Origin: a bacterium
Lineage (GTDB): Bacteria > Bacillota > Clostridia > Lachnospirales > Lachnospiraceae
Length of the DNA stretch: 64,000 bases
Direction of reading: 5' to 3'
Assembly: GCA_023663725.1 (NCBI GenBank)
Contig: JAMPGX010000008.1
Coordinates: 16,477-80,476 of the forward strand
Under the pieces are notes generated by a model. That model was given only the letters and a program-made list of their open reading frames with translations. It did not search any database and was not told where the DNA came from. The position numbers were made by a program, and so were the translations under genes. Positions 1 to 64,000 of this stretch are shown here, piece by piece. How positions within the stretch are numbered: the stretch's first letter is position 1; each line of letters begins with the position of its first letter.

Positions 1-1
1 G

Positions 2-697
2 AAGAAAATATTTGAGACTGGAATCAACAAGACTTATCTGGGGGATCTGTTGTCCGAGTATCTGCTGTCCTCCACGGACTCTGAGGAAGTCAAGACGGCG
101 CTGTCGGGCTATCTGATTGAATGCGGGTTCAAGGTGGATTCCAGTGTGCTGACGCAGTATATCACCTCGAATATCGATCCCGTCGAGGCGAGACTGGAGA
201 AGGCGAAGAAGCTGATTGCCAACGGCACTATGGTCAAGGCGGACTGTCTGGAGAACTATATTTTATCCGTGGAGAAGCCGTCCGACTTCTCGGAGCAGAT
301 CTTCAATCTGCTGGCGGAGGGCTCCTTCACGGTTGGTTTTGCCGCATATGCCAGGTTTCTCCTGGGCTGTCAGGACATTGACAAGGTCCGGCATCATGCC
401 AGAGTCGCAGCCGCCTTCTCCGGCGATTTGAGTCAGACGCAGACGACGGTGGGGCATGGGGGTGACAGCGTCATCTGCAATCTGCTGCAGGCCTATGTAT
501 TGACGGCTGCGGATTCCTACGATGTGGCCGCGGCGATTGTGAAGGACCTGATTGCCTCCAGAGTCAAGCTGAATACGGAGATTACAGTCAATGGCAGCAC
601 GGTGAAATTCAAGAAATATGTCGCGGAGAGAAAGGCGTGTCTCTCGCCGTTATCTCTGCAGCTATGTGAGGAAAACAAAATGTTTTCTCTGTTTTGA
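2..697 (+). CDS. Hypothetical protein, 5'-truncated by the window edge; first visible gene of the AAA/coiled-coil operon
   Basis: Frame is open from base 2 (KKIFETGINK...) into the 50..697 ORF; 45 bp gap to the next gene; no recognisable motif. Confidence 0.75.
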   Translation, partial: KKIFETGINKTYLGDLLSEYLLSSTDSEEVKTALSGYLIECGFKVDSSVLTQYITSNIDPVEARLEKAKKLIANGTMVKADCLENYILSVEKPSDFSEQIFNLLAEGSFTVGFAAYARFLLGCQDIDKVRHHARVAAAFSGDLSQTQTTVGHGGDSVICNLLQAYVLTAADSYDVAAAIVKDLIASRVKLNTEITVNGSTVKFKKYVAERKACLSPLSLQLCEENKMFSLF

Positions 698-742
698 GGC
701 AAGGCGATATCGGGAGTAGAATTGGGATGAGGGGGCGATGGA

Positions 743-2497
743 ATGACTGAAGCAGAAGCGATGGCGGAACGGGCGGAAGCGGAACGGCTTATGGCGGAGA
801 TCAACCGACTTTCGGGCCAGATCGATCGGGCGATTGCCGAGAACAATGAGTTGCAGGTCGAGTTATCGACGCTGATTCGCAATGTGGAGATACTGACGAA
901 AAATACGGCGGCTATGGACGCCGAGGTGAACAGAGCAATGGAGTCCCTGAGGGGCAGAGTTCAGGAGACAGATGTCAGCACCAGCGAGCTGTTCGCGCTG
1001 ATTGACGATCTGGCGAATTCCTACTATATGTTTAAGAACCTGAGCACCGCCTCGAAGAATGTCACGCAGTACACAGACGAATATTTCACCAGATTCCGTT
1101 TCTTTAATGAGTTGCGCAGGATATCGCTGGGCTATGTGATTGGCCTGGATATGCATATCTGTTCGGATGAGACCATGAGGAAAAAGGTGGAGGCCGCATA
1201 TCTTGAGAATACGGGGTATTGGCTTGCCTATGCGATCATGGCCGTGATGCTGTGGGCGAGCGACGAGCGGGAGGCGGCCGCGAGAGCCATGTCCAAGGCT
1301 CTCTCCATGGACTACTACAGTGCCTCGCTGTTCTTTCTGCTGATCAATCTGCGCTTTACCAGGGTGGATATAGCCAGAAAGTGGTATCTGACCTATCTTG
1401 AGCGCGTTGACTATGAGAATCTGGGGGATGAGTGGCAATATCTGCTGCAGGCGTATCTGTCGGGTGTGTTTGGCGTGGACAGGGAGTTCAACCGTCTGGT
1501 ACACGACAGCTTCACCAATATGCTGTTGCAGATGGAGAGTATGCATCCCAATTATGGGAACAAGGTGATCGAGAGGGCGCAGAACTATTCCGAGAGCTAT
1601 ATCCATGTCACCAGGAACGAGTTTGAGACGCTGCGGAGGAACTGCCCTGACTATGGCGAGATGAAAGCGCTGCTCTCGACAGCCGAGAAGAACGAGGTGC
1701 TGGCGGTACATTTGAAGGAGGTCCTGGAGAATGACGGGCAGGTCCCCACGGATATGTTCCAGCGCATAGAGGACATCCTGTATGATCTGATCAACGCCTA
1801 TGACCGGGAAGAATTGAAGGTGGTGAAGAACAGAAGATACAGCGAGATGGTGATCAAGGCGAAGGGCGATCTGGGCATGGCGCAGCAGTTCTACAATACG
1901 GAATTCCCCAGTGAGAACAACGCCAGAGCGCTGGAGGATCTGCTGTTTGAATGGGCATTTGAGGAAGATCCCCGGCGCGTGGATATTACGGTCAAGCAAT
2001 TTGCCCTGTCCCATCTGCACAAATGGCTGTCCAAGGGCTTTGCAGCTTTTGCGGAGAGATACCGCGGGCAGGAGAAGGAGAAGTACCGCATCGCCATCGA
2101 CGGCTGGGAGGGCGAGTGTGACGAGAACTCTTACGAGGAAGCGAAGGAGCGGCTGGAGAAGCATTATAATAAGAATCGGATGTTCAACATCTTGCAGGAT
2201 AAATATGTGCAGGTATTTGTCTGTATGGCGCTGGCGTCGCTGGTGACGCTGGGGATCACGGCGTTTCTGTTCAACAAGATATCGCTCGTGATCGGCATTC
2301 TGCTGGGCGTGGTGAGCGGATTCCTGCTCTGGAGGAGGATCGCTGATCTCCAGGTGATCTTGGCGCTGAAGCGAAAGCGGGGCTGTGAACTGCTGAAAAA
2401 GGCGATAGAGGAGATAAAGCGCTGGAGAGAGCTGTACCGGCTGGAGGACGCCAAGAACGCGGACCTGGTAGCGGTGCTGGACAATGCGGGATTTTGA
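743..2497 (+). CDS. Coiled-coil / helical-repeat protein with C-terminal two-TM hairpin (paralog A)
   Basis: 584 aa; N-terminal heptads; YWLAYA...SLFFLLINLRF...KWYLTY block shared with 2519 and 6382; two hydrophobic helices near the C-terminus; GAGGGG RBS. Confidence 0.85.
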   Translation: MTEAEAMAERAEAERLMAEINRLSGQIDRAIAENNELQVELSTLIRNVEILTKNTAAMDAEVNRAMESLRGRVQETDVSTSELFALIDDLANSYYMFKNLSTASKNVTQYTDEYFTRFRFFNELRRISLGYVIGLDMHICSDETMRKKVEAAYLENTGYWLAYAIMAVMLWASDEREAAARAMSKALSMDYYSASLFFLLINLRFTRVDIARKWYLTYLERVDYENLGDEWQYLLQAYLSGVFGVDREFNRLVHDSFTNMLLQMESMHPNYGNKVIERAQNYSESYIHVTRNEFETLRRNCPDYGEMKALLSTAEKNEVLAVHLKEVLENDGQVPTDMFQRIEDILYDLINAYDREELKVVKNRRYSEMVIKAKGDLGMAQQFYNTEFPSENNARALEDLLFEWAFEEDPRRVDITVKQFALSHLHKWLSKGFAAFAERYRGQEKEKYRIAIDGWEGECDENSYEEAKERLEKHYNKNRMFNILQDKYVQVFVCMALASLVTLGITAFLFNKISLVIGILLGVVSGFLLWRRIADLQVILALKRKRGCELLKKAIEEIKRWRELYRLEDAKNADLVAVLDNAGF

Positions 2498-2518
2498 TCT
2501 ATATAGAAGGAGAGCGAC

Positions 2519-4123
2519 ATGGCAAATTCATCTTATAATGCGGTCAACAGCCTCAACGAGACGATTGACTCTTTTAAATCAAAACTGGATGTAAAGATGG
2601 ACTCGGTCAACACATCTACCGCCAACATGAGGGCAACGACGGACAAGATATACGACAGCGTCAGCAAATTTAAGCAGGGCATGATACAGAATGAGGAGAA
2701 GCAGCTTGCCCATGAGAACATACTGAGAATTGACCAGATATTGAAGGAGCAGTTTGGCGATCACGAGGCCATCCGCAAGACCGTGATGGGCGTCGTGAGG
2801 GACTTTGACATCAACCTGGTGCGCAACAGCACGATACAGGAGATATCGGAGGAGCTGTGGATCACCAGCTCCAGATACTGGCTCTCCTACGCGCTCATCG
2901 CGATCACGGCGTGGATCAACGACTACAGGGAGGTGGCTTCCAATGCCCTGTCGGAATGTGTGCGGAGAGATCCGGTGAAGGCCTCGCTGTTCTTCTGTCT
3001 GTTCAATCTGAGATTCGGCAGGAACGGCATCGCCAGGAAGTGGTTCTTTGAATACTTAAAGACCCTCGATCCCACGAAAGTCCAGCAGGAGTCGGCGATT
3101 CTGCTCCAGGCCTATTTGAACGGCCTGTTCGGGACGGACAAGGAGCTCGAACACGATGTGAACAATGTCATCAAGGGGTGGATATCGGAGTTGAACGCGC
3201 ATCCCGATATCGCGGAGGAACTGACGGAAGCCTACCGCAAATATATTCAACTCCTGCCACCGCTCCGGCAGTGCAGCTATGCGGCGCTGCCGGAAGCCTG
3301 CGGCAATTATGACGCTATACGGCAGGCCTATGCGGATGTGTCCAAATACGAGAAGCTGATTGCCGTGGTGGACGAGATGGATGTGGAACTGGAGGAGCAG
3401 ACGGAGGCTAACTACAAGGGAAGAGTAGACGCCATCCTCACGGCGCTGATCTCCAACTATGATCAGGAGGAACTGGATCTGAAGAATCAGCAGGCGTATT
3501 TCAATTTTGTCATCGACAACAACGGGCAGGTCGAGGCCGCCCAGCAGCAGTACGAGGAATTCCAGGCAGTCCAGAAGGAGAGCTTCAATATCGGCAAGCA
3601 GATGATTAAGTGGGCGGTCTATGACGACAGGGACCAGACGGATGTTCATGTCAGGAAATTCGGCCTGCAGAACACCAGGATATGGCTTAGGGAGGCGATT
3701 GAGAGATGGGCGCTCTCCCTGCAGAAATCGCAGCCCATGGATTTCCCGCTGGCGATTGATTCCTGGAGATCCGTATCCAACGGGGCAGATCAGGCGGACC
3801 AGGTTGAGAACATGAAGCAATATTTCAACAATAACAAGTTCCAGTTTATGTATGTCAATACCTATAATATCGCAGCGCTGATTGTTCTGATCCTGTCGAT
3901 CGGCCTGGCGTTTGTCACGCCGTATGCGCTGATAGCGACGGCGGTTGCCGCGGCGTTCCTGGTATTTCGGATCATCAAGAGCAACCGGGATTATCCGGCG
4001 AGAATCAATGCGGCGCTGGAGAAGCTGAACGCGTGTATGGTGGAGCTGGCTGATTTCCAGCAGTTCTATGCGGAGAGCAGCGCTAAGAAGGACGCACTGC
4101 AGAGCAAGCTGGAATATCTGTAG
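2519..4123 (+). CDS. Coiled-coil / helical-repeat protein with C-terminal two-TM hairpin (paralog B)
   Basis: 534 aa; YWLSYA...SLFFCLFNLRF...KWFFEY; AAGGAG RBS; same architecture as paralog A. Confidence 0.85.
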   Translation: MANSSYNAVNSLNETIDSFKSKLDVKMDSVNTSTANMRATTDKIYDSVSKFKQGMIQNEEKQLAHENILRIDQILKEQFGDHEAIRKTVMGVVRDFDINLVRNSTIQEISEELWITSSRYWLSYALIAITAWINDYREVASNALSECVRRDPVKASLFFCLFNLRFGRNGIARKWFFEYLKTLDPTKVQQESAILLQAYLNGLFGTDKELEHDVNNVIKGWISELNAHPDIAEELTEAYRKYIQLLPPLRQCSYAALPEACGNYDAIRQAYADVSKYEKLIAVVDEMDVELEEQTEANYKGRVDAILTALISNYDQEELDLKNQQAYFNFVIDNNGQVEAAQQQYEEFQAVQKESFNIGKQMIKWAVYDDRDQTDVHVRKFGLQNTRIWLREAIERWALSLQKSQPMDFPLAIDSWRSVSNGADQADQVENMKQYFNNNKFQFMYVNTYNIAALIVLILSIGLAFVTPYALIATAVAAAFLVFRIIKSNRDYPARINAALEKLNACMVELADFQQFYAESSAKKDALQSKLEYL

Positions 4124-4193
4124 GGATACGGAATCTGATAATGGCATCTGTGTGCGAAGGATGCAAAGCTTTTAACAGAAAGGGAGAGATACC

Positions 4194-4364
4194 ATGGATA
4201 ATGAGATGAATCTGGAGTTGGGCGAACTGTTGGAGCAGAGGATACAGGAAAATTTTGGCGCGGGCGACGCGGGCGCCTATGATGTCTCAGACGAGCGGCT
4301 GAAGGAGATGAATAAGAAGCTCCCCAACTGGAGCCTGGAGCCTCCGTTCAGCTTCCTGAAGTAG
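4194..4364 (+). CDS. 56-aa acidic small protein (MDNEMNLELG...LPNWSLEPPFSFLK), not in the ORF track
   Basis: Hand translation; AGGGAGAG RBS upstream; fills the gap and stops 4 nt before the next ATG. Confidence 0.7.
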   Translation: MDNEMNLELGELLEQRIQENFGAGDAGAYDVSDERLKEMNKKLPNWSLEPPFSFLK

Positions 4365-4368
4365 AGCC

Positions 4369-4890
4369 ATGGAGGGAACACAGTACATACCCTATGCCGA
4401 GTGGGTGGCTCTGGCCTCAGCAGTGAGGGAAAAGGGCTTAAGAAGCCAGGAGTTCGAGCGGATGCGGCGCGTGTATCCCCAGTCGGCGGGGCCGGCCTAT
4501 GACCCTCTGGTGTATCGTGAGCTGGCTAAGTTGGAAGAGCACTTGCTGGGGCATGTCTTTCGAAGATTTCAGAGGGAGATCAACAGATGCCTGGAGGAAG
4601 CGGATATCGAGATCGCGGAGACCGCCATCGGGAATCTGAAGAGAGGTATAAGCTCGTGCCTGTTTTTCTGCCAGATACCGGAGTATCCAGAGGAGGTTCG
4701 AAAGGGCATGGAGCAGGAGATCAGACGTTATGCGCAGGACTTCCGGCGGGAATGCCTGGAGTACATGCGCCGTCTGGAGCGCAGCGACAGCAGCGACTTT
4801 ATCCAGGAGCTCGCCTATCTGTGTAGGAAGAGGATGGCAGGCTTGGTAGCGTCTGGCAGGGGAGAATACGCGGATGTCCAATTACGCTGA
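4369..4890 (+). CDS. Hypothetical helical protein, 173 aa
   Basis: ORF tightly coupled on both sides; overlaps the ATPase start. Confidence 0.75.
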   Translation: MEGTQYIPYAEWVALASAVREKGLRSQEFERMRRVYPQSAGPAYDPLVYRELAKLEEHLLGHVFRRFQREINRCLEEADIEIAETAIGNLKRGISSCLFFCQIPEYPEEVRKGMEQEIRRYAQDFRRECLEYMRRLERSDSSDFIQELAYLCRKRMAGLVASGRGEYADVQLR

Positions 4891-6373
4891 GACAAAACAG
4901 GAGATCAAGAACTATCTATATGCCCGCACGCCGTTGGTGATCGTCCATACGGACGAGCGGGAGAGAGTGGAGCGAATGCTGCACGAGATCGCGTCGGAGG
5001 GACAGATCAATTTCCTGTACTATACAGACGCGAAGCAGGTGAGAAGCATTGGCGGAAAAGCGGAGAGTATGGACACCCAGGAGGACCCGCTGGGATTCTT
5101 TCTGGGGCAGTTGAAGCGGCAGCGCAGCCTCAACATCGTGCTGGGGGATGTGCGGCGAATTGCGGATGACAATGCATATTCCCGCGAGCTGATGAATATA
5201 TTGTATATTGCGAAAGAGAACAACGGCGTCGTGGTTCTGGTCACGTCTGATCGGGCCTGGAGCCGGATATCCTCGTTTGGAATGGTGGTCACGCTGGACT
5301 TGCCGGATACCAGAGAGAGGATGCTGCAGATCGCCAGATTCGTGAAGACATATTCCGGCAGATTCTCGATCGACTGGGATGAGTCCGACGTGCTGCACGC
5401 GGCGGCACTGCTGCGGGGATTTTCCGAGATACAGATCGACAATCTGCTGTCGGCGGAGATCATCGGCAGCAACGGGCTGAGGAAGGACAAGCTCTACAGG
5501 CTCGCGTCACAGAAGCAGAGGCTTTACCCCAAGACGGGTATTGTCCAGCACATCGAGATCAGCCGCGCTTACAGGGCGGCGGGAATGGACAGGCTCAAGG
5601 CGTGGCTCGCGGACAAGAAGAAGATATTCTTTCTGCCGGAGGAGAAGCTCTCCGAGTATGAGTTGAAGGCTCCCAAGGGAATCCTGCTGGTGGGCGTGCC
5701 CGGCTGTGGAAAGTCGCTGACGGCCAAGCTGGTAGCGCAGGAGTGGGAGCTTCCCCTCTTTCGGTTTGACATTGGCTCCGTGTTCGACAAATGGGTCGGC
5801 GAGAGCGAGAAGAAGATGCGGGAGGCCCTGCATTTCATCGAGAACGTTTCGCCCTGTGTGCTGTGGATTGACGAGATAGAGAAGGTGCTGGCCACCTCGG
5901 ATGCCGGCAATGAGACCGGCAAGAGAGTGCTGGGCGAATTCCTGTTCTGGATTCAGGAGTCCTCCAGCAAGGTTTTCATGGTGGCAACGGCCAACAATGT
6001 CAAGGTATTGCCCTATGAATTGTACCGGAAGGGGAGATTCTCAGAGGTGTTCTACGCGGGACTTCCCAATCCGCGGGAGAGGCGGGCAGCGATTGCGCAC
6101 TATATGCGCGTCTCGCTGAAAATAGAAGAACCGGCCCCTGATTTTCTGGAGGAATTGGTTCAGATGACTGACCGGTATTCCTACGCGGATATCGAGACGG
6201 CCATCAAGGAAGTGGCACAACAGCTGCTGATATCCAATCAGACCGAGGTCGGCAGGTCGATGATCATAGCGTCCATACGATCCATTATCCCTATTTCCAC
6301 GATCAATCAGGAGTTGGTCGAGGAGATCGAACAGTGGGGAAGAGAGAGAGCTGTGGATGTGTCCGATAATTAA
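4874..6373 (+). CDS. AAA+ ATPase, Ycf46-like architecture (degenerate N-terminal domain plus one active AAA domain)
   Basis: Walker A GVPGCGKS, Walker B VLWIDEIEK, sensor-1/SRH TANN...RKGRF. Confidence 0.9.
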   Translation: MSNYAETKQEIKNYLYARTPLVIVHTDERERVERMLHEIASEGQINFLYYTDAKQVRSIGGKAESMDTQEDPLGFFLGQLKRQRSLNIVLGDVRRIADDNAYSRELMNILYIAKENNGVVVLVTSDRAWSRISSFGMVVTLDLPDTRERMLQIARFVKTYSGRFSIDWDESDVLHAAALLRGFSEIQIDNLLSAEIIGSNGLRKDKLYRLASQKQRLYPKTGIVQHIEISRAYRAAGMDRLKAWLADKKKIFFLPEEKLSEYELKAPKGILLVGVPGCGKSLTAKLVAQEWELPLFRFDIGSVFDKWVGESEKKMREALHFIENVSPCVLWIDEIEKVLATSDAGNETGKRVLGEFLFWIQESSSKVFMVATANNVKVLPYELYRKGRFSEVFYAGLPNPRERRAAIAHYMRVSLKIEEPAPDFLEELVQMTDRYSYADIETAIKEVAQQLLISNQTEVGRSMIIASIRSIIPISTINQELVEEIEQWGRERAVDVSDN

Positions 6374-6381
6374 GGGGGGTA

Positions 6382-8103
6382 ATGCAATTGAGCAACTATA
6401 GTTTGAAAGCGGAAGTCAGCAGGCTGCAGTCCAGGCTTCGGGATATCGAGAACGAGAACAGAAAATTGCGCTCCGAGATTAACGCCACTGTCAGAAGCGT
6501 GAACGAGGCGGAGCGGAATCTGTCGGACTACAATCAGCAGGTCAGAAACGCGCTGGAGAGCGCCAACGGGAGCATCAAGAGCTCTATAGACCATGCGCTG
6601 AGCGCCTATGAGCTGCAGGGGCAGATAGACCAGTTATATACGAGATTCAAGAGCGTAGAGCTGGCCAACAAGAAGATTCGGACCCTGAATAATAAGAAGT
6701 ACTATGACTTCAACAATTACAGGACAGTCAGGAAGATTGTCCAGGGCTTGATGGACAACCTCGACCTGAGCCTGGTGAGCGACCAGGTGATCTATAAGTC
6801 CATAGAACGCCAGCATCTACAGACGCCGGACTTCTGGCTTACCCCTGTATTGATCAGCATTATGGCCTGGAAGAACGACGACAAGCAGTTGGCGGACAGG
6901 GCTATGGAGACAGCCTGCAGGCTGGATATGAAGAACAGCAGCATCTTCTATATGATATTCAACATGCGCATGGAGCGGGATGAGGCGGCGGTCAAATGGT
7001 TTCTGGAGTACCAGAAGTGCAGCCTCAAGGGAAGCGATGAGAATACCTTCCTGATGTTGTTCTCCCTGATCAGCCGGACGCTCTCCGACAATGTCGATGA
7101 GGAGACCTCCAGAATGATCTCCGATTATATCCACAGAATTATCGTCGAATGCGCCGAGCAAGCGGGATACAGCGAGAGCGACGTGATCGGAATCATCCAG
7201 GGCAAGATGCTGGCGCTGCTCAAGGCAATGCCGCAGGAATTGCCGGCGCTTGCCAAATATTGCAGCGACTACGGCACGATCGCGACGATGCTCAACCTGG
7301 CCGGCAACAATTACAATATTCTGGAGTTCATCCTGAGAGTGGTCAACGTTCCCGTAGCGGAGCGCAACACCTATCTGAAGGAATATCTGAATGAGCTGCT
7401 GGCCAAGCCCAACGAGGTGGAGATAGAGACCTATGACGAGATCGAATACAATGAGCTGGTCATCCGTCTGAGCGGCGACGTGGAGCAGGCCAGGGAGCTC
7501 TATGATCGGGAACAGCTCAGGCGCAGGTCCGATTTTAATATCATATCCAGCATGGTACAATGGATCTATGATTTCGGCAATGATGATGTGAACGGGCAGA
7601 TGCGACTCAATATGTTCACTCTGATCAAGACATTGCAGGAGAAGGCGGCGGAAGCCTATTTTGCCAAGTACCGGTCGATGTATCGGGAGGTGCATCCGGT
7701 GCAGATCTTGGATTATCAGACGGATGTGGATTTCACGCAGGAAGCGGGAGAGCTCGGCAAGGCGGAGAGCTTTTATCAGGATCAGCAGAAGCAGGAGCTG
7801 TCCGCGGTCAAAAATACCATGGCTTTCGTGGCCTTTGGTCTGGGAATTGCCTGCGGGGTGGCGGCGCCGTTCGTGCATCTGGCGCTGTTTGCCGGACTGG
7901 GCATAGGGGCGGCGGTCGGGATCGGGATACTGATCTCCAACCGGTACAAGCGCAGGAACATTATGCTGCGTATTCAGAAACAAAAGGAGAATGTGCTGGA
8001 GATCCTGCGCAGGCTCTTTGCCGATTTCGCGAAGTTGAGGGCGATTTATCAGGAGTACGATGGGATATCGGCAAGAATCATGGAGGAATACGCGAAGCTG
8101 TAA
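6382..8103 (+). CDS. Coiled-coil / helical-repeat protein with C-terminal two-TM hairpin (paralog C)
   Basis: 573 aa; FWLTPV...SIFYMIFNMRM...KWFLEY; same layout as A and B. Confidence 0.85.
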   Translation: MQLSNYSLKAEVSRLQSRLRDIENENRKLRSEINATVRSVNEAERNLSDYNQQVRNALESANGSIKSSIDHALSAYELQGQIDQLYTRFKSVELANKKIRTLNNKKYYDFNNYRTVRKIVQGLMDNLDLSLVSDQVIYKSIERQHLQTPDFWLTPVLISIMAWKNDDKQLADRAMETACRLDMKNSSIFYMIFNMRMERDEAAVKWFLEYQKCSLKGSDENTFLMLFSLISRTLSDNVDEETSRMISDYIHRIIVECAEQAGYSESDVIGIIQGKMLALLKAMPQELPALAKYCSDYGTIATMLNLAGNNYNILEFILRVVNVPVAERNTYLKEYLNELLAKPNEVEIETYDEIEYNELVIRLSGDVEQARELYDREQLRRRSDFNIISSMVQWIYDFGNDDVNGQMRLNMFTLIKTLQEKAAEAYFAKYRSMYREVHPVQILDYQTDVDFTQEAGELGKAESFYQDQQKQELSAVKNTMAFVAFGLGIACGVAAPFVHLALFAGLGIGAAVGIGILISNRYKRRNIMLRIQKQKENVLEILRRLFADFAKLRAIYQEYDGISARIMEEYAKL

Positions 8104-8114
8104 GGCATGAAAAA

Positions 8115-8157
8115 ATGCTCCCAGTCGCCGGTTGAGATACCGAGCGGCTGGGAGCAT
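8115..8157 (+). terminator. Hairpin ending the AAA operon
   Basis: ATGCTCCCAG...CTGGGAGCAT perfect arms with inner TCGC/CGGT pairing, just after the stop at 8103. Confidence 0.7.
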
Positions 8158-8229
8158 AATCATTAAAAACCCAATCAATAAAAAGAGAAAAAGGCGTAAT
8201 TCTCCATAGATAATATATGAGAGTTGTGG

Positions 8230-8354
8230 TATAATTATTACTCCAATATGCAGTATCTTAATTGCGGATGATTGCGCAGCGGCCTGCACCAATGCCGGAC
8301 TCGTCCAAGGTTCGTGGTCTGCGCAATCAAAGCGATGCGGTACTGGCGAGGAGG
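8230..8354 (+). promoter_or_regulatory. Extended -10 promoter and structured 5' leader of the MATE gene
   Basis: TGTGG-TATAAT at 8230; nested pairings 8251-8257/8339-8345 and 8269-8279/8319-8329 (11 bp perfect), ending beside the SD. Confidence 0.5.
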
Positions 8355-8359
8355 CAATT

Positions 8360-9781
8360 ATGTCAGACGATAAAATTACATGGCCCTCTTTTTTAAAGCT
8401 GATGATGGCTATTGCATTCCCTGTTGCGCTTCAGAATCTGCTGTCCACCACCGCCAGCATGGTGGATACCATCATGATTGGCAGCCAGGGAGAGCTGTCC
8501 GTGGCCGCGGTGGGGATATGCTCCCAGATCAGCTCGCTGTTCTTCTCCTGTTATTGGGGATTCGCGGGAGGCGCCATGCTGTTCTTTTCCCAGTATTGGG
8601 GAGCCCGCAACGAGAGGGGAATCAGCCAGACCTTTGGCGTGACCTTCATCTTTATGGTCATTGTGGGCGGACTGTTTGCTGTGACAGCGATCACGAATCC
8701 GGAGTTCATGCTGGGAATATACACCGACAAGGTGAAAATTATCCAGATGGGCGTACCCTATATCCGCATCGTGGGATGGGCCTATCCGCTGCAGGTGTTG
8801 GCCGTGCTGGTCAGCTTCTTTATGAGGGCTACGGAGCGGGTAAAAGCGCCGCTGTTCTGCTCGATTGTCTCGCTGGCAGTCAATTTTGTATTGAACTGGA
8901 TATTGATCTATGGGCATTACGGCGCTCCCAAGATGGGAGTGGCCGGAGCAGCGGTAGGCACGCTGGCCTCGGGAGCTGTCAATCTGCTTCTGCTGGTGGT
9001 GTTTCTGCTGACCTCCAAGTGCGAGATCCGTCTGCGGCTGCGGGACATGTTTGGACTGCGAAGAGAATTTCTGGGCGCGTATCTGTCAAAATGTCTGCCC
9101 ATTCTGGCCAATGAGATGCTCTATGGAGTGGGGCAGATGATTATCAATATTGTCATAGGGCATCAGGACGAGTCCGCGATTGCGGCTATGGCGGCATTCC
9201 GCGTCTGCGAGGGTTTCGTGTATGCATTCTTCGGCGGACTGTCCAATGCCGCCAGCGTGATCATCGGCAAGGAGGCAGGCGCCGGCCATTTGCCCAGAGC
9301 GTATAACTATTGCCGCAAATCTTCGCTGTTCTGTCCGATGGTCACTTTTGCGGTGGTCGCGTTTATGACATTATTGAACAGGCCGATTCTGGGGCTGTTT
9401 GGCCTGGGGGCAGCCGCAATGTCCTATGGGAAATATATGCTGCTGATCTATCTGTTGTTCGGCACGATACGCACCTGCAACTATATTATGAACGAGTCCT
9501 ATCGGGCAGGCGGAGAGGCTGTGTTCGGCACAGTGCTGGAGGTGAGCTGTCTCTTTGTGATCAGCGTGCCTGCCACATGGGTCGCAGGCATGGTGTTAAA
9601 GCTGCCATTTCTGGCGGTGTTCGCTTTTGTATATACGGACGAGATCATCCGGCTGCTGGTGGAGAGCAGATACACAGCGTCCGGAAGATGGCTTAAGCCT
9701 GTGACAGAGCAGGGTATCCGCGCGCTGCCGGAATTTCGTGAGTGGCTGGGAGAACGCCGCGGGAGGGGAAGGAATCTGTAA
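8360..9781 (+). CDS. MATE family efflux transporter
   Basis: 473 aa; two-fold repeated MATE pattern ([11 protein letters not shown]...VDTIMIG; GVAGAAVGT); many TM helices. Confidence 0.92.
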
Positions 9782-9800
9782 ACGAGAGGAGAAATACGTC

Positions 9801-11780
9801 ATGAAGAAGAAATTGGGGATACGCACTAAGCTGATTATCGTGATTATTCCGGTGGTACTGGCGCTGATCGCCTGCTTTTTTCTGATCAGCCGCCGTCTGA
9901 TTATCGAGCAGGCCCAGGAGAAGCTGGAAGCACAGTCCGCCGTATATGCGGAGGACGCCTCCGGCTGGGTCGAGCAGATACTGGGGGAGCTGAGAGTATA
10001 TCAGGACGCCATCAATAAGGGAACCTTTGACAATGATCGGGAGATATTGGCGTTCATGGAGATCTCGACGACAATCAATGAAGCTTATCCGGTGGGACTG
10101 TACATGGGGGATGACAGCGGCATATATCTGGACGCCTCCGGCTGGGTGCCGGGTGATGACTGGGTACTGACGGAGCGGGACTGGTATGTGGAGGGACGAG
10201 ACCATACAGAATTCGCCTTTGGCGAGCCCTATTATGACTCTCAGACGGGACAGGTCTGTGTCAGCGCCTCGGTGCGCATGGATTATGACAAAGCGGTCCG
10301 CGTGATGGCGGTAGATGTATATCTGGACTATGTGGCCAATATGATGAAAGAGATCAGGCTGGGGGAAAGCGGGAGAGCTTTTCTGGTGACTGGCAGTCAG
10401 GTGGTGATCGCTCACCCTGAGGAAGCGATGATGGAGGCCAATCTGCGCCAGGAGGGACTGGATGCACTCTACGGCAATATCAGCGGGGCGCTTGATGAGG
10501 GGCTCACCGGTCTGATCCGCATACAGGGCGATGACGGCGGCTATCTGAGCCATATCAGTCCGATTTCAGGCACGGACTGGCGGCTGGTGACTTTTATCTC
10601 GGAGAATGAGGTCCTTGCGGACCTGCATCTGCTGGAGCTGTATATGTTGGCGGTGGCTGTGGTGGCAGCGGCAGTGTTGGTGCTTCTGATTCTGAGGATG
10701 ATGAACCGGATTGTGAAGCCGGTGCAGGCGGTGACCGATACGCTGGCGGCGGTGGCAGCAGGCGATTTTACCCGCAATCTGGAGGTGAAGGGCCATGACG
10801 AGATCGCTATGATGAGCGGCAACATGCAGATGTTTCTGGAGAAGATGCGCGGCATGATCGCACAGATCAGCGATACCGCCAATTGGCTCAGCAAGCAGTC
10901 TCAGGACAACGGTGTGGTGTCAGGTACGTTGAACAGGTCTGCGGGATGTCAGCAAAAGGCCATGGAGGAGCTGCAGCTGATGGTAGAAAAGCTGTCGAAA
11001 ACAGTGGACAGCTTCAGTAATCAGATGGAGCAGCTGACGGCGGATATCCGCACTGCCCACAAGGAGGGAACACAGGCGGGAAATATCATGCAAGAGGCGG
11101 CGGCAGTGTCAAGGGATGGGCAGCAGGCCATGGCGCAGATCGGACAGGGTATGGATATGATCGAGCAGACCATCACCTCCCTGGCGGAGCAGGTCGGTCA
11201 TACCCGAGACACCATCGGGCGGATCAATGAGATGGTGGGCATGATCATGGATATTTCGGAGGAGACCAATCTGCTGGCGCTAAACGCCTCCATCGAGGCG
11301 GCCAGAGCGGGAGAGGCAGGGAAAGGCTTTGCTGTGGTGGCGGAGCAGATCGGTAAGCTGGCCGCCAACAGCAATGAGGCGGCGGATGATATCTCCAGAC
11401 TGACGCAGGATATCAGTGAGGCGGTATCCAAGGCTGTGGCACATACTGATACCAGCGTGGGCAAGGTCAAGGAGAGCGCTGCAATGATCGAGTCCGCCAG
11501 CCAGACCTTTAGCGGTGTGTTTGACCAGGTGGAGGAGACAGGCGGTATCGTAGCACATATGGTAGAGCTGATCGGCCAGGTGGATCAGGCGGCTCTGCAA
11601 ATGGCTGAACTCATGGAGGATCAGCTGCATGTGTCACAGGATATCTCCAGATCGGCTGCGGAGATGAGAGAGCAGACGGAGGTAGTGACCCTGCAGAGCG
11701 AGAAAGCGGCGGACAGCGCTCAGGCGTTGGAGCAGCAGTCAGGCAAGCTGCTGGCGGATATGAAGCAGTTTAAGATATAG
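9801..11780 (+). CDS. Methyl-accepting chemotaxis protein (Cache sensor, HAMP, MCP signal domain)
   Basis: TM-Cache (RDWY...GEPYYD)-TM-HAMP; signal motif [30 protein letters not shown]; start moved to ATG 9801 behind GAGGAG. Confidence 0.95.
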
Positions 11781-11806
11781 AGCCTGATTACATAACATTG
11801 TACACA

Positions 11807-11852
11807 GAAAAACAGACAGTTTGGAAAACTCCTGACTGTCTGTTTCTTTTTT
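11807..11852. terminator. Bidirectional intrinsic terminator between convergent genes
   Basis: AAACAGACAGT...ACTGTCTGTTT flanked by A and T runs. Confidence 0.75.
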
Positions 11853-11880
11853 CACATTGTGTTTCTAATTTTTCCAGCTC

Positions 11881-12591
11881 TTATTTCACGGTGATGGAGG
11901 TGATGTGAGGATTCACACCGTTGTACCAGTACAGGAAGCCTTCCATGTCTACGGTCTGGCCGATCTCCAGAGCCTTGACAGCCTTGTACACCTCGGTGTC
12001 AGCACCGCACAGATAGGACTCCACGGTAAAGGTGTATGTATTGCCGTTCAGGGATACATTGAAATACAGATCGCTTCCCTCCTCGCCGGAGCCGTCCCAG
12101 TTGTACAGGAAAGCGCTGCCGTCGCCGGCATCCTCAACGGTCATGCCCTTGAAGCTCACAAACTGGTTCTGATGCTTGATCAGGTCGTCCGTGCCCAGCA
12201 GGGAGGTCACGTCCTGAGCGGGGGCAATATAATTGCCGCTCATGATCTCGAAGGTGCCATCGATGATTTCGACTTCGCCAGACCACTCCGCCTTATAGCC
12301 GGTCACTTTGATCTTGGTACCGGGGGTCAGCTTGGCGTAATCCGCCTCAGAGCAGGCCATGTTGTACAGGAAGTACGCGCCATCCTTATCCTGGGCATAC
12401 ACAGTAGCCTTGTCCTCCCACCAATCCTGCTTGGCCTGCACATAGGCCTCGATCACGACCTGCGTGTCCAGAGCGGCGGCGTCATACTCGGCATAGGTCA
12501 TCACGCCCTCGGACTTCTTGTCCGTGTCGCCACAGCCAGCCAGTGCCAGCACCAGAGTGAGTGCCAGAGTTACAATAATACATTTTTTCAT
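11881..12591 (-). CDS. Lipoprotein with two probable OB-fold-like beta domains
   Basis: MKKCII...LAGC lipobox; two similar beta-rich halves (KIKVTG..EWSGEVEI / TVDMEG..WYNGVNPHI); RBS GAGGAG; fold call is inference. Confidence 0.7.
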   Translation of the reverse strand: MKKCIIVTLALTLVLALAGCGDTDKKSEGVMTYAEYDAAALDTQVVIEAYVQAKQDWWEDKATVYAQDKDGAYFLYNMACSEADYAKLTPGTKIKVTGYKAEWSGEVEIIDGTFEIMSGNYIAPAQDVTSLLGTDDLIKHQNQFVSFKGMTVEDAGDGSAFLYNWDGSGEEGSDLYFNVSLNGNTYTFTVESYLCGADTEVYKAVKALEIGQTVDMEGFLYWYNGVNPHITSITVK

Positions 12592-12665
12592 AAGTCTCTC
12601 CTCTTTTCTGATTTCGTTCACGGTTTTCAGTAACCAATGATATTATACCGCAATACGCCGATAAA

Positions 12666-14288
12666 TCAATGGTGAATCTGCCTTTTTTTCCGGTTCTTAA
12701 ACGCTCCATGTGCTACATATGCACCAATCAGCGCCCAGGCGACCGCCAGGCCGGATATCAGAGCGACTGCCATGGGAGGCAGTGGCCCCAGCTCCTGACG
12801 GCCTCCTGAGGCAGTATTGATATTGTCCAGGCGGTACAGGCTTGTGACATTCTCACAGAGCTTGTCCAGATAAGCGTCGTCGATAGTCTCCCTGCGGTTG
12901 ACAGACTTGGTAACCTCCTCAATCATCTGTCCGGCGGCGTCCCGCAGGGAGGCGGAGCCGTTGAATACAGGGGTAACGAAGGTGTCGCCAACATGGGAGA
13001 GCAGCAGGCGGGATGCCTTGATCTTGACGTCATAGTAGGTGCTGTTGTCCTGTCCGCAGCGGTCCAGATAGTCCTGATATTCGGCGCTGCTCTGCGCCTT
13101 GGAGGTGACTGGCACATAGCCCTCTGTCTCCGCGTAAGCGATCTGGACGTCATTGGTGAGCAGATACTGGGCAAAGAGCCAGGAAGCCAGCACCTCCTGG
13201 TCATCCGGCTTGTTGAACACACACACGGAAGGTCCCTGGGAGATCATCTGCGGATGCTTTGGGTCATACTGAGGGATGGGATACACCTCCGTCTCAAACT
13301 CCACCAGAGCCTCCTCGCTGATGTCTGACAGAGGGGCGTCGGTGCCCATCCAGGTGGCTCCCGCGGTGGAGTCAATGGCGAATACGCATTGGCCCGCATT
13401 CAGGAAATTGGCCGGATAGCTGGATATCTTGAAGGTGGAAAAAGCACCTGTGCGCGCGTGCTCTGCGACCGTGTACAACAGCTCGCGGGTGGTATCGTTG
13501 AAGATCTGGATATCTCCGCTGTCGGTGGAGTAGCCGGCGTCTCTCTGCCGCAGCAGTTGGATCATCATATTGTCCGTGGACTTGTAGATGAAGGGGATCA
13601 TGACCTTCTGACCGTTGACCAAATAGGTTCCGCCTTCGTCCTTGGCGGTGGCCGCCTCCGCCACCTCCCAGATAAAGTCCCAGGTCAGCGTCTCCGGCAG
13701 AGTGTAGCCGAGCGCTTCCACATAGGTCTTGTTCACATAGCAGGCCTCCGTGGAGCGCATAAAGGGAATCGCGTAATAGTGTTCGTCAATGGTACACTCA
13801 GTCTGGAACTGTGGAATGATCTCCTCCTGAGTGGGGCCGTCAAAGCGAAGCTCGCTTCCCCCCAGTCCATAGCGACTGTCCGCCATCAGCTCCTCCAGCG
13901 GCACCACAATATTTACGCCAGTCAGATAGGTGGCGATATGATCGGGGTAGGTGATGCACACATTGGGCGTGGTGCCCGTGGAGATATTGGTGATCACATC
14001 GCTGTAGATGCGGCCATAGTCCGTGTATAGCCGCAGATTTACCGTGATATTGGGATAGAGCTCCTGGAAATCGGCGATGGCTTTCTTATAGATGTCGGTC
14101 TGGGTCTTGTTGGTGTCGTTCTTGGCCCAGAAGGTAATCTCATACTCCTGAGAAGTGTCAAATTCCTCTGGAATCTGAAATGCCTCAAGTCCTCTGCTGC
14201 CATGGCATCCTGTGAGCATAAGAATCATTATCAGCGCAGCAAATAGGCCTGGCCGCTTTGTAATCAATTTAGACTTTCTATTGTTCAT
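12666..14288 (-). CDS. Carbohydrate ABC extracellular solute-binding lipoprotein with an extra C-terminal TM helix
   Basis: Start MNNRKSK behind AGGAGGG; LTGC lipobox; family-1 SBP motifs (YYAIPFMRSTE..YVNKT); hydrophobic C-terminus then KNRKKR. Confidence 0.85.
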   Translation of the reverse strand: MNNRKSKLITKRPGLFAALIMILMLTGCHGSRGLEAFQIPEEFDTSQEYEITFWAKNDTNKTQTDIYKKAIADFQELYPNITVNLRLYTDYGRIYSDVITNISTGTTPNVCITYPDHIATYLTGVNIVVPLEELMADSRYGLGGSELRFDGPTQEEIIPQFQTECTIDEHYYAIPFMRSTEACYVNKTYVEALGYTLPETLTWDFIWEVAEAATAKDEGGTYLVNGQKVMIPFIYKSTDNMMIQLLRQRDAGYSTDSGDIQIFNDTTRELLYTVAEHARTGAFSTFKISSYPANFLNAGQCVFAIDSTAGATWMGTDAPLSDISEEALVEFETEVYPIPQYDPKHPQMISQGPSVCVFNKPDDQEVLASWLFAQYLLTNDVQIAYAETEGYVPVTSKAQSSAEYQDYLDRCGQDNSTYYDVKIKASRLLLSHVGDTFVTPVFNGSASLRDAAGQMIEEVTKSVNRRETIDDAYLDKLCENVTSLYRLDNINTASGGRQELGPLPPMAVALISGLAVAWALIGAYVAHGAFKNRKKRQIHH

Positions 14289-14314
14289 GCAAGCCCTCCT
14301 TGTTGTCAATCTGT

Positions 14315-14546
14315 TTACTTTGCTAGTGTCATTGTGTACATTGTATATTCCAACGCGGGCACGCTCTCGCTTCGTTCTCGCCGTAGCGGTACATAAGATG
14401 CTATAATACAGCATCGAGGGTTGCTAGCAACCCTAGGTACCGACGGCTCGTGGTGTTACGGTTGCAAACCGTAACACGAAGCCCGCTTATGGAATATACA
14501 ATATACACAATTCGGTACTGGCAGTAATGGGTTTCGCAATTGTTTA
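14315..14546 (-). mobile_element. MITE-like structured element, copy A (one TIR lost)
   Basis: Reverse complement aligns to 49995..50204; TIR TTTCGCAATTGTTTA at 14532-14546; two extra hairpin inserts. Confidence 0.85.
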
Positions 14547-14558
14547 AATATGTTTTAT

Positions 14559-14710
14559 TAGGCATTTGTAAAACTTAGTTACTTTGCTAGTGTCATTGCG
14601 AACATTGTATACTTCAATGAAGGCACGCTCTCGCTTCGTTCTCGCCGTAGCGGTACATAGGATGCCAAAAAATGGCATCGAGGTTTGTTAGTAACCTTGG
14701 TACTGACGGT
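14559..14710 (-). mobile_element. MITE-like element, partial copy B, tandem to copy A
   Basis: Near-identical core GGCACGCTCTCGCTTCGTTCTCGCCGTAGCGGTACATA; degenerate TIR TAGGCATTTGTAAAA at 14559; 12 nt from copy A. Confidence 0.75.
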
Positions 14711-14753
14711 GTCACATGATCTGCAATAATTTAATGGCTCTATAAATTGAAAG

Positions 14754-15002
14754 CTATAGTTGCTTAAAATATGCTTTCAACTCTGCTTTGCATTTAGCGT
14801 CAAGCTGTTTCATCTCAACACCGCGAATGGCAGCTTCTAAATGATAGAGGATAACTACACAAGTATTGGGGTATAATTCCCTGAGTCGAAAAACTGCTTG
14901 TTTACTGCCAAGTTTCATTAATTCCTCTGCTGAATGAATACCAACCATATGGAGTTTCTTTTCCATTGTTTTACCTAATCCTAATGATGTGACTGCTGAC
15001 AT
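14754..15002 (-). CDS. TfoX/Sxy C-terminal domain protein (stand-alone)
   Basis: 82 aa; LGKTMEKKLHMVGIHSAEELMKLGS...LYHLEAAIRG matches the TfoX_C pattern; AT-rich. Confidence 0.8.
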   Translation of the reverse strand: MSAVTSLGLGKTMEKKLHMVGIHSAEELMKLGSKQAVFRLRELYPNTCVVILYHLEAAIRGVEMKQLDAKCKAELKAYFKQL

Positions 15003-15069
15003 TTTTTCTCCTTTTTATTCGCCACCGCTAATTGATACAATATCAATTTATTTTCAAAAAAGAGGTTTT

Positions 15070-15464
15070 TTACTCTTCCAGTATAATGTTTAGTTCACCC
15101 ATAGATACTCTGATTTCGTCTATGTCTCCATACAATGCATCGGTCTTTTTCAAAATGACAGGCGTAGAAAAGTCCGTCTGAAAGCGCCGTTTTTCATAAG
15201 CTCATCATATTCGAGTGTGCTGTATAATTCATCCCAGGTCCCCCAAAATGCCGCTGTAATATAGGGTTTTGGTTCCTCATCGATATCTTCCAGAACATAT
15301 TGGAGAGCTTCCGCTTTCGCAAGCTCCACGATAGCATCCGGTGCGCCCATAAAGTAGTTCATTGCATCTTGATATGGCGTTTTTGCCAATATATCTTGAA
15401 ATACAGCAATGATATACTTTTTACCAAAAGTAATTGTGCCGCGACATCCCTGGCTGTTATTCAT
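15070..15464 (-). pseudogene. AT-rich gene fragment with an apparent frameshift near 15170
   Basis: 104-aa ORF with no RBS; a second frame (DFSTPVILKK...ILEE*) continues to TAA at 15070. Confidence 0.4.
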
Positions 15465-15491
15465 GCAGTAATTTATGCCATCCCAACCTTT

Positions 15492-16367
15492 TTACCCCTT
15501 GGTGCCACCTCTGGCGACGCCCGCCATGACCTTCTGGCGGAAGATCAAAAACAGCACGATCAGCGGGACGGAGATCACCACCACAGCGGCCATCATAGCG
15601 GGGATATTCTCCCGTCCAAAGCCGTTCTCCCGAATCTCCTGGATGCCGTTCGACACCAGATAGTAGTCCGGGTCGTCGGTGATCAGGCGGGGCCATACAT
15701 AGGAGTTCCAGCACTCGATGACCTTGAGGATGATAATGGTGATCAGCGTGGGGCGGCAGATCGGGATCATGACCCGACGCAGATAGCGCAGATCAGAGGT
15801 GCCATCGACCTTGGCCGCGTAGTACAGTTCATCCGGTATCTGGGCAAAATTCTCCTTCAGCAGATAGATGTAGAACACGGATGTCACCGAGGGCAGAATC
15901 AGCCCGATAAAGGTATTGCGCAGCCCCAGATTGGTGACTGTAGTGAAATTGGTGATGACCACCAGCTCGTTGGGAATCATCATCAGGGACAAAAACAGAG
16001 TGAACGCCAGATCTTTTCCTCTGAAATCCAGGCGGGCAAAGGCAAAGGCCGCCAGCGTGATGACCACCAGCATGATGGCCGTGGTGATCAGCGTGAAGAT
16101 CAGGGTGTTCAGCAGATAGCGGCCCAGATTCACTGTGGTGAAGGCGTCCACATAGTTCTGCAGGGTGGGAGACAGCGTGAAGAAGGAGGGCACATGCTCC
16201 GCGTTGTAGGAGCCATAGCTCTTCACCGATGTTAGCAGCATCCAGTAAAAGGGGAACAGGACGATCAGGCCCCACAGTGCCAGCAGGGTGTAGATGACGG
16301 TGTTGGTAAGGAGCCGCACGGTCCTGGCGCGGCGTTCTATTGTCTGGTAACCAATGTTTTTGCTCAT
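15492..16367 (-). CDS. Carbohydrate ABC transporter permease (MalG-like)
   Basis: EAA-type loop YYAAKVDGTSDLRYLRRVMIP; TM helices. Confidence 0.92.
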   Translation of the reverse strand: MSKNIGYQTIERRARTVRLLTNTVIYTLLALWGLIVLFPFYWMLLTSVKSYGSYNAEHVPSFFTLSPTLQNYVDAFTTVNLGRYLLNTLIFTLITTAIMLVVITLAAFAFARLDFRGKDLAFTLFLSLMMIPNELVVITNFTTVTNLGLRNTFIGLILPSVTSVFYIYLLKENFAQIPDELYYAAKVDGTSDLRYLRRVMIPICRPTLITIIILKVIECWNSYVWPRLITDDPDYYLVSNGIQEIRENGFGRENIPAMMAAVVVISVPLIVLFLIFRQKVMAGVARGGTKG

Positions 16368-16402
16368 GAAAGGAATCTCCTCAAATATCAGGCGGAAAAA
16401 TG

Positions 16403-17293
16403 TCAGTAGTGTACATGCTTTTTGCTGACCAGCAGATTGATACAGGTGATGGTCAGCACGATGGCGAACAGAATGATGGCCGCCGCCGACGCATACGAGG
16501 GATAGCCGCCGCTGTCCCCGTAGAGCATGTCATAGACATAGCCCACGATGGTGTTCATCTCCGCCGCGTTTAAGTTCGTGCCAAACAGGGCTACCGCGTC
16601 GCTGTAGGCCTTGAATGCACCGATAAAACCGGTGATGACCAGGTAGAAGACCATGGGCGAGATCATCGGCAGCGTGATCTTGGTAAAAATGCGCCACCTC
16701 GGAGTGCCGTCCACCCGGGCCGCATTGTAGTAGACCTGGTTCACCGAGGCCAGAGCGCTGGTCAGGATCAGGATCTTGAAGGGCATGACTACCCATATGG
16801 TGTAAAAGCACAGCACGAACATTTTGGCCCAGTAGGGACCGTCGATAAAGTCCACGGAGCTGCCTCCGAAGCTCTGAATCAGCAGATTTACCAGGCCGTC
16901 GGAGTAGGCGGTCTTTTTAAAGAGGATCATGAATACCAGGCCCACCGCCAGAGTGTTGGTCACATAGGGCAGGAAATACACGGTCTGGAACAGGTTCCGC
17001 AGGGGCTTTATGGAGCTCAGGGCCGCGGAGATCAGCAGCGCGAGGCCCGTGGACAGAGGCACTGTGATTACGACCAGGATCAGCGTGTTTTTCACCGCCT
17101 GTAAAAAGTACGGGTCGTGCAGCACATAGGAGTAGTTGTACAGCCCTGTGCCGGAAAAGGTCTGGGAGGCGGAATTATACCCCTCCTCAAAGGAGTATAT
17201 GAATACGTCTATCAGCGGATAGATCATGAACGCGCCCAGAAACAGGAAGGCGGGCAGCAGATAGAGCCAGCCCTTTGCATTTTTATTGTCCAT
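16403..17293 (-). CDS. Carbohydrate ABC transporter permease (MalF-like)
   Basis: YYNAARVDGTPRWRIFTKITLP loop; TM helices. Confidence 0.92.
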   Translation of the reverse strand: MDNKNAKGWLYLLPAFLFLGAFMIYPLIDVFIYSFEEGYNSASQTFSGTGLYNYSYVLHDPYFLQAVKNTLILVVITVPLSTGLALLISAALSSIKPLRNLFQTVYFLPYVTNTLAVGLVFMILFKKTAYSDGLVNLLIQSFGGSSVDFIDGPYWAKMFVLCFYTIWVVMPFKILILTSALASVNQVYYNAARVDGTPRWRIFTKITLPMISPMVFYLVITGFIGAFKAYSDAVALFGTNLNAAEMNTIVGYVYDMLYGDSGGYPSYASAAAIILFAIVLTITCINLLVSKKHVHY

Positions 17294-17310
17294 GGCGAGT
17301 CTCCTTTGCG

Positions 17311-18414
17311 TCAGTCGGCGGTGAACGGAATTCTCTCTCCAGTCTGTGGGTCAAACAGGTAGAGCTTGTGGGGCTTGAGGGCAAAACGCACTGTCTTCGC
17401 ATCCGGTTCCACTTGATTCTCCGCGTTGATGATGGAGCGGATGGCCGTATTCTCACAGCAGGCGTGGGTGGACACGACACTGATGTCCCGCCCCATGACC
17501 TCCACTCGGTTCAGATCGCAGGTCAGAGGCCCGTCATCCCGAAGGATGAAGCCCTCGGGACGGATGCCAACGGTGACTTCCCGGTCAGGCACGTCCCGCA
17601 GGGCGAGAACCGCCTCCTGGCCGATATGGAGCTGTCCGCCGGACACCCTGGCGTGGAAGATATTGATGGGCGGAGTGCCCAGGAACTTGGCCACAAACAG
17701 GTTGACCGGATCGTCATAGACCTGCTGGGGCTTGCCTGTCTGCTGTACCACGCCCTCTTTCATGACTACGATCAGATCGGAGATGCTCATGGCCTCCTCC
17801 TGATCGTGGGTCACAAATATGGTGGTGACACCGGTCTGACGCTGGATGCGGCGTATTTCCTCACGGGTCTGCAGGCGCAGACGGGCGTCCAGATTGGACA
17901 GAGGCTCGTCCAGCAGCAGCACGCGGGGCGTTTTTACCAGCGCACGGGCGATGGCCACGCGCTGCTGTTGCCCACCGGACAGTTCGCTGGGCTTCCTGTC
18001 CATCAGACCTTCGAGCTGTACCAGCCGTGCCGCCTCCATAGCCCTCTTTTCCATCTCTTCCCGGGAGAGCTTGTCCGCTCCGCGAAGATTTTCCAGCGGG
18101 AAAGTGATGTTTCTCAGCACTGTCAGGTGGGGATAGAGGGCGTAGCTCTGGAACACCAGCCCCACTCCCCGGTGCTCCGGGGGCAGATCGGTCACGTCAT
18201 CCTCGCCGAAGAAGATCCTGCCGGCGGTGGGCTTTAACAGGCCGCAGATCAGGTTGAGAGCCGTACTCTTGCCACAGCCGGAAGGCCCCAGCAGGCCCAC
18301 CAGCTTGCCATCGGGGATCTCGAAGGTGAAATCATTGACCGCGATCACCTCCCCAGGGGATTTCTTGTTGCGGCTGGGGAATTTCTTTGTCAGATTTTGC
18401 AATACGATTTTCAT
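17311..18414 (-). CDS. Carbohydrate ABC transporter ATP-binding protein (MalK-like)
   Basis: GPSGCGKS, LSGGQQQR, LLLDEP, C-terminal TOBE-type tail. Confidence 0.95.
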   Translation of the reverse strand: MKIVLQNLTKKFPSRNKKSPGEVIAVNDFTFEIPDGKLVGLLGPSGCGKSTALNLICGLLKPTAGRIFFGEDDVTDLPPEHRGVGLVFQSYALYPHLTVLRNITFPLENLRGADKLSREEMEKRAMEAARLVQLEGLMDRKPSELSGGQQQRVAIARALVKTPRVLLLDEPLSNLDARLRLQTREEIRRIQRQTGVTTIFVTHDQEEAMSISDLIVVMKEGVVQQTGKPQQVYDDPVNLFVAKFLGTPPINIFHARVSGGQLHIGQEAVLALRDVPDREVTVGIRPEGFILRDDGPLTCDLNRVEVMGRDISVVSTHACCENTAIRSIINAENQVEPDAKTVRFALKPHKLYLFDPQTGERIPFTAD

Positions 18415-18444
18415 GTTGTACTACCTCTCTGTCTATCTGATGAT

Positions 18445-18587
18445 TAGGTAATTGCGAAACGACTCTTTTCTGGAACAGGGAATGGGCAATATATACAAAA
18501 TAAGGGCGACTTGCCACTGCATCGGAGCCCGTTTTTGTATATATTGACCAGTCCCGTCACTTGCGGAGAGAGTTTCGCAATTGACTA
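18445..18587. mobile_element. 143-bp MITE-like element, copy C (same TIR family, different internal palindrome)
   Basis: TIRs TAGGTAATTGCGAAAC / GTTTCGCAATTGACTA; 11-bp direct repeat TATCTGATGAT at 18434-18444 and 18588-18598. Confidence 0.88.
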
Positions 18588-18620
18588 TATCTGATGATGT
18601 AAAAGGCGATGTCCGGAGGC

Positions 18621-19796
18621 TCAGTCCGTAGTCGCAAGCATGTCCGCTATGGCCCAGTGGGGATTGTCCACACCGTCGTCGGAGTCATCATAGTATACGA
18701 AGTAAAAGGTGGAGTCAATGGTATTGGTCCTGCGGCTCCCCGAGTTCAATAGCATCGTCTTCTTAAAATAGATGTGACAGGAGTAACAGTCCTCCCCGTA
18801 GGGGATGTAATCCGTCACTGCAATATCTGAGTAGGGGGAGGCGGGCAGTGTGTGGGAGCTGATAAAGGTGATATCTACGCCGCGCGCATAGCTCTCCGCG
18901 ATATCCCAGTAATAGGAATCCCTGATCAAGTACTTCTGTATGGTGTCCAGGCCGTTGAGGGGCCCTGCCAGATCCCGCGTCATAAAGTTTTCCCAGGTCT
19001 GTGCCATCTTCAGGGCTTCCCGCTCGTACTCCTCGGGCATCTGCTGTTTTTCTTTGTGATAGTCCACGTAGATATTGCCCTGTTCGTCCGGCGAAAACGC
19101 AACCGCCTGCCCCGCCGCGTCGAGAATCTCGATGGAGGGCTCCGCCAACAGCCCACTCACCTGGTATTCCACGAGCACGGGCATCTTGACATACGGGGAT
19201 ACATTGGCGAATGCAGGGTACGGCGTCTCTTTGCCGGTGAGACTTTCACTGCCTAAGAGTATGCCGTTGACGGAGACCTGATAGCAGTCGGGAATGCAGA
19301 GCGTATAGTCCCGCGGCTTCTGCGTTAGGATTGGCGATACTTCGCGGATATCCCAGTCCATTATGGTAAGGATGCCGAAGATCACATGGGCGTCTGAGGC
19401 GGAGAGCGTTACCCGCGCAACAGGGACACTGTCCGCGGCGACTGTATAGACCGGCTCCTCCGCCAGATAACTTTCCGGATCCTTTTCATAGGTGTAGTCC
19501 TCCGTGCCGTCGAGCTGCGCAGCATACAGATCGCCGTACATTTCCGCTGTCTCAAATGCATTCTGCGGCTTTGGCATGGATATGTGCTGTGTAAGGCTAC
19601 CCTCGGAAGCCATCTGGCGGAGCTCAGCGATATAGTCCTCCATCTTTTTCCCCGGCTGGGAAGCTTCATACTGCATCAGGGACTTGTCTGTGTAGATGAG
19701 AAAGCTCCAGCATAAAACCAGAAGCGCCGCGGTATAGAGACCGAGCATAACCCAGTAGAGGGACCTTTTTTTTCTTTGTTTTTTCTTAGTACGCAT
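18621..19796 (-). CDS. Single-TM extracellular protein of unknown function
   Basis: Basic N-terminus, one TM helix, large acidic ectodomain; last gene of the envelope operon. Confidence 0.75.
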   Translation of the reverse strand: MRTKKKQRKKRSLYWVMLGLYTAALLVLCWSFLIYTDKSLMQYEASQPGKKMEDYIAELRQMASEGSLTQHISMPKPQNAFETAEMYGDLYAAQLDGTEDYTYEKDPESYLAEEPVYTVAADSVPVARVTLSASDAHVIFGILTIMDWDIREVSPILTQKPRDYTLCIPDCYQVSVNGILLGSESLTGKETPYPAFANVSPYVKMPVLVEYQVSGLLAEPSIEILDAAGQAVAFSPDEQGNIYVDYHKEKQQMPEEYEREALKMAQTWENFMTRDLAGPLNGLDTIQKYLIRDSYYWDIAESYARGVDITFISSHTLPASPYSDIAVTDYIPYGEDCYSCHIYFKKTMLLNSGSRRTNTIDSTFYFVYYDDSDDGVDNPHWAIADMLATTD

Positions 19797-19807
19797 ATCC
19801 ATCCCCC

Positions 19808-20905
19808 TCATTGTGGCGATTTGACGACAAAGGCGGTAGGCAGCCGCCAGGACGAGTTCTGATAATAGAAGGTGACGCTTGCCATCTCATAGGCGTCGTT
19901 GTACACCATCGTGGAAGAGCTGCCGCCATCGAGATTGGCCGCGTTTACCGCGCCATATTGCTGCATGATACCGATCAGGTCGGAGGCGGTTGCCCCCAGA
20001 TGTCCGGAGGAACCCCGCCCGTCCGTGACAAGCATCAGGACGGCTCCGTCGGCGCGCTGGCCGATGGCGGTGCGCGGATTGGCGCCGCTTCCCTGTCCGT
20101 CTGTCTTGCGGGCCTCGCCGTTCACAATCAGCTGTACGAAATGGTTGTTTTTGTCGGAGCTTTCCTCCTGAAAAGCCACAGCGTCGCGAATATGCTCGTC
20201 CGCGACATATGCTTCAAAGTCGCTGCGGGTCATGCCGGCAAGGTCCTGAATGATCAGGATATTGTCCGCGTTGAAGCCGATCATATAGGTTCCGGTCTGT
20301 CCGGAAGGATCGTTGTAGGTGATTTCCCCCTCCTGGACGACGACGCCCAGCGGCTTGCCCCCCTTATTTTCCGCCGACACATAGATACCGCCGTTTATTC
20401 CGGCGACAGCGTTCGCGCCGGATACGATCTTGTCCAGCTCCTTGCCGTATTCCGACCAGGGATAGGTGCTGCCTACGCACACCTGCGAGGGGTCCTTGAC
20501 GATCATCATCTTGGCATAGAAAGAGCGTCCGGATATCTCTTCTATCCGAATTCCGTTCTCGTCAAATTCCTCCTGCGGGTCAGAGGATTCTTCCCCGGCG
20601 CTATTGGGATCGGAATCATCCGTCTCCTCAATCTGAATCAGGGAGGTGTCAACCTGCGCGGACAACGCCTGCATGGAATTGCGGTTCACGATCTCCTGAA
20701 TCTCCTCCTCGCTGCAGACCAGGGACGCCAGGAATTTGAGCTGTCCGGTCTCAAGCAGGGTTGGGATCAACAGATCGCGCGCGGCCATGGAAGGTCCGTT
20801 ACAGCATTTTTGCAGCACCAGGTATAATGTGCCGGCGAATAAAAATAATGTGATGAACACAGGCAGCAGTATTTTACCGATCACGGAAGCGACTTTTCTA
20901 CCCAT
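19808..20905 (-). CDS. Phosphodiester glycosidase (NAGPA/DUF2233-like) family protein
   Basis: AGINGG, NPRTAIGQRADG, VTDGRG, AANLDGGSSSTM motifs. Confidence 0.88.
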   Translation of the reverse strand: MGRKVASVIGKILLPVFITLFLFAGTLYLVLQKCCNGPSMAARDLLIPTLLETGQLKFLASLVCSEEEIQEIVNRNSMQALSAQVDTSLIQIEETDDSDPNSAGEESSDPQEEFDENGIRIEEISGRSFYAKMMIVKDPSQVCVGSTYPWSEYGKELDKIVSGANAVAGINGGIYVSAENKGGKPLGVVVQEGEITYNDPSGQTGTYMIGFNADNILIIQDLAGMTRSDFEAYVADEHIRDAVAFQEESSDKNNHFVQLIVNGEARKTDGQGSGANPRTAIGQRADGAVLMLVTDGRGSSGHLGATASDLIGIMQQYGAVNAANLDGGSSSTMVYNDAYEMASVTFYYQNSSWRLPTAFVVKSPQ

Positions 20906-20920
20906 TGCAGGTATCCTCCC

Positions 20921-21982
20921 TTACCTCTTAAAAATCCATTTTTGCTGAATCTGGAAGCTCGCAAAAAACAGCCCCAGATCGATGATCATTTTTACTACGG
21001 TCTCCCATATGTCACCGTCTAAGCGCATCAGGACGGCAGCCAGATAGACCAGTCCGTAGGATGCAGCCGTCTGGCAGACGCACAGCAGATAGTATTTCGG
21101 CAGAGTGCTCCTGGCGGACTCTCTGGAACGGAAGACAATTCCCTTATTCATGAGGTAATTGCAGAGGGAACTGATCATCCGCGCGCTCGCTGTCGCAAGG
21201 AAAAGCCGCATTGCCGGCTCGATTTCCGCACCTGTCAGCAGCAGGTTGAGAAGGGTGAATATCAGGATATCCACCACAAAAGAGCTCAGAGAGCTGGCGA
21301 TGAACTTAAAGATCACCTCGTATATCTTCAGCGAATCCCGTATGGGATGAAAGTGGGATGATGCGTTGTTGTCCAGGTATACCGTCTCGATGACGAGCTC
21401 CGCCAGTTCGATGCCAAGGCGCTTGAGGTACAGGAGCTGGTTGGTCTCATATTCATACCGCTCTCCCGGGATCTCAAGCATCTGCGGCAGGTGCTGCGCC
21501 GGTATCGCCCGCAGCCCCGTCTGCGTATCGCTGATTGTGATGCCGCAGGCAAGACGGAATACTGTCCTTGTCAGCTTGTTGCCCAGTCTGCTCTTGAGGG
21601 GGACCTTCGGGCTGGAAAAATCTCTGACGCCCAGGACGACCTTGTCCTGCAGCTCTTCCATCAGCGAGACGCAGCGCCGGATATCCTGCGGAAGATGCTG
21701 GCCGTCCCCGTCGACGGTCACAACGCCGCTTATGTCGCGGCGGCTGCGCAAAATGTGAGCAAAGGCAGTCTTCATCGCGCTGCCCTTGCCCCGGTTCACC
21801 TCATGAGTCAGTATCTCGACGCCGTCAAGAGTCCCTGCCTCCTCAAAATATTTCTTATGTTCTACGGAGCTGCCGTCGTCGACGATGACAATGTCCGTAA
21901 AGCCCTCTTCCAGCAGTCCCTTCACGGTGCGGAGCATTTTCCCGTCAGGGTTGAGAGAGGGCAGAACGACTACAGTATTCAT
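20921..21982 (-). CDS. GT2 glycosyltransferase fused to a GtrA-like flippase domain
   Basis: IVIVDDGS, NRGKG, TVDGDGQH, DTQTGLR; C-terminal four-TM GtrA pattern. Confidence 0.9.
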   Translation of the reverse strand: MNTVVVLPSLNPDGKMLRTVKGLLEEGFTDIVIVDDGSSVEHKKYFEEAGTLDGVEILTHEVNRGKGSAMKTAFAHILRSRRDISGVVTVDGDGQHLPQDIRRCVSLMEELQDKVVLGVRDFSSPKVPLKSRLGNKLTRTVFRLACGITISDTQTGLRAIPAQHLPQMLEIPGERYEYETNQLLYLKRLGIELAELVIETVYLDNNASSHFHPIRDSLKIYEVIFKFIASSLSSFVVDILIFTLLNLLLTGAEIEPAMRLFLATASARMISSLCNYLMNKGIVFRSRESARSTLPKYYLLCVCQTAASYGLVYLAAVLMRLDGDIWETVVKMIIDLGLFFASFQIQQKWIFKR

Positions 21983-22519
21983 CTATTCCTCCTTTTGCGC
22001 CAGGATGCGGCGGCCGACGATGTTGACGCACAGCCCTATGGCAATACCCGTGATGAGGCCAGCGAGCACGTCGGTCGGATAGTGGATGCCCACATACAGT
22101 CTGGAGAGAGCGATGAGCGACGCCAGAACGAGCAGGAGCACGCCATATCTGCGCGGAAGATGGGGAAACAGCGCAACCGCGGAGGAAAAGCTGGCCCCCG
22201 TATGCCCTGACGGGAAAGAGGCGTCGTGAGCGGGGGAGACAATGCAGCGCAGGCCCTCCACGACCTCATAGGGACGGACTCTTCCGACCAGGTTTTTCAG
22301 AATCATATTGTTGACCACCAGTGAGCCGATCAGGGCGCAGGCTGAGAAAATGCCCGCTTTTCTGGTCTGCTTGAAGCACAGGAGGGCAATCGTCAGCAGG
22401 ATCCAGAAGATTCCCGCGTCCCCCAGGTGGGTGATTCCGCCAAAAAAGATATCGCATACCGTATTTCTGAGATGCTCCTGAATAAAGAGCAGAATTTCTC
22501 CGTCAACTGTCGTAATCAT
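21983..22519 (-). CDS. PAP2 family phosphatase (undecaprenyl-PP phosphatase-like)
   Basis: K-x6-RP, SFPSGH, SRLYVGIHYPTD motifs. Confidence 0.92.
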   Translation of the reverse strand: MITTVDGEILLFIQEHLRNTVCDIFFGGITHLGDAGIFWILLTIALLCFKQTRKAGIFSACALIGSLVVNNMILKNLVGRVRPYEVVEGLRCIVSPAHDASFPSGHTGASFSSAVALFPHLPRRYGVLLLVLASLIALSRLYVGIHYPTDVLAGLITGIAIGLCVNIVGRRILAQKEE

Positions 22520-22861
22520 TTGAATCCCCTCGCGTATCTCTCAAATGTAATGGGACACCCTTATGCCGTAGATCAACCCGACATGGCGTCCTACCTCATC
22601 ATACCACAACCGTTTAGCGGAAGCAATGTTTTTTCATCGCCTGGTGTGGGTGGGGCTTTTGGGGTGGTACTTTTTAAGGGGTTGTCTGCAAGGGACGCTC
22701 CAGAGGGATAATCGTTTGTGGCTTAGGGCTAAAAATCAGCAGGGATGAAATTCATAATATTTGGCTGATGATGTAAAGTTTACTACAAGCATAAAAGAAA
22801 AATAGGTTGTTTTCTAGCTAGAATTTGCATATAATATAAGTGGAAGAGAGGTGCATTTAAA

Positions 22862-23104
22862 ATGACAATTGATACAAACACAATGATTTCAATTACAGAA
22901 GCAAATCAAAATTTTTCAAAAGTAGCCAAAGTAGTTGACAAACATGGAACGGCGGTTATTCTGAAAAATAATGTACCCAGATATCTGGTCATTGATTTCA
23001 GTAAAGCGGAAAAAGAAAAAGTAGCTGATAGCGAGGATGTTTTTGCAATATCTGAACGGTTAATAAAGCAGAATATGGAAGCATATGAGGTTCTTGCAAA
23101 ATGA
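22862..23104 (+). CDS. phd: Phd/YefM family antitoxin
   Basis: ISITEANQNFSKVAKVVD...VILKNNVP; ATGA overlap with doc. Confidence 0.88.
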   Translation: MTIDTNTMISITEANQNFSKVAKVVDKHGTAVILKNNVPRYLVIDFSKAEKEKVADSEDVFAISERLIKQNMEAYEVLAK

Positions 23105-23478
23105 TTATTTTAAGCAAAGAGCAGGTACTAAAACTCCATGCAAGATTAATAAAAGCCACTGGAGGAAGTGACGGTATTCGTGATGAAGGAATGCTGGATA
23201 TGGCATTAAATAATCCGTTTCAATCATTTGACGGAAAAGAGCTTTATCCAAGCATTCAGGCAAAGGCGGCACGGCTTTGTTTTGGATTGGTAAAAAACCA
23301 TGCTATGCTGGACGGAAACAAAAGACTTGGTGCGCATGTTATGTTGATTTTTCTAGCATTAAACGGATATGAATTGTATTACAGCCAAAAGGAGTTAAGC
23401 GATGTAATTCTTGCGCTGGCATCCGGTGATATTGGCGAAAATGAAATCTTACAATGGATTATTAAACATCAAGAATGA
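23101..23478 (+). CDS. doc: Death-on-curing (Fic/Doc) toxin
   Basis: GIRDEGML, HAMLDGNKR Fic/Doc motif. Confidence 0.9.
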   Translation: MIILSKEQVLKLHARLIKATGGSDGIRDEGMLDMALNNPFQSFDGKELYPSIQAKAARLCFGLVKNHAMLDGNKRLGAHVMLIFLALNGYELYYSQKELSDVILALASGDIGENEILQWIIKHQE

Positions 23479-23547
23479 GCTCTACACATATGAGAGCGAA
23501 ACGAACCCTTTGCACAAACTTGTTTCTTGTATAAAGGGTGTTGAGGA

Positions 23548-24027
23548 ATGAGTATTATGAAGTATTCGGAGAAACAAGTACAAATTGGAGGCTTGGAAAC
23601 TTACATTTTTACTACCCAAAATGCGAAACTGCTTATGAGCGATACGACACTGTTAGAGGAGCTTAATCTACGGATTACTTGCCTGGAAGAACTGCGGAGC
23701 AACATCAAAGTGGCAGAGAGTCATTTCGATAACCAATTATTTATATCTGTTTTCCAGCGATATGATCGCTGGTTTACATCTCTATATATCAAGATTAGTG
23801 AAAACTATATCGATGTAAAATATCACGAAAAATGGTTTTGCCGTCGGTGCCTTGAAACAATAGCAGAAAGTGTTTTAATCCCTGAAGAGGACAATGGCAT
23901 TTTCTTCCCAATAGAGTGGCGCTATAAATACCCATCTGTCTTTCATTTTATGCGATGTAAAAAATGCGGTAACAGAACGGATAGAGATTTGCTGCCCGAA
24001 AAAGAGTTTTTGGAGGGACACTTCTGA
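23548..24027 (+). CDS. AT-rich hypothetical protein with two CxxC motifs
   Basis: 159 aa; CRRC and CKKC; GAGG RBS. Confidence 0.65.
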   Translation: MSIMKYSEKQVQIGGLETYIFTTQNAKLLMSDTTLLEELNLRITCLEELRSNIKVAESHFDNQLFISVFQRYDRWFTSLYIKISENYIDVKYHEKWFCRRCLETIAESVLIPEEDNGIFFPIEWRYKYPSVFHFMRCKKCGNRTDRDLLPEKEFLEGHF

Positions 24028-24149
24028 GAAAAGGGATTAAGATATTGCGGACAGGCCCGCAGGCATGGTATCCTGTATACGGAGATTTCTGCATGACAGA
24101 GGAATTGCAATTGCCTGATTGATGAGAAAAAGGGAAAGGGATGAAATAG

Positions 24150-27100
24150 ATGAACGACTGCCTGCAATTATTTACCCGTCCGACGGCGGACTGGTTTCAG
24201 GAAAAGCTGGGAAGGCCGACTCAGGTACAGGAGGCGGCATGGCCTGCGATTGCCGCGGGCGGTCATGTGCTGGTCTCTGCCCCCACCGGGACGGGCAAGA
24301 CGCTCTCGGCCTTTCTGGTGTTCCTGGACAGACTGAGGGCGCAGGCCCAGGAGGGAAGCCTGAAGCGGGAGCTGCAGCTCATCTATGTGTCGCCGCTGAA
24401 ATCCCTGGCGGCGGACATTCGGGAGAATCTGCGCAGGCCCCTGGAGGGTATCGGCGGCCAGGAGTTGGTCTCCGTTGCCATTCGCACCGGAGACACGACC
24501 GCGCGGGAGCGGCAGCAGATGGTGAGAAAGCCGCCCCATATCCTGATCATCACTCCGGAATCTCTCTATCTGATGCTGACCAGCAAGACGGGGCAGAATG
24601 TGCTCTGCACCGCCAGGGCTGTCATCATAGATGAACTGCACGCGCTGATCGACACCAAGAGGGGGGCGCATCTGATGTTATCCCTGGCCAGGCTGGACGC
24701 TCTGTGCGGCAGGCCGCTGCAGCGCATTGGTCTGTCCGCCACTATCGCTCCGTTGGACCGGGCAGCCCAATACCTGGCCCCGGAGCCGGTGACAGTGGCG
24801 GCTCCCGCCATGGAAAAGGGAGTGCAGCTCCAGATATTGGGCCCCTACGCGGATGCGCGCAGGAAGCGCAAGGACCCGATATGGCAGGAGCTGGCGGAGC
24901 TGGTCTACCGGTACTGTGAAAACAGCCGCAGTGTCATCGCCTTTGTGGAGGGCAGGCGGTATGCGGAAAAGCTGGCCTACTATGTGAACCTGCTGGGCGG
25001 GGAGGAGTTCGCGCGGGTACATCACGGGAGTCTGGCCAAGGAACAGCGCCAGGAGACGGAGGCAGCCCTGCGGGATGGGCGGCTGCGGCTTCTGTGCGCG
25101 ACCTCCTCCATGGAGCTGGGTATCGACGTGGGAGAGATCGATCAGGTGTTGCAGGTGGGATGTCCCCGCACAGTCTCCAGCACCCTGCAGAGACTGGGTC
25201 GGGCCGGACACAATCCCTCCCGCACCAGCGTCATGTATCTGTTCCCCAGGACAGCGGCGGAATGCGTGCTCTGCGGCATGACGGCCCAGCTCGCAAGGGA
25301 GAACAGAGTGGAGAAGCTGAATCCCCCTGAGGGCTGTCTGGATATCCTGGCTCAGCATCTGGTCTCCATGGCGGCCTTCAAGCCCTATCAGGTGGACGAG
25401 GTCATGGAGCTGCTGCCCAGGGCATGGCCATTCCGCCATGTGACCAGGGAGGATGTGCAGTCGGTGCTGGAGATGCTGGCCGGAGACTATGAGCACAGTC
25501 GGGAGATCCCAGTTCGCCCGCGCATCCTGTACGACCGCATTCACGGCAGAGTGGAGGGGGATGGCTACAGCAGGATGCTGGCTGTCTCCGCCGGAGGGAC
25601 TATTCCCGACAGAGGTCTGTACACGGTGCGCACGCAGGACGGCGTCAAGGTGGGCGAGGCGGATGAGGAGTTTGTCTATGAGACGCAGAAGGGGGACCGT
25701 TTTATTCTGGGGGCTTTCGCGTGGCGGGTGACAGAGATCAGCAGGGATACGGTGACGGTAGTGCAGGCCCCTGTGGAGGGGGCAAGGCTCCCTTTTTGGC
25801 ACGGGGACCTGAAGGGGCGGAGCCTGGAGACGGGGGTGGCCTTTGGCGTTATGCTTCGGGCTCTCTCGGAGGCGGAGGAGCAGGGCAGGCTGAGGCAGGC
25901 CTTGGGAGAGCTGGGCCTGGATGAACCGGCGGCTCGGCTGGCAGAGGGATATCTGCAGCGCCAGATTGCCGCCACGGGAGGGCTGCCCGACGACAGGACG
26001 ATCCTGGTGGAGCATTTCCGAGATCAGTCCGGCCACAGCCAGATGATGATCCATTCTATCTTCGGGCGGCAGATCAACAGCCCCCTGGCTCTGCTGGCGG
26101 CGAGGCAGACCGGAGAAGAGATGGGGGAAAATGTGGGCAGCGTGGACGAGGAGGACGGCTTCCTGCTGTATTCCTACGGGGAAAATGAGATGCCGGAGGG
26201 CGTGCTCTACAGAGTGGACGCGGAGACGGCTGAGGCTGTGCTGGCGGCGCTACTGCCCTCTACGCCTCTCTTTAACATTGCCTTTCGCTACAACTGCGGC
26301 AGGGCGCTGATGATGGGGGTGCGGGGAAAGGGACGGCAGCCCCTGTGGATGCAGCGGCTTCGCAGCGCGGAGATGCTTGATCAGGTGGTGCGCGAGAAGG
26401 AGCACCCGCTGATGCGGGAGACCTGGCGGGAGTGTATGCGCCAGCTGTGGGACGTGGCGGGAGTGCGGGATATTTTGGAAAAAATCCAGGCCGGAGAGAT
26501 TCAGGTGCGGGAGATTTACACCGACACGGCCTCCCCCATGTCCCTGCCTCTGCAGTGGAGTCAGGAAGCCGCCATGATGTACGACTATGCGCCGACGCCT
26601 CGGGGCATCCAGAGGGCGGTGGAGGAGGCGCTCAGGGATGAAAAGGAGCTGGTGCGTCCCGGCAGTCAGGAGCTGGCTCAGGCACAGGAGCGAGGGAGAC
26701 TGCCGGAGAATGCGGAGCAGCTTCACACGCTGTTGATGACGGAGGGAGACCTGGCGGCGGGAGAGTTGGAGCTTCCGGTGGAGTGGCTGGAGGAGCTGGC
26801 GGAGGAGGAGCGCGCCCTGTATCTGGAGCAGGGACTCTGGATCGCCGCGGAGCAGCGGGAACAGTATGAGGGAGCCCTCGGCGGAGACGGGAGCAAAGCC
26901 GCGGATGTGGTACGGCGGATGCTGCGCTATCGGGGTGGGGCTACCGCCGGTCAGGTGGCGCTGCGATACGGTTGGAGACCGGAGGAGGCCCGTCTGGTGC
27001 TGGAGGAGCTGTGTCATAAGGGCGAGGCGGTGAGCCAGGAGGAGCTGCGGCGTGAAGAGGAAACGCAGTGTGCGGAGGGCAGCGCAGGCACGGCTGATAC

Positions 27101-28409
27101 CGCGCAGCATCCGCAGACCGTGTATTATCATGCTCAGCTATATCAGCGTGCAAGGATACGCACTCTGAAAAATCGCCGGGAGGAGATCGCCACCTGTCCG
27201 CCTGAGAGCTATGCGGCGTTGCTCCTGTCCCGCATACAGCGCCAGGCTCCGCCGCAGGAGGCCCTGCGGGAGACAGTCAGGTCCTTTGCGGGAATGTCCC
27301 TGCCCGCGGCGCTCTGGGAGGAGCTGGTTCTGCCCGCCAGAGTGCGGGGATATCGGGAGGCTCTTCTGGACGCGTTTCTCGCCCAGGGAGAGTATTTCTG
27401 GCATATGGAGGACAATGGCAGACTGCGCTTCGACTCCGCGGAGGAGCTTGACTGGGAGCGGGAGGCGCAGGTGCCGTGGGAAGAGTTGACAGACAGGGAG
27501 AAGAGGGTGGCGGAGGCGCTGATGCGGCGGGGCGCCAGCTTCCCCCTGTCTCTCAGCCATGTGTTGGACGGGGAATCGCCCTATGACACGCTGCTCTCCC
27601 TGATCGAGAAAGGATTGGTATGCGCGGACAGCTTTGTGCCGGTGCGACAGTGGCAGAACAGGGAGAAAACGCAGAAAGCTGCGGCCAGGCAGAGAGTGGG
27701 AGCCAGGGTTAAGGTGCTGCAGGCAGGACGGTTTGACCTGGTGAGGCCGCTGCGTACGCTGACCGTCCAGGAGCAGATGGAGAGATGCTTTGACCGCTAC
27801 CTGATTCTGTGTCGGGAGACGGCGGCCGCGTGGGGTTTGCCCTGGCAGGAGGCGCTGAGGCTCCTGCGGGTATGGGAATATACGGGGCAGGTACGGCGGG
27901 GTTATTTTGTGAGAGGGCTGTCGGGGGCGCAGTTTATCCGCAGGCAGGATTTCGAGAGCGTCACGGCCCGTCTGATGCACCCGCAGGCGCAGCTTGTCTG
28001 GCTGAATGCCGCCGACCCCATGCAGCCCTGGGGGAAGGTGCTGGCCCATGAGCCGGAGCGGAGCTTCATCAATGTGCCGGGTACTGCGGTGGCTTTCCGA
28101 GACGGTCTGCCTGTGGCGGTGTTTGAGCGGCAGGGCAAGACGCTGCGCTGTCTGGAGCCCGGATGGGAGGGGCAGCAGGGCGTCGCAGGCCGGGACAGCG
28201 CAGATCGGGGCGGTGTAGTCTGGGATAGCATGGCCCTGCGGGAAAGCCTGACGGAGCTTCTGGGCCTGTTTGTCCGAGAATTCCAGGGCGGCAGGATTTT
28301 TCCGGGCAGAAAACGCATCTCTGTAAAGGAATATCCGTCCTGGGCGGTCGAGGCTCTGGCGGAGAGCGGTTTTTTGCATGAGATACAGGACTATGTGCTG
28401 TACCGCTAG
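24150..28409 (+). CDS. lhr: Long Lhr-family SF2 helicase
   Basis: APTGTGKT, SPLKSL, DELH, SAT, HHGSL, QRLGRAGH, GGTIPD; extended Lhr-type C-terminal region. Confidence 0.88.
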   Translation: MNDCLQLFTRPTADWFQEKLGRPTQVQEAAWPAIAAGGHVLVSAPTGTGKTLSAFLVFLDRLRAQAQEGSLKRELQLIYVSPLKSLAADIRENLRRPLEGIGGQELVSVAIRTGDTTARERQQMVRKPPHILIITPESLYLMLTSKTGQNVLCTARAVIIDELHALIDTKRGAHLMLSLARLDALCGRPLQRIGLSATIAPLDRAAQYLAPEPVTVAAPAMEKGVQLQILGPYADARRKRKDPIWQELAELVYRYCENSRSVIAFVEGRRYAEKLAYYVNLLGGEEFARVHHGSLAKEQRQETEAALRDGRLRLLCATSSMELGIDVGEIDQVLQVGCPRTVSSTLQRLGRAGHNPSRTSVMYLFPRTAAECVLCGMTAQLARENRVEKLNPPEGCLDILAQHLVSMAAFKPYQVDEVMELLPRAWPFRHVTREDVQSVLEMLAGDYEHSREIPVRPRILYDRIHGRVEGDGYSRMLAVSAGGTIPDRGLYTVRTQDGVKVGEADEEFVYETQKGDRFILGAFAWRVTEISRDTVTVVQAPVEGARLPFWHGDLKGRSLETGVAFGVMLRALSEAEEQGRLRQALGELGLDEPAARLAEGYLQRQIAATGGLPDDRTILVEHFRDQSGHSQMMIHSIFGRQINSPLALLAARQTGEEMGENVGSVDEEDGFLLYSYGENEMPEGVLYRVDAETAEAVLAALLPSTPLFNIAFRYNCGRALMMGVRGKGRQPLWMQRLRSAEMLDQVVREKEHPLMRETWRECMRQLWDVAGVRDILEKIQAGEIQVREIYTDTASPMSLPLQWSQEAAMMYDYAPTPRGIQRAVEEALRDEKELVRPGSQELAQAQERGRLPENAEQLHTLLMTEGDLAAGELELPVEWLEELAEEERALYLEQGLWIAAEQREQYEGALGGDGSKAADVVRRMLRYRGGATAGQVALRYGWRPEEARLVLEELCHKGEAVSQEELRREEETQCAEGSAGTADTAQHPQTVYYHAQLYQRARIRTLKNRREEIATCPPESYAALLLSRIQRQAPPQEALRETVRSFAGMSLPAALWEELVLPARVRGYREALLDAFLAQGEYFWHMEDNGRLRFDSAEELDWEREAQVPWEELTDREKRVAEALMRRGASFPLSLSHVLDGESPYDTLLSLIEKGLVCADSFVPVRQWQNREKTQKAAARQRVGARVKVLQAGRFDLVRPLRTLTVQEQMERCFDRYLILCRETAAAWGLPWQEALRLLRVWEYTGQVRRGYFVRGLSGAQFIRRQDFESVTARLMHPQAQLVWLNAADPMQPWGKVLAHEPERSFINVPGTAVAFRDGLPVAVFERQGKTLRCLEPGWEGQQGVAGRDSADRGGVVWDSMALRESLTELLGLFVREFQGGRIFPGRKRISVKEYPSWAVEALAESGFLHEIQDYVLYR

Positions 28410-28535
28410 TGTGCTGCAACTGATGGCGTCGCTGACTGACGGCGCTGTGTGTCGGTGCATATGTCCGGCGTGGATGGAAGCCGCGTGCAGACATATGCGG
28501 TGCGGTGAATGGGAATATAGATTTGCATATGGAGG

Positions 28536-29417
28536 ATGTGGAACTTGTCAGGATACACAAGAGCAAAATATGTAATCAGGGGATTGATCTGCGTGGGGGT
28601 GCTGCTTCTGACATCCTGCGGCCAGGCAGAGAGGGAGTCCGCATCGGATGTGCCGGAAGCTTCGGTCAGCACGCAGGTATGTCCGGCAGATATGGATATC
28701 CCCTCATTATATGCGTTCTTTTCGCAAAATGTAGTCCTCGCGGCCGCTGAACGCCCCGGGGGAAGGCCCGCGCCGGACATGCAGGAATCTCAGGTCGATA
28801 GATGGGTATGGCTGGCGGATATGAATATTCATCCACTGTATGCCGCTTTTCTGCGGGGTGAAATCCGTGTAGCCAATCCCTTTGCGGAGGAGGATGAGCT
28901 GTCTTTTTTTGATGAGAGGGATTATGAACCCGAGCAGACATTCACGATGGCGAGCAAGAGTTTTTCGCTGGTGGACGTCAATGGGGATGGCGAGCCGGAA
29001 TTGATTTTCCGGATGGAGGATTCGCCGAGTGAGCTGGTCTATATTTTGGGGGTTCTGGGAGATGAGCTAACCTGCTTTGATGTATTTGAGACCCATACGA
29101 CGCATATGTCAGTCACCGTATATGACAATGGCATCGTCTGCTGGGGGCAGAATTATGACGGCAGCGAAGACATCTATTATAGTTATGACAGCGATGGCAA
29201 ATCCCGTGAACTGCTCCATTTTGTGGGGACGGAGGATGACCTTGCCTCAGAGCTGGAGTACGAGTATTATTACCTTGACGGAGACGGGGCTGCCAGGTTT
29301 TCTCTGGATAGTGTGGAGGAATATGAACGTCTGATCGCTCCCTATGAGGGGGAATACCTGGAATGGTTTCGCTGTGATGCCTTTGCGGACATACCTCGTG
29401 CGGAGAGCATTCCCTGA
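28536..29417 (+). CDS. Acidic lipoprotein of unknown function
   Basis: LTSC lipobox; DVNGDGEPEL Ca-binding-like loop. Confidence 0.7.
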   Translation: MWNLSGYTRAKYVIRGLICVGVLLLTSCGQAERESASDVPEASVSTQVCPADMDIPSLYAFFSQNVVLAAAERPGGRPAPDMQESQVDRWVWLADMNIHPLYAAFLRGEIRVANPFAEEDELSFFDERDYEPEQTFTMASKSFSLVDVNGDGEPELIFRMEDSPSELVYILGVLGDELTCFDVFETHTTHMSVTVYDNGIVCWGQNYDGSEDIYYSYDSDGKSRELLHFVGTEDDLASELEYEYYYLDGDGAARFSLDSVEEYERLIAPYEGEYLEWFRCDAFADIPRAESIP

Positions 29418-29534
29418 TGGGTATGCGGGCTTGCCGGAGCGCACATCTGCAGGTGAGTCCGCTGCCTTGCCTGCTGACGGCGCTTTGCGTATGAAGCCAG
29501 ACTTTGTGAGATAGAGGGGTAGGAGAGAAAGAAG

Positions 29535-31706
29535 ATGACAAATTACACGAGACCGGACAGGGCGTCCCTGAGAGCGGTGATTGCCTCCGCAGAGCGGGCG
29601 GATGGACAGTATCAATATGTGATGAATGTGGCTGGAGACTGCCGGAAGCAGATCCTGCACAACTATCAGGCGGAAAAAAAGGAGGCTGCAAATGAGCTGC
29701 TCAGGCAGATAGACGTGGAGGATTTGAACCGTCAAAAACAGGGCATCAGGGTGTCCCTGCTGCGGAGCGCTCATCTGGAGAATATCTATCAGGTATTGTG
29801 CGCGGGTCCGCGTCGTCTGATAAACATTAACGGCATCGGGGAGGCCGGGGCGGACAAAATCATGAGGATCGCTCGGATGTATCAGCAGGAGGCACAGAAA
29901 AAGGCCCGCATTCGGCTGGACGACGTGGAGAGGAATCCACGCCAGGCGGCCATTCTGCAAGGACTCTATCTGCTGCTGGAATTGCAGCAGGACTTCAAGC
30001 TGGCGGGCAGCGTCCAGGAGAAATGTCATCTTTCCGTGCAGGACAAGCTCCAGGGCACCCGACAACTACAGAGTAGTCTGGGATGGATCTTTAAGAGCGC
30101 CCGACAGAAGCAACAGGCGTTGGATGCCTATGTGCAACTGAGAACGCTGACTGGACAGGGTTATGTCAATATGGCGGCGAAGCTTCAGGGACACACCTGG
30201 CAGACGCTGGCACAGGATACGGGCGCTCTGAGCCGTCAGGCGTTTGCGCGCAACACCGCTCCTTTTTATGCCGCGCTGGAGGAGGTTACAGGAGAGAGAC
30301 TGGAGGAGAAGGCTTACTCCGGCGGTCTGTCCGAGGAATATGTGCAGAGCATCGAGACGCTGGATCTGGACCTGTCCCTGATGCGCTCCACCCTGCGACA
30401 GTATCAGCTTTTCGGCGTCAAATATATCCTGCAGAACCGACGGGTGCTGCTGGGGGACGAGATGGGACTGGGCAAGACCATCCAGGCCATCGCTTGCATG
30501 GCGCATCTGAAAGCGCAGGGCAAGACACATTTCCTGGTGGTTTGTCCCGTGAGTGTTATGGTCAACTGGAGCCGTGAGGTCAGCAATCACAGCACTCAGC
30601 AGGCACTGGAGATCCACGGGCTTGACCGCGGGGAGGAGTACGACCAGTGGGGACAGGAAGGCGGTGTCGGTATCACTACCTATGAGACGATCACGCGGCT
30701 GGAGCTGGGCGAGGAGCAGATTGATCTGCTGGTGGTGGACGAGGCTCACTATGTCAAGAACCCCAAGGCCCAGAGGACGCAGGCGTTGCAGCGACTGGCG
30801 CAGATTGCGGAGTACGTGCTGTTTATGACCGGCACCCCGCTGGAGAACCGGGTGGAGGAGATGATCTTCCTGGTGAGTATGTTAAACGGGGAAGTGGCGC
30901 GGAACCTGGAGCGGGTGGCCGCGATCTCCACGGCTGACAGTTTTCGAGAGGCGGCCAGCGAGGTATATCTGCGCCGCATCCGCGAGGATGTGCTGACAGA
31001 GCTGCCGGAGAAGGAGGAGAAACAGGAATGGTGCGCCATGAACCGCCAGGAGAGGGAGGCGTATTATCATTCCCTGCTGGAGGGCAACTATATGGCGGTG
31101 CGCCAGGTGTCCTGGAATGTGGAGGATATCAAAGATTCCTCTAAGGCGGCGCGTCTGCTGGAGCTCTGTGAGACTGCCAGGGAGAACGGCAGGCGGGTTA
31201 TCATTTTTTCCTTTTTCCTGCATACTATCCAGACTGTGATGCAGCTCCTGGGCGATCGGTGCTACGGCCCGATCAGCGGCGGCGTGTCGGGGGCAAAGCG
31301 GCAGGAGATATTGGACGCGTTTGGAGAGAGCGCGCCGGGCAGCGTACTGGTGAGTCAGATCATCGCCGGAGGCACTGGCATCAATGTGCAGGCGGCCAGC
31401 GTCGTGATCCTCTGCGAGCCGCAGTGGAAGCCCTCCACGGAGGAGCAGGCCATCTCCAGAGCCTATCGCATGGGACAGCAGCAGAAGGTCATGGTACACA
31501 GGCTTCTCTCGCAGAACAGCATCGACGAGAGGATGCTGGAGATCCTGCAGGGAAAGGCGGATATCTTCGAGCGTTTCGCCCAGGAATCCGTGGCTGGCGA
31601 GCGGATGAAGGAGATGAGCGAGGAGACCGCCATGAAGCTGATCATTCGGGCGGAGCTGGAGCGGCTGCAGGCCCAGGAGAACTTGGGAGAGGCAGCCACG
31701 GAATAG
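29535..31706 (+). CDS. SNF2-family helicase/ATPase with N-terminal helix-hairpin-helix
   Basis: LGDEMGLGKT, DEAH, TGTPLEN, GGTGINVQAA, QAISRAYRMGQ; INGIGEAGA HhH-like motif. Confidence 0.9.
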   Translation: MTNYTRPDRASLRAVIASAERADGQYQYVMNVAGDCRKQILHNYQAEKKEAANELLRQIDVEDLNRQKQGIRVSLLRSAHLENIYQVLCAGPRRLININGIGEAGADKIMRIARMYQQEAQKKARIRLDDVERNPRQAAILQGLYLLLELQQDFKLAGSVQEKCHLSVQDKLQGTRQLQSSLGWIFKSARQKQQALDAYVQLRTLTGQGYVNMAAKLQGHTWQTLAQDTGALSRQAFARNTAPFYAALEEVTGERLEEKAYSGGLSEEYVQSIETLDLDLSLMRSTLRQYQLFGVKYILQNRRVLLGDEMGLGKTIQAIACMAHLKAQGKTHFLVVCPVSVMVNWSREVSNHSTQQALEIHGLDRGEEYDQWGQEGGVGITTYETITRLELGEEQIDLLVVDEAHYVKNPKAQRTQALQRLAQIAEYVLFMTGTPLENRVEEMIFLVSMLNGEVARNLERVAAISTADSFREAASEVYLRRIREDVLTELPEKEEKQEWCAMNRQEREAYYHSLLEGNYMAVRQVSWNVEDIKDSSKAARLLELCETARENGRRVIIFSFFLHTIQTVMQLLGDRCYGPISGGVSGAKRQEILDAFGESAPGSVLVSQIIAGGTGINVQAASVVILCEPQWKPSTEEQAISRAYRMGQQQKVMVHRLLSQNSIDERMLEILQGKADIFERFAQESVAGERMKEMSEETAMKLIIRAELERLQAQENLGEAATE

Positions 31707-31736
31707 CTGCAAAAGGATAGCGGTAAAAAAGAGTGT

Positions 31737-31769
31737 AAAGCCATTGACAATTAAACAGACTTTGCACTC
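31737..31769. repeat. Left arm of a ~34-bp inverted repeat pair; overlaps hairpin 31727-31773
   Basis: AAAGCCATTGACAATTAAACAGACTTTGCACTC matches the reverse complement of 32205-32238 with 3 mismatches and 1 gap. Confidence 0.8.
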
Positions 31770-31805
31770 TTTTGGTCGGTATATTCGGCTATGTGGCTTC
31801 TGCAG

Positions 31806-32165
31806 TTACCTTGGTATCAGATCATTCATCTTGAGTATTTCTTCTATTGTATCCATGCCGTCCTGCAATCTTGCGAGTTTCTTGTTGGTTTCTTTTTCAA
31901 AAAGCTTTTGCGAAAGCTGTAATTCGTTCAACTGTTCCTGCATTTTGTCCTGCTTGACTTCCATTGCATCCATGCGATTTTCCATCCTATCAAGCCTGGA
32001 ATCCACTTTGTCAAGCCTGGAGTCCACTTTGTCAAGCCTGGAGTCCACTTTGTCAAGCCTGGAGTCCACTTTGTCAAGCCTGAAATCCACTTTATCAAGT
32101 CTGGAATTCACTTTATCAAGCTGACCGATAATTTCCTGAAACATTTCTTTGGTTTCCTTGTCCAT
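31806..32165 (-). CDS. 119-aa coiled-coil protein with (LDKVDSR)n heptad repeat
   Basis: GGGAGG RBS; in-frame 21-bp repeats. Confidence 0.85.
   Translation of the reverse strand: MDKETKEMFQEIIGQLDKVNSRLDKVDFRLDKVDSRLDKVDSRLDKVDSRLDKVDSRLDRMENRMDAMEVKQDKMQEQLNELQLSQKLFEKETNKKLARLQDGMDTIEEILKMNDLIPR
31990..32121. repeat. 21-bp tandem repeat, 6 copies plus a partial
   Basis: Unit TCAAGCCTGGAGTCCACTTTG, head-to-tail with no spacers. Confidence 0.95.
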
Positions 32166-32204
32166 TTGTTTATACCTCCCGTATGAAGAAGTATACCACC
32201 TCCG

Positions 32205-32238
32205 GAGTGTAAAGTCTATTTAATTGTCAAAGGGCTTT
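32205..32238. repeat. Right arm of the inverted repeat; carries the likely -35 of the heptad gene promoter
   Basis: On the minus strand TAGACT-17-TATACT with TG extension reads into the gene. Confidence 0.7.
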
Positions 32239-32401
32239 CAGTTTTCTATGCAGACTGCTCCAATTTTTACTGTGTTTGTGATTCCTGTCGGGGTCGTTTT
32301 TTATATTTTCCAGGAATTTCGAGGCGTGAAGAGGGCGTGTAAGTGACATACCGTAGGCAACGGCTTACAATAACTCCAAACAGCGAAAGGGAGGTAAGTC
32401 C

Positions 32402-32995
32402 ATGGAATACGGTTACGCGCGGGTTTCTACGAAGGAGCAGAATGAGAGGAGACAGTTTGCCGCTCTACAGGAATTTGGAATTGAAAAAGGCAGGATATAT
32501 GTGGATAAGCAGTCCGGGAAAAATTTTGAGCGTTCAGAGTATCAGCGGCTGCTGGGCAGATTGCGGCAGGGGGATACGCTTGTCATTCAGAGCATCGATC
32601 GCCTGGGGAGGAACTACGAGGAAATCCTGGAACAGTGGAGGATCATCACCAAGGAGAAACAGGTGAGCATCGTGGTACTGGATATGCCATTGCTGGACAC
32701 CCGCCAAAGCAGAGATCTGACAGGGACGCTGATTGTCGATATTGTCCTGCAGCTTCTCTCCTATGTGGCCCAGACGGAGCGGGAGTTCATTCGTCAGCGG
32801 CAGGCGGAGGGAATCGCCATAGCAAAACAGCAGGGTGTGAAATTCGGACGCAGACCCATGGAGCGCCCACAGGAATACGAGCTACTGAAAAAACAATGGC
32901 AACAGGGAAAAATCTCCGCCAGAAACGCCGCCAGGCAGTTGGTAGTCACACATCGGACATTCCTGCTCTGGGCTAATGAGAGTGCGGATGGATAA
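32402..32995 (+). CDS. Serine recombinase (resolvase/invertase family)
   Basis: YGYARVSTKEQNERRQ, DKQSGK, SIDRLGRN, ER..IRQRQAEGI..AK..GVKFGR; upstream dyad TGTAAG-N20-CTTACA at 32338-32369. Confidence 0.95.
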   Translation: MEYGYARVSTKEQNERRQFAALQEFGIEKGRIYVDKQSGKNFERSEYQRLLGRLRQGDTLVIQSIDRLGRNYEEILEQWRIITKEKQVSIVVLDMPLLDTRQSRDLTGTLIVDIVLQLLSYVAQTEREFIRQRQAEGIAIAKQQGVKFGRRPMERPQEYELLKKQWQQGKISARNAARQLVVTHRTFLLWANESADG

Positions 32996-33161
32996 AGAAA
33001 TACAATTTGGTATCCAGATCGAAATCTGCCAAATATCCTATTTTTATGAAAAGAAGTATATCACATAGGGAATGTTTTTACAAGTCTGAAATGGAAAATA
33101 GTGAGTGCGTGGAGGCTTTTAAGACGCGGGTCTTTATATATGATCCTTGTGAATTGAAGAC

Positions 33162-33253
33162 TTGACAAATGTCATGACTCATATATGATAAGAGATACAA
33201 CAGCAGAAAAAATAACGCTTCCGCGTTTTGTGGACGTTATTTTTTCTGCTGTT
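33162..33253 (+). promoter_or_regulatory. Promoter and long leader hairpin of Rpn copy 1
   Basis: TTGACA-16-TATGAT; hairpin AACAGCAGAAAAAATAACG/CGTTATTTTTTCTGCTGTT followed by Ts. Confidence 0.75.
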
Positions 33254-33288
33254 TTAATATTTTTTGAAAAAAGAGGAGGAGCTTACGA

Positions 33289-33966
33289 ATGGTAAAAGAG
33301 GATGGAAAAGGGATTACCAACAGGGCGGTAAAGGACAGCGCCTTCACAGCGTACTTTGGCGAACCCGAAAACGCCTGCAAGCTGTATGCGGCGCTGGGAG
33401 ACGGGGAGGTATCCCCAGAGGATATCACCTATGTGACGCTGGACGGGGTGTTGTTTATAGCCAGAAAGAACGACCTTGCTTTCACGGTAAAGAACCGTGT
33501 GCTGGTGATCAGTGAACATCAATCCACACTCAACGAAAATATGCCCTTGCGGGATTTGCTTTACCTGGGCCGCACACTGGAAAAATTGCTGGACGAGAGG
33601 ATGATCTACCGACGCAAGCTGTTCCAGATTCCTACGTCGGAGTTCTATGTCTTTTACAATGGTGATGAGCCGTGTCCACCGGAGAAAATTTTGCGGCTTT
33701 CCGATGCTTTTCTTGATAAAACGGAGCATCCTATGGTAGAATTGGAAGTGAAAGTAATCAATATCAATCTGCCGTCGGGACACAGGTTGCTGAAGGAATG
33801 CCGCCCGATGTACGAGTACTCCTGGTTCATCCAGCGGATTAAGGATTACCTGGGAGCTGGATGGATTCGGGACGAGGCATATGAGGCCGGTCTGGGCAAG
33901 GACAGGGCAGCCCAGGCCCGACGGGTCATATACACTTTTCTGGAGCAATTGAAAGAGAGCCCCTAG
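33289..33966 (+). pseudogene. Rpn-family PD-(D/E)XK nuclease, copy 1, with internal deletion and amber stop
   Basis: Close paralog of 35405; jumps from RDEA to EAYE; GAG->TAG at 33964; homology continues to ~34010. Confidence 0.75.
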
Positions 33967-34023
33967 GATATCCGCCGCCATATTAAGGGAGAGCAGGACG
34001 GTAAGCCCTCGAAAGATCAGCGA

Positions 34024-34815
34024 TCAGTTCTGCTGCTTCCAGCATCGAAACAAGCAGAGCCACTGGATATATAAGGTCACGCCGTCTTCATGGGCATGGG
34101 GTAGCCCTGCCTGTTTTAACGCTGTGGACACCTGTCTCTTTGTGAGAAGGCTGTTCCTGCCCCAGATTCCGTATTTGAAGGAATGCTCAACAAAACGCCT
34201 AAAGTCCTTCAGATCACTCTTGCATAAATCCGGCGCTGCTTTCCTGGAAAAATGCACCAGCACGGAATTTACAGAGGGCATGGGGTGAAAATCCTCCCTG
34301 TGGAAATGATAGAGGATCTTCATATCCCAGTTTACCTTAAGCAGCAGGGACTGCTTTGTCTCCTTTCCCGCCCCTGTGAATCTTTTGGCAGCGCCTTTTT
34401 CCATGATTAACCAAATATCCTTCGGCGGATTGGGAGCGCCCGTCAGCTTATCCAGAATTTGCGTGGTAATGCAATAAGGAATATTGGAAAAGACCTTGTA
34501 ATCCCCCTCTGTTGGGAGGGAATATTTTAAAAAGTCTTCGTGGACCAGGCGCAGATTGGAATATTTGGCCAGTTTATGCTTAGAGCCTTCATATAATTTT
34601 CGGTCAAGCTCTGCGGAATACACCTGTCCGCTTTTCCTGCACAATGCCTCTGTCAGATGTCCCTTCCCCGTTCCGATCTCAATGACTGTGTCATTTTGAT
34701 GAATATCGGTGAGGTGAAGAAGCCTTTGAATCAGGGCGCTGCTTGTGATAAAGTTTTGGGAATCTGATAATTTTACACTGTGATTGAGAGTGGACTGTCT
34801 CCTGCTTTTTTTCAT
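34024..34815 (-). CDS. erm: Erm-family 23S rRNA adenine N6-methyltransferase, ErmQ-like (putative MLSB resistance)
   Basis: SQNF, VIEIGTGKG, ELD, FSNIPY, EKGAAKRF, FHPMPSV; start reset to ATG 34815 behind AGGAGG (263 aa). Confidence 0.85.
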   Translation of the reverse strand: MKKSRRQSTLNHSVKLSDSQNFITSSALIQRLLHLTDIHQNDTVIEIGTGKGHLTEALCRKSGQVYSAELDRKLYEGSKHKLAKYSNLRLVHEDFLKYSLPTEGDYKVFSNIPYCITTQILDKLTGAPNPPKDIWLIMEKGAAKRFTGAGKETKQSLLLKVNWDMKILYHFHREDFHPMPSVNSVLVHFSRKAAPDLCKSDLKDFRRFVEHSFKYGIWGRNSLLTKRQVSTALKQAGLPHAHEDGVTLYIQWLCLFRCWKQQN

Positions 34816-34854
34816 GATATGCCTCCTTTTTGTCTTATTGGCCAGAGCAACAAA

Positions 34855-35135
34855 AAAGGCAATAAAAAAGCAGGATATTCTCCTGAAACGGAAATTCCCT
34901 GCAAAACTCATACAAGCCGGCCATTCAACAGTAGAACAGCCGAACACGGTGTCGGTCAAACATTTGTGTGTTGGTTTGTATTGCACGCAAAAAAATCCCA
35001 TTTACATGAGACGATATATCTGCTTTTTTACTGCCCCTGAATACGGGACTTTCTGCAATTACAAACACCCACTGTACGAAACCGCCTTTCGTTTGTTATC
35101 TCTGTTAATATACTATATTTATGCCAGGTTGTCAA
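34855..35135 (-). promoter_or_regulatory. erm promoter and candidate attenuator leader
   Basis: TTGACA(35135)-17-TATATT; GCAGG...CCTGC hairpin plus T6 at ~34864-34902; complementary AAAAAAGCAGATAT segment at 35016-35029. Confidence 0.6.
35028..35072 (-). CDS. Putative erm leader peptide MGVCNCRKSRIQGQ
   Basis: GTG start 9 nt after AAAGGCGG; contains K-S-R (+X+) motif; stop overlaps the antiterminator strand. Confidence 0.5.
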   Translation of the reverse strand: MGVCNCRKSRIQGQ

Positions 35136-35276
35136 TTCCCTGAGCTTTTTTCTACAGTATATAGTAGCCGATTTTGTATGCGGTAATCTCTGTTACCATT
35201 GATAAAAATGGTATACTGCCGTACCCAGTGTAAAAATTTTGAAGAATTCAGAAAGTTATTTTTGTGAATCGAAGGC

Positions 35277-35369
35277 TTGACAAATGCTCTGCCCCTTGTA
35301 TAATAAGAGATACAACAGCAGAAAGAATAACGGTTCCGCATTTTTGTGGACGTTATTCTTTCTGCTGTT
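35277..35369 (+). promoter_or_regulatory. Promoter and long leader hairpin of Rpn copy 2
   Basis: TTGACA-16-TATAAT; hairpin AACAGCAGAAAGAATAACG/CGTTATTCTTTCTGCTGTT followed by Ts. Confidence 0.78.
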
Positions 35370-35404
35370 TTATATTTAATTGAAAAAAGAGGAGGAGTTT
35401 ACGA

Positions 35405-36649
35405 ATGGCAAAAGTGGATGGAAAAGGGATTACCAATCGGGCGGTAAAGGACAGCGCTTTCACGGCGTACTTTGGCGAACCCGAAAACGCGTGCAAGCTG
35501 TATGCAGCGCTGGGGGATGGGGAGGTGTCTCCAGAGGATATTGCTTATGTGACTTTGGACGGAGTGTTGTTTATCGCCAGGAAGAATGATCTGGCGTTCA
35601 CGGTAAAGAACCGTGTGCTGGTCATCAGTGAGCATCAGTCTACAATCAACGAGAACATGCCCCTGAGGGATCTGCTCTATTTGGGGCGTACACTGGAGAA
35701 ACTGCTGAATAAAAGGTTGATCTACCGACGTAAGCTGTTTCAGATCCCTACGCCGGAGTTCTATGTCTTTTACAATGGAGACGAGCCATGTCCGCCGGAA
35801 AAAATTTTGCGGCTTTCCGATGCTTTCCTTGATCAAACAGAGCATCCTATGGTAGAATTGGAAGTGAAAGTAATCAACATTAATCTGCCGTCAGGACATA
35901 AGCTGCTGCAGGACTGTCGTCCGATGTACGAGTATTCCTGGTTTATCCAGAGGATCAAGGATTATCTGGGGGCTGGATGGGGCAGGGATGAAGCGATCAC
36001 TCAGGCGGTTAAAGACTGTATGGAAGAGGGAATCCTGACGGGGTTCATAAGAGAACATGGTTCGGAGGTGGTAAATATGCTGTATACACAGTGGAATTAC
36101 GATGATGCGGTTGCGGTGGAGAGGGAAGAGGCATATGAGGATGGGAGACTTGCGGAGAGCCGTCAAGTCATATATTCTTTTCTGAAACAGTTGGGAGAGA
36201 TTCCCGAGGATATTCGCAGCAGTATCGAGAGAGAGCAGGATAGTGAGGTGTTGAAAAAGTGGTATATGACCGCGCCCCGTATAAAAAGCTTTGAAGAATT
36301 CAGAATATTTATAGGCGGACAGAAGCAGAACACCTCGGAGGTGGTAAATATGCTGTATACACAGTGGAATTACGATGATGCGGTTGCGGTGGAGAGGGAG
36401 GAGGCATATGAAGACGGATTGAGCAAGGGCAGGAAAGAGGGGCTGACGAGAGGTAGAATAGTCGAAGCCCGACGGGTCATATACACTTTTCTGGAGCAAT
36501 TGGGAGAGATTCCCGAGGATATCCGCCACCATATTGAGGACGAGCAGGACAGTGAGGTTCTGAAAAAGTGGTACACCGCCGCGCCTCTGGTGAAAAGCTT
36601 TGCGGAATTCCGTGAAAATATGTACGATAGGGATAATATTGGGGATTGA
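35405..36649 (+). CDS. Rpn-family PD-(D/E)XK nuclease, copy 2, with duplicated C-terminal domain
   Basis: KDSAF..YF, RKNDLAF, SEHQST.NENMPLR motifs; C-terminal EREEAYEDG repeats. Confidence 0.85.
   Translation: MAKVDGKGITNRAVKDSAFTAYFGEPENACKLYAALGDGEVSPEDIAYVTLDGVLFIARKNDLAFTVKNRVLVISEHQSTINENMPLRDLLYLGRTLEKLLNKRLIYRRKLFQIPTPEFYVFYNGDEPCPPEKILRLSDAFLDQTEHPMVELEVKVININLPSGHKLLQDCRPMYEYSWFIQRIKDYLGAGWGRDEAITQAVKDCMEEGILTGFIREHGSEVVNMLYTQWNYDDAVAVEREEAYEDGRLAESRQVIYSFLKQLGEIPEDIRSSIEREQDSEVLKKWYMTAPRIKSFEEFRIFIGGQKQNTSEVVNMLYTQWNYDDAVAVEREEAYEDGLSKGRKEGLTRGRIVEARRVIYTFLEQLGEIPEDIRHHIEDEQDSEVLKKWYTAAPLVKSFAEFRENMYDRDNIGD
36062..36600 (+). repeat. 273-bp-period intragenic tandem duplication; each unit starts with GGAGGTG-N6-ATG
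   Basis: TCGGAGGTGGTAAATATGCTGTATACACAGTGG... at 36062 and 36335; in-frame ATGs at 36077 and 36350. Confidence 0.92.
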
Positions 36650-36766
36650 CAAGCATTGGCGTGTTTGATATGATATAATTCCTGCGTCTGTAGAGGGCGA
36701 GCAGGAAAAAACAAAATCCAGACTACTTGGAAAGATGCATGGACATAACTACCAGGAGGAAGCAAT

Positions 36767-37555
36767 ATGATTGCGATGGAAAACGTGTGCAAGTCGTACA
36801 GGATTGCAAAGCGCAGCGGCGGCTTTCACGAGGCCGTAAAAGCCCTGTTTCACAGGGAGTATGAAGTGATTCATGCCCTCAGCGATGTGAGCTTTACTAT
36901 CTCGGACGGAGAGATGGTAGGTTACATCGGCCCCAACGGAGCGGGAAAAAGCTCCACGATCAAAATTCTCAGCGGAATATTGACACCTGACAGTGGCAGC
37001 TGTCTGATAGACGGCAGGGTGCCCTGGAAAGATCGAATCGAGCATGTGCGTCAGATCGGCGTGGTATTCGGGCAGCGCTCACAGCTGTGGTGGGATGTTC
37101 CGGTCATAGATTCCTTTGAGCTCCTCAAGGATATCTATACGATTCCAGATCAGATCTATCGATCCAATCTCGACGAATTAACGGAATTATTGAATCTGGG
37201 AGAGCTGCTGCGCACTCCGGCCAGGCAGTTGTCCCTGGGTCAGCGTATGCGCTGTGAGATCGCGGGTTCCCTCCTGCACAGTCCCAGGATATTATTCCTG
37301 GACGAGCCCACCATCGGCCTGGATGCGGTGTCCAAGCTGGCGGTGCGGGATTTTATCAAAAAGCAGAATGAGATCCATGGCACCACGGTGATCCTGACCA
37401 CCCATGATATGCAGGATATCGAGGCGCTGACGAAACGGATTATCTTGATTGGCAAGGGCCGCATCCTGATGGATGGCACATTGGAGGATATCCGGCGTGG
37501 CGGGGAAAATATAGACGAGGAGGTTGCGGAGCTGTACCGCAGTTATGAGATATGA
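36767..37555 (+). CDS. ABC exporter ATP-binding protein
   Basis: GPNGAGKS, LSLGQRMR, LFLDEP, TTH. Confidence 0.93.
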   Translation: MIAMENVCKSYRIAKRSGGFHEAVKALFHREYEVIHALSDVSFTISDGEMVGYIGPNGAGKSSTIKILSGILTPDSGSCLIDGRVPWKDRIEHVRQIGVVFGQRSQLWWDVPVIDSFELLKDIYTIPDQIYRSNLDELTELLNLGELLRTPARQLSLGQRMRCEIAGSLLHSPRILFLDEPTIGLDAVSKLAVRDFIKKQNEIHGTTVILTTHDMQDIEALTKRIILIGKGRILMDGTLEDIRRGGENIDEEVAELYRSYEI

Positions 37556-38355
37556 GAAAATATCTTTCTTTTTTCCGGCTGCGGTTTTCCATGGGACTGC
37601 AGTACCGGACGGCGGCAGCGGCGGGCATTGTGACCCAGTTCTTCTGGGGAGCCATGGAAATATTGGTGTACAGGGCCTTCTATGAGGCGGATGCTGCGGC
37701 TTTTCCGATGAGCTTTGAGGCTGTGGTGACCTATATCTGGCTGCAACAGGCATTTCTGGCGGTGTTTGGGGCCTGGATTATCGAGGGTGAAATCTTTGAT
37801 TCCATCAGGAACGGCAACATCGCCTATGAACTGTGCCGTCCGATCAGGATCTATCACATGTGGTTTTCCAGATCGGTGGCCAACCGTGTCTCCAAGGCGC
37901 TGCTGCGCTGTGTTCCCATTCTGGCGGTGGCGGCGCTGTTGCCCGCGCCGTATGGACTGCGGCTGCCCGCGAGCTGGCTGCACGGCGGACTGTTCCTGCT
38001 GACGCTTCTGCTGGGACTGTTGGTGATCGTGGCGTTTACCATGTTGGTCTATATCACGACCTTTTACACGCTGTCCCCTGACGGAGTCAGGATATTCTCT
38101 GTCTCGGCGGTAGAGTTTTTTTCGGGGGCTGTGATTCCGCTGCCCTTTTTCCCGGAGAAGCTGCGCTTTGTCCTGGAATTGCTTCCCTTTGCCGCCATGC
38201 AGAATGTGCCTCTGCGAATCTACAGCGGCAGTATGACGGGGGAGGAGATGCTGCGGGCGGTCTGCCTGCAGGCATTCTGGCTGGCGGTGCTGGTGGGAGC
38301 GGGCTACAGGCTGTGCCGGAGGGCGGAGCGGAAGGTGCTGGTGCAGGGTGGATAG
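37552..38355 (+). CDS. ABC-2 family permease
   Basis: Six-TM pattern; IRNGNIAYELCRP motif; ATGA overlap. Confidence 0.88.
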   Translation: MRKYLSFFRLRFSMGLQYRTAAAAGIVTQFFWGAMEILVYRAFYEADAAAFPMSFEAVVTYIWLQQAFLAVFGAWIIEGEIFDSIRNGNIAYELCRPIRIYHMWFSRSVANRVSKALLRCVPILAVAALLPAPYGLRLPASWLHGGLFLLTLLLGLLVIVAFTMLVYITTFYTLSPDGVRIFSVSAVEFFSGAVIPLPFFPEKLRFVLELLPFAAMQNVPLRIYSGSMTGEEMLRAVCLQAFWLAVLVGAGYRLCRRAERKVLVQGG

Positions 38356-38397
38356 CAGGATACGGTACTGCTGGAGAAACCGGCAGCGGGAGACGGA

Positions 38398-39198
38398 ATG
38401 GAGCTTGATATGACAAAAAAATTAAGGCTATACAGACATTATATATCTATCGTGGTGCGGGGGATGATGCAGTACAAGGTCTCCTTTTTCCTGACTTCCC
38501 TGGGACAGTTTCTGGTGTCCTTCAACGTATTTTTAGGCATCTATTTCCTGTTTCAGAGGTTTCATCAGGTCAGGGGATACAGCTACAGCGAGGTGCTGCT
38601 CTGCTATGCGATCGTGCTGATGGAGTTCTCTCTGGCAGAGATGTGGGCCAGAGGGTTTGATTCCTTTGCCAGCTTGGTGAAGAGCGGGGAGTTTGACCGG
38701 GTGCTGGTGCGACCTCAGGGGGAGATCCTGCAGGTGCTGGGCAGCAAGTTCGAGCTGACCAGGCTGGGCCGGATGTTCCAGGCTTTGGTCATGTTTGTCT
38801 ACGCAGTCTGCACGGTGGAGGTCGAGTGGACGGCGGGGAGAGTGTGGACGGTGCTGTTTATGCTGGTGGGCGGCATGGCAGTGTTCTCCGGACTGTTTCT
38901 CATCTATGCGGCGCTGTGCTTTTTCACGCTGGACGGACTCGAATTCATGAATGTGCTCACGGACGGCGCCAGGGAGTACGGCAAATATCCGCTGGACATC
39001 TACGGGAAGCGGGTTCTGCGGATTGCCACGGTGCTGGTGCCCTATTCGCTGATCCAGTATTATCCGATGCAATATATTTTGGGCAGGGTTGACAGCCCGG
39101 TCTACATCTTCCTGCCACTGCTGGCTGTCCTGTTTCTGCTGCCATGCTACGGTCTGTGGCGGTTCGGGGTGAGGCATTACAAGTCCAGCGGCTCATGA
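38398..39198 (+). CDS. ABC-2 family permease
   Basis: GEFDRVLVRP, YPLDIY motifs. Confidence 0.88.
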   Translation: MELDMTKKLRLYRHYISIVVRGMMQYKVSFFLTSLGQFLVSFNVFLGIYFLFQRFHQVRGYSYSEVLLCYAIVLMEFSLAEMWARGFDSFASLVKSGEFDRVLVRPQGEILQVLGSKFELTRLGRMFQALVMFVYAVCTVEVEWTAGRVWTVLFMLVGGMAVFSGLFLIYAALCFFTLDGLEFMNVLTDGAREYGKYPLDIYGKRVLRIATVLVPYSLIQYYPMQYILGRVDSPVYIFLPLLAVLFLLPCYGLWRFGVRHYKSSGS

Positions 39199-39311
39199 GG
39201 CTTCCGGGGACATCCGACCTGACTTCCACATTTGTTAAACTCGTGCTTACGCGCTCTTTGCATCCGTGTTTTGCTCATTTGGGAGTGGGATGCAGCCGCA
39301 TGAAAATAATT

Positions 39312-39340
39312 TGTAACGGAATCGCAGGGTCATCCGTCTA
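39312..39340 (+). promoter_or_regulatory. ECF-type autoregulatory promoter
   Basis: TGTAAC-17-CGTCTA just upstream of the sigma gene. Confidence 0.65.
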
Positions 39341-39374
39341 ACCCATGAAGCAACCAAGGAAGAGGTGATGACGC

Positions 39375-39875
39375 GTGGAAAAGGGCACGTTCCAAAAACT
39401 GTATGAAACGCACTATATGCGGGTCTATTCCTATGTCATGACGCTTGCCGGAAAGCAGTGTCTGGCGGAAGAGCTCACGCAGGAGACTTTTTACAGGGCG
39501 TTTACTGCCCGAAGTGGGTTTCGCAGGGAGGCGAGCGAGGCGACCTGGCTCTGCGCCATAGCCAGGAATCTGTTTTATGACGAGATGCGTCGGCAGTCGA
39601 AATGCTCGCAGGAGGCCCCCGACCTGAACGCAGACAGCGGGATTGACGTCGAGGGGGAGGCGGAGAAGCGCGATGCCTCCTGCCGGATTCATCGGGCGCT
39701 GCAGGAGCTGGAGGAGCCGTACCGCAAGGTGTTTGAGCTGCGGATCTTTGGCGACCTGTCCTTTCGGGAAGTCGGCGCCATCTGCGGTAAGACAGAAAAC
39801 TGGGCGAGAGTCACCTATCATCGGGCCAAACTGAAGCTTCAGGAAAGGATGGGTATTCATGGGACTGAACTGTAA
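39375..39875 (+). CDS. ECF RNA polymerase sigma factor
   Basis: AEELTQETF, WLCAIARN, sigma4 region ending WARVTYHRAK. Confidence 0.92.
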   Translation: MEKGTFQKLYETHYMRVYSYVMTLAGKQCLAEELTQETFYRAFTARSGFRREASEATWLCAIARNLFYDEMRRQSKCSQEAPDLNADSGIDVEGEAEKRDASCRIHRALQELEEPYRKVFELRIFGDLSFREVGAICGKTENWARVTYHRAKLKLQERMGIHGTEL

Positions 39876-40827
39876 TGTGATTCGAGATCTGCTGCCGCTC
39901 TATGCGGACCAAATCTGCAGTGTGGAGAGCCGGAAGCTTGTTGACGAGCATTTGACGGAGTGCGGTGATTGCTCTGCGCTCCTGCGGCAGATGCGCAGCA
40001 TGGAGGTGGAGGACGGACTGAAAGCGGAATCGGAGGAGGTCCTGCGCCGTCAGGCAGGCTTTTTCCGGCGAAAGTCTGCTCTCATCGGAACTGTCATCGC
40101 CGGAATATTTATGATTCCAGTGCTGGTCTGCCTGATCGTGAATCTGGCTTGTGGGGCGGCTCTGGACTGGTTTTTCATCGTGCTGGCCTCTCTGGTCACG
40201 GCGGCCTCCCTGATTGTGGTGCCGCTGGTCATGCCGGAAAACAAGCTGCTCTGGACGCTGGGGACCTTCACTGTCAGCCTGTTGCTGCTCCTGGGAGTGA
40301 TCTGCCTGTATGTGCAGGGGCGCTGGTTCTTCCTCGTGGCGTCGTCAACTTTGTTTGGATTTTCTGTATGCCTGTTGCCGCTTGCGGTGTACGCGGAACC
40401 GGTTAAGACCCTGCTGGGCCGGCGAAAGGGCCTGACGGTGATGCTAGTCGCCACTCTGCTCTTTGGGCCGATGATGCTCAGCATCGGACTGTATGTGAAA
40501 TCCGCCGGATACTGGAGGATTGCGCCTGCCGTTTCCCTGCCGATTCTGGCGCTGGTGTGGGTTCTGTTTCTGTTTATCCGCTATGCGAGGCTGGACGGCT
40601 TGTTCAAGGCCGGGGCAAGCACGGCGCTGGTCGGCATTTTCAGCTTTTTTGCTGATTGCTATATCAATATGTGTATAGGCATTCACAAACCGATGCCGGA
40701 GTTCAGGCCGTTTGTCTGGAAGCTGAGCACGGTTGACGGCAATGTGAAGTGGCTGGCACTGCTGAGCTGCGTTGCCGTGGGCGCCGTCCTGATGGCACTG
40801 GGATGCGCCAGGAGGAAAAAGGGATAA
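39859..40827 (+). CDS. Zinc-finger (ZAS) membrane anti-sigma factor
   Basis: CNVIRDLLPLY...HLTECGDC (HxxxCxxC); multiple TM helices; overlaps the sigma stop. Confidence 0.88.
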   Translation: MGLNCNVIRDLLPLYADQICSVESRKLVDEHLTECGDCSALLRQMRSMEVEDGLKAESEEVLRRQAGFFRRKSALIGTVIAGIFMIPVLVCLIVNLACGAALDWFFIVLASLVTAASLIVVPLVMPENKLLWTLGTFTVSLLLLLGVICLYVQGRWFFLVASSTLFGFSVCLLPLAVYAEPVKTLLGRRKGLTVMLVATLLFGPMMLSIGLYVKSAGYWRIAPAVSLPILALVWVLFLFIRYARLDGLFKAGASTALVGIFSFFADCYINMCIGIHKPMPEFRPFVWKLSTVDGNVKWLALLSCVAVGAVLMALGCARRKKG

Positions 40828-40838
40828 CGTTGAGGCAT

Positions 40839-41231
40839 ATGATGAAAAAAATGGGTGATATCGATTATCATATCGTGGATTATGAGGCGCGCCGCGGACA
40901 TGGGAAAATATCTACAGATGTATTTAAACGGCGGCATGGATATCGTCAGTCAGGCCAGCCTCTGCTTGGTGAGGAGAGAGTAGCGCTGTCGGAACACGCG
41001 TATCTGCTGTTTCATATCCTGATAGACCTGGTCTATCTTGCGCTTGACACCGTGCGGCACATGGTATTCCCTGCCGTCCTTCTCGCCCTGCCCTCTATTT
41101 TGGGTTCTCCCCTCTGGCTGGTACGGTATTTCGTCAAAGACCTGTTTCTGGTACTGATCTTGGCCTGCGTCGTATCGTTCGGCACGGGGATCTATAAGGC
41201 TGTGGTGATCAGAAAACAGCTACGCGTTTAA
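40839..41231 (+). CDS. Small membrane protein of unknown function
   Basis: ATG 40839 after GAGG; hydrophobic C-terminal half. Confidence 0.55.
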   Translation: MMKKMGDIDYHIVDYEARRGHGKISTDVFKRRHGYRQSGQPLLGEERVALSEHAYLLFHILIDLVYLALDTVRHMVFPAVLLALPSILGSPLWLVRYFVKDLFLVLILACVVSFGTGIYKAVVIRKQLRV

Positions 41232-41236
41232 AGAAT

Positions 41237-41521
41237 TTATTGCTCCGGATGTCTGGCTGCAGTGATATAGGTATGGCGGTAAAATGGCATTTTCCAGTCC
41301 GCGGTATTCCACAGCCCTTTAAACTCTTTTACCGTTACCTTTCTGTTATAAGACGCTTCGTCACAGTTCACCAGATCGCGAAAGGACTCCGCGATAAAAA
41401 GGTGTTTTTTGTCAAACCCGATTACCGGAACATAGTGCAGCCAGCTTTTGCCCGCTTAGGTTCGCAGCATGACAATGGTATTGATCAGATAGATAAGCGC
41501 TGTCAGTAAAAATATTTTCAT
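41237..41521 (-). pseudogene. Decayed gene with C39-peptidase-like C-terminal remnant
   Basis: AAGGAG-ATG, in-frame TAA, LHYVPVIGFDKKHLFIAES, then frameshift into YNRKVTVKEFKGLWNT. Confidence 0.5.
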
Positions 41522-41831
41522 ATATCAATACTCTCCTTCCGGCTGTCGGAACTAAAATCTCTGGAATTATTGTACAATGATATCCTTTTTTATGCAAATA
41601 GAATTGGGTTCTAACAAACGGTTCACCAGATTCATTTCCAGCTTTATACCACCATTTTTCCCCATAAAAGATTAAATTAGAAAATGCTCAGGAGGGACTA
41701 AAGTAGCCGCTCGTTCTTTGGACATTATTTTTTTTGCACATATTTATGAAAAAATGTATTGACAAAAATGTAGCCAGCACGTACAATAAAATAAATTATC
41801 TTAACTAAAAAAAGAATGAGAGGGAATTTAT

Positions 41832-42290
41832 ATGATAAGAAGCACTTCCGTAATGAGGGATATTCCAGAGGTGTGTTCCGCGTTGCGCAAGAAATTTTTC
41901 GGAGAGGCCGCATCTCCGAAAGACTACAAAGACTCATATATTGTGAATGAAGCGATAGATTCTTTTAAAGGATCGCCGGAAGACCTGATGACCCCATCCA
42001 TTTCTCAAAAGGATCAGAATGAAATAAAGGTAAGCAAGAGTATAAATTTTCGATCAAATTCTCACGAGAAACTATCGGCTATAGCCACAGTACTTCAGAT
42101 TTCAGAATCCGAAGTGTGCAGACGAATTATCTACTATTCGCTCGAAGAGCATCATGAAAGTAAGGCCCTGATAGAGGCTTCTATTTTAAAAGAGAAGGTT
42201 ATTCTTCTGAAGAGACAAATGGAAGAAAGCATGAAAGCGTTAAATGAAGTAATGCTTGCGATTACTCTGTTAGAAAACGAGGAGAAATGA
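41832..42290 (+). CDS. AT-rich putative ribbon-helix-helix DNA-binding protein with C-terminal coiled coil
   Basis: KSINFR..HEKLSAIA..LQISESEVCRRII pattern; fold call is inference. Confidence 0.55.
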   Translation: MIRSTSVMRDIPEVCSALRKKFFGEAASPKDYKDSYIVNEAIDSFKGSPEDLMTPSISQKDQNEIKVSKSINFRSNSHEKLSAIATVLQISESEVCRRIIYYSLEEHHESKALIEASILKEKVILLKRQMEESMKALNEVMLAITLLENEEK

Positions 42291-42296
42291 GGGCAT

Positions 42297-42452
42297 ATGA
42301 AAGACAAAGCACATAGTAAATACGTTGTGATTCCTAAGATTCTGAAGGAATATGCCAGCAGGGAGAGTCCTGTTAGTATTACTGAGATTGTCAGAAGGGC
42401 AAAAGAAATGGGATATAAAGGAGGAGGTAAATATGAGCATAATACCATATGA
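42297..42452 (+). pseudogene. 51-aa winged-helix-like fragment resembling WYL-regulator N-termini
   Basis: Hand translation: ILKEYASRESPVSITEIVRRAKEMGY; truncated by overlap with the next gene. Confidence 0.4.
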
Positions 42453-43035
42453 AAATAGGAAAATGAAAGCAAATAGGGCTATGTCGGATTTCTCAACATA
42501 TCTGAAATCACATAACATATTTTTCAAAACAGATATAGCAGAGGAAGAGATACCAAGGATCACGATGGTTTTCAAAAATTGTGAGAGCTGTCCAGGACAT
42601 ATAACCGAGGGGTGTATCTATTTCTTTGATGATGAAATGGAAATCAGGGTGTATTATTCTGAAGATGGATCTGAGATATGTAGAAACTCGAATAATATGA
42701 CAGACCTGTATAGACTGATGAATTTCCTGAATGCAAGGCTGTGGCCGCGTGGTATGGATGGGATGGGAGGTGTGCTATATAGATCGCAATGTTTGTTTTA
42801 TCCCAGGTTTCATGTCACAGAAGACGGTATGAAGGATATAACAGCCAAAATGATTGTTCCATATACTCACTATGAGATGGATAAGTTAGAAACAGAGGAC
42901 TTTATTACAGCGGCACTGCCGGATTTGCTGGACAGCTTAAGTGTACCGATATTTCTTTTGCTTCTGAGTAAGATAAGTGTTGAGGAGGCAATATCTATGA
43001 TAGAGACAAGGATTTTAGGAGTGTTAATGTCTTGA
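42433..43035 (+). CDS. AT-rich hypothetical protein
   Basis: GGAGGT-ATG start; 200 aa. Confidence 0.7.
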   Translation: MSIIPYENRKMKANRAMSDFSTYLKSHNIFFKTDIAEEEIPRITMVFKNCESCPGHITEGCIYFFDDEMEIRVYYSEDGSEICRNSNNMTDLYRLMNFLNARLWPRGMDGMGGVLYRSQCLFYPRFHVTEDGMKDITAKMIVPYTHYEMDKLETEDFITAALPDLLDSLSVPIFLLLLSKISVEEAISMIETRILGVLMS

Positions 43036-43481
43036 ATCAGGAAATATCATATATATGAGGAGGGGGCAGGGAGAGTCTGTATGATAAGTTTAAAACTCTG
43101 TGCAAAGCAGAGAAAAGACGCCAGCAATGGTGATAACAGGATTTATAAAAAATATGTTGATGATAGAAATGAGGAAAAAGATGATGATTTGAAGAGCGGC
43201 TGGCGCAGTTCAAGGAAGAACATGAGTTTACGCCAGTCAATATGATATAGATGCGGGGGGAGGTTTGAGGGATATATGAGATTACCGCCTATGGTGGGAA
43301 TCTATATGGCGGGAAGAGTCTTCGTGGAATCTCTCGGATGATGAAAAGCCTTGGAAAAAGTATTACAGAAGAAAATAAATAAGGCGATGGATTGGGGATG
43401 TAAAAATATCGTATTTGTATAGATAATTTACTGAAAGAGATCGAAAGAAAAGAGCTTTGAAAAGCTGGAGGGTGAGGAAGA

Positions 43482-44177
43482 ATGGGATTTGTAATAGCAG
43501 GAGATACGCACGGGACGCTTGATATCGGAAAAGTGACAGCATATTTTGCCGGACGGGAAGAGGAATATACGAAAGAGGATTATCTGATTATATGCGGCGA
43601 TGTAGGTGTCTGCGGTTTTTCAGCGTCAGAGGAAGCGCAAACCCGAAACATATTGCGCGGGTTGCCGGTCACCACTCTTTTCATAGATGGGAACCATGAA
43701 AATTTTGAACTGTTAAATTCATATGGCGTGGATATGTGGAATGGCGGCAAGGTACATTTTATTGAGGACGATATAATCCATCTGATGAGGGGTCAGGTGT
43801 TTTGCATCGACGGAATAAAATTCTTTACCTTTGGCGGGGCCTACAGTATTGACAAGATGTATAGAAGCGAAGGGATTTCGTGGTTTCCGGAGGAAACTCC
43901 CTCCAGAGCAGAATATGAGGAGGGCTGGAGCAATCTGGAAAAGTCGGGCTTTCAGGTTGACTATATCCTAACGCACACCGGGCCGAGAGAGATTGTCGGG
44001 CAGATGGGATATGGAGAATTGTCTGACGAGGAAGTTGAATTGCGACGATTCCTGCAGCGGGTAGCGGATCACACAGAATTTACGGCATGGTACTTTGGGC
44101 ATTTTCATGAGGATACGGCAGTGGAGGAGATATTTTTTTGTCTATATGATGAGTTGGTTGCGATAAATGAACCTTAA
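43482..44177 (+). CDS. Calcineurin-like metallophosphoesterase
   Basis: GDTHG, CGD, DGNHE, THT, GHFH motifs. Confidence 0.92.
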   Translation: MGFVIAGDTHGTLDIGKVTAYFAGREEEYTKEDYLIICGDVGVCGFSASEEAQTRNILRGLPVTTLFIDGNHENFELLNSYGVDMWNGGKVHFIEDDIIHLMRGQVFCIDGIKFFTFGGAYSIDKMYRSEGISWFPEETPSRAEYEEGWSNLEKSGFQVDYILTHTGPREIVGQMGYGELSDEEVELRRFLQRVADHTEFTAWYFGHFHEDTAVEEIFFCLYDELVAINEP

Positions 44178-44195
44178 TGCCACATTCCCCGTCTA
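44168..44195 (+). promoter_or_regulatory. ECF-type promoter overlapping the upstream stop codon
   Basis: TGAACC-16-CGTCTA. Confidence 0.6.
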
Positions 44196-44222
44196 TATAA
44201 ATGAAACCGGTTTTCAGGAAAG

Positions 44223-45512
44223 GTGATGGGAGGTGATGAGACGGTGCGCTTTGAGGAACTGCTGGACAGCAATCGATGCTCAGTGGAGCGGTATGTGCGG
44301 TACAGGCTGCGCACAAAAGCCGATGCGGATGATGTTCTGCAGGACATCTATCTGGCGGCCTATGAGAAGTTTGGACAGCTGAAGAACGAGGAGGCATTCA
44401 GGAGTTGGATCATCAGCATCGCGCGTAACAAGTGCAATGACTTTTTCCGCAGGCAGGCCGCCCGGCTGGAGATTCCGCTGGACGCGTTGACGGAAAAAGA
44501 ATGGTCCTGCGGCAGACAGGGCATAGCAGAGATATCCGTTGTAAGGGAAACCCTAGGGCTGTTGGGAGACAGGGACAGGCAGATTCTCTACCTGTACTTC
44601 TGGAAAGAGATGCCGCAGGCGGAGATCGCGAAGGTCCTGCGCATTCCTCTGGGAACGGTCAAGAGCCGCCTCCACACCGCCAGACGCAACTTTAAAGACA
44701 GATTTCCGTATCAGATGAACCCCCTGAAAGGAGAAAAAAGTATGAAAAAATTACCGGAATTTTTACCTGAATATATGATAGAGGAGAGCGATAAACCGCC
44801 TTTTTCCGTCAAATGCGAGGAGCTGATGGGATGGTTCCTTGTGCCAAGGCTTGGGGAGAAGCTGTCCTGGGGGATGTATGACATCCCGTCGCGAAAGCGC
44901 AGTCACGTCTATGAGATGAAAGTGGTGGGCAAGGCGGCAGTTCACGGAATTGAGGGCGTGGAACTGACTGCCAGAGAAGCGGCATATTCAGACAGGGAGG
45001 AGGCGACAGAGCGAACCTTCGTCGCCCAACTGACAGACACCCACTGTCGGTATCTTGCAGCGGTGAGAAACGACGGAAACGTGAGGAACTATCTTACCTT
45101 TCTGGACGGAGACGCATTTATGCCAGTCTGGGGATTTGGCGAGGACAACTGTGGAAATGAGATTTATATATCCCCCAGGGGGAATATCAGGAGGGAGGGT
45201 AAAACGGTCACCAGCTCCGGCGGTGAGTACCTGCAGGATATTGTCGGCCGCTACACGGTCACGCTCAACGGCAGACGTTTTGACACCGTATGCGTCATGG
45301 TCATCGCATCCTGCAATTGCGGCGTCGTCTCCGAGCAGTTCCTGGACAGAGACGGAAAGACCGTTCTCTGGCGCAGATTTAACCGTGACGACTGGGCAAT
45401 AGACCGCTATGGGGAAAAATGGAGCGTACTCCTGCCCGAAAATGAACGGCTTACCGTGGACGGCATGACATATGTGCAGTGGTACGACTGCATAACGGAC
45501 TATGTCCTTTGA
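44223..45512 (+). CDS. ECF sigma factor with ~256-aa C-terminal extension
   Basis: ADDVLQDIY, WIISIARN, GTVKSRLHTAR; internal AAAGGAG-ATG at 44742. Confidence 0.85.
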   Translation: MMGGDETVRFEELLDSNRCSVERYVRYRLRTKADADDVLQDIYLAAYEKFGQLKNEEAFRSWIISIARNKCNDFFRRQAARLEIPLDALTEKEWSCGRQGIAEISVVRETLGLLGDRDRQILYLYFWKEMPQAEIAKVLRIPLGTVKSRLHTARRNFKDRFPYQMNPLKGEKSMKKLPEFLPEYMIEESDKPPFSVKCEELMGWFLVPRLGEKLSWGMYDIPSRKRSHVYEMKVVGKAAVHGIEGVELTAREAAYSDREEATERTFVAQLTDTHCRYLAAVRNDGNVRNYLTFLDGDAFMPVWGFGEDNCGNEIYISPRGNIRREGKTVTSSGGEYLQDIVGRYTVTLNGRRFDTVCVMVIASCNCGVVSEQFLDRDGKTVLWRRFNRDDWAIDRYGEKWSVLLPENERLTVDGMTYVQWYDCITDYVL

Positions 45513-45571
45513 TCGGAAAAATCCGTCTTCAGACAGCCCGAAAAGTCCCGAAAAGAAACATGCAATATGAG

Positions 45572-45856
45572 TTGACAAATCCTCCCTGATGCGATAGAAT
45601 GATGAAAACGTTGAAAGAGGCAAGTAGCATATACGCGGAATTTACAGAGAGCTGGGGGAGCTGAGAGCCGGCAAGGAAGGTATCATGCGAAAATCACTCT
45701 GGAGTTGCAGGCTGAAAGCGCAGGAGTCAGGGACAGCGAGTAAGTCGGGCCGGTTTTCCACCGTTATCTGGGAGGCATATGATGGTATGTTCATGCAGGT
45801 GGTGTAAAAAGTGAGAAGCGCAGAGCCCTCATCCTGGAATGGGATGGGGGCTTTTT
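45572..45856 (+). promoter_or_regulatory. Promoter and T-box riboswitch (Ile specifier AUC) with terminator
   Basis: TTGACA-17-TAGAAT; AGAGAG, GCTGAGAG, GAAAATC (ATC 45693), CCGTTA, AGGTGGT (45797); terminator 45824-45856. Confidence 0.85.
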
Positions 45857-45904
45857 GTTTGCCTGTAGCGAATGTACACTATATTATCGCAGGAGGGATA
45901 TGAG

Positions 45905-48900
45905 ATGAAGTACGAGGAACTTACAGGCAAGCCGGATCTGGCCCTCATTCAGAAGGAGGTGCTGGAGTTCTGGAACAGGGAGCGGGTCTTTGAAAAATCT
46001 GTGGAGCAGCGCACAGGGCAGGAGGTGGTCTTCTATGACGGGCCGCCTTTCCCCACCGGAAAGCCTCATCACGGAACAGTCCTGGTGTCTTTTATCAAGG
46101 ACATGATCGCCAGGTATTGGACCATGCGGGGATATCGGGTTCCGCGGGTTTGGGGCTGGGACTGTCACGGTCTGCCCATCGAAAATCAGGCGGAGACGCT
46201 GCTGGGCATCCATGACAAGAACGAGATTGAAAGGAGTCTCGGTATCGACCGCTTTAACGAGAAATGCTACGAGATCGTCTCCGGCAACAACGAGGCCTGG
46301 CGGGAGTATGTGGAGCAGATGGCGCGCTGGGTGGACTATGACGGAGCCTACAAGACCATGGACACGGATTTCATGGAGAGCGTTATGTGGGCGTTTAAGC
46401 GCTGTTATGAGAAGGGGTATATCTACAGGGACTATCGGGTCACGCCCTACTGTATGCACTGTGAGACCTCCCTCTCCATCTCCGACACCAGAGAGTCAGA
46501 CTCCACAAGGCCCAGGCAGGATCGCTGGATCATCGTCAGATTTAAGACGCCGGAGCTCGTCCAGGGCAGGCAGGTGTACCTGCTGGCCTGGACGACGACT
46601 CCCTGGACTCTGCCCTCCAATATGTGTCTGGCCGTGGGAGAGCAGTTGGACTACGCCTATGTGGAGGTGGGGGACGCCGTCTATGTGGCCTGCAAAAATA
46701 CATTGGCAGGCTATGAGAAGGTCTTTGGCGCGGACCCAGTGATCCTGAAGGAGTGCAAGGGGCGAGAACTGCTGGGCATGACCTATGAGCCGTTGTTTGA
46801 CTACTTTGCGGACAAAAAGGAGCAGGGGGCGTTCCGCGTGGTCGCCGCCGGATATGTGGGCTCCGAGGAGGGCGTGGGAATCGTCCACACGGCGCCGGCT
46901 TTTGGCGAGGACGATTACTGGACCTGCAAGGAAAACGGGATTCCGCTGGTGAATCCGGTGGATGAACAGGGGCATTTCACGGAGGAGGTCAGGGATTTCT
47001 ACGATCCGTCTCAGGAGAAGAACGTGATCGAGATGAATCCGGCGGTCATCCGGTTCCTGTATGAGAGCGGCAAGGCCGTGGCCGACGGAACCATAGAGCA
47101 CAATTATCCCCATTGCTGGCGCTGTAAGAGGCCGCTGATCTACAAGGCCATGGACGCCTGGTATTTCGACGTAGGTAAACTCAAGGACCGTTTGATAGAG
47201 TTGAACGAGCAGATCAACTGGGTGCCGGAGACCGTCAAGCACGGGCGATTTGGCAATTGGCTGGCGGGCGCCAGGGACTGGAATATCTCCAGAAACAGAT
47301 ATTGGAGCACGCCCATCCCCATCTGGGAGTGCGAGAGCTGCGGTCATCGGGTGGTGCTCGGCAGCATCGAGGAGATCTATGAAGCCAGCGGCGTTCGTCT
47401 GAGCAATCTTCACAGACAGTATATGGACCGGATCACATTCCGCTGTGAATGCTGCCAGGGGACGATGCGACGGGTGCCGGAGGTCCTGGATTGCTGGTTT
47501 GAGAGCGGCTCTGTGCCGTTTGCCCAGAAGCATTATCCCTTTGAGAACAGGGAGTGGTTCGAGTCGCATTTTCCCAGCGATTTCATCGTGGAATACACGG
47601 GGCAGATCCGCTGCTGGTTCTATTACCTGCATGTGCTGTCGGTGGCGCTGTTCGACAGGCCCGCGTTTCAGAACTGCGTGGTTCATGGCACAGTGCTGGC
47701 AAAGGACGGGAAGAAGCTGGCCAAATCCTCCAGGAATTACACAGATCCGATGGAGCTGATGAAGAAGCAGGGGACGGATGCGTTCCGGCTCTATCTGTAT
47801 CAGACGAATGCCATGCTGATCGGCGATCTGCTGTTTGACGAGGCGGGCATATCTGACGCGTATCAGCAGATCATCCTGCCTTACTGGAACGCCTGCAATT
47901 TCTATATCTCCTATGCCAATATAGACGGCTTCAAACCGGGGGAGCTGGAGGAGCCGGCGAGCGGGAATCAGCTGGACAGCTGGATGTTGGCCAAACTGTA
48001 CGAGACCTGGCAGGCCATCACCGGCCATATGGACGCTTACTGCGTAAACCGATATGTGGAGTATCTGGCTTCCCTGGTGGACGGGCTGACCAACTGGTAT
48101 ATCAGGCGTTCCAGGAGGCGTTTCTGGGACAGCGGTATGTCGGCGGATAAGCTGAGCGCATACCGGACCCTGTACTATGTGCTGGTGTGTACGACCAAGC
48201 TCTTTGCTCCGGTGGCGCCCATTCTCTCGGAAAAAATGTATCAGGTGCTGACGGGGGAATTCTCCGTACACCTGGCGTTGTGGCCACAGCTTCCGCAGAA
48301 GTTTGCTGATCAGAGGCTCCTTGACGATGTGGCGCTGGCGCAGGAGGTGATCTACCTGGCCCGTTCCATCCGCAACAAAAACAGGGTGAAGAACCGCCAG
48401 CCCCTGCGCAGTCTTAAGGTAGCGCTGTCGGAGCCTTCCCAGAGCGCTGTCCTTGCACAGTTCTCGGAGATTGTCGCGGAGGAACTCAATGTGAAGGAGG
48501 TAGAGATTCTGAATGATGTGGGCAGCATTGCGAAGGTGCAGTACGCGCCCAATTACAGTGAGATTCGCAGCAGATACCCAGACCGGATCGGAGAGCTTGT
48601 CAAGGCGGTCAGGAGCGGGAAGCTCCGGATGGAGGACGGCTCAGTATGGCTATGCATGGACAGTGGCGAGGAGCGCTTTGAGGAGGAGATCATTCTGGTG
48701 ACCTACCAGGCCAAAGATGGCCAACACGTAGCCAGCAGTCGTGGCATCGTGGTGTCGCTGGACCTCAATCTGACGCAGGAGCTGAGAGACGAGGGCCTGG
48801 CCAGAGATATAGTCAGGAACATCCAGGATGCCAGAAAGCAGATGGGCTGTGAGATCACGGATACGGTCCTGCTGACCTTTGAGGGAGATGTGCCTGGACA

Positions 48901-49027
48901 GTGGATAGACTATATCTGTCAGGAAACGCTGGGCCAACTGAGTGAGATCGCCGCTGCGGAGAGTGTCCTTGAACTCGACACAGACAGAGGCGCAATCAAA
49001 ATTTTTATGAGCAAAAATGAAAAGTGA
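45905..49027 (+). CDS. ileS: Isoleucyl-tRNA synthetase, type 2
   Basis: GWDCHGLPIE, WTTTPWTLP, DWNISRNRYW; type-2 C-terminus GLARDIVRNIQDARK; HIGH site reads HHGT and KMSKS site reads KLAKS. Confidence 0.93.
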   Translation: MKYEELTGKPDLALIQKEVLEFWNRERVFEKSVEQRTGQEVVFYDGPPFPTGKPHHGTVLVSFIKDMIARYWTMRGYRVPRVWGWDCHGLPIENQAETLLGIHDKNEIERSLGIDRFNEKCYEIVSGNNEAWREYVEQMARWVDYDGAYKTMDTDFMESVMWAFKRCYEKGYIYRDYRVTPYCMHCETSLSISDTRESDSTRPRQDRWIIVRFKTPELVQGRQVYLLAWTTTPWTLPSNMCLAVGEQLDYAYVEVGDAVYVACKNTLAGYEKVFGADPVILKECKGRELLGMTYEPLFDYFADKKEQGAFRVVAAGYVGSEEGVGIVHTAPAFGEDDYWTCKENGIPLVNPVDEQGHFTEEVRDFYDPSQEKNVIEMNPAVIRFLYESGKAVADGTIEHNYPHCWRCKRPLIYKAMDAWYFDVGKLKDRLIELNEQINWVPETVKHGRFGNWLAGARDWNISRNRYWSTPIPIWECESCGHRVVLGSIEEIYEASGVRLSNLHRQYMDRITFRCECCQGTMRRVPEVLDCWFESGSVPFAQKHYPFENREWFESHFPSDFIVEYTGQIRCWFYYLHVLSVALFDRPAFQNCVVHGTVLAKDGKKLAKSSRNYTDPMELMKKQGTDAFRLYLYQTNAMLIGDLLFDEAGISDAYQQIILPYWNACNFYISYANIDGFKPGELEEPASGNQLDSWMLAKLYETWQAITGHMDAYCVNRYVEYLASLVDGLTNWYIRRSRRRFWDSGMSADKLSAYRTLYYVLVCTTKLFAPVAPILSEKMYQVLTGEFSVHLALWPQLPQKFADQRLLDDVALAQEVIYLARSIRNKNRVKNRQPLRSLKVALSEPSQSAVLAQFSEIVAEELNVKEVEILNDVGSIAKVQYAPNYSEIRSRYPDRIGELVKAVRSGKLRMEDGSVWLCMDSGEERFEEEIILVTYQAKDGQHVASSRGIVVSLDLNLTQELRDEGLARDIVRNIQDARKQMGCEITDTVLLTFEGDVPGQWIDYICQETLGQLSEIAAAESVLELDTDRGAIKIFMSKNEK

Positions 49028-49092
49028 GTTTTGCCTGATCTGCTTTGCATAATTTTTCCGATTATATGCACACTAACAAATAAACGATTCTG

Positions 49093-49408
49093 TAGGCGAT
49101 TGTGAAACTGTTTATTCCCGCGAGCAATGAGGAAAATAGCCATGCTCGCATGGATATTTGACGAATATCACGAGGTTCAAATCCCCTGTTACTTGTAGTG
49201 GGGTCTTTGATTGCCAGTACCGAATTGGACATAGTGTATTTTCCATAAGCGGACTCTTTCGAGCTGTCGGTACTTAGCGAGGTTTGCCGAATTCATTCGG
49301 CACGAGCTTAGTACCGTTACAGTGAGAACGAAGCGAAAGCGTGTCCGCGTTGGAATATACACTATGTCCAATGACACTCGCAAAGTAACCAAATTTCGCA
49401 AACGTCTA
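49093..49408 (+). mobile_element. MITE-like element, copy D (older, with ~100-bp hairpin insert)
   Basis: Degenerate TIRs TAGGCGATTGTGAAA / TTTCGCAAACGTCTA; flanks TAAACGATTCTG and TAAACAAGTCTG match 10/12. Confidence 0.8.
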
Positions 49409-49457
49409 TAAACAAGTCTGTCCCCCAAGGAGACATAACCTGATAACAGATAAAGGA

Positions 49458-49901
49458 GTGTGCAAGACAATGGAAGACGATACAATCAAACTGCTGAGGG
49501 AGTGCAACGCAGGGGTGAAAATGGGAATCACCTCATTGGATGATGTGATGGAGCATGTGAAGGACGAGCATCTGAAGGAGCTGCTGATTCAGAGTAAGGA
49601 GACTCATTCCCAGCTGGGCAGCGAGACACATGAATATCTGACAAGATGCCACGACGAGGGCAAGGAGCCCGCGGCCATGGCAAAAATGATGTCCTGGATG
49701 AAGACCAATATGAAGCTGGGCGGCGAGGACTCCGATCGGGTGGTGGCTGACCTGGTGACTGACGGCTGCAACATGGGGGTCAAGTCCCTGTACAAATATC
49801 TGCATCAATACCAGGCGGCCGACCAGGACAGCAAGAAGCTGACGGAAAAGATCATCCAGGCCGAGGAGACTCTGATCAAAGATCTGCGGGAGTATCTTTA
49901 G
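49458..49901 (+). CDS. Ferritin-like four-helix protein (DUF2383-like)
   Basis: Two helix-pair repeats (ECNAGVKMG / DGCNMGVKS); family call is tentative. Confidence 0.65.
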   Translation: MCKTMEDDTIKLLRECNAGVKMGITSLDDVMEHVKDEHLKELLIQSKETHSQLGSETHEYLTRCHDEGKEPAAMAKMMSWMKTNMKLGGEDSDRVVADLVTDGCNMGVKSLYKYLHQYQAADQDSKKLTEKIIQAEETLIKDLREYL

Positions 49902-49947
49902 GGAAACATTTATCTGGATGCATACCTCGACAGCCGCCATCTGCCTG

Positions 49948-49976
49948 TTGACAGCTGGAAAAAATTTGCTTATACT
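49948..49976 (+). promoter_or_regulatory. Sigma70/sigmaA promoter of the downstream gene
   Basis: TTGACA-17-TATACT. Confidence 0.75.
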
Positions 49977-49994
49977 GAGGATAGAGATAATTCA

Positions 49995-50204
49995 TAGACA
50001 ATTGCGAAACTCTTTATTGCCAGTACCGAATTGTGTATATTGTATATTCCATAAGCAATGCCCTTTCGAACCGTCGGTACTTAGATGCTGTATTTAGGCA
50101 TCTTATGTACCGCTACGGTGAGAACGGAGCGAGAGCGTGCTTGCGTTGGAATGTACAATGTGCACAATGACACTCGCAAAATAACTGGCTTTCGCAATTG
50201 TCTA
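49995..50204 (+). mobile_element. 210-bp MITE-like element, copy E (intact)
   Basis: Perfect 15-bp TIR TAGACAATTGCGAAA / TTTCGCAATTGTCTA; perfect 12-bp direct repeat AGAGATAATTCA at 49983-49994 and 50205-50216. Confidence 0.93.
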
Positions 50205-50238
50205 AGAGATAATTCAGTTGGAAAGGAAGTGGATTTTG

Positions 50239-50781
50239 ATGGGACTGAGCGTGATGGGGATCGGCAGTATGCCTGATAATGCAAGCTACGGCTTATACGG
50301 TTCTGTCAGCGGCGCAGCGGGTACAGGAGCGGCGAAGCGGATGCTTCCAGTTGGCGCGGCGGACGCTGTCGGGGCAGCGGGCGGCTCCAGAGGAGTGGAG
50401 GACAGCCGTGCGGCCAAGCGCGTAGGCAAAGCGGAGTGCCAGACCTGCAAGTCGAGAAAATATAAGGATGGTTCCGATGAGATGGTCAGCTTCAAGTCGG
50501 CGACGCACCTTTCTCCCCAGGCGGCGGGGTCGGCGGTGATGGCCCACGAGCAGGAACATGTCTCTAACGCATACAAAAAGGCTGCGCTGAATGACGGCAA
50601 GGTGTTACAGGCCAGTGTGCAGCTGCATATGGGTGTGTGTCCGGAGTGCGGGCGCAGCTATGTGGCGGGCGGAACCACCAGTACCAAGATTCAGTACAAC
50701 GAGGACAATCCATATGAGAAGAATGCCAAGTCCCTTCAGGCGGAGGCGTTCAAGGGCAACAATGTGGATGTGGCCGTATAG
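50239..50781 (+). CDS. SprA-related putative zinc protein
   Basis: CQTC, AHEQEH (HExxH), CPEC; GAAAGGA RBS; family call is tentative. Confidence 0.65.
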   Translation: MGLSVMGIGSMPDNASYGLYGSVSGAAGTGAAKRMLPVGAADAVGAAGGSRGVEDSRAAKRVGKAECQTCKSRKYKDGSDEMVSFKSATHLSPQAAGSAVMAHEQEHVSNAYKKAALNDGKVLQASVQLHMGVCPECGRSYVAGGTTSTKIQYNEDNPYEKNAKSLQAEAFKGNNVDVAV

Positions 50782-50965
50782 TGCGATTGCGTTATGATGT
50801 ATAAGCTGAGGAGGGCTTATATGTGACAGAAATGTTGCATATAGGCCCTATTTGTTAAAATGCATGAACAATTTCTAAATTTTCATTAAGATTTCCGTGA
50901 ATTGCTTGTGGCAAAAAATGGAATGTGATAAAATGCGCATAGTAAATGAAATTGGAGGAATGTCA

Positions 50966-52117
50966 ATGAAAAACAGAATGTATTATTTATTGTTTTTGGT
51001 TTACTTGTTTGTAGTCGGCTTTGTGCTGGTGGTGAACGGGGTATTTACCGGACAGGTCTCGTCCATGAGCAACCTGGTGATCAACATGATTTTCCTGTTG
51101 CTGATCGGCATCATGTTCCTGATCTCCTTTGTCAGCTTTTCCAGACTCAACCGTATGACGGACAGGCTGACGGCTGTGGCGGATCAGATTTACAAGGCGT
51201 ATGATGACGGAGACCACAAGCTGTGGGAGACTTATCGCACGAAGAGCAAGGTGTTTGGGGATGATATACTGGACGAGGCTTTTTACCGTTATCAGAAAAA
51301 GATGAACAGCTTTCAGACCAAGCATGGACTGATTGGGAGCTGCGATATCGAGGACTATATCCACGAGGAGCTCTTGAATCAGGCTGGCATGAATTATTAC
51401 AATTCCGCTATTTCGGGAACTATGACAGGTCTGGGAATCCTGGGTACGTTTATCGGACTGTCCATCGGCCTGGGATCTTTTAATGGCAATGACATCTACA
51501 CGATCTCAGATAATGTGGGACCTCTGCTCAGCGGCATGAAGGTGGCTTTCCACACCTCTGTATATGGTATCTTGTTCTCCCTGGTATTCCAGTTTGCCCA
51601 CCGCGGCGTGATGGCGGACGCATATGACAAGCTGCAGGACTTTCTGGCGGCCTACCGCGAATGCGTGGAGCCAGTGGTCAACAACACGGATGACAATACC
51701 AAGGCAATGCTGGTCTATCAGGCGAATATGGCCAACTCCATGAAGCAGATGACGGAGCTGCTGAAGGGTGAAGCGAGGCAGCAGGCGGAAAGTCTGGACA
51801 GGATGGTACAGCAATTTACCGAGAAGCTGCAGCAGGCGCTGGGAACCGATTTCGACCGGCTGGGCGCATCCTTACAGAGAGCGTACAGTGCCCAGGAGGT
51901 CTATGCCGACAACTACCGCACGATGGCGGACACCACGCAGGCTTTGCTACAGTCCAGCCTCTCTCTGCAAAAGACATTGGAGGAGACGATGGGGCGGCAG
52001 GAGGCTATGGCCAGACAGCTCAAAGAGCAGTCCGAGAGGATTGACGCCACCTGCAATACGATTAACGAGGAGATCAGCAACCAGCTCTACACCTATGCGC
52101 AGACGCATGAGCTGTAG
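50966..52117 (+). CDS. MotA/TolQ/ExbB-fold protein with helical tail, ZorA-like
   Basis: TGLGILGTFIGL...GMKVAFHTS..GILFS channel motif followed by a long amphipathic tail. Confidence 0.8.
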   Translation: MKNRMYYLLFLVYLFVVGFVLVVNGVFTGQVSSMSNLVINMIFLLLIGIMFLISFVSFSRLNRMTDRLTAVADQIYKAYDDGDHKLWETYRTKSKVFGDDILDEAFYRYQKKMNSFQTKHGLIGSCDIEDYIHEELLNQAGMNYYNSAISGTMTGLGILGTFIGLSIGLGSFNGNDIYTISDNVGPLLSGMKVAFHTSVYGILFSLVFQFAHRGVMADAYDKLQDFLAAYRECVEPVVNNTDDNTKAMLVYQANMANSMKQMTELLKGEARQQAESLDRMVQQFTEKLQQALGTDFDRLGASLQRAYSAQEVYADNYRTMADTTQALLQSSLSLQKTLEETMGRQEAMARQLKEQSERIDATCNTINEEISNQLYTYAQTHEL

Positions 52118-52196
52118 AATATAAATGGCGTTCTCCTGCGTAGAAGGTCGTGCGATTGCAGACAGGCTATTATAGAGAGAGGAAGTGAAGTGAGAC

Positions 52197-53147
52197 TTGA
52201 CAGGTAAGAGACAAAAAGGAGAAAGATTTTCGGAGCCGAGCTACTGGCAATCCTATTCGGATATGATGGCTGCCCTTCTGTTGATCTTTGTTTTGATCAT
52301 TGCTATTACGCTGGCAATCTATAAACAGAAGACGACAGATCTGGAAAAGACACAGATGGAGCTGAATGCGGCCAAGCAGAAGCTCGACCTGGCCTCGGAG
52401 GAGCTGGATTTGGCCAGGATCGACCTGGAAAACTACAGGAATGAGATAGAGGCATCCAAGCATGATCTGGAGGATTCGCTGCTGAAGCTGCAGGAGGCCT
52501 ATGATGCCGCAGCTTTGACCAAGGAGGAGTTGGCGGCGGCCTATCTGGAGATTGATGAGGCGAGAGGGGAACTGGAATCCACGCGGAGCCAGCTGCAGGA
52601 TATCGTGGGCGTCAGGACAGATATCATAGGGGAGCTGCAATCCAAATTTAACAATTCCAATATGAAGGTTGACGCACAGAACGGTTCTATCAGCTTTTCC
52701 TCGGATGTACTGTTCCAGTTTGGCAGCGCCAACCTGACAAATGCAAGCAAGGCTACGCTGACAGAGATCATTCCCATGTATCTGGACGTACTTTTGCAGG
52801 ATCAGTACCGCGGTTATATTGCGGAGATCATAATCGAGGGACACACGGATACAGATGGCAGCTACAAGCACAATATGGATCTGTCCTCGGAACGCGCCAG
52901 CTCTGTCGCCAGATATATTTTAGATTCGGACAACGGACTGAGCCCGCAGAAGATCGAACAGCTACAATCCATGTTGACGATCAACGGACGTTCTTACAGC
53001 AGTCCGATCTATGTGGCAGGTACCGGAGAGATCGATATGGCGGCATCCAGGCGAGTGGAGATCAAATTCCGTCTCAAGGAGGATGAGCTGATTCAGAAGA
53101 TTACCGAGATACTTGGACAGTCAGGCGGTGCAGCTCAGAGTCCGTAG
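52197..53147 (+). CDS. MotB/OmpA-family protein with coiled-coil stalk, ZorB-like
   Basis: YWQSYSDMMAALLLIF TM with conserved Asp; EGHTD, N..LS..RA..V, SRRVEIK. Confidence 0.82.
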   Translation: MTGKRQKGERFSEPSYWQSYSDMMAALLLIFVLIIAITLAIYKQKTTDLEKTQMELNAAKQKLDLASEELDLARIDLENYRNEIEASKHDLEDSLLKLQEAYDAAALTKEELAAAYLEIDEARGELESTRSQLQDIVGVRTDIIGELQSKFNNSNMKVDAQNGSISFSSDVLFQFGSANLTNASKATLTEIIPMYLDVLLQDQYRGYIAEIIIEGHTDTDGSYKHNMDLSSERASSVARYILDSDNGLSPQKIEQLQSMLTINGRSYSSPIYVAGTGEIDMAASRRVEIKFRLKEDELIQKITEILGQSGGAAQSP

Positions 53148-53479
53148 TATAGACGGTTCTTTTCCATCCGCACAGGGATGCCGATAGGCCTGATGGCAAT
53201 GATACCAGATAAGACATACTTGTCACAAAGTAAATATGACAGGTAAAGATACACAGAATATGACAGTTAAATCATAAAATACAAAGAAAATTAAAGGACT
53301 ATAGAGGTTTGGAAAACTGACAGTAATTTATAGCTATTGGTGTCATAATGTTCTGGCGGGAACGTTTACAGGAGTCTTTTAAGGGGCCTTTAATTTTCTT
53401 AATAAATTCTTTTGTTTTTCCCGCAGTAGGCCTTTAGAAAGGGCTGGTATGCTAATGGCCTATGAAAGGAGAATAAACG

Positions 53480-54601
53480 ATGAATGTCTTGATATTGACA
53501 GGTAAATTTGGCATGGGACATTGGAGTGCGGCCCAGTCCTTGCGACAGGAGCTACTGGGCAACCATCCGGATGCGGCGGTGGAGGTGGTGGACTTTCTCT
53601 CCTATGCCATGCCTAATTTTTCAGGAATCCTCTATAAAAGCTTCAACCTGATGGTCACTCATGGACGGCATCTTTTCAATATGTATTATCGCGCTACAGG
53701 AAAGGGACATCCGGATGCCCACCCGCTCTTTGCGGGAATGCTTCTGGACCATCTGGCGATGCTTCTGCGCCGGAAGCGTCCCGATGTGGTGATAGCCACG
53801 CATCCTCTGTGCGCGCAGCTCATGTCTCTGCTTAAGGAGAAAGTTGCAGGCGTTGAGGCGGTCTGTGCAGAGGAACAGGATATGTTGAGACTGCCTTTGA
53901 TAACATGTGTTACTGATGTGAGCTCCCATCCGGAGTGGATTAATCGCAATACAAACTGCTATCTGGTGCCCAGTGAGGAAATCCGCAGAAGTCTGGCGGA
54001 AAAGGGTGTCAATCCCGCTTTAATCTGCGTCACTGGCATTCCGGTCAGAGAGGAATTTCGTCATCTGTCCCGCTGCGGAGAGGAGAAGGAGAGGGAGCTG
54101 TTAATCATGGGAGGCGGCCTTGGTCTGTTGCCGGCAGGTACTGCTTTTTATGAGGCGTTAAATGGGATTCCTCATACACATATAACTATTATCACGGGCT
54201 GCAACAGGCGTTTGTATCAGCGCCTACATGGGAAATGGGATAATATTCAAGTGGAAGGGTATGTCAACCAGGTCTGGGACTATATGGCCAGGGCGGATCT
54301 GATTGTCTCCAAGCCGGGCGGAATCACTCTGTTTGAGGCTATTTTTGCCAGAGTGCCTATTCTTTCCTGGCCGCCGACCCTGCAGAATGAGCGCAGCAAC
54401 GCCAGATGGATGGTTGAAAAGGGGATTGGCTGGGTGGCAGGGCGGAAGAATTGTGTCGAGGAAATACAGGAGATATTGTTGGATCAGAAGCGATTGGCTG
54501 AGGCGTCATATCGCATGGAGTGTCTCAGAAGACAGCTGCAGGAGGTAGCTTTGGACCGCAAGATGGGCGAAGTGCTCAGGGAGGGGAGGCCTGCCGTATG
54601 A
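53480..54601 (+). CDS. MGDG-synthase/UgtP-like glycosyltransferase (GT28)
   Basis: GMGH, VIATHP, TGIPVR, MGGGLG, KPGGIT..EA. Confidence 0.88.
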   Translation: MNVLILTGKFGMGHWSAAQSLRQELLGNHPDAAVEVVDFLSYAMPNFSGILYKSFNLMVTHGRHLFNMYYRATGKGHPDAHPLFAGMLLDHLAMLLRRKRPDVVIATHPLCAQLMSLLKEKVAGVEAVCAEEQDMLRLPLITCVTDVSSHPEWINRNTNCYLVPSEEIRRSLAEKGVNPALICVTGIPVREEFRHLSRCGEEKERELLIMGGGLGLLPAGTAFYEALNGIPHTHITIITGCNRRLYQRLHGKWDNIQVEGYVNQVWDYMARADLIVSKPGGITLFEAIFARVPILSWPPTLQNERSNARWMVEKGIGWVAGRKNCVEEIQEILLDQKRLAEASYRMECLRRQLQEVALDRKMGEVLREGRPAV

Positions 54602-55716
54602 TGGAGGGAAAGAAGAAATATCTGGGCGGGCTGCTCCTGGCGTTGCTGATGGCGGTAACAGGAGGTGTGTTGCTCAGAGGGCAGTCTTTTGGTCTGCTGT
54701 GGGAGAGCCTGAGACGGATAAAGCCGCTTTTTGTGATGGGCGGTCTGGCCCTCATGCTGGGGTATGTGGGCTGCGAGGCTATGTGTACTCATCAGATTTT
54801 GAGGCGGCTGGGACATCAGGTTCCTTATATGCGTTGTCTGGGCTATTCCTTTGTGGGATTTTATGTGAGCTCCATCACCCCCTCTGCCACAGGGGGACAG
54901 CCGGCTCAGGTCTATTGCATGAGCCGAGATCGGATCCCAGCGGCTCATGGGACGCTGAATATGATGCTGATTGCCGCCTGCTACCAGGTGGCAGCTCTGG
55001 TCTGGGGCGGCGGAGTCTGGCTGTTATGTCCCCGGATGGAGGCGTTTGAAGGCGGGATGGGAATATTGCTCCTCTATGGGGCCGGAATAATGCTTCTGCT
55101 TACGGCAGGTATGACCATGCTCATGTTTCTGCCCGGTTTGTCCCGACGCATTGGCGAGGGTATTCTGAGGTTGTTGACGGCTATGCGGATACTGCGCAGC
55201 CCTGACCTGGCCCGCAGAAAGCTGGAGCGTCAACTGGAGGAATACGCGAAAGGAGCGGCGTGCGTGAGGAGCAATCCAGGGCTGACCTTACAGGTGTTCC
55301 TACTGTGTCTGGTTCAGCAGGGGATGCTGTTTTCCGTGCCCTGGACCGTCTATCTGGCCTTCGGGCTGCGAGGCTGTAGCTGGATACAGCTTGCAGGGCT
55401 CCAGGCGCTTCTCACTCTGGCTGTCTGTAATCTGCCCTTGCCCGGAGCGGTGGGACCCGCGGAGGGTGGGTTTGTGGCGGCGTTTACCGCAGTATTTGGA
55501 GCGGGGACAGTGACGCCCGCCATGCTGGTATCCAGAGGAATCAGTTTCTATGCGTTTCTGCTGGTCAGCTTTATAGTCTCCATCTTCGTGCATCTGCGCA
55601 TCCGGCGTCAGGACAGGGAACACATGTTGAGGGAGAAGACAGTTTCCCGCAAAGATGAACGGGTGAGGGCGCTGCCAGGTCAGTTGCGAACAGTTGGAAG
55701 CCAGAAGGTATGCTAA
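54598..55716 (+). CDS. Lysylphosphatidylglycerol-synthase TM / UPF0104 flippase-like protein
   Basis: ITPSATGGQP, PLPGAVGPAE, SRGISFY motifs. Confidence 0.85.
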   Translation: MMEGKKKYLGGLLLALLMAVTGGVLLRGQSFGLLWESLRRIKPLFVMGGLALMLGYVGCEAMCTHQILRRLGHQVPYMRCLGYSFVGFYVSSITPSATGGQPAQVYCMSRDRIPAAHGTLNMMLIAACYQVAALVWGGGVWLLCPRMEAFEGGMGILLLYGAGIMLLLTAGMTMLMFLPGLSRRIGEGILRLLTAMRILRSPDLARRKLERQLEEYAKGAACVRSNPGLTLQVFLLCLVQQGMLFSVPWTVYLAFGLRGCSWIQLAGLQALLTLAVCNLPLPGAVGPAEGGFVAAFTAVFGAGTVTPAMLVSRGISFYAFLLVSFIVSIFVHLRIRRQDREHMLREKTVSRKDERVRALPGQLRTVGSQKVC

Positions 55717-55799
55717 GGATAAACTTGAGACGGATATTTGAGACATATTTTGAAGCTGTTTCGCGGGCTGATCCGCGATAGGCAGAAATTGAGGAGAGT

Positions 55800-56564
55800 A
55801 TGGATAAAAGGATAGGTGCGCAGTATTATACCCTGAGAGATTATGCGACAACGCTGGAGGACTTTGAGGAGACCTGCAGAAAGGTGAGCGAGATAGGTTA
55901 TAAAATCGTACAGATATCAGGGACTCCGCTGGGGGCGGCTGAGATGAAAACGGTGCTTGACCGCTATGGTCTGGAGGTGGTCACTACCCACAGGAGCTTT
56001 GAAGATTTCCAGAAGGATCTGAGGGAAATTATGGATTACAACCGAACGCTGGGCTGCAAGCTCTGCGGCATTGGTTCCATGCCGGCATGGGCGAGGGAAA
56101 GTGAGGAGAAGCTAAGCCGCTTTATCCATGAGGCAAATGAGATGGCTGTGCAGTTGGAGAAGGAAGGGTTCTATTTTGGATATCACAATCATGCCTTCGA
56201 GTTTGCCAAAATTGACGGAATATTTATTATGGACCGTCTGATAGAAGAGACGAATCCCCATTCCTTCCGCTTTATTGTGGATACCTATTGGCTTCAGGTG
56301 GGCGGTATGGATCCCGTATCGTTTATTGGCAAGCTGGGCGAGAGAGCCATGGCGATTCATTTCAAGGACCTGAAGGCCAATATAGACAACACAACGGAGA
56401 TGGCAGAGATCGGGGAAGGGAATCTCAATTGGGATGGAATCATTGAGGCCTGTGAGAAGGCGGGGGTCGAGTGGGCGCTTGTGGAACAGGACGTCTGCAG
56501 GCGCAGCCCTTTTGAAGCGTTGAAGATTAGCTATGACTATCTGACGGGAAAGGGATTTATCTGA
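55800..56564 (+). CDS. Sugar phosphate isomerase/epimerase (TIM barrel)
   Basis: YHNHAFEF, DTYW, HFKD, VEQD. Confidence 0.88.
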   Translation: MDKRIGAQYYTLRDYATTLEDFEETCRKVSEIGYKIVQISGTPLGAAEMKTVLDRYGLEVVTTHRSFEDFQKDLREIMDYNRTLGCKLCGIGSMPAWARESEEKLSRFIHEANEMAVQLEKEGFYFGYHNHAFEFAKIDGIFIMDRLIEETNPHSFRFIVDTYWLQVGGMDPVSFIGKLGERAMAIHFKDLKANIDNTTEMAEIGEGNLNWDGIIEACEKAGVEWALVEQDVCRRSPFEALKISYDYLTGKGFI

Positions 56565-56748
56565 CCAGAGAGCTATTCATGATGCATATCGGCCTCGGCG
56601 GAGAGGAAAACAGCGTATGCAATAAGGGCTGTTTTCCTTTTTTTGTCTGTACAGGGACTCTTTTTTCCTGTAAAATAATATGACAGGAAATGAATGACAG
56701 AGTTTGGAGGGAAAGAGGCAAGAGGTGAGCAGAGAAGAGCAGGCGGAG

Positions 56749-59502
56749 ATGAATACCAGGTTGGTTGTGGGTATTCTGGCCCATGTGGATGCGGGCAAAA
56801 CTACATTGGCGGAGGGTATACTGTATCTGACAGGGGAGATTCGCAGGCTTGGCCGAGTGGATCACGGTGATACTTTTCTGGATACCCATGCACTGGAGAA
56901 AGCCAGGGGTATCACTATATTCTCCAAACAGGCGCAAATCAGTGTTGACTGTATGGGTCAAACACGAGAGATTACTCTGTTGGACACGCCGGGGCATGTG
57001 GATTTTTCCGCTGAGACAGAGCGCGCCCTGCGGGTGTTGGATGCAGCTATTCTGGTGATCAGCGGGGCCGACGGGGTACAGGGGCATGTGGAGACTCTTT
57101 GGAGCTTGCTGAAGCGCTATGGCATTCCCACTTATCTGTTTGTCAATAAAATGGATCAGCCGGGCGTAGAGCCACAGGCGTTATTAAATCGGCTGCAGGA
57201 AGAGCTGGATGAGAACTGCGTGGATTTCACGGATGCCGACAGCTATGTGGGAGTGGAGGACGCAGATGATGTCGTCCGCAGCCAGCCGCGGTATGCCGGA
57301 TGTCTTACGCGGGAGCAGTGGATGGAGAAGGTGTCTCTGTGCAGTGAGGAAATGCTGGAAGCATATCTGGAGCGGGGAGAGATCACGGTGCGGCAAATTC
57401 GTGAAGCCGTCCGCAGGCGACAGCTGTTTCCCTGCTATTTTGGTTCCGCTCTGAAGCAGCAGGGGATAGTGGAGCTGTTGCAGGGAATTGCCCGATATAC
57501 CTATGAGCCTGTCTATGGTTCAGAGCTGGCTGTACGGGTGTACAAGATAGAGCGGGATTCAGGCGGTAATCGTCTCACCAATCTGAAGGTTACCGGCGGG
57601 AGTTTGAGGGTGAAGGGATTGCTGGGTGGGGAGAAGATCGACCAGATCCGTATTTATTCAGGGGCCGGATATCGGCTGGTGGATGAGGTGAAGGCTGGGA
57701 CAGTCTGTGCTGTCACGGGTCTTACCAAAACATACAGCGGTCAGGGGCTTGGAGCCGAGCCTGACGGAGAAAAGCCAAGTTTGGCGCCAGTGCTGAGCTA
57801 TCGCTTGGAATTGCCTGAGGGAGCGGACGTTCATAGCATGCTGAGGAACCTTCGCCAGATGGAGGAGGAGATACCGGAGTTGCACATTTTGTGGCAGGAG
57901 AGCAGCGGGGAGATACACGCACAGGTCATGGGGCAGGTGCAGACGGAAATATTGCAGGAGTTGATTGCTGAGAGATTTGGCGTACAGGTTTCCTTTGGGG
58001 AAGGTAGCATCGTATATCAGGAGACAATACTGGAGCCGGTGGAGGGGGTAGGACATTTTGAACCGTTGCGTCATTATGCCGAGGTACATCTGCTTCTTGA
58101 GCCGGGAGAGGCGGGCAGTGGAATCGCACTGCGGGCCGACTGCATTGAAGACGAGCTTGACAGGAACTGGCAGAGATTGATTCTGACGCATCTGGAGGAA
58201 AAGCAGCACACAGGGGTATTGACCGGATCAGCCATAACGGATATGCGGATTACCCTGATTGCCGGAAAAGCGCATCAGAAACACACGGAAGGCGGAGATT
58301 TCCGGCAGGCCACCTATCGGGCGCTTCGCCAGGGGCTGATGAAGGCCAGGAGCCGTCTGCTGGAGCCGATGTATGCCTATACACTGGAGCTGCCCACAGA
58401 GAATCTGGGGCGGGCCATGAGTGATATTCAATTGAAAAGTGGCAGCTTTGAAGCTCCAGAGACGCAGGGGGATCGAAGTATTCTGCGGGGGATAGCTCCA
58501 GTGGCGACTCTGAATGGTTACCAGATGGAGGTGAGCGCTTACACCAGAGGCAGAGGGAGACTTTCCTGTCGCTTCCACGGTTATGCGCCTTGTCACAATG
58601 AGCAGGAGATAATTGACAGTCGGGGTTATGATCCGGAGTGCGACACGGACAATCCGGCGGCATCGGTTTTCTGTGCCCATGGCGCTGGATTTGTTGTGCC
58701 GTGGAATCAAGTGGAAAGCTATGCCCATGTTGATGCAGGAGACAGGCTGCGTCAACTGCTGCCGGAAGTATTTGGGCAGTCTGGCGGGGAGCGGGACAAT
58801 CCGATGGGACAGGGCACGATAAAAGCTCTGCAGAACAGTGCCAGGGAAAGGGAGGAGCGGTTCATCAGTCAGGAGGAGATAGAGGAGATATTTCTGCGCA
58901 CTTACAGAACGAAGGCGTTGGATAGAAATCCGTGGAATCGTCCCGCGTCCTCCGGAAAAGCACATGTGGTTTCCCGAGAACCGGTCTATAAGGGTACAAC
59001 GGAGCGACAGGAGAGGTATCTTCTGGTGGATGGCTACAATATCATTTTTGCCTGGGAAGAGCTGCGGGAGATAGCCAGAGACAATGTGGAAGGCGCTCGC
59101 GGCAGGCTGATGGATATCCTGTGCAACTATCAGGGTTATATTCAGGATACTCTGATTCTGGTGTTTGATGCCTATAAGGTAAAGGGCAATCCTGGCACAG
59201 TGCAGAGATATCACAATATCCATGTAGTCTACACGCGAGAGGCTGAGACCGCCGACCAGTATATAGAGAAGACAGTGCATGTAATCGGCAGGAAATATCA
59301 GGTGACGGTGGCGACCTCTGATGCGCTGGAACAGGTGATTATCTGGGGGCAGGGGGCATCCCGCATGTCGGCCGAGGAGCTGCGTCGGGAAGTGGACAGC
59401 TGTGCGCGGCAGCGCATGGAAGAATGGCGGGAACGACAGGCGGGCGGGCGCTTTTTCACTATGGAGGAGAAGCTGCAGCAGATGGAATTGCCTGAGCGCT
59501 AA
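56749..59502 (+). CDS. TetM/EF-G-like translational GTPase fused to a YacP/Rae1-type NYN ribonuclease
   Basis: AHVDAGKTT, RGITI, DTPGHVDF, NKMD; from 59011 YLLVDGYN...LVFDA...ETADQYIE...ATSD..EQ. Confidence 0.88.
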   Translation: MNTRLVVGILAHVDAGKTTLAEGILYLTGEIRRLGRVDHGDTFLDTHALEKARGITIFSKQAQISVDCMGQTREITLLDTPGHVDFSAETERALRVLDAAILVISGADGVQGHVETLWSLLKRYGIPTYLFVNKMDQPGVEPQALLNRLQEELDENCVDFTDADSYVGVEDADDVVRSQPRYAGCLTREQWMEKVSLCSEEMLEAYLERGEITVRQIREAVRRRQLFPCYFGSALKQQGIVELLQGIARYTYEPVYGSELAVRVYKIERDSGGNRLTNLKVTGGSLRVKGLLGGEKIDQIRIYSGAGYRLVDEVKAGTVCAVTGLTKTYSGQGLGAEPDGEKPSLAPVLSYRLELPEGADVHSMLRNLRQMEEEIPELHILWQESSGEIHAQVMGQVQTEILQELIAERFGVQVSFGEGSIVYQETILEPVEGVGHFEPLRHYAEVHLLLEPGEAGSGIALRADCIEDELDRNWQRLILTHLEEKQHTGVLTGSAITDMRITLIAGKAHQKHTEGGDFRQATYRALRQGLMKARSRLLEPMYAYTLELPTENLGRAMSDIQLKSGSFEAPETQGDRSILRGIAPVATLNGYQMEVSAYTRGRGRLSCRFHGYAPCHNEQEIIDSRGYDPECDTDNPAASVFCAHGAGFVVPWNQVESYAHVDAGDRLRQLLPEVFGQSGGERDNPMGQGTIKALQNSAREREERFISQEEIEEIFLRTYRTKALDRNPWNRPASSGKAHVVSREPVYKGTTERQERYLLVDGYNIIFAWEELREIARDNVEGARGRLMDILCNYQGYIQDTLILVFDAYKVKGNPGTVQRYHNIHVVYTREAETADQYIEKTVHVIGRKYQVTVATSDALEQVIIWGQGASRMSAEELRREVDSCARQRMEEWRERQAGGRFFTMEEKLQQMELPER

Positions 59503-59664
59503 TAATGCAGGCTTGCGGTATGCGGAAAGAGGAAATGAGAATATGTCGGATTAAGTCATATAAGAGTAGGATTTGTGCATTGTGTCCAAAGTCGGGAGAG
59601 TATATACTTATCATAAGTGTCTCCGCGGTCCGAATATGGGCGGTGGGAGTGTGGGAGGAATCCT

Positions 59665-60693
59665 ATGAAAAAAAGAGTGGCTATCGTGGGATGTGGGCAA
59701 ATTTCACAGGTACATGCCCAGGTTCTTGACGCGATGGAGGAAGTCGAGCTGTGTGCTTTTGTTGACAGCAGACCGGAGCACGCGCAGAAGCTTGCGGAGC
59801 GGTATGGCAGGGACAGGGCGGGAGTATATATGAGACTGGAGGATATGCTAAAAGCCGAGCATCCTCAGGTGGTACATATCTGCACGCCTCATTATCTTCA
59901 TGTGCCTATGGCCGTCGAGGTGCTGGACGGCGGTGGGTCGGTATTTATGGAGAAACCACAGGCGATCTCAGAGCGGCAACTCGCATGTCTGGAGCAGGCG
60001 GCGGAGGAAAGCGCCGGAACTCTGGGAATCTGTTTCCAGAACAGATATAATGCGTCGACCCACAAGGTTGATGAGCTTCTTCGGGAGGGCAGTCTGGGAA
60101 AAATACAGGGGGCCAGAGCCTTTGTCACATGGAACAGGGACGCGGCTTACTATCAGAACAGTGAGTGGAGAGGAAGCTGGACCACGGAGGGCGGCGGCGC
60201 GCTGATTAATCAGTCGATACATACTCTGGACCTATTGCTGCGATGGCTGGGGGAACCGGATTATGTGGAAGCGTCGATGAAAAATCATCATTTAAAAGGG
60301 ATAATAGAGGTGGAGGACACGGTGGAGGCTTTTCTGGGATTTCCCGACGGCGAGAGAGTCTGTTTTTACGCTACTACTGCCTATGTGTCAGACGCGCCTG
60401 TGCTGATTGAGCTTGCCTGTGAAAACGGCAGCGTCCGATTGGAGGGAGAAAGGGTAACGGTCAAATACCTGCGGGGAGAGGAGACGGTATATCTGCTAAA
60501 ATCGGGAGATGTTGCGGGTAAGGCATATTGGGGAAGCGGCCATGCCGCCTGTATCAAAGATTTCTACCGCAGTCTTGACGGGAAAGCGGAGTTTGGTAGC
60601 AGTCTTGCAGCGACAGCCAGCACTCTGCGAGTCATGATGAAAATGTATCAAAGCGCCGGAGTGTGTCGGCAGGAGGAAGAGAAACAGGTTTGA
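59665..60693 (+). CDS. Gfo/Idh/MocA oxidoreductase
   Basis: IVGCGQI, CTPHYLH, EKP, GGGALINQSIHTLD. Confidence 0.92.
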   Translation: MKKRVAIVGCGQISQVHAQVLDAMEEVELCAFVDSRPEHAQKLAERYGRDRAGVYMRLEDMLKAEHPQVVHICTPHYLHVPMAVEVLDGGGSVFMEKPQAISERQLACLEQAAEESAGTLGICFQNRYNASTHKVDELLREGSLGKIQGARAFVTWNRDAAYYQNSEWRGSWTTEGGGALINQSIHTLDLLLRWLGEPDYVEASMKNHHLKGIIEVEDTVEAFLGFPDGERVCFYATTAYVSDAPVLIELACENGSVRLEGERVTVKYLRGEETVYLLKSGDVAGKAYWGSGHAACIKDFYRSLDGKAEFGSSLAATASTLRVMMKMYQSAGVCRQEEEKQV

Positions 60694-60734
60694 TTCGGTG
60701 TCGCATAAAGAGCGGTATGCGGGAAAGGAGAGAG

Positions 60735-61889
60735 ATGGAACAGGTTAGGCTGGGAATCATTGGGATCGGCGGCATGGGCAGCAATCATGCCAGAAGTATT
60801 GTGGAGGGCAAAGTGCCGGAGATCAAGCTGTCGGCAGTAGCCGACATCAGAGACGCGCGGAGAGATTGGGCGGAGAAGGAGCTCCCGTCAGAGGTGGCTG
60901 TCTACGGTGACGGAAAAGAGCTTATTGAGAGCGGGAGCTGTGACGCGGTGCTGATTGCCACCCCCCACTATCTGCATCCGGAGCTTGTGATCTATGCTCT
61001 GGAGCACGGGCTCCATGCGATCAGCGAGAAGCCCGCGGGGGTCTATACCAAACAGGTGCGGGAGATGAACGAGGTGGCAGAGAAATCTGATAAGGTCTTT
61101 GCCATCATGCTGAATCAGAGGACAAACTGCGTTTACCGCAAGATGCATGAAATGATCTCCAGCGGTGAACTGGGACAGATCAAGCGGGTGAACTGGATTA
61201 TCACGGATTGGTATCGCACGCAGAGCTATTATGATGCCGCCGATTGGAAAGCTACATGGGACGGAGAGGGCGGCGGTGTGTTGCTGAATCAGTGTCCTCA
61301 TCAGCTGGATCTGATGCAGTGGCTGTGCGGAATGCCTGTTCGAGTTCGCGCTTTTTGCCATGAGGCAAAGTGGCACGACATCGAGGTGGAGGATGATGTG
61401 ACAGCTTATATGGAATATGCGAACGGAGCTACGGGCGTCTTTGTCACCACCACAGCCGATGCTCCCGGCACCAATCGGCTGGAAATTACGCTGGAGATGG
61501 GCAAGCTCGTATGCGAGGGAGGCAAGCTTCTCCTGTATCGTCTGAGTGAGAATGAGAGAACTTTCTGCAGGACCTCCAAGGAGGGGTTTGCACAGCCGAA
61601 GTGCGAGCTGGAAGAGGTGGAGACGGACGGACAGAACGAGCAGCATGTGGGTGTGCTGAAAGCCTTTGCAGCCAGAATTCTTCACGGCGCCGAGCTGGTG
61701 GCGGAGGGGACCGAGGGGATCAGAGGCCTCACTCTGTCCAATGCCATGCACCTCTCCAGCTGGCTGGACCGTATGGTGGAGCTTCCCTTTGACGAGGAAC
61801 TGTTTTTGCGGGAGCTGAATAAAAAGCGGGCTACTTCCAAGAAAAAGACAGGGAGCGGCGCGGTGTTCGATACCACGGGAACCTATTGA
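60735..61889 (+). CDS. Gfo/Idh/MocA oxidoreductase
   Basis: IGIGGMG, ATPHYLH, EKP, GGGVLLNQCPHQLD. Confidence 0.92.
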   Translation: MEQVRLGIIGIGGMGSNHARSIVEGKVPEIKLSAVADIRDARRDWAEKELPSEVAVYGDGKELIESGSCDAVLIATPHYLHPELVIYALEHGLHAISEKPAGVYTKQVREMNEVAEKSDKVFAIMLNQRTNCVYRKMHEMISSGELGQIKRVNWIITDWYRTQSYYDAADWKATWDGEGGGVLLNQCPHQLDLMQWLCGMPVRVRAFCHEAKWHDIEVEDDVTAYMEYANGATGVFVTTTADAPGTNRLEITLEMGKLVCEGGKLLLYRLSENERTFCRTSKEGFAQPKCELEEVETDGQNEQHVGVLKAFAARILHGAELVAEGTEGIRGLTLSNAMHLSSWLDRMVELPFDEELFLRELNKKRATSKKKTGSGAVFDTTGTY

Positions 61890-61956
61890 TATCGGGTAGA
61901 GGGAACTTTTAATCATAGGCAATTCACTGATTATAACATTTTGAAAGGGGAAAAAC

Positions 61957-62808
61957 ATGTTTAAGAATATTACTTTGACGGGATTTGCGGATGAGATCGC
62001 AGCGTCTCTCGACACCCAGATGCAGGTGCTGGACAAATTACAGATGAAGCATATTGAGATGCGCGGAGTGGATGGCAGGAATTTTGTGGAATATTCAGAA
62101 GGCGAGGCTCGGCAGATCAAAAAGCGTCTGGAGGACAGGGGATTCTCCCTCTCCGCTGTGGGCTCTCCCATCGGAAAGATCAGGATTACCGATGATTTTG
62201 CCCCTCATATGGAATTGTTCAGGCACACGGTGGAGCTGGCCCACATCATGAATACCCCCAATATTCGGATGTTCAGCTTCTATGGCCCAGAGGGAGAGTC
62301 CGATTCCTCGTCCTGGCGGGCGGAGGTGATGGAGCGGCTGGGGCAGTTTGTGGATTATGCGGCTGCCAACGGGATTGTTCTGCTCCATGAGAATGAGAAG
62401 GGAATTTATGGGGAGATGGCCCAGGGCTGTCTGGACATTTTAAAGCAGTTTTCGGGGGAGCATTTCAAAGCGGTGTTTGACTTTGCCAATTTTGTTCAGG
62501 CCGGGCAGGATACCCTGGAGGCTTTTGAGATGCTGAAGCCCTATATCGCCTACATCCATGTAAAGGACGCGCTGGGTAAAGATGGAAGCGTGGTCCCCGC
62601 AGGCTATGGGGACGGCAATGTGAAGGAGATACTGGGTCGTCTGAAAGCTGACGGTTACAGCGGTTATCTGTCTCTGGAGCCTCATCTGTCAGATTTTACC
62701 GGCTTTTCCGCTCTGGAGAAGGACGGCAGGATAGGAAAGAAGCTGTCCGGAGAGGAGGCATTCACGCTGGCCCATGACGCGCTGGTGAAAATTCTCGAAC
62801 AGCTTTAA
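61957..62808 (+). CDS. Sugar phosphate isomerase/epimerase (TIM barrel)
   Basis: GFADEI, HENE, FDFANF, HVKD, LEPH. Confidence 0.9.
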   Translation: MFKNITLTGFADEIAASLDTQMQVLDKLQMKHIEMRGVDGRNFVEYSEGEARQIKKRLEDRGFSLSAVGSPIGKIRITDDFAPHMELFRHTVELAHIMNTPNIRMFSFYGPEGESDSSSWRAEVMERLGQFVDYAAANGIVLLHENEKGIYGEMAQGCLDILKQFSGEHFKAVFDFANFVQAGQDTLEAFEMLKPYIAYIHVKDALGKDGSVVPAGYGDGNVKEILGRLKADGYSGYLSLEPHLSDFTGFSALEKDGRIGKKLSGEEAFTLAHDALVKILEQL

Positions 62809-62852
62809 GCAGACTGACAGCGAGCGTTTGCCGCTTGCAAGGAAAGGTAACG

Positions 62853-62883
62853 CAAAGGGGTGATGCCAGACATCACCCCTTTG
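62853..62883. terminator. Hairpin between convergent genes
   Basis: CAAAGGGGTGATG / CATCACCCCTTTG, 13-bp perfect stem. Confidence 0.8.
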
Positions 62884-62892
62884 ATTCATGTG

Positions 62893-63879
62893 TTACAGCT
62901 TCTTCACGGGCCTGACGTATTTCCAGAACCGTTCAGGGTCGTGATACAGGTAGCCGATCCTGCCAGGAGTAGTGTCCAGACAGTAACCGGAAGCCTGATA
63001 ATCAAAAGTATTCATTGCCTCCTCTATCCTGTCCTCGACGCTGCGGTTCTCATGCTCATAGTCAAACGGGCCGTGTTCGAAGACGATATACTCGCCCTCC
63101 GGCACATCCATCATGAGCATCTGCGACGGCATCTCTCCGCTGTAGTCCGCAGGCAGGCGAACCCCATAGCATTCCGCCAGAGGGATGCCCCAGGAACAGA
63201 TTCGTCCCTTCGGGTCATTGAGATAACCTACAAGCTGGCCGCTGCCACTGTTCTCCTCGCTGCTGCCCTCGTCGTCGAGCTTGCCCTTGATGCTGGACAG
63301 CAGGCCGCAGATTGTCTCACAGTCCTGTCCGGGAATCTGACTCTGCTTCTGCCAGAAATCCCAGTAGCCAATGCTCTCGTAGTTCCTGATATGCAGGAAT
63401 TTGTGCGCGGGGACGGTTACAAAATAAATCTTGATCTCATCTGTGGATTGTATCATGCCTATTTCTCCCATTCCAAAAAAGTAGCGGTCGAAGGTGTGTA
63501 TCTTGGTGCGTAGCGTCACGGGAACAGGGTTTTTGCGGTACTCGCTGGGCGTGATCCCATAAGCTGTCTTAAAAGCTCTCGTGAAAGCCTCATGGGAGGA
63601 AAAGCCGTAGTCTACAGCGATATCCAGGAATCCGCGGCCTTTGTCCCGCACCTCCCAGAGAGCGAATGCCAGCCTGCGAAGCCGCAGATACTCACGAAAC
63701 TGCATTCCTGAAATCTCCCGAAATTTCCTGGTGACATAAAACTCAGAATATCCCAGCCGGTCGGAGAGAGAACGCAGTGTCAGAGCATCATCCTGACGCC
63801 TTCGGATGCATTCATCAATTTCATCAATAATGATCTGAATCTGTTGTTGCCACTCGTACATGTACCTGTCTGCCTCCAC
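62893..63879 (-). CDS. AraC family regulator with C-terminal effector-binding domain
   Basis: LGYSEFYVTRKF, IAVDYGFSSHEAFTRAFK. Confidence 0.92.
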   Translation of the reverse strand: MEADRYMYEWQQQIQIIIDEIDECIRRRQDDALTLRSLSDRLGYSEFYVTRKFREISGMQFREYLRLRRLAFALWEVRDKGRGFLDIAVDYGFSSHEAFTRAFKTAYGITPSEYRKNPVPVTLRTKIHTFDRYFFGMGEIGMIQSTDEIKIYFVTVPAHKFLHIRNYESIGYWDFWQKQSQIPGQDCETICGLLSSIKGKLDDEGSSEENSGSGQLVGYLNDPKGRICSWGIPLAECYGVRLPADYSGEMPSQMLMMDVPEGEYIVFEHGPFDYEHENRSVEDRIEEAMNTFDYQASGYCLDTTPGRIGYLYHDPERFWKYVRPVKKL

Positions 63880-64000
63880 ACCATATTTTACAGATATCTG
63901 TCTACATCATTTCAACCACCCTGAGATCAGTATAGCTGAGTGGAGAGGTAAATGCTTGATTTTACTTGCTATTATAGCAAGGGCAGAACGATATGTAAAT

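Follow-up and report, generated by a model that had tools for sequence, protein, structure and literature searches.

In Bacillus subtilis, the membrane-stress operon pspA-ydjGHI (samGHI) encodes the SPFH protein YdjI/SamI, which brings the ESCRT-III-like protein PspA to the membrane (PMC8581546, PMC13713150) and the architecture of which has been described (PMC11237479). In addition, PspA has occasional links to a two-AAA+-domain ATPase in which the first domain is inactive (PMC11237479). Some archaeal ESCRT loci are accompanied by SPFH proteins (PMC11188069).

The window analyzed here, being the whole stretch of 64,000 nucleotides of bacterial DNA (GCA_023663725.1 JAMPGX010000008.1:16477-80476), contains the downstream two-thirds of a nine-gene cassette with the order U1 (SPFH plus double zinc ribbon), U2 (4-5-TM), U3, A, B, s1, s2, AAA+ ATPase and C (Table 1). 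An earlier note on this DNA had described a single, tightly packed transcription unit. The packing is upheld, as the six complete genes of the cassette in the window all read in the + direction and are separated by -17 to 71 nt, and two small ORFs (s1 and s2) are indeed packed among the paralogs and the ATPase gene. The unit does not start in the window, since the ORF at its 5’ edge is the end of the U3 gene, which starts 1,309 nt before the window and is preceded by two further conserved genes; the cassette starts 3.3 kb upstream of the window’s first base. The best promoter-like site predicted (11/12 matches) is located directly before U1. In the two loci for which genes had been called, the operon ends exactly at U1 and C, the genes 3’ of C being unrelated to the cassette, and in one of these loci it is flanked by pyrimidine and purine biosynthesis genes. 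The three upstream genes, the universal C-terminal motif of s1, the mobile single-paralog cassettes and the optional HerA/toxin/immunity-like module described below all go beyond the earlier note.

Table 1. Features of the cassette within the window (positions counted from its first nucleotide).
Feature	Position	Strand	Description
U3, last 231 residues of 668 aa	2..697 (gene L003:10691-12697)	+	N-terminal Cys4 zinc ribbon, TPR/PPR-like alpha-solenoid of ~600 aa
Paralog A, 584 aa	743..2497	+	N-terminal long helices, TPR-like solenoid, beta hairpin, TM hairpin, C-terminal helix
Membrane hairpin of A, residues ~487-535	2201..2347	+	Kyte-Doolittle peaks, AlphaFold2 helices
Paralog B, 534 aa	2519..4123	+	Lacks ~40 N-terminal heptad residues
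Membrane hairpin of B, residues ~441-490	3839..3988	+	Hydrophobicity scan, alignment with A and C
s1, 56 aa	4194..4364	+	Last 14 residues LPNWSLEPPFSFLK, containing the family-wide C-terminal motif G[LF]PxWx[LI]xP[PA]
s2, 173 aa	4369..4890	+	Fast-evolving; conserved N-terminal PxxYxEW motif
AAA+ ATPase, 499 aa	4874..6373	+	Degenerate N-terminal AAA-like domain (residues 1 to ~235), active classical-clade domain
Walker A, GVPGCGKS, residues 274-281	5693..5716	+	25-ortholog alignment
Paralog C, 573 aa	6382..8103	+	Most diverged copy, closing the unit
Membrane hairpin of C, residues ~478-520	7813..7941	+	Hydrophobicity scan, alignment

The claim that A, B and C are three diverged paralogs was borne out, as all pairs align significantly (A-B with 26% identity, E 2e-52; A-C, over nearly the full length, with 23% identity, E 1e-42; B-C with 22% identity, E 2e-26), and the motif blocks that had been read in them correspond to invariant or near-invariant columns in a 95-sequence alignment, these being W160 and L161 of the [YF]WL block, S195, F197, N202 and R204 of SxFxxxxNxR, K213, W214 and Y218 of KWxxxY, E357 of YDxEEL, and G375 and A380 of GxxxxA. 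The proposed two-TM hairpin is likewise present in all three proteins as a hydrophobic hairpin of ~45 residues close to the C-terminus, for which A has Kyte-Doolittle peaks at 491-509 and 512-530 and, in its AlphaFold2 model (pLDDT 81.9), helices H487-509 and H512-570. With such a hairpin, the two large portions of each paralog are predicted to lie on the cytoplasmic side, i.e. in the same compartment as the ATPase. In the corresponding tree, the A, B and C clades (C being on a long branch) are each monophyletic with matching internal topologies, and the three therefore represent an old, co-evolving trio; the single-copy A-family proteins found in other loci cluster with B (98% support), which is also the best-scoring paralog for them. 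A has no informative relative by sequence or predicted fold: an A/B/C profile retrieved nothing from the PDB sequences at E<0.3, and the AlphaFold2 model of A gave no PDB match at E<0.001 (Foldseek, whole chain) and no viral fold match at E<0.001, its top 50 Foldseek matches being TPR proteins together with weak alpha-pore-former matches. Two assignments were considered and rejected, namely membership of A, B and C in the ESCRT-III/PspA/Vipp1 superfamily (no PspA_IM30 or Snf7 match in Pfam at E<=1) and an ESCRT-III fold (alpha1-alpha2 hairpin plus alpha3-5) for A (no Foldseek match at E<0.001 in a whole-chain search, pLDDT 82, which leaves room for a local resemblance at the hairpin).

The two small proteins differ in their conservation. 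Residues L43, P44, W46, L48, E49 and P50 of s1 are invariant among 24 orthologs, and its motif is found 3’ of the A-family gene in the variants from plasmids, the satellite, Fusobacterium and Clostridia, in some cases fused behind a zinc ribbon; no informative relative of s1 was found by sequence. The s2 protein (~160 aa in core cassettes) represents one family across all loci, single-paralog variants included (phmmer network), in the alignment of which W12 is invariant and Y9 near-invariant. Its gene is always located immediately 5’ of the ATPase gene, here with an overlap of 17 nt, and s2 has no Pfam or PDB relative and none that is informative by sequence or predicted fold.

For the AAA+ ATPase, the Walker and SRH motifs reported as intact are conserved in 25 orthologs. 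Seven of the eight Walker A columns, including K280, are invariant (V275 varies between V and I), as are Walker B (WIDEIEK, with D333 and E334), the aromatic pore loop K306-W-V-G309, sensor 1 (N374) and the arginine fingers (R385-K-G-R388), so that the protein displays the Walker A/B, aromatic pore loop, second region of homology and arginine fingers of classical-clade AAA+ proteins. It matches PF00004 (E 1.8e-30; 106.5 bits against a cut-off of 21.2), and its best solved relatives are VAT and p97 D2 (E 1e-44 to 1e-39). The N-terminal and C-terminal halves align in register (hhalign, E 1.3e-3), which corresponds to a layout of two domains, a degenerate AAA-like domain followed by a Cdc48/VAT-D2-like active domain. 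Judged from these motifs, the ATPase looks like an active substrate-threading unfoldase. No Ycf46 model in NCBIfam or Pfam matches it, and of the ‘Ycf46-like’ character named in the earlier note it is this two-domain layout that the sequence shows. The best-scoring named family for the active domain is NCBIfam CdvC (E 8e-26); membership in Vps4/CdvC was rejected, the match reaching 90.7 bits against a cut-off of 650 and covering residues 255-489 only, with no MIT domain.

Of the upstream genes, U1 encodes a YdjI-like protein lacking TM segments, in which PF13421 (Band_7_1, E 2.2e-31) is combined with a C-terminal DZR double zinc ribbon (E 3.4e-11). U2 has no significant Pfam match and no TPM domain. 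U3, which is present at the same position in 27 loci, belongs to no Pfam family and is without an informative relative by sequence or predicted fold, the Foldseek matches of its AlphaFold2 model (pLDDT 88.6) being TPR/PPR-type repeat proteins only. Since the architecture of U1 is that of YdjI/SamI, the cassette may be read as an envelope-stress or membrane-repair/remodelling module, i.e. a functional analogue of PspA/ESCRT-III with an SPFH recruiter, in which A, B and C would form polymers where the membrane is damaged or curved and be recycled by the ATPase. This explanation is also consistent with the inactive-first two-AAA layout that the cassette ATPase shares with the PspA-linked ATPase, with hairpin anchors and coiled coils, which are typical of membrane-shaping proteins, with cell-wall-type enzymes in variant loci, and with PspA (PF04012) being found neither in the operon nor in the 96%-complete host genome, while it was detected in control genomes. 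We nevertheless consider it unlikely: A, B and C lack the Pfam matches mentioned above, no ESCRT-III structure is present among the top 50 fold matches of A, U2 and U3 match neither YdjH (TPM domain) nor YdjG, and the rarity, patchiness and plasmid or phage-satellite carriage of the cassette are unlike the broadly inherited Psp and Vipp1 systems. Furthermore, ~30% of the genera sampled from the host family have PspA, as do 2 of 7 genomes with the cassette, a distribution which indicates neither complementarity with the cassette nor dependence on it.

The distribution and mobility of the cassette were assessed across loci. In support of the earlier note, the gene set is strongly co-conserved: the order of the nine genes is kept in 35 loci, mostly in Clostridia, with strict synteny persisting down to ~40% identity, and a conserved core is found in four phyla. 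This invariant core consists of 4-5 genes (an A-family hairpin protein with a large, predicted cytoplasmic coiled-coil and TPR-like domain, which the window has in triplicate, s1 with the C-terminus G[LF]PxWx[LI]xPP, s2 and the ATPase) and is found, in each case with one A-family gene only, in further Clostridia (L051, L052, L056), on proteobacterial plasmids (two from Komagataeibacter and a Comamonas megaplasmid), in the chromosome of a Fusobacterium and in the Streptococcus satellite phage Javan368. Overall the distribution is patchy and rare, as 4 of 300 other genera sampled from the host family contain the A family, which was not found in the same-genus genome, and 7 of 398 further genomes of the class contain relatives of the ATPase. 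Cassettes from different phyla can be nearly identical, and the copy of a Chloroflexota MAG is placed inside Bacillota in the tree of A-family proteins; the cassette is horizontally mobile. In the host genome, a complete retron III-A is located ~4.6 kb upstream. The flanks of 31 loci mainly contain housekeeping genes, and ~5% of 143 flanking proteins match defence models (as read from a list of 25 families, one member per family), which means that defence-island enrichment is weak.

About one-third of the nine-gene loci carry inside the operon an additional module, located between U3 and A in nine loci (L007, L011, L012, L014, L017, L021, L025, L027, L039), which encodes a HerA-like ATPase of ~900 aa, a toxin-domain protein whose N-terminal part is acidic and rich in repeats, and a small protein the gene of which co-varies with the C-terminal domain of the acidic-repeat protein. 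These C-terminal domains are interchangeable, being Endonuclea_NS_2 (E 9e-25), Gln_amidase ‘papain fold toxin 1’ (E 3e-11), HExxH peptidase-like or Cys-His peptidase-like, and the combination of a swappable toxin C-terminus and an adjacent co-varying small gene is seen in L007, L012, L025, L027, L039 and L052, whereas L019 and L020 keep the small ‘immunity-like’ gene alone. Some single-paralog variants encode the same Cys-peptidase-like protein and its partner in the slot after the ATPase, and in others this slot is taken by zinc-ribbon-TM proteins that carry a beta-lactamase-like, lectin-like or GH3 domain. All of this would suit a cassette serving, in loose analogy to type VII secretion, as a platform for handling or exporting toxin cargo, with A, B and C as membrane conduit or docking site and with the AAA+ unfoldase, plus the HerA/FtsK-like ATPase where present, preparing polymorphic toxins and driving them across the membrane; the version in the host genome would then be without cargo or have it supplied in trans. 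Such a role appears rather improbable to us, given that the module is missing from about two-thirds of the nine-gene loci, that the HerA-like, toxin-domain and partner genes and the acidic repeat motif were not found in the host genome (96% complete), and that neither signal peptides nor TM segments are present in the cargo proteins, the HerA-like ATPase being soluble and likewise free of TM segments. Moreover, the 4-5-gene core is found in diderm Proteobacteria/Fusobacteria as well as in monoderm Firmicutes without an envelope-spanning component, and components that define secretion systems, such as WXG100 or EssC, were not seen. Classification of the window as a polymorphic toxin-immunity system was also rejected, the toxin and the co-varying small gene being absent from window and genome.

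The mobile single-paralog cassettes and the HerA/toxin/immunity-like module tip the balance toward conflict and away from housekeeping envelope maintenance, and the probable role of the cassette lies in microbial conflict at the cell membrane. In its specific form, as an ATPase-reset membrane assembly used in conflict, this is our tentative preference, to which we assign slightly less than an even chance. How the proteins interact, in which direction the ATPase acts and what the cassette does biologically are all inferred here. A, B and C would come together on the cytoplasmic membrane face by way of their hairpins and coiled coils, in the nine-gene form within a microdomain set up by the SPFH protein and its zinc-ribbon partners. 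The ATPase, as a hexamer, would dock via s2 and/or the s1 tail and thread one subunit, by which the assembly would be disassembled, extracted or reset, much as Vps4 acts on ESCRT-III or TRIP13 on HORMA proteins. The membrane assembly itself may be a regulated sensor or effector in defence against phages or other mobile elements. Counted in favour of the conflict reading are the synteny, the old A/B/C trio, the mobile core, the patchiness, the toxin add-ons in relatives, the nearby retron III-A, the intact ATPase motifs and the cytoplasmic topology; counted against it are the absence of any core protein from the PADLOC models beyond the generic AAA core matching IetA, the weak defence-island enrichment, and an SPFH partner best known from the Bacillus operon mentioned above. 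Also counted against it, the toxin domains of the relatives are from families usually seen in secreted polymorphic toxins that come with immunity genes, a pattern which fits inter-bacterial competition better than abortive infection.

As the earlier note supposed, the cassette matches no described system, none having been found in Pfam, NCBIfam, PADLOC, the PDB (by sequence or fold) or the literature searched. PADLOC-DB 2.0 yielded only generic AAA-core matches to IetA plus coiled-coil noise. The IetA models of the Iet system (IetA AAA+ ATPase and IetS protease) match the active AAA domain (E 1e-30) through this generic core only, and the cassette has no IetS-like protease and wholly different partners. 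Type VII secretion (ESX/T7SSb, LXG-type toxins) resembles the module-bearing relatives in its FtsK/HerA-superfamily ATPase, swappable toxin C-termini, adjacent co-varying small genes, small helical accessory proteins and accessory AAA+ ATPase. Mycobacterial EccA, for instance, is a TPR-AAA+ protein. However, no EssC/EccC, WXG100, EsaA, EssA or EssB homologue was detected, the HerA-like ATPase of the relatives is soluble, the module is absent here and the core is also found in diderm bacteria; type VII secretion was rejected, as the window proteins contain no membrane-anchored FtsK/SpoIIIE ATPase or WXG100 domains. With HflK/HflC-FtsH the cassette shares an SPFH scaffold and a classical-clade AAA+ machine at the cytoplasmic membrane, but its ATPase has neither protease domain nor TM anchor, and its SPFH protein has no TM segment and belongs to another subfamily.

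Similar to pspA-ydjGHI, the cassette encodes a cytosolic Band_7_1 SPFH protein with a C-terminal zinc ribbon, neighboured by genes for a membrane protein and a zinc-ribbon protein (PMC8581546, PMC13713150, PMC11237479). Of the Psp/Sam hallmarks, U1 thus provides the YdjI-type SPFH plus zinc ribbon, whereas PspA and a YdjH-type TPM protein are lacking; U2 is without the TPM domain, U3 is a soluble 668-aa solenoid rather than a zinc-ribbon/NTF2/TM protein, and the three A-family proteins, s1, s2 and the ATPase are all missing from the Bacillus operon. ESCRT-III/Vps4 (CdvB/CdvC; Snf7/Vps4) likewise combines paralogous, helical coiled-coil, membrane-binding subunits with a classical-clade AAA+ unfoldase having an aromatic pore loop, whereas A, B and C of the cassette (~570 aa) are integral to the membrane through a hairpin and contain a TPR-like solenoid, the ATPase carries a dead AAA-like N-domain in place of the MIT domain, and the whole is bacterial, rare and mobile.

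The stretch from position 2 to 8103 of the window (G000:C48:16477-80476) was found to be filled by seven ORFs on the + strand, with intergenic gaps of -17 to 71 nt between the six complete genes and a GC content that is even over the cassette region (0.50-0.57). The tight packing of the single unit proposed in the earlier note is thus upheld, but its extent is not, as U1, U2 and the beginning of U3 are located upstream of the window (in an extract named L003). The full U3 protein comprises 668 aa, the ORF at 2-697 being its end, and is preceded by U2 and U1 with spacings of 29 and 44 nt. In U1 (412 aa) a Band_7_1 SPFH domain (E 2e-31) is joined by a double zinc ribbon at the C-terminus (E 3e-11), while U2 (235 aa) is predicted to contain 4-5 TM helices and ends in a soluble part of ~110 residues. 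Of the sigma-70-like sites in the region, the strongest (TGGACA-17-TATAAT, 11/12 matches) lies directly 5' of U1, and a MATE efflux gene, which has promoter-like sites of its own, is present downstream of C at 8360. A second Band_7_1 SPFH gene occurs elsewhere in the same genome (G000:C11:185572-186243, E 4.5e-18).

Coordinates of the cassette genes in the window, of the upstream retron, and of the interchangeable C-terminal domains encoded in related loci (L-numbers denote locus extracts)
Feature	Location	Strand	Basis or E-value	Remark
U3, 3' part	2-697	+	ORF call	open 5' end in window
A, 584 aa	743-2497	+	ORF call	
B, 534 aa	2519-4123	+	ORF call	
s1, 56 aa	4194-4364	+	ORF call	
s2, 173 aa	4369-4890	+	ORF call	
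AAA+ ATPase, 499 aa	4874-6373	+	ORF call	
C, 573 aa	6382-8103	+	ORF call	
Retron type III-A, complete	L003:1581-4084 (G000:C48 ~6057-8560)		PADLOC	outside window, ~4.6 kb upstream of U1
Endonuclea_NS_2 C-terminal domain	L027		E 9e-25	
Gln_amidase "papain fold toxin 1" C-terminal domain	L007		E 3e-11	
HExxH peptidase-like C-terminal domain	L012, L039			
Cys-His peptidase-like C-terminal domain	L014, L017, L021, L025, L027, L052			GTCGPTS...DHW

That these genes form a set which is co-conserved across genomes, a condition set by the earlier note, was borne out by a scan over species-representative genomes, which returned 35 loci with the order U1-U2-U3-A-B-s1-s2-ATPase-C (exceptions being contig-end cuts or reduced loci such as L038) and with protein identities that fall to ~40% in A and 26% in U3. 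The hosts are Lachnospiraceae (including Hungatella hathewayi WAL-18680), Oscillospiraceae, other Clostridia and one MAG labelled Anaerolinea. In the latter (L017, CAYXWV010000056.1) A, B and C all nest in Bacillota clades, at or near an Oscillospiraceae MAG (L016), a pattern indicating that the cassette was transferred into Chloroflexota or else that the sequence was wrongly binned. In two loci with called genes the edges of the cassette are exactly U1 and C, one of these cassettes being positioned between pyrimidine and purine biosynthesis genes. The A family is rare: of 300 other genera sampled from the host family 4 have it, and it was not found in a same-genus genome, which is too diverged to place the cassette insertion boundaries.

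A shorter arrangement, in which only one A-family gene is present and precedes a small gene, an s2 homologue and the ATPase in that order, was recovered at L051, L052 and L056 (two examined close ATPase relatives and one further family match). Protein searches of plasmid and phage collections retrieved the same arrangement from two small Komagataeibacter plasmids, a Comamonas megaplasmid, the 14-kb Streptococcus satellite phage Javan368 and the chromosome of Fusobacterium vincentii, filed as a plasmid (the PLSDB entry NZ_CP084075.1, "plasmid pSB055A", is 2.1 Mb long with one annotated feature and evidently represents a chromosome). Therefore, the core of the cassette consists of the A family, s1, s2 and the ATPase. 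An additional protein of ~160 aa, designated Y, is also encoded in the single-copy cassettes examined, except L057 and L056, the gene after the ATPase in L056 being unrelated. The Fusobacterium, Streptococcus-satellite and Clostridia versions are so closely alike (E 1e-179 to 1e-198) that their similarity points to recent transfer between phyla. The cassette is real, tightly conserved, self-contained and horizontally mobile. At the L057 locus (L057:7199-11966, genome G104) one A-family protein and an s1-like protein of 59 aa, ending in FPDWDLHPPVIR, are encoded together with an SPFH-zinc-ribbon protein, a U2-like TM protein and a zinc-ribbon protein of 287 aa; no ATPase gene was found nearby, the next gene being isoleucyl-tRNA-synthetase-like.

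The membrane-hairpin proteins A, B and C, described in the earlier note as diverged paralogs of common layout, are indeed true paralogs, with pairwise identities of 26% for A and B (E 2e-52), 23% for A and C (E 1e-42, nearly end to end) and 22% for B and C (E 2e-26). The motif blocks previously read from the three sequences correspond to invariant or near-invariant columns in an alignment of 95 A, B and C orthologs (among them W160, L161, W171, F197, N202, R204, W214, Y218, E357, G375 and A380), and the two-TM element is recognizable in each protein as a hydrophobic hairpin of ~45 residues near the C-terminus. In a maximum-likelihood tree A, B and C fall into separate clades (support 99-100) whose internal branching is similar; therefore, the triplication predates all sampled nine-gene cassettes, and the three genes evolve together. 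Single-copy A-family proteins cluster with paralog B.

An AlphaFold2 model of A, based on 95 input sequences (pLDDT 82), is all-alpha. Two long N-terminal helices (3-74 and 80-137) lead into a solenoid built of short paired helices (about 140-440), after which come a beta hairpin (448-459), the two helices of the membrane hairpin (487-509 and 512 to ~535) and a long C-terminal helix. Because of this membrane hairpin, both large parts of A are predicted to be on one side of the membrane, presumably the cytoplasmic one, given that a signal peptide is absent and the ATPase is soluble. Foldseek searches with the model against the PDB and a viral library returned nothing at E<0.001, generic TPR proteins being the best matches. 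Weak matches to the tripartite alpha-pore-forming toxins MakA, SmhB and AhlB (E 0.1-0.5, TM 0.16-0.3) were judged to be noise, since these toxins are secreted and far shorter, and the scores are not significant.

The ATPase belongs to the classical clade (PF00004), with VAT and p97 D2 as its best solved relatives. Its Walker motifs, reported earlier as intact, are invariant in 25 orthologs (K280 in Walker A; D333 and E334 in Walker B), as are sensor 1 N374, the R385/R388 pair and the pore loop K306-W-V-G309, and on these residues the protein looks fully active and suited to substrate threading. Its residues 1 to ~235 align in register with the strand-4-to-lid region of its own active domain (hhalign E 1.3e-3) and are devoid of every catalytic motif. 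A layout of two AAA+ domains of which the first is inactive has been reported beside some PspA genes by Ravi et al. (PMC11237479), and is shared by the ATPase described here. ATPase relatives were detected in 7/398 other genomes of the class, the three closest showing ~36% identity over their full length. Remoter relatives (30-34% identity) reside at L053, L054 and L055 in operons without an A-family gene, and this ATPase subfamily therefore also serves other partners.

The small protein encoded after the A-family gene ends in G[LF]PxW[DNST][LI]xP[PA], trailed first by hydrophobic and then by basic residues, the motif being present in every examined plasmid, Fusobacterium and satellite case; its gene is in some cases unannotated and in others fused behind a zinc ribbon. 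The s1 protein of the window has the C-terminal end LPNWSLEPPFSFLK, and the same motif was observed in unannotated small ORFs of Javan368 (MK448457.1, L058 ~9680-9866, ending in GLPSWDIVPPQLLVRRKRQK) and F. vincentii (CP084075.1, L071 ~10530-10700, ending in GFPAWNLEPPQVAVR), both of which are flanked by the A-family gene on one side and the s2-like gene on the other. s2 diverges rapidly, yet constitutes a single family across all loci. The AlphaFold2 model of U3 (pLDDT 89) opens with a Cys4 zinc ribbon and continues with ~600 residues of TPR/PPR-like superhelix, for which Foldseek recovered only generic TPR/PPR repeat proteins. Scans of all cassette proteins against Pfam, NCBIfam and PADLOC matched AAA, SPFH and zinc ribbon only, with no family for A, B, C, s1, s2, U2 or U3 beyond coiled-coil noise. 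No relative was found in PDB sequences with profiles of A/B/C, s2 and U3, nor by single-sequence searches with Y, the Cys-peptidase-like domain and the small protein that partners the toxin-domain protein. The A family comprises 809 representatives when clustered at 50% identity (E<=1e-3), all named "hypothetical protein" as far as seen. The cassette-specific proteins are undescribed and enlarge the catalogue by at least three protein families, namely the A family, s2, and s1 with the peptide motif at its end.

In nine of the nine-gene loci an insert of 3.7-6.1 kb is located between U3 and A, encoding a soluble HerA/FtsK-superfamily ATPase of ~900 aa (HerA_C/DUF87; PADLOC HerA and mad8 models), a protein whose N-terminus is acidic and rich in repeats and whose C-terminal domain is interchangeable (see table), and a small protein whose family changes in step with that domain. 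Two loci (L019 and L020) retain the small gene alone. In single-paralog variants similar cargo sits after the ATPase: some encode the Cys-peptidase-like protein and its partner, others zinc-ribbon-TM proteins bearing a beta-lactamase-like, lectin-like or GH3 domain. For these relatives, a reading of the cargo as an exchangeable toxin-plus-antidote cassette holds up. At L051:10644-13006 and L052:463-3004 the core is linked to zinc-ribbon-TM proteins with extracytoplasmic beta-lactamase-like/lectin-like domains and to a GH3 glycosidase, and cytoplasmic zinc ribbons occur on nearly all accessory partners of the cassette. The toxin-domain protein at L025:7395-9491 and its homologues (L007, L011, L012, L014, L039) carry an acidic short motif in as many as four copies, MDS[VA]E with [LF]xFx[DE][DE] a few residues behind it, which may act as a docking signal. 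In L027 the toxin-domain protein has gained an additional Endonuclea_NS_2 domain, and the small "immunity-like" partner (L027:8800-9966) is the C-terminal part of a fusion whose first ~230 aa give a weak HD-domain match (PF13328, E 2.5e-3). In the window's genome the HerA, toxin-domain and partner genes were looked for and not found, nor was any protein with the acidic repeat motif. Polymorphic-toxin-like cargo with co-varying partners, together with orphan partner genes, would suit a cassette whose role is to handle toxins, whereas the occurrence of one core in both diderm and monoderm hosts without an envelope-spanning part argues against a dedicated secretion apparatus, and toxin handling is considered an unlikely role.

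A role in conflict is tentatively favoured, at a little under an even chance, on account of the patchy distribution, cross-phylum transfer, carriage by small plasmids and a phage satellite, and the plug-in toxin-type effectors. The association with defence islands, which the earlier note had proposed to check, is weak: the flanks of 31 loci are heterogeneous and mainly housekeeping, and by an approximate reading roughly 5% of their 143 flanking proteins match PADLOC models, each of another system. The type III-A retron upstream of U1 consists of a PRTase (E 9e-64), a winged-helix protein (E 7e-8) and a reverse transcriptase (E 1e-130), and is followed by a nucleotidyltransferase-like gene and a GNAT gene. 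A role in membrane repair or remodelling, considered improbable, would be in line with the SPFH partner of YdjI type and with an architecture suited to shaping membranes. PspA was not found in the window's genome and occurs in ~30% of sampled host-family genera and in 2/7 cassette-bearing genomes; no correlation with the cassette was seen, and PspA therefore neither complements nor accompanies it.

Considering that A, B and C are three old, co-evolving paralogs, the A-family proteins may build hetero-oligomeric, membrane-anchored assemblies upon which the ATPase would act, with s2 and the s1 tail as putative adaptors and, in the nine-gene form, the SPFH and zinc-ribbon proteins as a scaffold. 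A more far-reaching proposal, possible though doubtful, is that of a new class of bacterial membrane machine, in which a dedicated Cdc48-like unfoldase cycles hairpin-anchored coiled-coil/TPR proteins in an SPFH microdomain as a modular immune or toxin-deploying device. Such a machine would follow an ESCRT-III/Vps4-like logic invented independently in bacteria, the unfoldase driving repeated assembly and disassembly of the hairpin proteins, and would have spread via plasmids and phage satellites with nuclease, deamidase, peptidase and HerA modules as plug-in effectors. If this mechanism is true, it would give bacteria a second, unrelated answer to ATP-driven remodelling of membrane-bound protein assemblies, the known one being ESCRT-III/Vps4. 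With its plasmid and phage-satellite carriage and its hosting of toxin modules, the cassette is a candidate new immune or competition system in gut Clostridia, and its 5-gene plasmid form is compact and directly testable in laboratory strains.

The cassette matches no system described in the libraries and literature searched here, the literature search having found no description of it. Among known systems, ESCRT-III with Vps4 is nearest by logic, the Bacillus pspA-ydjGHI operon by common parts, and type VII secretion with polymorphic toxins by cargo, in the relatives only; the defining features tested place the cassette outside each of the three.

What the first reader, a model, noticed from the sequence alone, without database searches (positions are those of the whole stretch)
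36062..36649. Rpn nuclease with two tandem intragenic small-protein starts
Seen: a 273-bp duplication in which each unit begins with GGAGGTG, 6 nt, and an in-frame ATG (36077, 36350). This predicts 190-aa and 99-aa products nested in the 414-aa protein; unit starts are identical while unit ends diverge. Established: Rpn-family proteins are toxic anti-phage DNases inhibited by separately translated C-terminal RpnS proteins. Inference: the antitoxin module has been duplicated and diversified, giving a three-product gene.
Basis: partly seen in the sequence, partly recalled or inferred. Interest (0 to 1): 0.7.

Follow-up and report, generated by a model that had tools for sequence, protein, structure and literature searches.

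The report
Rpn nuclease with two fused antitoxin tails
A gut-Firmicute gene of the Rpn toxic-nuclease family, which normally carries one built-in antidote tail with its own internal start, here carries two different tails joined in frame, each with that start; this is a rare variation on a published design, and nobody has yet shown that three proteins are made.

Summary
ORF 35405-36649 (414 aa) ends in two tandem tail units (36062-36334 and 36335-36649). Each opens with GGAGGTG-N6-ATG in frame, at 36077 and 36350.

The protein is a divergent Rpn (YhgA-like) nuclease. It misses the Pfam, NCBIfam and PADLOC thresholds itself. Its relatives hit PF04754 and PF12784, it aligns to E. coli RpnA across D...EHQS, and its tail is 47% identical to tails of canonical Rpn paralogs.

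Across 69 homologs the internal ATG and the GAG codon are invariant, and GGAGG sits 8 nt upstream in 61. A conserved in-ORF promoter-like site (TTGAxx-N17/18-TGnTAGAAT) lies 218 nt upstream of the internal ATG. One relative carries the same module as free-standing downstream ORFs. So the first internal start is a family feature.

The two units are old and diverged (dS about 1-1.6). They differ by three 4-residue repeats, which set L/S pairing specificity in E. coli. Only this lineage, the window plus one 94% ortholog, has both tails in one frame, and both are under purifying selection.

Production of three proteins is plausible but untested. E. coli rpnE-ypaA, and many earlier notes of this scan on other DNA, show the free-standing version. 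I class it as a new variant of a known kind.

The parts
35277..35304 (+). Sigma-70-type promoter of the full-length gene (TTGACA-16-TATAAT, 12/12)
   Evidence: the same sequence lies upstream of ortholog L098
35316..35371 (+). Leader hairpin (17-bp arms CAGCAGAAAGAATAACG / CGTTATTCTTTCTGCTG) followed by a T-run, lying between the promoter and the RBS. It looks like a terminator or attenuator that limits the full-length transcript.
   Evidence: The arms are conserved and the loops vary in Acetatifactor-clade homologs. Its function is inferred.
35405..36649 (+). Full-length ORF (414 aa), the predicted RpnL-type protein carrying both tails
35405..36061 (+). N-terminal PD-(D/E)XK nuclease-type domain (residues 1-219) with D62 and E76-H77-Q78-S79
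   Evidence: hhalign to E. coli RpnA: probability 82%, E 1e-5, motif aligned. The residues are nearly invariant in 56 homologs. 17 of 56 members hit PF04754 and 7 hit PF12784.
35829..35858 (+). In-ORF promoter-like site (TTGATC-18-TGgTAGAAT), the candidate promoter of the short transcript
   Evidence: There is a peak of synonymous-site conservation here. TGnTAGAAT is present in 55 of 69 homologs, always 218 nt before the internal ATG. Transcription was not tested.
36062..36334 (+). Tail unit 1 (the lineage's own type of tail, with no 4-residue repeats)
36064..36079 (+). Internal start 1: GGAGGTG-N6-ATG (Met225). The predicted 190-aa product runs 36077-36649.
   Evidence: ATG 69/69, GAG 69/69, GGAGG 61/69 at a fixed spacing
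36335..36649 (+). Tail unit 2 (a diverged tail, 89% identical to the tail remnant of the neighbouring copy 1)
36337..36352 (+). Internal start 2: an identical GGAGGTG-N6-ATG (Met316). The predicted 99-aa product runs 36350-36649.
   Evidence: unchanged in ortholog L098 while flanking bases differ. Translation is untested.
36416..36451 (+). 36 nt encoding GLSKGRKEGLTR, three 4-residue repeats present in unit 2 and absent from unit 1. They lengthen the first tail helix.
   Evidence: The AF2 model gives helix 232-261 in unit 1 and 325-364 in unit 2.

Best explanation
This is a divergent Lachnospiraceae member of the Rpn (YhgA-like) long/short toxin-antitoxin-type nuclease family. One reading frame carries two different C-terminal 'S' modules in tandem.

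Predicted expression (inferred):
- The full-length protein (414 aa; PD-(D/E)XK domain plus both tails) is transcribed from the upstream promoter through a leader terminator-like hairpin.
- A conserved promoter-like site inside the nuclease-coding region gives a short transcript. On it the conserved GGAGG-N8-ATG at 36077 starts a 190-aa protein made of tail 1 plus tail 2.
- The identical site at 36350 can start a 99-aa protein made of tail 2 alone.

Predicted function, by analogy with E. coli RpnL/RpnS:
- The tail proteins pair with the matching tails of the long protein through the long first helix and hold the nuclease inactive.
- Tail 1 (no 4-residue repeats) and tail 2 (three more repeats) should be distinct pairing specificities.

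Status of each step:
- Shown: the anatomy, family membership by remote homology, nucleotide-level conservation of the first internal start and of the in-ORF promoter-like site, persistence of the two-tail ORF under purifying selection in two lineages, and its rarity.
- Inferred: translation from either internal start, toxicity, antitoxin action and phage defence.

Origin: most likely the joining of two already diverged S modules. This could be recombination through the conserved 5' block, or loss of the stop in front of a once-separate downstream S gene. A recent in-place duplication is unlikely.
For: Family membership:
- 17 of 56 homologs hit PF04754 and 7 hit PF12784.
- hhalign to E. coli RpnA gives probability 82%, E 1e-5, with D...EHQS aligned.
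- The tail is 47% identical (E 2e-24) to the tail of a canonical PF12784/TIGR01784 paralog in the same genome.
- Some homologs are named 'Rpn family' by NCBI.

First internal start:
- ATG is present in 69/69 homologs and GAG in 69/69, against 49% GAG usage in these genes.
- The preceding residue varies (S/T/A/K/R) but its codon ends in G in 61/69. TCG is used for 44 of 52 Ser, against 13% usage.
- GGAGG always lies 8 nt from the ATG.
- There is a peak of synonymous conservation at codons 217-226.
- In L020 the same SD-ATG heads free-standing S ORFs placed right after a stop codon.
- Many stand-alone 70-130-aa relatives start at the same Met.
- E. coli RpnA has the same layout, AAGGAG-N6-ATG (PMC10400941).

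In-ORF promoter.

Repeats: the tract begins about 20 residues after the Met, and repeat number varies among close relatives from 0 to more than 10.

Two-tail ORF:
- It is conserved in ortholog L098 with both starts intact.
- dN/dS is 0.06 (N-terminal domain), 0.12 (unit 1) and 0.27 (unit 2).
- Only this lineage has it: 379 bits against 148 or less for all others.
Against: - No expression evidence of any kind exists for this gene.
- The window protein itself hits no Pfam, NCBIfam or PADLOC model.
- Neither predicted structure gave a significant PDB match, including RpnA-S 7TH0.
- hhalign of the tails to RpnA-S is weak (probability 33%).
- The second start owes its presence to the duplication, so it is not independent evidence. 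It has been kept in only two sampled lineages.
- Ribosomes reading from start 1 pass over start 2 and may suppress it.
- In the window gene the -35 of the in-ORF promoter is the weakest variant seen (TTGATC).
Confidence: 0.6

Rival explanations
1. A two-product gene with a passenger second start. The long protein and the 190-aa two-tail protein are the only meaningful products. The SD-ATG at 36350 is carried along because the residues SEVVNM and the conserved 5' block belong to the tail fold, and a separate 99-aa protein is made little or not at all.
For: - The second site is an exact copy and so is not independent evidence.
- It lies inside a frame translated from start 1.
- In the window a small hairpin (CACCU-CGG-AGGUG) can pair part of the second SD, though it is weak and not conserved in L098.
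- No in-ORF promoter-like site was found between the two starts.
Against: - The site is as strong as start 1, with GGAGGTG at the same spacing.
- The same module drives free-standing S ORFs in L020.
- The 21-nt core is unchanged in L098 while bases on both sides differ.
Confidence: 0.25
2. A read-through accident. A once-separate downstream S gene (the rpnE-ypaA or L020 type) lost its preceding stop codon. The extra tail on the long protein has no role of its own, and the gene works as an ordinary Rpn long/short pair plus a spare S, or is on the way to decay.
For: - L020 shows the separate-ORF form in this subfamily.
- Unit 1 ends ...ATA GGC GGA where L020 has ...ATA GGC TGA.
- The units are old (dS about 1-1.6).
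- The locus is rearranged: a truncated copy 1, an erm gene and a stray tail-end remnant lie just upstream.
- The arrangement is confined to one lineage.
Against: - The fused frame is intact in two lineages separated by 87 substitutions, with dN/dS of 0.12 and 0.27 in the two tails.
- The nuclease motifs are intact.
- The stop-loss reading of the junction rests on a three-codon resemblance.
Confidence: 0.12
3. Not a toxin-antitoxin arrangement. The conserved internal SD-like sequence serves another purpose, such as a translational pause, and the tails are DNA-binding HTH-like domains of a recombination or nuclease enzyme with no separately made small protein.
For: - The tails give only weak HTH-type Pfam hits.
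- There is no structural match to RpnA-S.
- No functional data exist for this subfamily.
Against: - The ATG is invariant as well as the SD, and the spacing is fixed.
- Free-standing ORFs start at that Met.
- A conserved in-ORF promoter-like site is present.
- The layout is the same as the experimentally proven E. coli and C. difficile cases (PMC10400941).
Confidence: 0.03

Closest known systems
E. coli RpnL/RpnS intragenic toxin-antitoxin systems (RpnA-E, RpnP2; also a C. difficile Rpn), Zhong et al. 2023, PNAS, PMC10400941
   Same: - An N-terminal PD-(D/E)XK domain with the D...EHQS motif.
- A variable helical C-terminal tail.
- An in-frame SD embedded in a Glu codon a few codons before a Met (RpnA: AAGGAG-N6-ATG; here GGAGGTG-N6-ATG).
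- An internal promoter upstream of that start.
- 4-residue repeats in the first tail helix beginning about 20 residues after the Met, with their number varying between close relatives.
- Many paralogs per genome.
   Different: - This subfamily falls below the Pfam and NCBIfam thresholds.
- The tail has four predicted helices and no PF14261 hit.
- Two diverged tails lie in one frame, so two nested small products are predicted instead of one.
- Nothing here has been tested experimentally.
E. coli rpnE-ypaA (rpnE-Ss) and rpnC-rpnC-Ss: a second, free-standing copy of the S module downstream of the rpn gene (PMC10400941). L020 in this subfamily has the same layout, as do many earlier notes of this scan.
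   Same: A second S module with its own SD-ATG lies directly behind the first, and the copies differ in repeat number.
   Different: In those cases a stop codon separates the copies, so the long protein has one tail. Here there is no stop in either of two independent assemblies. The long protein and the first small protein therefore both carry the two tails covalently linked.
Stand-alone tandem S-S proteins without a nuclease domain (P0165, P0176, P0159 from the representative search)
   Same: Two tail modules in one polypeptide.
   Different: They carry no nuclease domain in the called protein. They belong to distant lineages, and their genomic context was not examined.

Membership tests
Rpn / YhgA-like nucleases (COG5464; PF04754, PF12784, TIGR01784) | A significant match of the protein itself to a family model | tested here: not met
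   There is no hit to PF04754, PF12784 or TIGR01784 at E <= 1, and PADLOC gives none. A genome-wide scan with these three models does not pick up this gene.
Rpn / YhgA-like nucleases (COG5464; PF04754, PF12784, TIGR01784) | Homology of the N-terminal domain to known members (transitive or profile-based) | tested here: met
   17 of 56 aligned homologs hit PF04754 (best E 1e-6) and 7 hit PF12784. hhalign of the family profile against E. coli RpnA gives probability 82%, E 1e-5, over residues 16-131.
Rpn / YhgA-like nucleases (COG5464; PF04754, PF12784, TIGR01784) | PD-(D/E)XK-type catalytic motif D...E-x-Q (IEHQS in RpnA) | tested here: met
   D62, E76, H77, Q78 and S79 are present and at least 90% conserved. 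They align to RpnA ...SD...LIEHQST. Foldseek on the AF2 model gave only non-significant hits, several of them to PD-(D/E)XK nucleases.
RpnL/RpnS gene-within-gene systems | An in-frame internal SD plus start codon at the beginning of the C-terminal tail | tested here: met
   Present twice. The first is conserved in 69/69 homologs with codon choices that preserve GGAGG. Translation itself cannot be tested with these tools.
RpnL/RpnS gene-within-gene systems | An internal promoter giving a short transcript | tested here: inconclusive
   A conserved TTGAxx-N17/18-TGnTAGAAT lies 218 nt upstream of the internal ATG, with synonymous-site constraint.
RpnL/RpnS gene-within-gene systems | A hypervariable tract of 4-residue repeats in the first tail helix, starting 8-20 residues after the Met | tested here: met
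   The repeats (xxGx)n start about 20 residues after Met. Their number ranges from 0 to more than 10 among close relatives. The AF2 helix is 30 residues in unit 1 and 40 in unit 2.
RpnL/RpnS gene-within-gene systems | Tail homologous to known RpnS / DUF4351 modules | tested here: inconclusive
   For: 47% identity (E 2e-24) to the tail of a canonical PF12784/TIGR01784 paralog. Weak or negative: hhalign to E. coli RpnA-S gives probability 33%, E 5e-4, in register; there is no PF14261 hit; there is no Foldseek hit to 7TH0.
RpnL/RpnS gene-within-gene systems | The long protein is a toxic DNA endonuclease, the short protein binds and inhibits it, and the system protects against phage | not testable with these tools
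   This needs expression, nuclease, SOS-reporter and plaque assays.
Free-standing downstream S genes (rpnE-ypaA type) | The second S module is a separate ORF behind a stop codon | tested here: not met
   No stop lies between the units in the window or in ortholog L098. L020 in the same subfamily does meet this feature.

The most novel reading that the evidence does not exclude
The in-frame fusion is functional and creates a two-specificity lock. The long protein has two different pairing helices (0 and 3 repeats). It is controlled by two nested antitoxins, a bivalent 190-aa protein and a monovalent 99-aa protein. Release of the nuclease would then need both interactions to be broken, or the second tail may fold back on the first as a built-in cis inhibitor. 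Either would be a way to combine two Rpn specificities in one gene, which has not been described.
Probability: 0.15. Interest if true: 0.6.

Novelty: new variant of a known kind. Interest (0 to 1): 0.4.

Why it matters
Rpn genes are a published example of an antitoxin encoded inside its toxin gene, and the number of 4-residue repeats sets which short protein blocks which long protein. A natural gene that links two tails of different repeat number in one frame, each with its own start, offers a ready-made test of three questions:

- How does tail pairing control the nuclease?
- Can one long protein answer to two antitoxins?
- How do spare antitoxin copies arise and fuse?

Two practical points also follow. 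This subfamily has thousands of members in gut Lachnospiraceae and is missed by current Pfam, NCBIfam and PADLOC models. Its internal start and in-ORF promoter-like site are clear enough to annotate from sequence.

The gain is incremental. The principle, and the free-standing form of the duplication, are already known.

Tried and rejected
- **Family models on the window protein.** Pfam, NCBIfam and PADLOC gave nothing. Sequence searches of the PDB with the protein and with profiles gave only spurious repeat or low-score hits.
- **Structure search.** Foldseek of the full-length AF2 model (pLDDT 79) and of the 99-aa model (pLDDT 70) against the PDB gave no significant match. RpnA-S (7TH0) was not recovered. 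Structure therefore neither supports nor refutes membership.
- **Occlusion of the second SD.** A 5-bp hairpin exists in the window, but it is not significant and is not kept in the ortholog. I rejected it as a feature.
- **In-place duplication versus acquired tail.** A tree of tail sequences places unit 1, unit 2 and L021 in one neighbourhood without resolving them. I rejected 'recent local duplication' on dS of about 1.6, but the exact origin stays open.
- **Three-way comparison with copy 1.** I used it to test whether gene conversion explains the mosaic divergence between orthologs. It is uninformative, because an outgroup matches one of two alleles under any model.
- **Other two-tail proteins in this subfamily.** A search found none beyond the ortholog cluster.
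- **Longer homologs.** I considered that those of 374-396 aa had duplicated tails. They have expanded repeat tracts instead.

Full report
**1. The observation**

The + strand carries one 414-aa ORF at 35405-36649. The repeat finder reports a direct repeat with copies starting at 36062 and 36335. The first 83 nt are 80/83 identical. The remainder (36143-36301 against 36452-36610) is 75% identical and offset by 36 nt. Both copies open with TCGGAGGTGGTAAATATG, so GGAGGTG-N6-ATG lies in frame at 36077 and at 36350. The nested frames are 190 and 99 aa long.

GGAGG-N5-9-ATG alone occurs 42 times in the window against 21 expected by chance. The motif is therefore weak evidence by itself.

**2. What the protein is**

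The protein matches no Pfam, NCBIfam or PADLOC model and no PDB sequence. It has more than 7,800 relatives, mostly Acetatifactor and other Lachnospiraceae. A few are named 'Rpn family recombination-promoting nuclease/putative transposase' by NCBI.

The evidence for Rpn membership is as follows:
- In an alignment of 56 members (A1), D62 and E76-H77-Q78-S79 are nearly invariant.
- 17 members hit PF04754 (YhgA-like) and 7 hit PF12784.
- The family profile aligns to E. coli RpnA with 82% probability (E 1e-5), placing ISEHQS on RpnA's IEHQS.
- The tail is 47% identical (E 2e-24) to the tail of a paralog in the same genome that is a clear PF12784/TIGR01784 member.

The genome holds about 11 PF12784-type genes, about 9 PF04754-type genes and about 6 genes of this subfamily.

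AlphaFold2 gives a mixed alpha/beta N-terminal domain followed by two helical tails (pLDDT 79). Foldseek finds nothing significant in the PDB. The weak hits include several PD-(D/E)XK nucleases.

I conclude that this is a divergent Rpn-superfamily nuclease. This rests on remote homology, not on a direct model hit.

**3. The internal start is a family feature**

I extracted 69 non-identical homologous genes that align at this position, out of 70 collected, from loci in public genomes and from the window's own genome. I then examined the DNA at the position aligned to Met225.

- ATG is present in 69/69.
- The codon four positions upstream is Glu in all, and always GAG. GAG makes up 49% of Glu codons in these genes.
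- The residue before it changes between Ser, Thr, Ala, Lys and Arg, yet its codon ends in G in 61/69. TCG is used for 44 of 52 Ser, although TCG is only 13% of Ser codons.
- As a result GGAGG lies exactly 8 nt before the ATG in 61/69, and GAGG in all. This holds down to 40%-identical Treponema genes (AAGGAGGTAATCAACATG).

A profile of codon identity among same-residue pairs has a baseline of 0.47 and rises to 0.69-0.71 at codons 217-226.

In one relative (L020, Acetatifactor sp.) the rpn gene is followed by two more tail modules. Each sits directly behind a stop codon and is preceded by GGAACGGAGGCGGTAAAT-ATG. One has an in-frame TAG and the other is an intact 84-aa ORF. The three tails carry 3, 2 and 1 repeats.

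An exhaustive representative search with the 99-aa product found 362 relatives. Many are stand-alone proteins of 70-130 aa that start at the same Met. Some may be fragments called at contig ends.

Canonical PF12784 paralogs in this genome show the same E-V-x-x-M layout, with GAGGT upstream of the ATG. E. coli RpnA has AAGGAG-N6-ATG at K240-E241...M244. That is the site Zhong et al. mutated to abolish RpnA-S (PMC10400941).

**4. A conserved in-ORF promoter-like site**

The second peak of synonymous conservation (0.62-0.71, codons 139-154) coincides with the one promoter-like site that the scan found inside the nuclease-coding region. This is TTGATC-18-TAGAAT with a TG extension, at 35829-35858.

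The codons there are nearly fixed:
- Leu142 is CTT in 53 of 57 Leu, against 17% usage.
- Pro148 is CCT in 51 of 58.
- Residue 150 is NTA in 57 of 70.
- Glu151 is GAA in 61 of 66.

TGnTAGAAT is present in 55/69 genes. The full TTGAxx-N17/18-TGnTAGAAT is present in 50/69, always 218 nt before the internal ATG. This matches the internal promoter reported for the E. coli rpn genes.

Upstream of the ORF a perfect promoter (35277-35304) is followed by a 17-bp-stem hairpin and a T-run (35316-35371), before the RBS. The arms of this hairpin are conserved across the Acetatifactor clade.

Together these features suggest low output of the long protein and higher output of the short ones. That is inferred.

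**5. The two tails**

The predicted first helix is 30 residues in unit 1 (232-261) and 40 in unit 2 (325-364). The difference is the 12 residues GLSKGRKEGLTR, which are three 4-residue repeats.

Close relatives with a single tail of the unit 1 type (GR[L/I]AESRQVIY) have 0, 1, 4 or 6 repeats. Longer homologs (374-396 aa) have expanded repeat tracts and not a second tail.

Zhong et al. report three relevant facts. The repeats start 8-20 residues after the Met, they lengthen the first helix, and an RpnC-S blocks only an RpnC-L with the same repeat number. By that rule the two tails here are different specificities.

**6. Age and origin**

- Between unit 1 and unit 2, dS is 0.30 (dN 0) in the first 22 codons and 1.57 in the rest, with dN/dS 0.12.
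- In a tail tree the two units sit near each other and near L021, but they are not resolved as sisters. Each is about as similar to tails from other species (0.72-0.76) as to the other unit.
- The 5' block is the most conserved part of the tail in the whole family. This explains most of the 'identical start, diverged end' pattern.
- Unit 2 is 89% identical over 84 nt to the tail remnant of the truncated neighbouring copy (33916-33999). That copy's N-terminal part is 87% identical to this gene.
- Unit 1 ends ...ATA GGC GGA, where L020 has ...ATA GGC TGA followed by the next module.

I therefore favour the joining of two already diverged modules. Candidate routes are recombination through the conserved block or loss of a stop before a once-separate S gene. 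The data do not settle which route applies.

**7. Persistence and rarity**

An independent assembly (L098, from a public run) has the orthologous gene with the same flanks. It has 87 nt differences, no frame disruption and both SD-ATG cores unchanged.

| Region | dN/dS | dS |
|---|---|---|
| N-terminal domain | 0.06 | 0.37 |
| Unit 1 | 0.12 | 0.08 |
| Unit 2 | 0.27 | 0.22 |

Divergence along the gene is patchy, which hints at recombination.

A search restricted to residues 225-414 gives 379 bits for that ortholog and at most 148 for everything else. Among about 80 loci only L020 has extra tail copies, and those are separate ORFs. The in-frame two-tail form is thus confined to this lineage as far as the databases reach.

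**8. Comparison with what is known**

The design is that of RpnL/RpnS: a nuclease, an internal promoter, an internal start, a tail with 4-residue repeats, and many paralogs. Zhong et al. also describe second, free-standing S copies (rpnE-ypaA, rpnC-rpnC-Ss) and fusions that replace the original tail. This scan has noted free-standing copies in many other genomes.

What is different here is that no stop separates the two modules. The long protein and the first short protein therefore both carry two different tails, and two nested short products are predicted. I found no paper describing this.

**9. Verdict**

- The Rpn reading and the first internal start are well supported by comparative evidence.
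- 'Three products' and antitoxin function remain predictions.
- I class the finding as a new variant of a known kind, of moderate interest.

Noticed in passing
window 35316-35371: A leader hairpin with 17-bp arms and a T-run lies between the -10 and the RBS of the rpn gene. The arm sequence CAGCAGAAAGAATAAC...GTTATTCTTTCTGCTG is conserved in about 10 Acetatifactor-clade homologs, while the loop varies and forms its own small stem. It is probably an attenuator or terminator limiting the long transcript.
   Followed up: partly
window 33147-33999: An upstream rpn copy 1 is 87% identical over promoter, leader and N-terminal domain. It lacks the SEVVNM internal-start segment and has an in-frame stop in its tail. 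Its tail remnant (33916-33999) is 89% identical to unit 2, not to unit 1.
   Followed up: partly
window 34024-35001 (- strand): An rRNA adenine dimethylase (Erm-type, PF00398, E 3e-45) lies antisense between the two rpn copies.
   Followed up: no
window 35232-35265: A stray tail end (KNFEEFRKLFL*, 91% identical over 22 nt to the end of unit 1) lies just upstream of the gene's promoter. It looks like a relic of an earlier rpn tail at this spot.
   Followed up: no
L020 2173-3015 (Acetatifactor sp., CAZKAO010000047.1): An rpn gene is followed by two free-standing tail ORFs, each with its own GGAGG-N8-ATG right after the previous stop. Repeat numbers are 3, 2 and 1. The middle copy has an in-frame TAG.
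   Followed up: yes
G000 (whole genome): There are about 25 Rpn-superfamily genes in a 3.6-Mb genome: about 11 PF12784-type, about 9 PF04754-type and about 6 of the unrecognised subfamily, including a tandem pair on contig 22.
   Followed up: partly
P0165, P0176, P0159 (representative search): These are proteins of 180-220 aa made of two tandem tail modules with no nuclease domain, from distant lineages. Their genomic context was not examined.
   Followed up: no
window 35405-36649 vs L098 412-1656: Divergence between the two orthologs is patchy. It is low at 35405-35640 and across unit 1, and high at 35645-36060 and 36425-36545. This suggests recombination or gene-conversion patches.
   Followed up: partly
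window 24150-32995: An Lhr-type helicase (1419 aa), an SNF2-family helicase (723 aa) and a serine resolvase lie upstream of the rpn pair. An ABC-2 transporter operon lies downstream.
   Followed up: no

Follow-up and report, generated by a model that had tools for sequence, protein, structure and literature searches.

Transposons of the IS4/IS231 group and the mobile insertion cassettes (MIC231) make target duplications of about 10-13 bp and include non-autonomous derivatives that keep only the ends. The Correia/NEMIS, ERIC/IRU and YPAL repeats are known for RNase III processing and for orientation-dependent effects on mRNA. These repeats, found in Neisseria (Correia/NEMIS) and in enterobacteria (ERIC/IRU and YPAL), are MITEs that have terminal inverted repeats and make target duplications; located in transcribed intergenic DNA, they form long RNA hairpins and can change how stable or how strongly expressed adjacent mRNAs are (PMC3184786). 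The bcr1 repeat of the Bacillus cereus group is a MITE-like intergenic repeat with flanking direct repeats; it has been reported to be transcribed, and compensatory changes keep its structure at the RNA level (Okstad 2004; Klevan 2007; Kristoffersen 2011, via PMC3184786). REPINs, which RAYT transposases mobilize, are hairpin-shaped non-autonomous elements in which compensatory changes on both sides are common, the choice between ssDNA and mRNA as the folded molecule having been left open (PMC3116915).

The repeats D and E of the window, the 64-kb stretch of DNA analyzed here, are copies of a MITE of about 210 bases with TAGACAATTGCGAAA ends, for which no published description was found in the literature. 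They very probably represent a non-autonomous DNA transposon with a strand-specific folded interior that is kept by selection. The host of the roughly 130 copies is probably Acetatifactor.

Ends, target duplications and relatives of the MITE

The host genome (3.6 Mb) contains 98 near-full copies and about 33 partial ones. The terminal inverted repeats of E read TAGACAATTGCGAAA ... TTTCGCAATTGTCTA, with TAGRCRWTTGYGAAAC as the end sequence of the MITE, and the ends, which are conserved among the copies, exist as two alleles, TAGACAATTGCG and TAGGCGTTTGCG. Target duplications measure 9-14 bp (mode 11) and have no common target motif; a duplication of at least 9 nt with at most one mismatch is retained in 28 of the 98 copies, compared with a chance rate of 0.5%. 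The ORFs that traverse E are all short (59-67 codons). The family therefore has the features by which MITEs are recognized, namely terminal inverted repeats, abutting target duplications and a small, non-coding, multicopy body. Neighboring pairs are arranged head-to-tail in 14 cases and inverted in 2, with spacers that are mostly of duplication length. Solo 3' fragments are commoner than solo 5' fragments; a target-primed, SINE-like retroelement was considered and rejected, as in none of 10 solo 3' fragments did the truncation point and the 3' flank share a repeat. An IS200/IS605, PATE or REPIN-type single-strand element was likewise rejected because the MITE makes target duplications, of 9-14 bp and with no shared target motif.

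The search for a mobilizing partner covered the host genome and four relatives, and no transposase with the MITE termini was found in them. The draft host genome yielded no autonomous IS with matching termini among terminal-repeat pairs 0.6-3.5 kb apart, and its sole DDE_Tnp_1 gene (contig C43) lacks the MITE ends. The DDE_Tnp_1 genes of two relatives also gave nothing as a MITE partner, and the genes adjoining solo MITE ends are ordinary genes, with no partner among the ORFs there. The plasmid and phage collections provided no useful match for the MITE. A second family with the same termini is 143 bp long, has a different palindromic interior and is present in at least eight copies in the host genome, with a clear duplication of its own in six or seven of them. 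Transposition does not require the folded core, since the 143-bp family is mobile on identical termini despite lacking it.

Members of both families within the window are listed in Table 1. Copy A lies right against the ribosome-binding site of a gene for a solute-binding protein, and no duplication flanks the truncation point of copy B. A BLAST search for the nested insert, with positions ~16-93 of D, returned matches at C22:151058, C1:89676 and C14:45991. The GGTTCAAATCC-like sequence of this insert raised the question of a tRNA origin, for which ARAGORN found nothing.

Table 1. Positions of MITE copies and their parts in the 64-kb window
Feature	Position	Strand	Basis or remark
Copy E, complete 210-bp MITE	49995..50204	+	Best nhmmer match of the family, 233 bits
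E terminal repeats	left 49995-50011, right 50188-50204	+	Read directly
E target duplication AGAGATAATTCA	49983..49994, second copy 50205-50216	.	Exact 12-nt direct repeat abutting both ends
E main helix P2, 5' arm, 22 bp, ATTGTGTATATTGTATATTCCA	50030..50051	+	Pairs with 50147-50168
E main helix P2, 3' arm, TGGAATGTACAATGTGCACAAT	50147..50168	+	Pairs with 50030-50051
E core: P3, P4, P5 (CGGUAC/GUACCG), apical hairpin P6 (slot 2, module Ha), side hairpin	50052..50146	+	Cross-genus alignment A2, pair counts, covariance model R1
E side hairpin GC[GAGA]GC	50129-50136	+	
Copy D, same MITE family, apical module Hb, GAAA side-hairpin loop	49093..49408	+	
D left end	49093-49118	+	Split from the remainder by a nested insert of ~90 nt
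D duplication, diverged, 12 nt	TAAACGATTCTG 49081-49092 / TAAACAAGTCTG 49409-49420		
Nested insert within D	49119..49205	+	Unrelated short repeat with other genomic copies
Terminator-like hairpin in the nested insert of D	49184-49203		
Copy A, slot 1 Hi, slot 2 Hc+Ha	14309..14546	-	Right terminal repeat lost
Spacer between A and B	14547-14558		12 nt
Copy B, 5'-truncated (model positions 72-210)	14559..14714	-	Head-to-tail with A
143-bp MITE, same termini, different palindromic interior	18445..18587	+	11-nt duplication TATCTGATGAT

A covarying rod with exchangeable hairpins

The interior folds into a rod of 140 nt, made up of a long P2, a short P3, a three-way junction with a side hairpin, P4, an asymmetric U / CUA bulge, P5 and a replaceable apical hairpin. 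The core runs in the order CGUCGGUACUUAG, hairpin, GUACCGCUACG and then a GC[GNRA]GC side hairpin at the three-way junction, and it stays while the sequence of every helix changes. The original prediction, which was drawn from a few copies in the window, had held that the two arms of the main helix change together between D and E and that the deviations from Watson-Crick pairing in E and A are G-U on the sense strand. Both points are borne out by direct reading: the main helix of E has only three deviations, all U-G pairs, in copy A (minus strand) the sole deviation is a T-G, and the D arm ATTGGACATAGTGTATTTTCCA pairs with TGGAATATACACTATGTCCAAT; of the five positions at which it departs from E, four are compensated, one T-T mismatch being left.

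This pattern extends to the family. Among 61 host-genome copies, pairing reached 98.1% in P2, 99.4% in P3, 98.9% in P5 and 100% in the side hairpin, compared with 27-49% in slid controls, and 11 of the 22 P2 pairs had changed on both sides. Five covariation measures for these copies all lay above 500 of 500 shuffles, and RNAalifold identified compensatory changes at 31 of 38 pairs. The terminal repeats showed no covariation. Folding energies were far better with an arm's own partner than with a swapped one (P4, -7.0 vs -3.0; P6, -8.3 vs -4.3; outer arms, -56 vs -20 kcal/mol). A set of 51 sequences from other genomes gave the same signal, with 86.3% paired positions (70.1% when shuffled, 28-40% in slid controls) and a covariation score of 0.437, compared with 0.149 for shuffled sequences. 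In both sets none of 500 shuffles attained the observed score, and the family thus shows the covariation by which structured non-coding RNAs are recognized.

The apical slot (slot 2) occurs in five alternative states (Hb in 41 copies, Ha in 27, Hc+Ha in 9, Hd in 5 and Hc in 2), and slot 1 is empty in 71 copies and occupied by Hi in 9 and Hii in 4, in agreement with the earlier proposal that different hairpins occupy the same two slots. Module combinations among copies are reticulate, and the modules are shuffled among MITE copies; they were never found outside the MITEs, and an origin as independent mini-elements was rejected on these grounds. The stretch CGCTACGG(T/C)GAGAACG(G/A)AGCG, which that proposal had singled out as largely retained, is indeed retained among copies, and spans the 3' arms of P5 and P4, with the CUA bulge between them, and the beginning of the GNRA hairpin. 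P4 also has a conserved tandem G-A/A-G (51 of 61 copies); as this tandem lies four Watson-Crick pairs away from the CUA bulge, the geometry does not fit a kink-turn there.

The core across Lachnospiraceae

A covariance model and an Rfam search had been proposed as checks on the original prediction, and both were carried out. The covariance model (R1) found matches in 64 of 151 sampled genera, often with at least 26 copies per genome. In a search on the + strand only, 97 of 109 cross-genus instances had a side loop of the GNRA type, with GAAA (31), GAGA (23), GCAA (14), GCGA (11), GGGA (9) and GGAA (9) as the loop types. The first G and last A of this loop are invariant in the 51-sequence alignment, and the 2-bp side stem is 100% paired and covaries (GC/GC 70, GU/AC 19, AU/AU 2). 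In 10 of the 51 cross-genus sequences P5 contains a C-A mismatch that on the opposite strand would read as G-U.

No Rfam 15 family, including Clostridiales-1, the HEARO/omega RNAs and known ribozymes, matched in the window at gathering score, and nothing relevant appeared at E-values up to 10 around D and E or up to 1 on 15 diverse loci. The core had no match among 2.9 million viral contigs, and no associated protein gene was found near its single-copy instances.

Strand asymmetry and genomic setting

The fold is strand-asymmetric. In E, the folding energy is -94.7 kcal/mol for the + strand (z = -9.7) and -77.6 kcal/mol for the - strand, and among 98 host-genome copies 64 fold more stably on the + strand, as do 50 of 77 instances across genera. 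P2 cells in the 98 copies are 90.9% Watson-Crick, 6.8% G-U and 1.3% A-C, a G-U to A-C ratio of about 5:1, and parsimony placed 60 Watson-Crick to G-U events in P2 vs 23 to A-C. G-U exceeds A-C in the inner helices, the bias is reversed in the terminal helix (A-C above G-U), and G-U is rare (2%) in the apical hairpin. The excess is 4:1 in sense and antisense copies alike and is located in inherited, older variants; rare variants have G-U to A-C counts of 21:19 in sense and 3:7 in antisense copies, numbers that are too small for a split by orientation. As the excess lies in inherited variants and the rare ones are unbiased, selection is visible on propagating lineages and not on individual host transcripts. 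Nor is it demonstrable on each inserted copy.

The original prediction of function as a folded single strand, either RNA or ssDNA, had been coupled with a test set beforehand, in which a larger alignment lacking significant covariation or strand bias would count against it. The attempted refutation failed, given the strong covariation within the genome and across genera and the strand-asymmetric fold. The strand bias itself held in part: it was sustained by the GNRA loop, inner-helix G-U and + strand stability, but not by rare variants or by the long arms across genera, where the cross-genus sample had no G-U asymmetry (384 vs 385) and the bias was seen only in the Acetatifactor genomes examined.

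The usual site of the element in the host genome is in 5' leaders, where its right end lies some 30 nt upstream of the start codon. Relative to flanking genes, 34 intergenic regions have the element in sense and 15 in antisense (p = 0.009), and all six copies beside lagging-strand genes are in sense. A third of copies are antisense to their neighbors; these keep the fold equally well (0.5 vs 1.3 non-canonical pairs of 39), with no better preservation of sense copies. Orientation has no link to replication direction (54/97). Element-bearing regions are divergent in 18 of 78 cases (12.7% genome-wide) and convergent in 2 of 78 (9.1% genome-wide). No preference for the sense orientation was seen in a crude cross-genus sample (sense, 16; antisense, 22; convergent, 20; divergent, 12). 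A strong promoter-like site lies 19 nt upstream of E. Placement of the copies at transcription starts was rejected, since only E has a strong upstream site and promoter scores at left and right ends do not differ among the 98 copies. No family-wide promoter adjoins the elements in these 98 copies, and no conserved terminator turned up within or beside the element.

Interpretation and alternatives

Our best explanation is a transposase-mobilized MITE with a structured passenger that is selected as a folded + strand and acts as RNA in a cis-acting leader, a statement that as a whole we hold with about even confidence. We lean towards RNA as the folded molecule, and the specific role in leaders is tentative. 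A transposase supplied in trans would recognize the 15-17-bp terminal inverted repeats and make staggered cuts of about 11 bp. The passenger module would be the 140-nt rod, under purifying selection as the folded + strand, and it would function as RNA upon transcription of the element together with neighboring genes. In 5' leaders the transcript might close on itself and juxtapose the two copies of the target duplication, forming a compact cis-acting leader module such as a binding or processing site, a 5' stabilizer or an insulator; such action would make insertions tolerable or useful. RNA is favored over a replication-linked DNA strand because orientation follows flanking genes and not replication direction, and because the elements are enriched between divergent genes and depleted between convergent ones.

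These observations might also reflect a fold at the DNA level, with the + strand acting as ssDNA or a cruciform in copying, targeting or tolerance, like REPINs, IS200/IS605 ends or integron attC sites. Such a fold would be consistent with the G-U (G-T) excess being located in inherited and not private variants, independently of host-gene orientation, with the similar structural integrity of sense and antisense copies, and with the scarcity of G-U in the apical hairpin. GNRA-type minihairpins closed by C-G, of the d(GCGAAAGC) type, are hyperstable in DNA as well, and the head-to-tail arrays suggest that insertion is directed to the end or structure of an element already in place. Single-strand transposons of the HUH or Y1 kind, however, do not produce a duplication, and the clear 9-14-bp duplications with shared terminal inverted repeats indicate an ordinary double-strand transposase. 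Together with transposition of the 143-bp family on the same ends without the core, an orientation unrelated to replication direction and terminal repeats that do not covary, this makes a DNA-level role unlikely, even though REPINs have similar compensatory hairpin changes (PMC3116915).

The complementarity of the long arms might instead be unselected, produced by arm-to-arm gene conversion or quasi-palindrome template switching with recombination among recently expanded copies. In P2, double changes equal single changes in frequency, and do so on terminal branches too (51 doubles); roughly half of the types of double change are transversion pairs without a wobble intermediate, such as U-A to G-C, and the reticulate modules imply frequent recombination among copies, which would inflate event counts. 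This process would nevertheless explain neither the 5:1 excess of G-U over A-C in P2, nor the escape of the outermost repeats of the palindrome from homogenization, nor the invariant unpaired nucleotides and GNRA loop of the asymmetric core; covariation across at least 50 genomes in helices of 2-8 bp (P4, P6 and the GNRA stem), which are too short for recombination, also argues against it, and we consider it improbable. A trans-acting RNA gene family that the MITE merely disperses, acting as a sponge for an RNA-binding protein, as an antitoxin-like RNA or as the guide or cofactor of an enzyme from a mobile element, would fit an asymmetric core whose three-way junction, GNRA loop and invariant bulges recur in 64 of 151 genera with differing termini and arms, the conservation of this core independently of neighboring-gene orientation and the very high copy numbers. 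This role is quite unlikely given the lack of a conserved promoter or terminator in or next to the element and of an associated protein gene near single-copy instances, and the absence of the motif from viral contigs.

Beyond the cis-acting RNA leader that we prefer, it is possible, if rather doubtful, that the core is a new functional nucleic-acid module, either a protein-binding or catalytic RNA or a proliferation-boosting folded-strand signal, that has spread through Lachnospiraceae on transposons with different termini. A core module riding on differing transposons would account for its own invariance in the face of changing arms, apical hairpins and ends. The structured module is in any case undescribed, occurring in roughly 40% of the Lachnospiraceae genera sampled, and matches no catalogued RNA family. 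Gut Lachnospiraceae are abundant and poorly annotated, and may carry up to 100 or more structured elements per genome, mostly in gene leaders in the genome studied here. The MITE affects gene calling and assembly, with contigs that break within it, and may influence how many genes are expressed. Should the core be a functional RNA, it would be among the most widespread uncatalogued bacterial RNA motifs and a clear case of a structured RNA dispersed by DNA transposons. If the fold instead serves mobilization, it would represent a structure-dependent step in a classical duplication-making transposon.

Comparison with known systems

The MITE resembles the IS4/IS231 group in duplication length, and differs in that no transposase with its termini was found in the host genome and four relatives. 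Its cognate transposase may be IS4/IS231-like, judging from duplication length alone; the terminal sequence is presumably unlike that of IS231. REPINs have no classical terminal inverted repeats or target duplications and are moved by a Y1 (HUH) enzyme, whereas the present family makes clear duplications and therefore falls outside the REPINs. In Correia/NEMIS, ERIC/IRU and YPAL the hairpin derives mainly from the terminal repeats and there is no conserved asymmetric core; the fold described here is in the interior, and its terminal repeats do not covary. There is also a likeness to bcr1, which is likewise an intergenic MITE-like repeat with base-pair compensation, but which is about 155 bp long, makes 5-bp duplications, folds as a cruciform of two stem-loops and occurs in one species group (PMC3184786). 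The present element, by comparison, combines 9-14-bp duplications with a single rod, a three-way junction, a GNRA hairpin and exchangeable hairpin modules, and its core is found in many genera.

Fold and covariation within the genome

Copy E of the D/E family of ~210-bp MITEs folds as a single rod of -94.7 kcal/mol (z = -9.7), compared with only -77.6 for its complement. Its core, made up of helix P3, a three-way junction with a GC[GNRA]GC side hairpin, P4, a bulge and P5, surrounds a replaceable apical hairpin. The original prediction, that the MITE interior is a conserved RNA-like fold whose paired arms change together, was confirmed in an alignment of 61 genome copies: both sides were altered in 39 of 70 pairs, and each of five covariation measures exceeded all 500 shuffles. 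Standard pairing reached 98.1% of cells in the main helix P2, 99.4% in P3, 98.9% in P5, 100% in the side hairpin, 73.7% in P1 and 76.8% in P1b, and fell to 27-49% when partners were slid by 1-3 columns. The lack of covariation in P1 is attributable to two terminal-repeat alleles rather than to decay.

P4 exists in two versions, CGAACCG/CGGUGAG and GAAAAACG/CGUUUUUC. Tandem G-A/A-G mismatches inside this helix in 51 of the 61 copies (alignment columns 78-79 with 153-154), which may form a sheared G-A motif, are replaced by Watson-Crick pairs in the other version. The internal loop at the P2/P3 junction (CCA-UAAG / C-GU-UGG; window 50052-50054 and 50145-50146) loosely resembles the 11-nt GNRA tetraloop receptor (CCUAAG / UAUGG), and is kept as CCAUAAGCAG in the clade with the D/E termini.

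The suggestion that different hairpins occupy shared internal slots was borne out by slot counts. The apical slot holds Hb (GCCGAAU...AUUCGGC) in 41 copies, Ha (GAUGC...GCAUC) in 27, Hc plus Ha in nine, the stem-deleted Hd in five and Hc alone in two; in the slot that separates P3 from P4, nine copies carry Hi and four Hii, and 71 have no hairpin. Apical modules, P3-P4 slot contents and P4 versions combine freely among copies, and no module hairpins were found outside the elements. Module exchange is most simply explained by recombination among copies.

Features of the MITE copies and of the folded element
Feature	Window position (strand)	Position in E	Remark
Copies A and B	14309-14714 (minus)		Head-to-tail
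Second MITE family, one copy	18445-18587		143 bp; termini as in D/E, unrelated palindromic interior GGGCAATATATACAAAA...TTTTGTATATATTGACC
Copy D	49093-49408		MITE family member
Copy E	49995-50204		Complete element
Near-consensus promoter-like site	49948-49976		TTGACA-17-TATACT; ends 19 nt upstream of E
Antisense promoter-like motif	49354-49383 (minus); 14320-14349 and 14584-14613 (plus)		
P1		1-17 with 193-210	Terminal repeats
P1b and P1c			Further helices of the rod, listed between P1 and P2
P2		36-57 with 153-174	22-bp main helix
P3		61-67 with 145-150	
Side hairpin		135-142	GC[GAGA]GC at three-way junction
P4		73-79 with 122-128	
Tandem G-A/A-G in P4	50068-50069 and 50120-50121	74-75 with 126-127	
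Asymmetric bulge			U opposite CUA, between P4 and P5
P5			CGGUAC with GUACCG
P6			Apical hairpin

Persistence of the core in other genera

BLAST of E against relatives located members of the family in several species belonging to the same genus. The core was retained with a different P2 sequence in one relative (G014), and persisted in others (G006-G018) with all helices different in sequence. At least 119 contigs match the exact pattern CGTCGGYRCTTAG-N15-45-GYRCCGYTRCG; among the matches listed, nearly all are from Lachnospiraceae (including Acetatifactor, Roseburia, Hungatella, Mediterraneibacter, Waltera, Lacrimispora, Agathobacter, Butyrivibrio and Dorea) and a few from other groups. Of 151 genera of the family searched with a covariance model of the core, each represented by one genome, 64 gave matches, often with at least 26 copies per matching genome and in places as tandem arrays; single-copy instances are likewise intergenic rods. 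Two such arrays in another genus (G175:C59:125134-125726 and G175:C21:12431-12905) have periods of 164 and 187 nt, and head-to-tail stacking as in A/B therefore also occurs in other genera. The core was not found among IMG/VR viral contigs.

Covariation extended across genera: among 51 non-redundant sequences, pairing held in 86.3% of cells versus 70.1% after shuffling, and the covariation score of 0.437 (shuffled 0.149) was equalled by none of 500 shuffles. Each of the five variable pairs in P6 showed double-sided change in 17-25 of the 51 sequences, and hardly any of their cells were unpaired. The side-hairpin stem also covaries (G-C 47, A-U 4 at one pair; C-G 42, U-A 8, U-G 1 at the other); its loop is GNRA in 97 of 109 cross-genus instances, with first G and last A invariant in the alignment. 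Duplex energies of own versus swapped partners support P4, P6 and the outer arms.

Mobility of the family

Iterated nhmmer searches across all 49 contigs of the genome (3.6 Mb) recovered 98 near-full-length copies among a total of 131 loci. E has the termini TAGACAATTGCGAAA ... TTTCGCAATTGTCTA, is flanked on both sides by the exact 12-nt direct repeat AGAGATAATTCA, and is separated from D by a small DUF2383-like gene. Of 98 copies, 28 keep flanking duplications that are 9-14 nt long (mode 11) and differ at no more than one position; when flanks were swapped between copies, such a match arose in only 0.5% of cases. Head-to-tail orientation was observed in 14 of 16 neighbouring pairs, with spacing mostly of 9-15 nt, equal to the duplication length. 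The terminal repeats have two alleles, TAGACAATTGCG and TAGGCGTTTGCG, which are intermixed between the left and the right ends, including those of copies whose duplications are perfect. The 143-bp family has at least eight genome copies, and most of these are flanked by 10-12-nt target duplications of their own. Because of these duplications, the head-to-tail spacing, the termini shared with the 143-bp family and the mixed alleles, the D/E family bears the hallmarks of a MITE mobilised in trans by a conventional transposase, and it shows three of the four defining features of the MITE class. No transposase gene bearing the element's termini was found in the draft genome. To our knowledge, duplications of such length are made only by the IS4/IS231 groups, to which we assign the transposase by inference from this length. 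A retroelement-like origin is unsupported, since none of ten solo 3' fragments had a duplication at the truncation point.

Five contigs (C5, C8, C10, C25 and C28) terminate ~53 nt into a copy, and the family thus breaks the genome assembly. D itself carries a nested insert of ~90 nt (49119-49205), a dispersed repeat that also occurs at C22:151058, C1:89676 and C14:45991. Within the insert are a GGTTCAAATCC-like stretch and, at 49184-49203, a hairpin with a T-run that resembles a terminator; ARAGORN called no tRNA in it. Elsewhere in the window, a 21-nt TCCACTTTGTCAAGCCTGGAG-like unit occurs in seven tandem copies (31960-32148).

Strand asymmetry and the nature of the folded molecule

Strand bias, expected alongside covariation from the original prediction, was present in the larger set of 98 copies. 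P2 cells were 90.9% Watson-Crick, 6.8% G-U, 1.3% A-C and 1.0% other; on the tree of copies, where recombination inflates all event counts, changes from Watson-Crick to G-U outnumbered those to A-C by 60 to 23 in P2, while the terminal helix showed the opposite bias (50 versus 105). The + strand folded more stably than its complement in 64 of 98 copies (mean margin 4 kcal/mol, p = 4e-5). The 4:1 G-U excess was equal in copies sense (105:26) and antisense (43:10) to neighbouring genes, and absent among rare variants (21:19 and 3:7, respectively). Since the excess is independent of orientation and disappears among rare variants, the bias arose in propagating lineages and not after insertion.

This lineage-level signature would agree with a fold required for transposition as single-stranded DNA; that explanation, however, is at odds with the target duplications, with the mobility of the 143-bp family, which lacks the core, and with the absence of replication-strand bias (orientation is independent of GC skew and gene-majority strand, 54-55 of 97). 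If the arms had become complementary by mutational processes alone, the many double transversions in P2 would be accounted for, but not the G-U excess, the unconverted termini or the covariation in helices of 2-8 bp.

Covariation and strand asymmetry support the proposed function as a folded single strand, and we favour RNA as the molecule. GNRA loops and G-U excess are typical of RNA. Also counting for RNA is genomic placement: in co-directional intergenic regions of this genome, 34 had sense-only and 15 antisense-only copies (p = 0.009); all six copies adjoining minority-strand genes were sense to them; 23% of element-bearing regions lay between divergent genes (12.7% genome-wide) and 2.6% between convergent genes (9.1% genome-wide); and the right end of sense copies lay a median of ~30 nt ahead of the next start codon. 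A further point for RNA is the promoter-like site upstream of E, given which the leader preceding the gene at 50239 would start with E; this site is not a family-wide pattern. Against RNA count the equal fold quality of antisense and sense copies, the lack of a general promoter association, a crude ORF-based survey of 70 loci in other genera (16 sense, 22 antisense, 20 convergent, 12 divergent), the lack of G-U asymmetry in other-genus arms (384 versus 385), the G-U frequency of only 2% in P6, and a P5 C-A mismatch in 10 of 51 cross-genus sequences (CGGCAC with GUACCG; columns 29 with 60), which on the opposite strand is G-U. GNRA-type minihairpins are, moreover, also stable as DNA. A trans-acting RNA family is possible, but would be one lacking any promoter, terminator or partner gene.

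An antisense-strand promoter-like motif (TTGCGA/TTGCTA, 18 nt, TATATT/TATACT; 9/12 matches) recurs among the elements. Pointing out through the left end, it could serve as a promoter for the gene downstream wherever a copy lies antisense.

Comparison with known elements

A literature search found no description of this MITE family, which belongs neither to the IS200/REPIN class nor to any Rfam family, no variant having an Rfam match. It works in the manner of other structured MITEs: bcr1 from Bacillus, for which transcription and compensatory changes were reported (PMC3184786), and the Correia and ERIC elements, and its hairpin compensation resembles that of REPINs (PMC3116915). Its unusual feature is the invariant asymmetric three-way-junction core, which members of a bacterial family have in common despite replacement of the arms, the apical hairpins and even the termini. 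The D/E elements form a family that is undescribed but of a known kind, and the structured motif they carry is uncatalogued.

Follow-up and report, generated by a model that had tools for sequence, protein, structure and literature searches.

The window (i.e. the whole stretch of 64,000 nucleotides that was analysed) corresponds to contig C48 of the host genome, labelled G000, of which the assembly comprises 3.63 Mb in 49 contigs at 50.6% G+C. Towards its right part a gene is preceded by a promoter-like site and a Shine-Dalgarno (SD) sequence, with a 210-bp element (copy E) placed between the -10 box (49971-49976) and the ribosome-binding site (RBS; 50220-50229). The sequence TAGACAATTGCGAAA stands inverted at both termini of copy E (15/15 match), and the element is enclosed by a direct duplication of its target. 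Together with four further copies, its location is given in Table 1. The original prediction had listed these five copies, with perfect 15-bp terminal inverted repeats (TIRs) and a perfect 12-bp target duplication (TSD) for copy E, an 11-bp duplication for copy C and a decayed 10/12 duplication for copy D. All five copies proved to be real and each of these repeats was recovered, the perfect 11-bp duplication of copy C being TATCTGATGAT and the 10/12 pair of copy D being TAAACGATTCTG / TAAACAAGTCTG. With up to three mismatches allowed, the TAGACAATTGCGAAA 15-mer occurs eight times in the window, compared to 1.46 times on average and 4 times at most in shuffled sequence.

Table 1. Coordinates, in the window, of the MITE copies and of the features surrounding copy E
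Feature	Position	Strand	Remarks
MITE copy A	14308-14546	-	decayed IRL-side end abuts the SD of a minus-strand gene
MITE copy B	14559-14715	-	truncated, profile positions 70-219; 12 nt from copy A
Sister MITE copy C	18445-18587	.	143 bp, same ends, other palindromic interior; 18434-18598 including TSDs
MITE copy D	49093-49408	+	older; extra 102-bp insert
Promoter-like site of the gene downstream	49948-49976	+	TTGACA-17 nt-TATACT, 11/12 match; just 5' of the insertion
Left TSD copy of MITE E	49983-49994	.	AGAGATAATTCA, 12/12 match with the right copy
MITE copy E	49995-50204	+	210 bp; whole element forms one long hairpin
IRR-type TIR of copy E	49995-50010	+	TAGACAATTGCGAAAC; compare IRR of the IS, TAGGTAATTGCGAAAC
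Conserved apical structured core of copy E	50050-50150	+	P1, two-part P2, variable tip hairpin, mini-hairpin
IRL-type TIR of copy E, RBS-facing	50190-50204	-	
Right TSD copy of MITE E	50205-50216	.	AGAGATAATTCA
SD of the target gene	50220-50229	+	GGAAAGGAAG; 15 nt from the end of copy E
ATG of the target gene	50239-50241	+	

Folded as RNA, copy E reaches -93.9 kcal/mol on the + strand (z -9.4) and -77.4 kcal/mol on the - strand, and scanning found neither a sigma-70-like promoter nor a terminator within it. Only two open reading frames (ORFs) of at least 80 aa overlap copies D and E, i.e. a 98-aa frame at copy D and the 5' extension of the gene downstream of copy E; the former, a TTG frame on the minus strand (49189-49485) that crosses the boundary of copy D, is taken as spurious. 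The SD abutted by copy A is CCCTCCTT as read on the + strand. Copy D carries its extra 102 bp (49109-49210) between the left end and the stem; this segment contains two small hairpins, and three weaker copies of this segment are found in the genome (C22:151058, C1:89676 and C14:45991). No tRNA was detected in the segment, which probably represents a further small repeat lodged within the MITE. A repeat scan of the window also returned seven tandem 21-nt units, TCCACTTTGTCAAGCCTGGAG, at 31960-32148.

With an nhmmer profile built from the copies, 134 MITE loci were found in the 3.63 Mb of G000 (98 near-full and ~ 36 fragments), such that the repeats occupy ~ 0.8% of the genome. Copies measure 177-252 bp, share 70-95% identity with copy E and have a 16-nt end consensus of TAGRCRWTTGCGAAAC. 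The 143-bp sister family, to which copy C belongs, has 12 near-full copies in the genome, several of them 97-100% identical, and its ends are the same as those of the 210-bp MITE. At C4:1397-1502 a chimeric copy is present, its left part belonging to the 210-bp and its right part to the 143-bp family, which shows recombination or template switching between MITE families with common ends. The nearest copies in public genomes come from MAGs labelled Acetatifactor sp., which makes an Acetatifactor (Lachnospiraceae) the probable host. A blastn comparison of the MITE consensus with phage and plasmid collections gave no match. The family shows the features by which MITEs are recognised: it is shorter than 500 bp and has no coding capacity, it possesses TIRs and TSDs, it is multi-copy and variably present or absent, and it has the ends of an autonomous insertion sequence (IS), which is described below. 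Both the MITE repeats and this IS break short-read assemblies of Lachnospiraceae, and both are left unannotated by current pipelines.

Among the 59 copies with both ends recognisable, 13 are flanked by exact duplications (three of 10 bp, five of 11 bp, four of 12 bp and one of 14 bp), and 22 by duplications of 10-14 bp with at most one mismatch, compared to only 0.7% when the flanks are combined with shuffled partners. The duplicated target DNA is 70% A+T, against 50.6% G+C for the genome. In a comparison between species, the insertion point of copy E aligns gap-free in four sister species (G404, G389, G410 and G427), which lack the MITE and in which the same TTGACA-N17-TATACT is followed by 40 nt and then the ATG; the distance from promoter to ATG in these species is exactly that of G000 minus the MITE and minus one copy of the duplication. 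Furthermore, at least three MITE copies are identical over their ends and thereby break the assembly, and the contig ends C28/C25 and C5/C10 are linked by matching duplications (TTATATGAGA and TATATCGGGTAA). Such near-identical copies point to recent activity. The view put forward from the window alone, of a non-autonomous transposon family with target duplications and insertions of differing age, is borne out, with duplications of 10-12 bp, by the frequency of the latter (22 of 59 versus 0.7%), by the uninterrupted site, proposed as a check in sister strains and found here in all four of these sister species, and by the identical, assembly-breaking copies. It could be argued that the repeats are immobile, being either REP-like regulatory repeats or small-RNA genes of one family that spread through recombination or duplication, as their high copy number, intergenic location, strong fold and conserved core would fit such elements. 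However, precise direct duplications (10-14 bp) of unrelated targets, the clean empty site in the four sister species and ends in common with a transposase-bearing IS make this explanation very improbable.

The autonomous element is present in the same genome. Relaxed searches for the ends returned mostly noise, yet exposed orphan ends at C44:1649-1664 and C33:131-146, which led to an IS of 1755 bp that consists of C44:1-1664 and C33:1-146, joined through an overlap of 55 nt. Its IRL reads TAGGCGTTTGCGAAAC and its IRR GTTTCGCAATTACCTA, i.e. the IS carries the same 16-nt ends as the MITE (TAGGCGTTTGCGAAAC / TAGGTAATTGCGAAAC), of which the left end is of the IRR type and the right end of the IRL type; because of this match, the MITE is seen as the non-autonomous partner of the IS. 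The transposase ORF is intact (485 aa, C44:70-1524), the IRL, which is the end beside the start of the transposase, precedes TGAAAGGAGG and a GTG start by 15-16 nt, and no sigma-70-like promoter was found at the IRL end. In the assembly the IS is divided between two contigs and no duplication is common to its flanks, which means that a second IS copy or fragment exists in G000, to which the C33 end probably belongs. Other genera yielded 17 full-length copies, which measure 1745-1767 bp and share these 16-nt ends, and perfect duplications of 9-12 bp flank four of nine full-length copies in one set and seven of eight in another. Of 301 genomes of the family, with each genus represented by one, 33 contain homologues of the transposase, and in complete genomes there are several identical copies. 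More than 3800 homologues are present in public protein data, many of them on contigs of ~ 1755 bp and named at most 'transposase', and others reside on plasmids of Roseburia, Butyrivibrio, Agathobacter and Clostridium, where they are mostly unannotated. In the MITE-bearing relatives G001 and G014, both of which are draft genomes, no assembled transposase was found.

The earlier reading of the window was correct in that it contains no matching transposase, such a transposase being encoded elsewhere in the genome, at C44:70-1524. The search for long elements with these TIRs around a transposase, which it had recommended, yielded the 1755-bp IS, both in G000 and in other genera. What does not hold is the statement that the combination of ends and duplications is unassignable to an IS family, since the same genome contains an IS1182-like IS of 1755 bp which has these 16-nt ends and makes duplications of 9-12 bp. 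With the parent IS identified, the interest of the element as an unassignable transposon is removed; it is a MITE of an IS1182-related IS and no new kind of transposon. Pairs of ends at most 6 kb apart (C11:163912-167619, L121 and L092) were considered as candidates for long elements and rejected, because they enclose housekeeping genes between separate MITEs and no transposase.

The length of the duplications (10-12 bp) had at first led to the guess that a transposase of the IS4 family (IS231-like) mobilises the MITE family, as the IS4 and IS231 groups give duplications of 10-13 bp. The sole PF01609 match above cut-off in the genome, however, is an ISAs1-like transposase on C43 with unrelated ends (CCAGGTTAAAC...), and the IS with exactly the MITE ends itself makes duplications of 9-12 bp, as a result of which an IS4-type parent deserves hardly any credence. 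The ISAs1-like IS (C43:1123-2623, with a 437-aa transposase and 18-nt inverted repeats CCAGGTTAAACTTATAAA) lies beside a PIN-like toxin gene and is unrelated to the MITE. With respect to other repeats in G000, a second copy of the IS1182-like element, which has diverged, is represented by its end at C19:1-53, and for at least four other repeat families contigs break off after 54-55 nt of the repeat (CACGACAAACGCATGA..., GGGGCTGTGAAAAAAGTCCCC..., GAATCAATTTCGCTGT... and CTGTAACGATT...). As the shortest contig is at least 3.2 kb, IS interiors are largely missing from this assembly.

Against Pfam, the 485-aa transposase matches DUF772 above cut-off (E 4e-11, 43 bits) and DDE_Tnp_1 below it (E 7e-4, 19.8 bits versus a cut-off of 23), while PF13751 was not detected in the same search. 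Its only significant NCBIfam match is IS1182 (NF033551; E 6.6e-22), at 78 bits versus a cut-off of 270, and relatives at 51-69% identity likewise match this model below cut-off, at 46-76 bits. The IS resembles IS1182 and IS1272 in having an N-terminal DUF772, one ORF, a length of ~ 1.75 kb and terminal inverted repeats, but it differs from the IS1182 model in score (46-78 bits against 270), and NCBI names the relatives only 'transposase'. The transposase being far under the IS1182 cut-off and also below the Pfam DDE cut-off, IS1182 is, at the level of sequence, the nearest family to the IS rather than one of which membership is demonstrated. Members of the IS1182 family are heterogeneous: they are single-ORF elements of ~ 1.3-1.95 kb with inverted repeats and a duplication length that varies between members. 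The IS described here, with its 1745-1767 bp, 16-nt inverted repeats and 9-12 bp duplications, agrees with this format.

Taken together, the element is very probably a gene-less MITE of ~ 210 bp that has kept only the 16-nt ends of the 1755-bp IS1182-like IS and is moved in trans by its transposase. In this mechanism, the 485-aa DUF772/DDE enzyme would mobilise the MITE by making staggered cuts, presumably 11-12 bp apart, in AT-rich DNA, the repair of which would create the duplication. A comparable arrangement is that of the ISMac2-related MITEs of Methanosarcina acetivorans, which have inverted repeats of 25-26 bp and duplications of 0-4 bp (PMC3852290). These elements too are short (160-170 bp), gene-less and multi-copy, carry the ends of an autonomous IS of the IS1182 type and are mobilised in trans. 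The present MITE family differs from them by its 16-nt ends and its duplications of 10-12 bp, and neither RBS-proximal targeting nor a conserved structured core figures in the MITE table of PMC3852290. A description of the element was not found in the literature searched. A MITE of which the parent IS can be identified is of an ordinary kind; what is not ordinary is its targeting and its structured core.

Both the IS and the MITE are situated ~ 15 nt upstream of GAAAGGAG. The reconstructed target consists of the duplication, then ~ 4 nt, then (G/A)AAAGGAG, then 6-10 nt and the start codon, the consensus 3' of the duplication being NNNN-GAAAGGAG. For 50 of 78 MITE copies in G000 the first SD-like hexamer is found at +12 to +24 of an element end, versus 2.3% of random genome positions, whereby the spacing peaks at +17 (13 of 78 copies), with 31 of 78 copies at +15 to +19. 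These spacing statistics rest on simple ad hoc ORF and SD pattern rules for gene calls, and p-values overstate the significance, given the relatedness of the copies in one genome. It is the IRL-type end that faces the SD in 37 G000 MITEs and the other end in 14 (24:13 in other species), i.e. there is a bias which is not absolute. For the full-length IS, on the other hand, the IRL faces an RBS within ~ 20 nt in 18 of 18 copies (one in G000 and 17 in other genera), which places the transposase gene of the IS divergently from the target gene.

This pattern could originate from the choice of the site or from selection afterwards. If insertion into AT-rich DNA were near-random, without site recognition, the RBS-side positions would represent the survivors of selection. 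The A+T-rich duplications in a genome of 50% G+C, the short intergenic space and the partial orientation bias of the MITEs would all be compatible with this. Yet the spacing is sharp to one nucleotide, the same spacing and end orientation recur in all 18 full-length IS copies, including identical (and therefore recent) ones in complete genomes, and an IS of 1.75 kb between promoter and RBS should do more harm than it would at many intergenic sites. Given the single-nucleotide sharpness and its occurrence in identical recent IS copies, target recognition is favoured over survival bias, which we consider unlikely. We infer that the transposase recognises the RBS as its target, and it may be the transposase complex itself that reads the RBS sequence asymmetrically.

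Insertion near gene starts is also a property of IS900 and its relatives (IS110 family, Mycobacterium avium group), which insert in a specific orientation near the RBS or start of target genes. Enzymes of the IS110 family are DEDD transposases, and the elements are without classical inverted repeats or the type of duplication seen here. The resemblance is thus in outcome only: the DUF772/DDE enzyme is non-homologous, and with this enzyme, inverted repeats and duplication all present, the element falls outside the IS110 family. IS1272, for its part, targets hairpins, which it replaces without duplication (PMC5678879), whereas the present elements leave duplications of 9-12 bp beside RBSs. Targeting of SD sequences at a fixed distance and in a fixed orientation, by a DDE-type IS and its MITEs in several genera, is an unusual property, and insertion directed to the RBS might be exploited as a tool for placing insertions at the starts of genes.

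The interior of the MITE is more conserved than its ends. Its core contains helix P1 (GCAGGYAC/GUGCCUGC) and a mini-hairpin (GC-GAGA-GC), and a scan of public genomes with a 16-nt invariant stretch of the core returned 119 loci, of which ~ 95 are true matches. These belong overwhelmingly to Lachnospiraceae (Blautia, Eubacterium, Oribacterium, Robinsoniella, Acetatifactor and others), in addition to Anaerovibrio. Across the loci the 16-nt ends and the core of ~ 100 nt are kept, and the 25-40 bp stem between them is wholly different in sequence with its pairing maintained. In an alignment of 43 diverse sequences, 95.8% of the cells for the 20 consensus core pairs are paired, versus just 12-48% in slid registers, and compensatory double changes are seen in 15 of the 20 pairs (72 cells), which was equalled by none of 500 shuffles. 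Variation in P1 is wobble-compatible on the + strand (25 UG and 11 GU pairs). The + strand also folds better in 68 of 95 copies in G000 and in 66 of 73 cores from other species, and it is the sense strand for the gene on the IRL side. Searches of Rfam 15 gave no match over the window at gathering thresholds, and at E up to 10 only chance-level matches over copies D and E. An anti-SD-like CYCUUUC stretch in the G000 lineage of the core was considered as an explanation and rejected, since the alignment, inspected by eye, shows that it is not kept in other lineages.

The interior could be needed as DNA, either to bind the transposase or some protein of the host, or as a single-stranded or cruciform hairpin during transposition. 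A near-perfect palindrome over the whole element could indeed extrude as a cruciform, the core travels with the ends through many genera, and the interior of the 143-bp family is palindromic as well. However, no copy of the core was found in the full-length IS, which transposes nonetheless, such that the core is dispensable for transposition by this enzyme. Moreover, the changes in P1 keep G.U pairs on the + strand, where the other strand would have A.C mismatches, and together with the GAGA (GNRA) tetraloop on the + strand this indicates an RNA that is read from that strand, as does the better + strand fold in the cores from other species. A role at the DNA level is accordingly given a small, though appreciable, chance.

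As RNA, a MITE positioned between promoter and RBS, like copy E, would be transcribed within the mRNA leader. Its interior may have been selected for an autonomous fold, into a hairpin that is very stable and bears the conserved core at its apex, and such a self-folding interior would leave the RBS, 15 nt away, unpaired, as a result of which the insertion in the leader would be tolerated. A specific further function of the core is possible. Tentatively, and with a likelihood that we consider low but not trivial, the MITE might even be a vehicle that puts a conserved structured RNA (with AGCGAGAGCGUGCCUGC invariant) into mRNA leaders, in sense orientation and 15 nt upstream of the SD, the delivered RNA featuring three covarying helices and the GNRA mini-hairpin. 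If this were true, ~ 100 host genes would share a mobile cis-acting leader module, for instance a stabiliser, a ribozyme, a site of processing or an element that binds a protein or ligand. They would then form a post-transcriptional regulon built by a transposon and linked to a DDE transposase for which the RBS is the target that it reads. Covarying throughout the family, absent from Rfam and biased to the strand that comes to lie in the mRNA leader, the core may represent a new cis-acting RNA that transposition has spread among abundant gut bacteria.

Other bacterial repeats near genes fold in a similar manner. The Correia/NEMIS elements of Neisseria, RUP, ERIC and bcr1 are palindromic repeats of ~ 100-200 bp, of which hundreds occur near genes, where they are co-transcribed and form long hairpins; the MITE is like these Correia/NEMIS-type elements in being palindromic, multi-copy near genes and able to fold into a long hairpin. 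Correia elements duplicate TA, and to our knowledge their parent transposase is unknown. We also know of no co-transcribed bacterial MITEs with a covarying multi-helix core that is conserved across a bacterial family.

Some of the cores in other species are without recognisable ends. In L006, L007, L008 and L009, from other species of the genus, the core forms the tip of perfect hairpins which are long (25-45 bp), differ in sequence from the MITE stems and show no recognisable IS ends, and the core of L008 appears to sit inside a hairpin resembling a bidirectional terminator, between convergent genes. Such end-less cores at the tip of a hairpin are present in G000 too, at C1:59866-59947 and C14:10637-10731. 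These may be older lineages of which the ends have decayed, or they may represent an independent element. Finally, the same core was encountered in Negativicutes from gut and rumen (L013, L054, L117 and L122, from MAGs and isolates of Selenomonadaceae, Anaerovibrio and Veillonellaceae), which suggests horizontal spread beyond the Lachnospiraceae.
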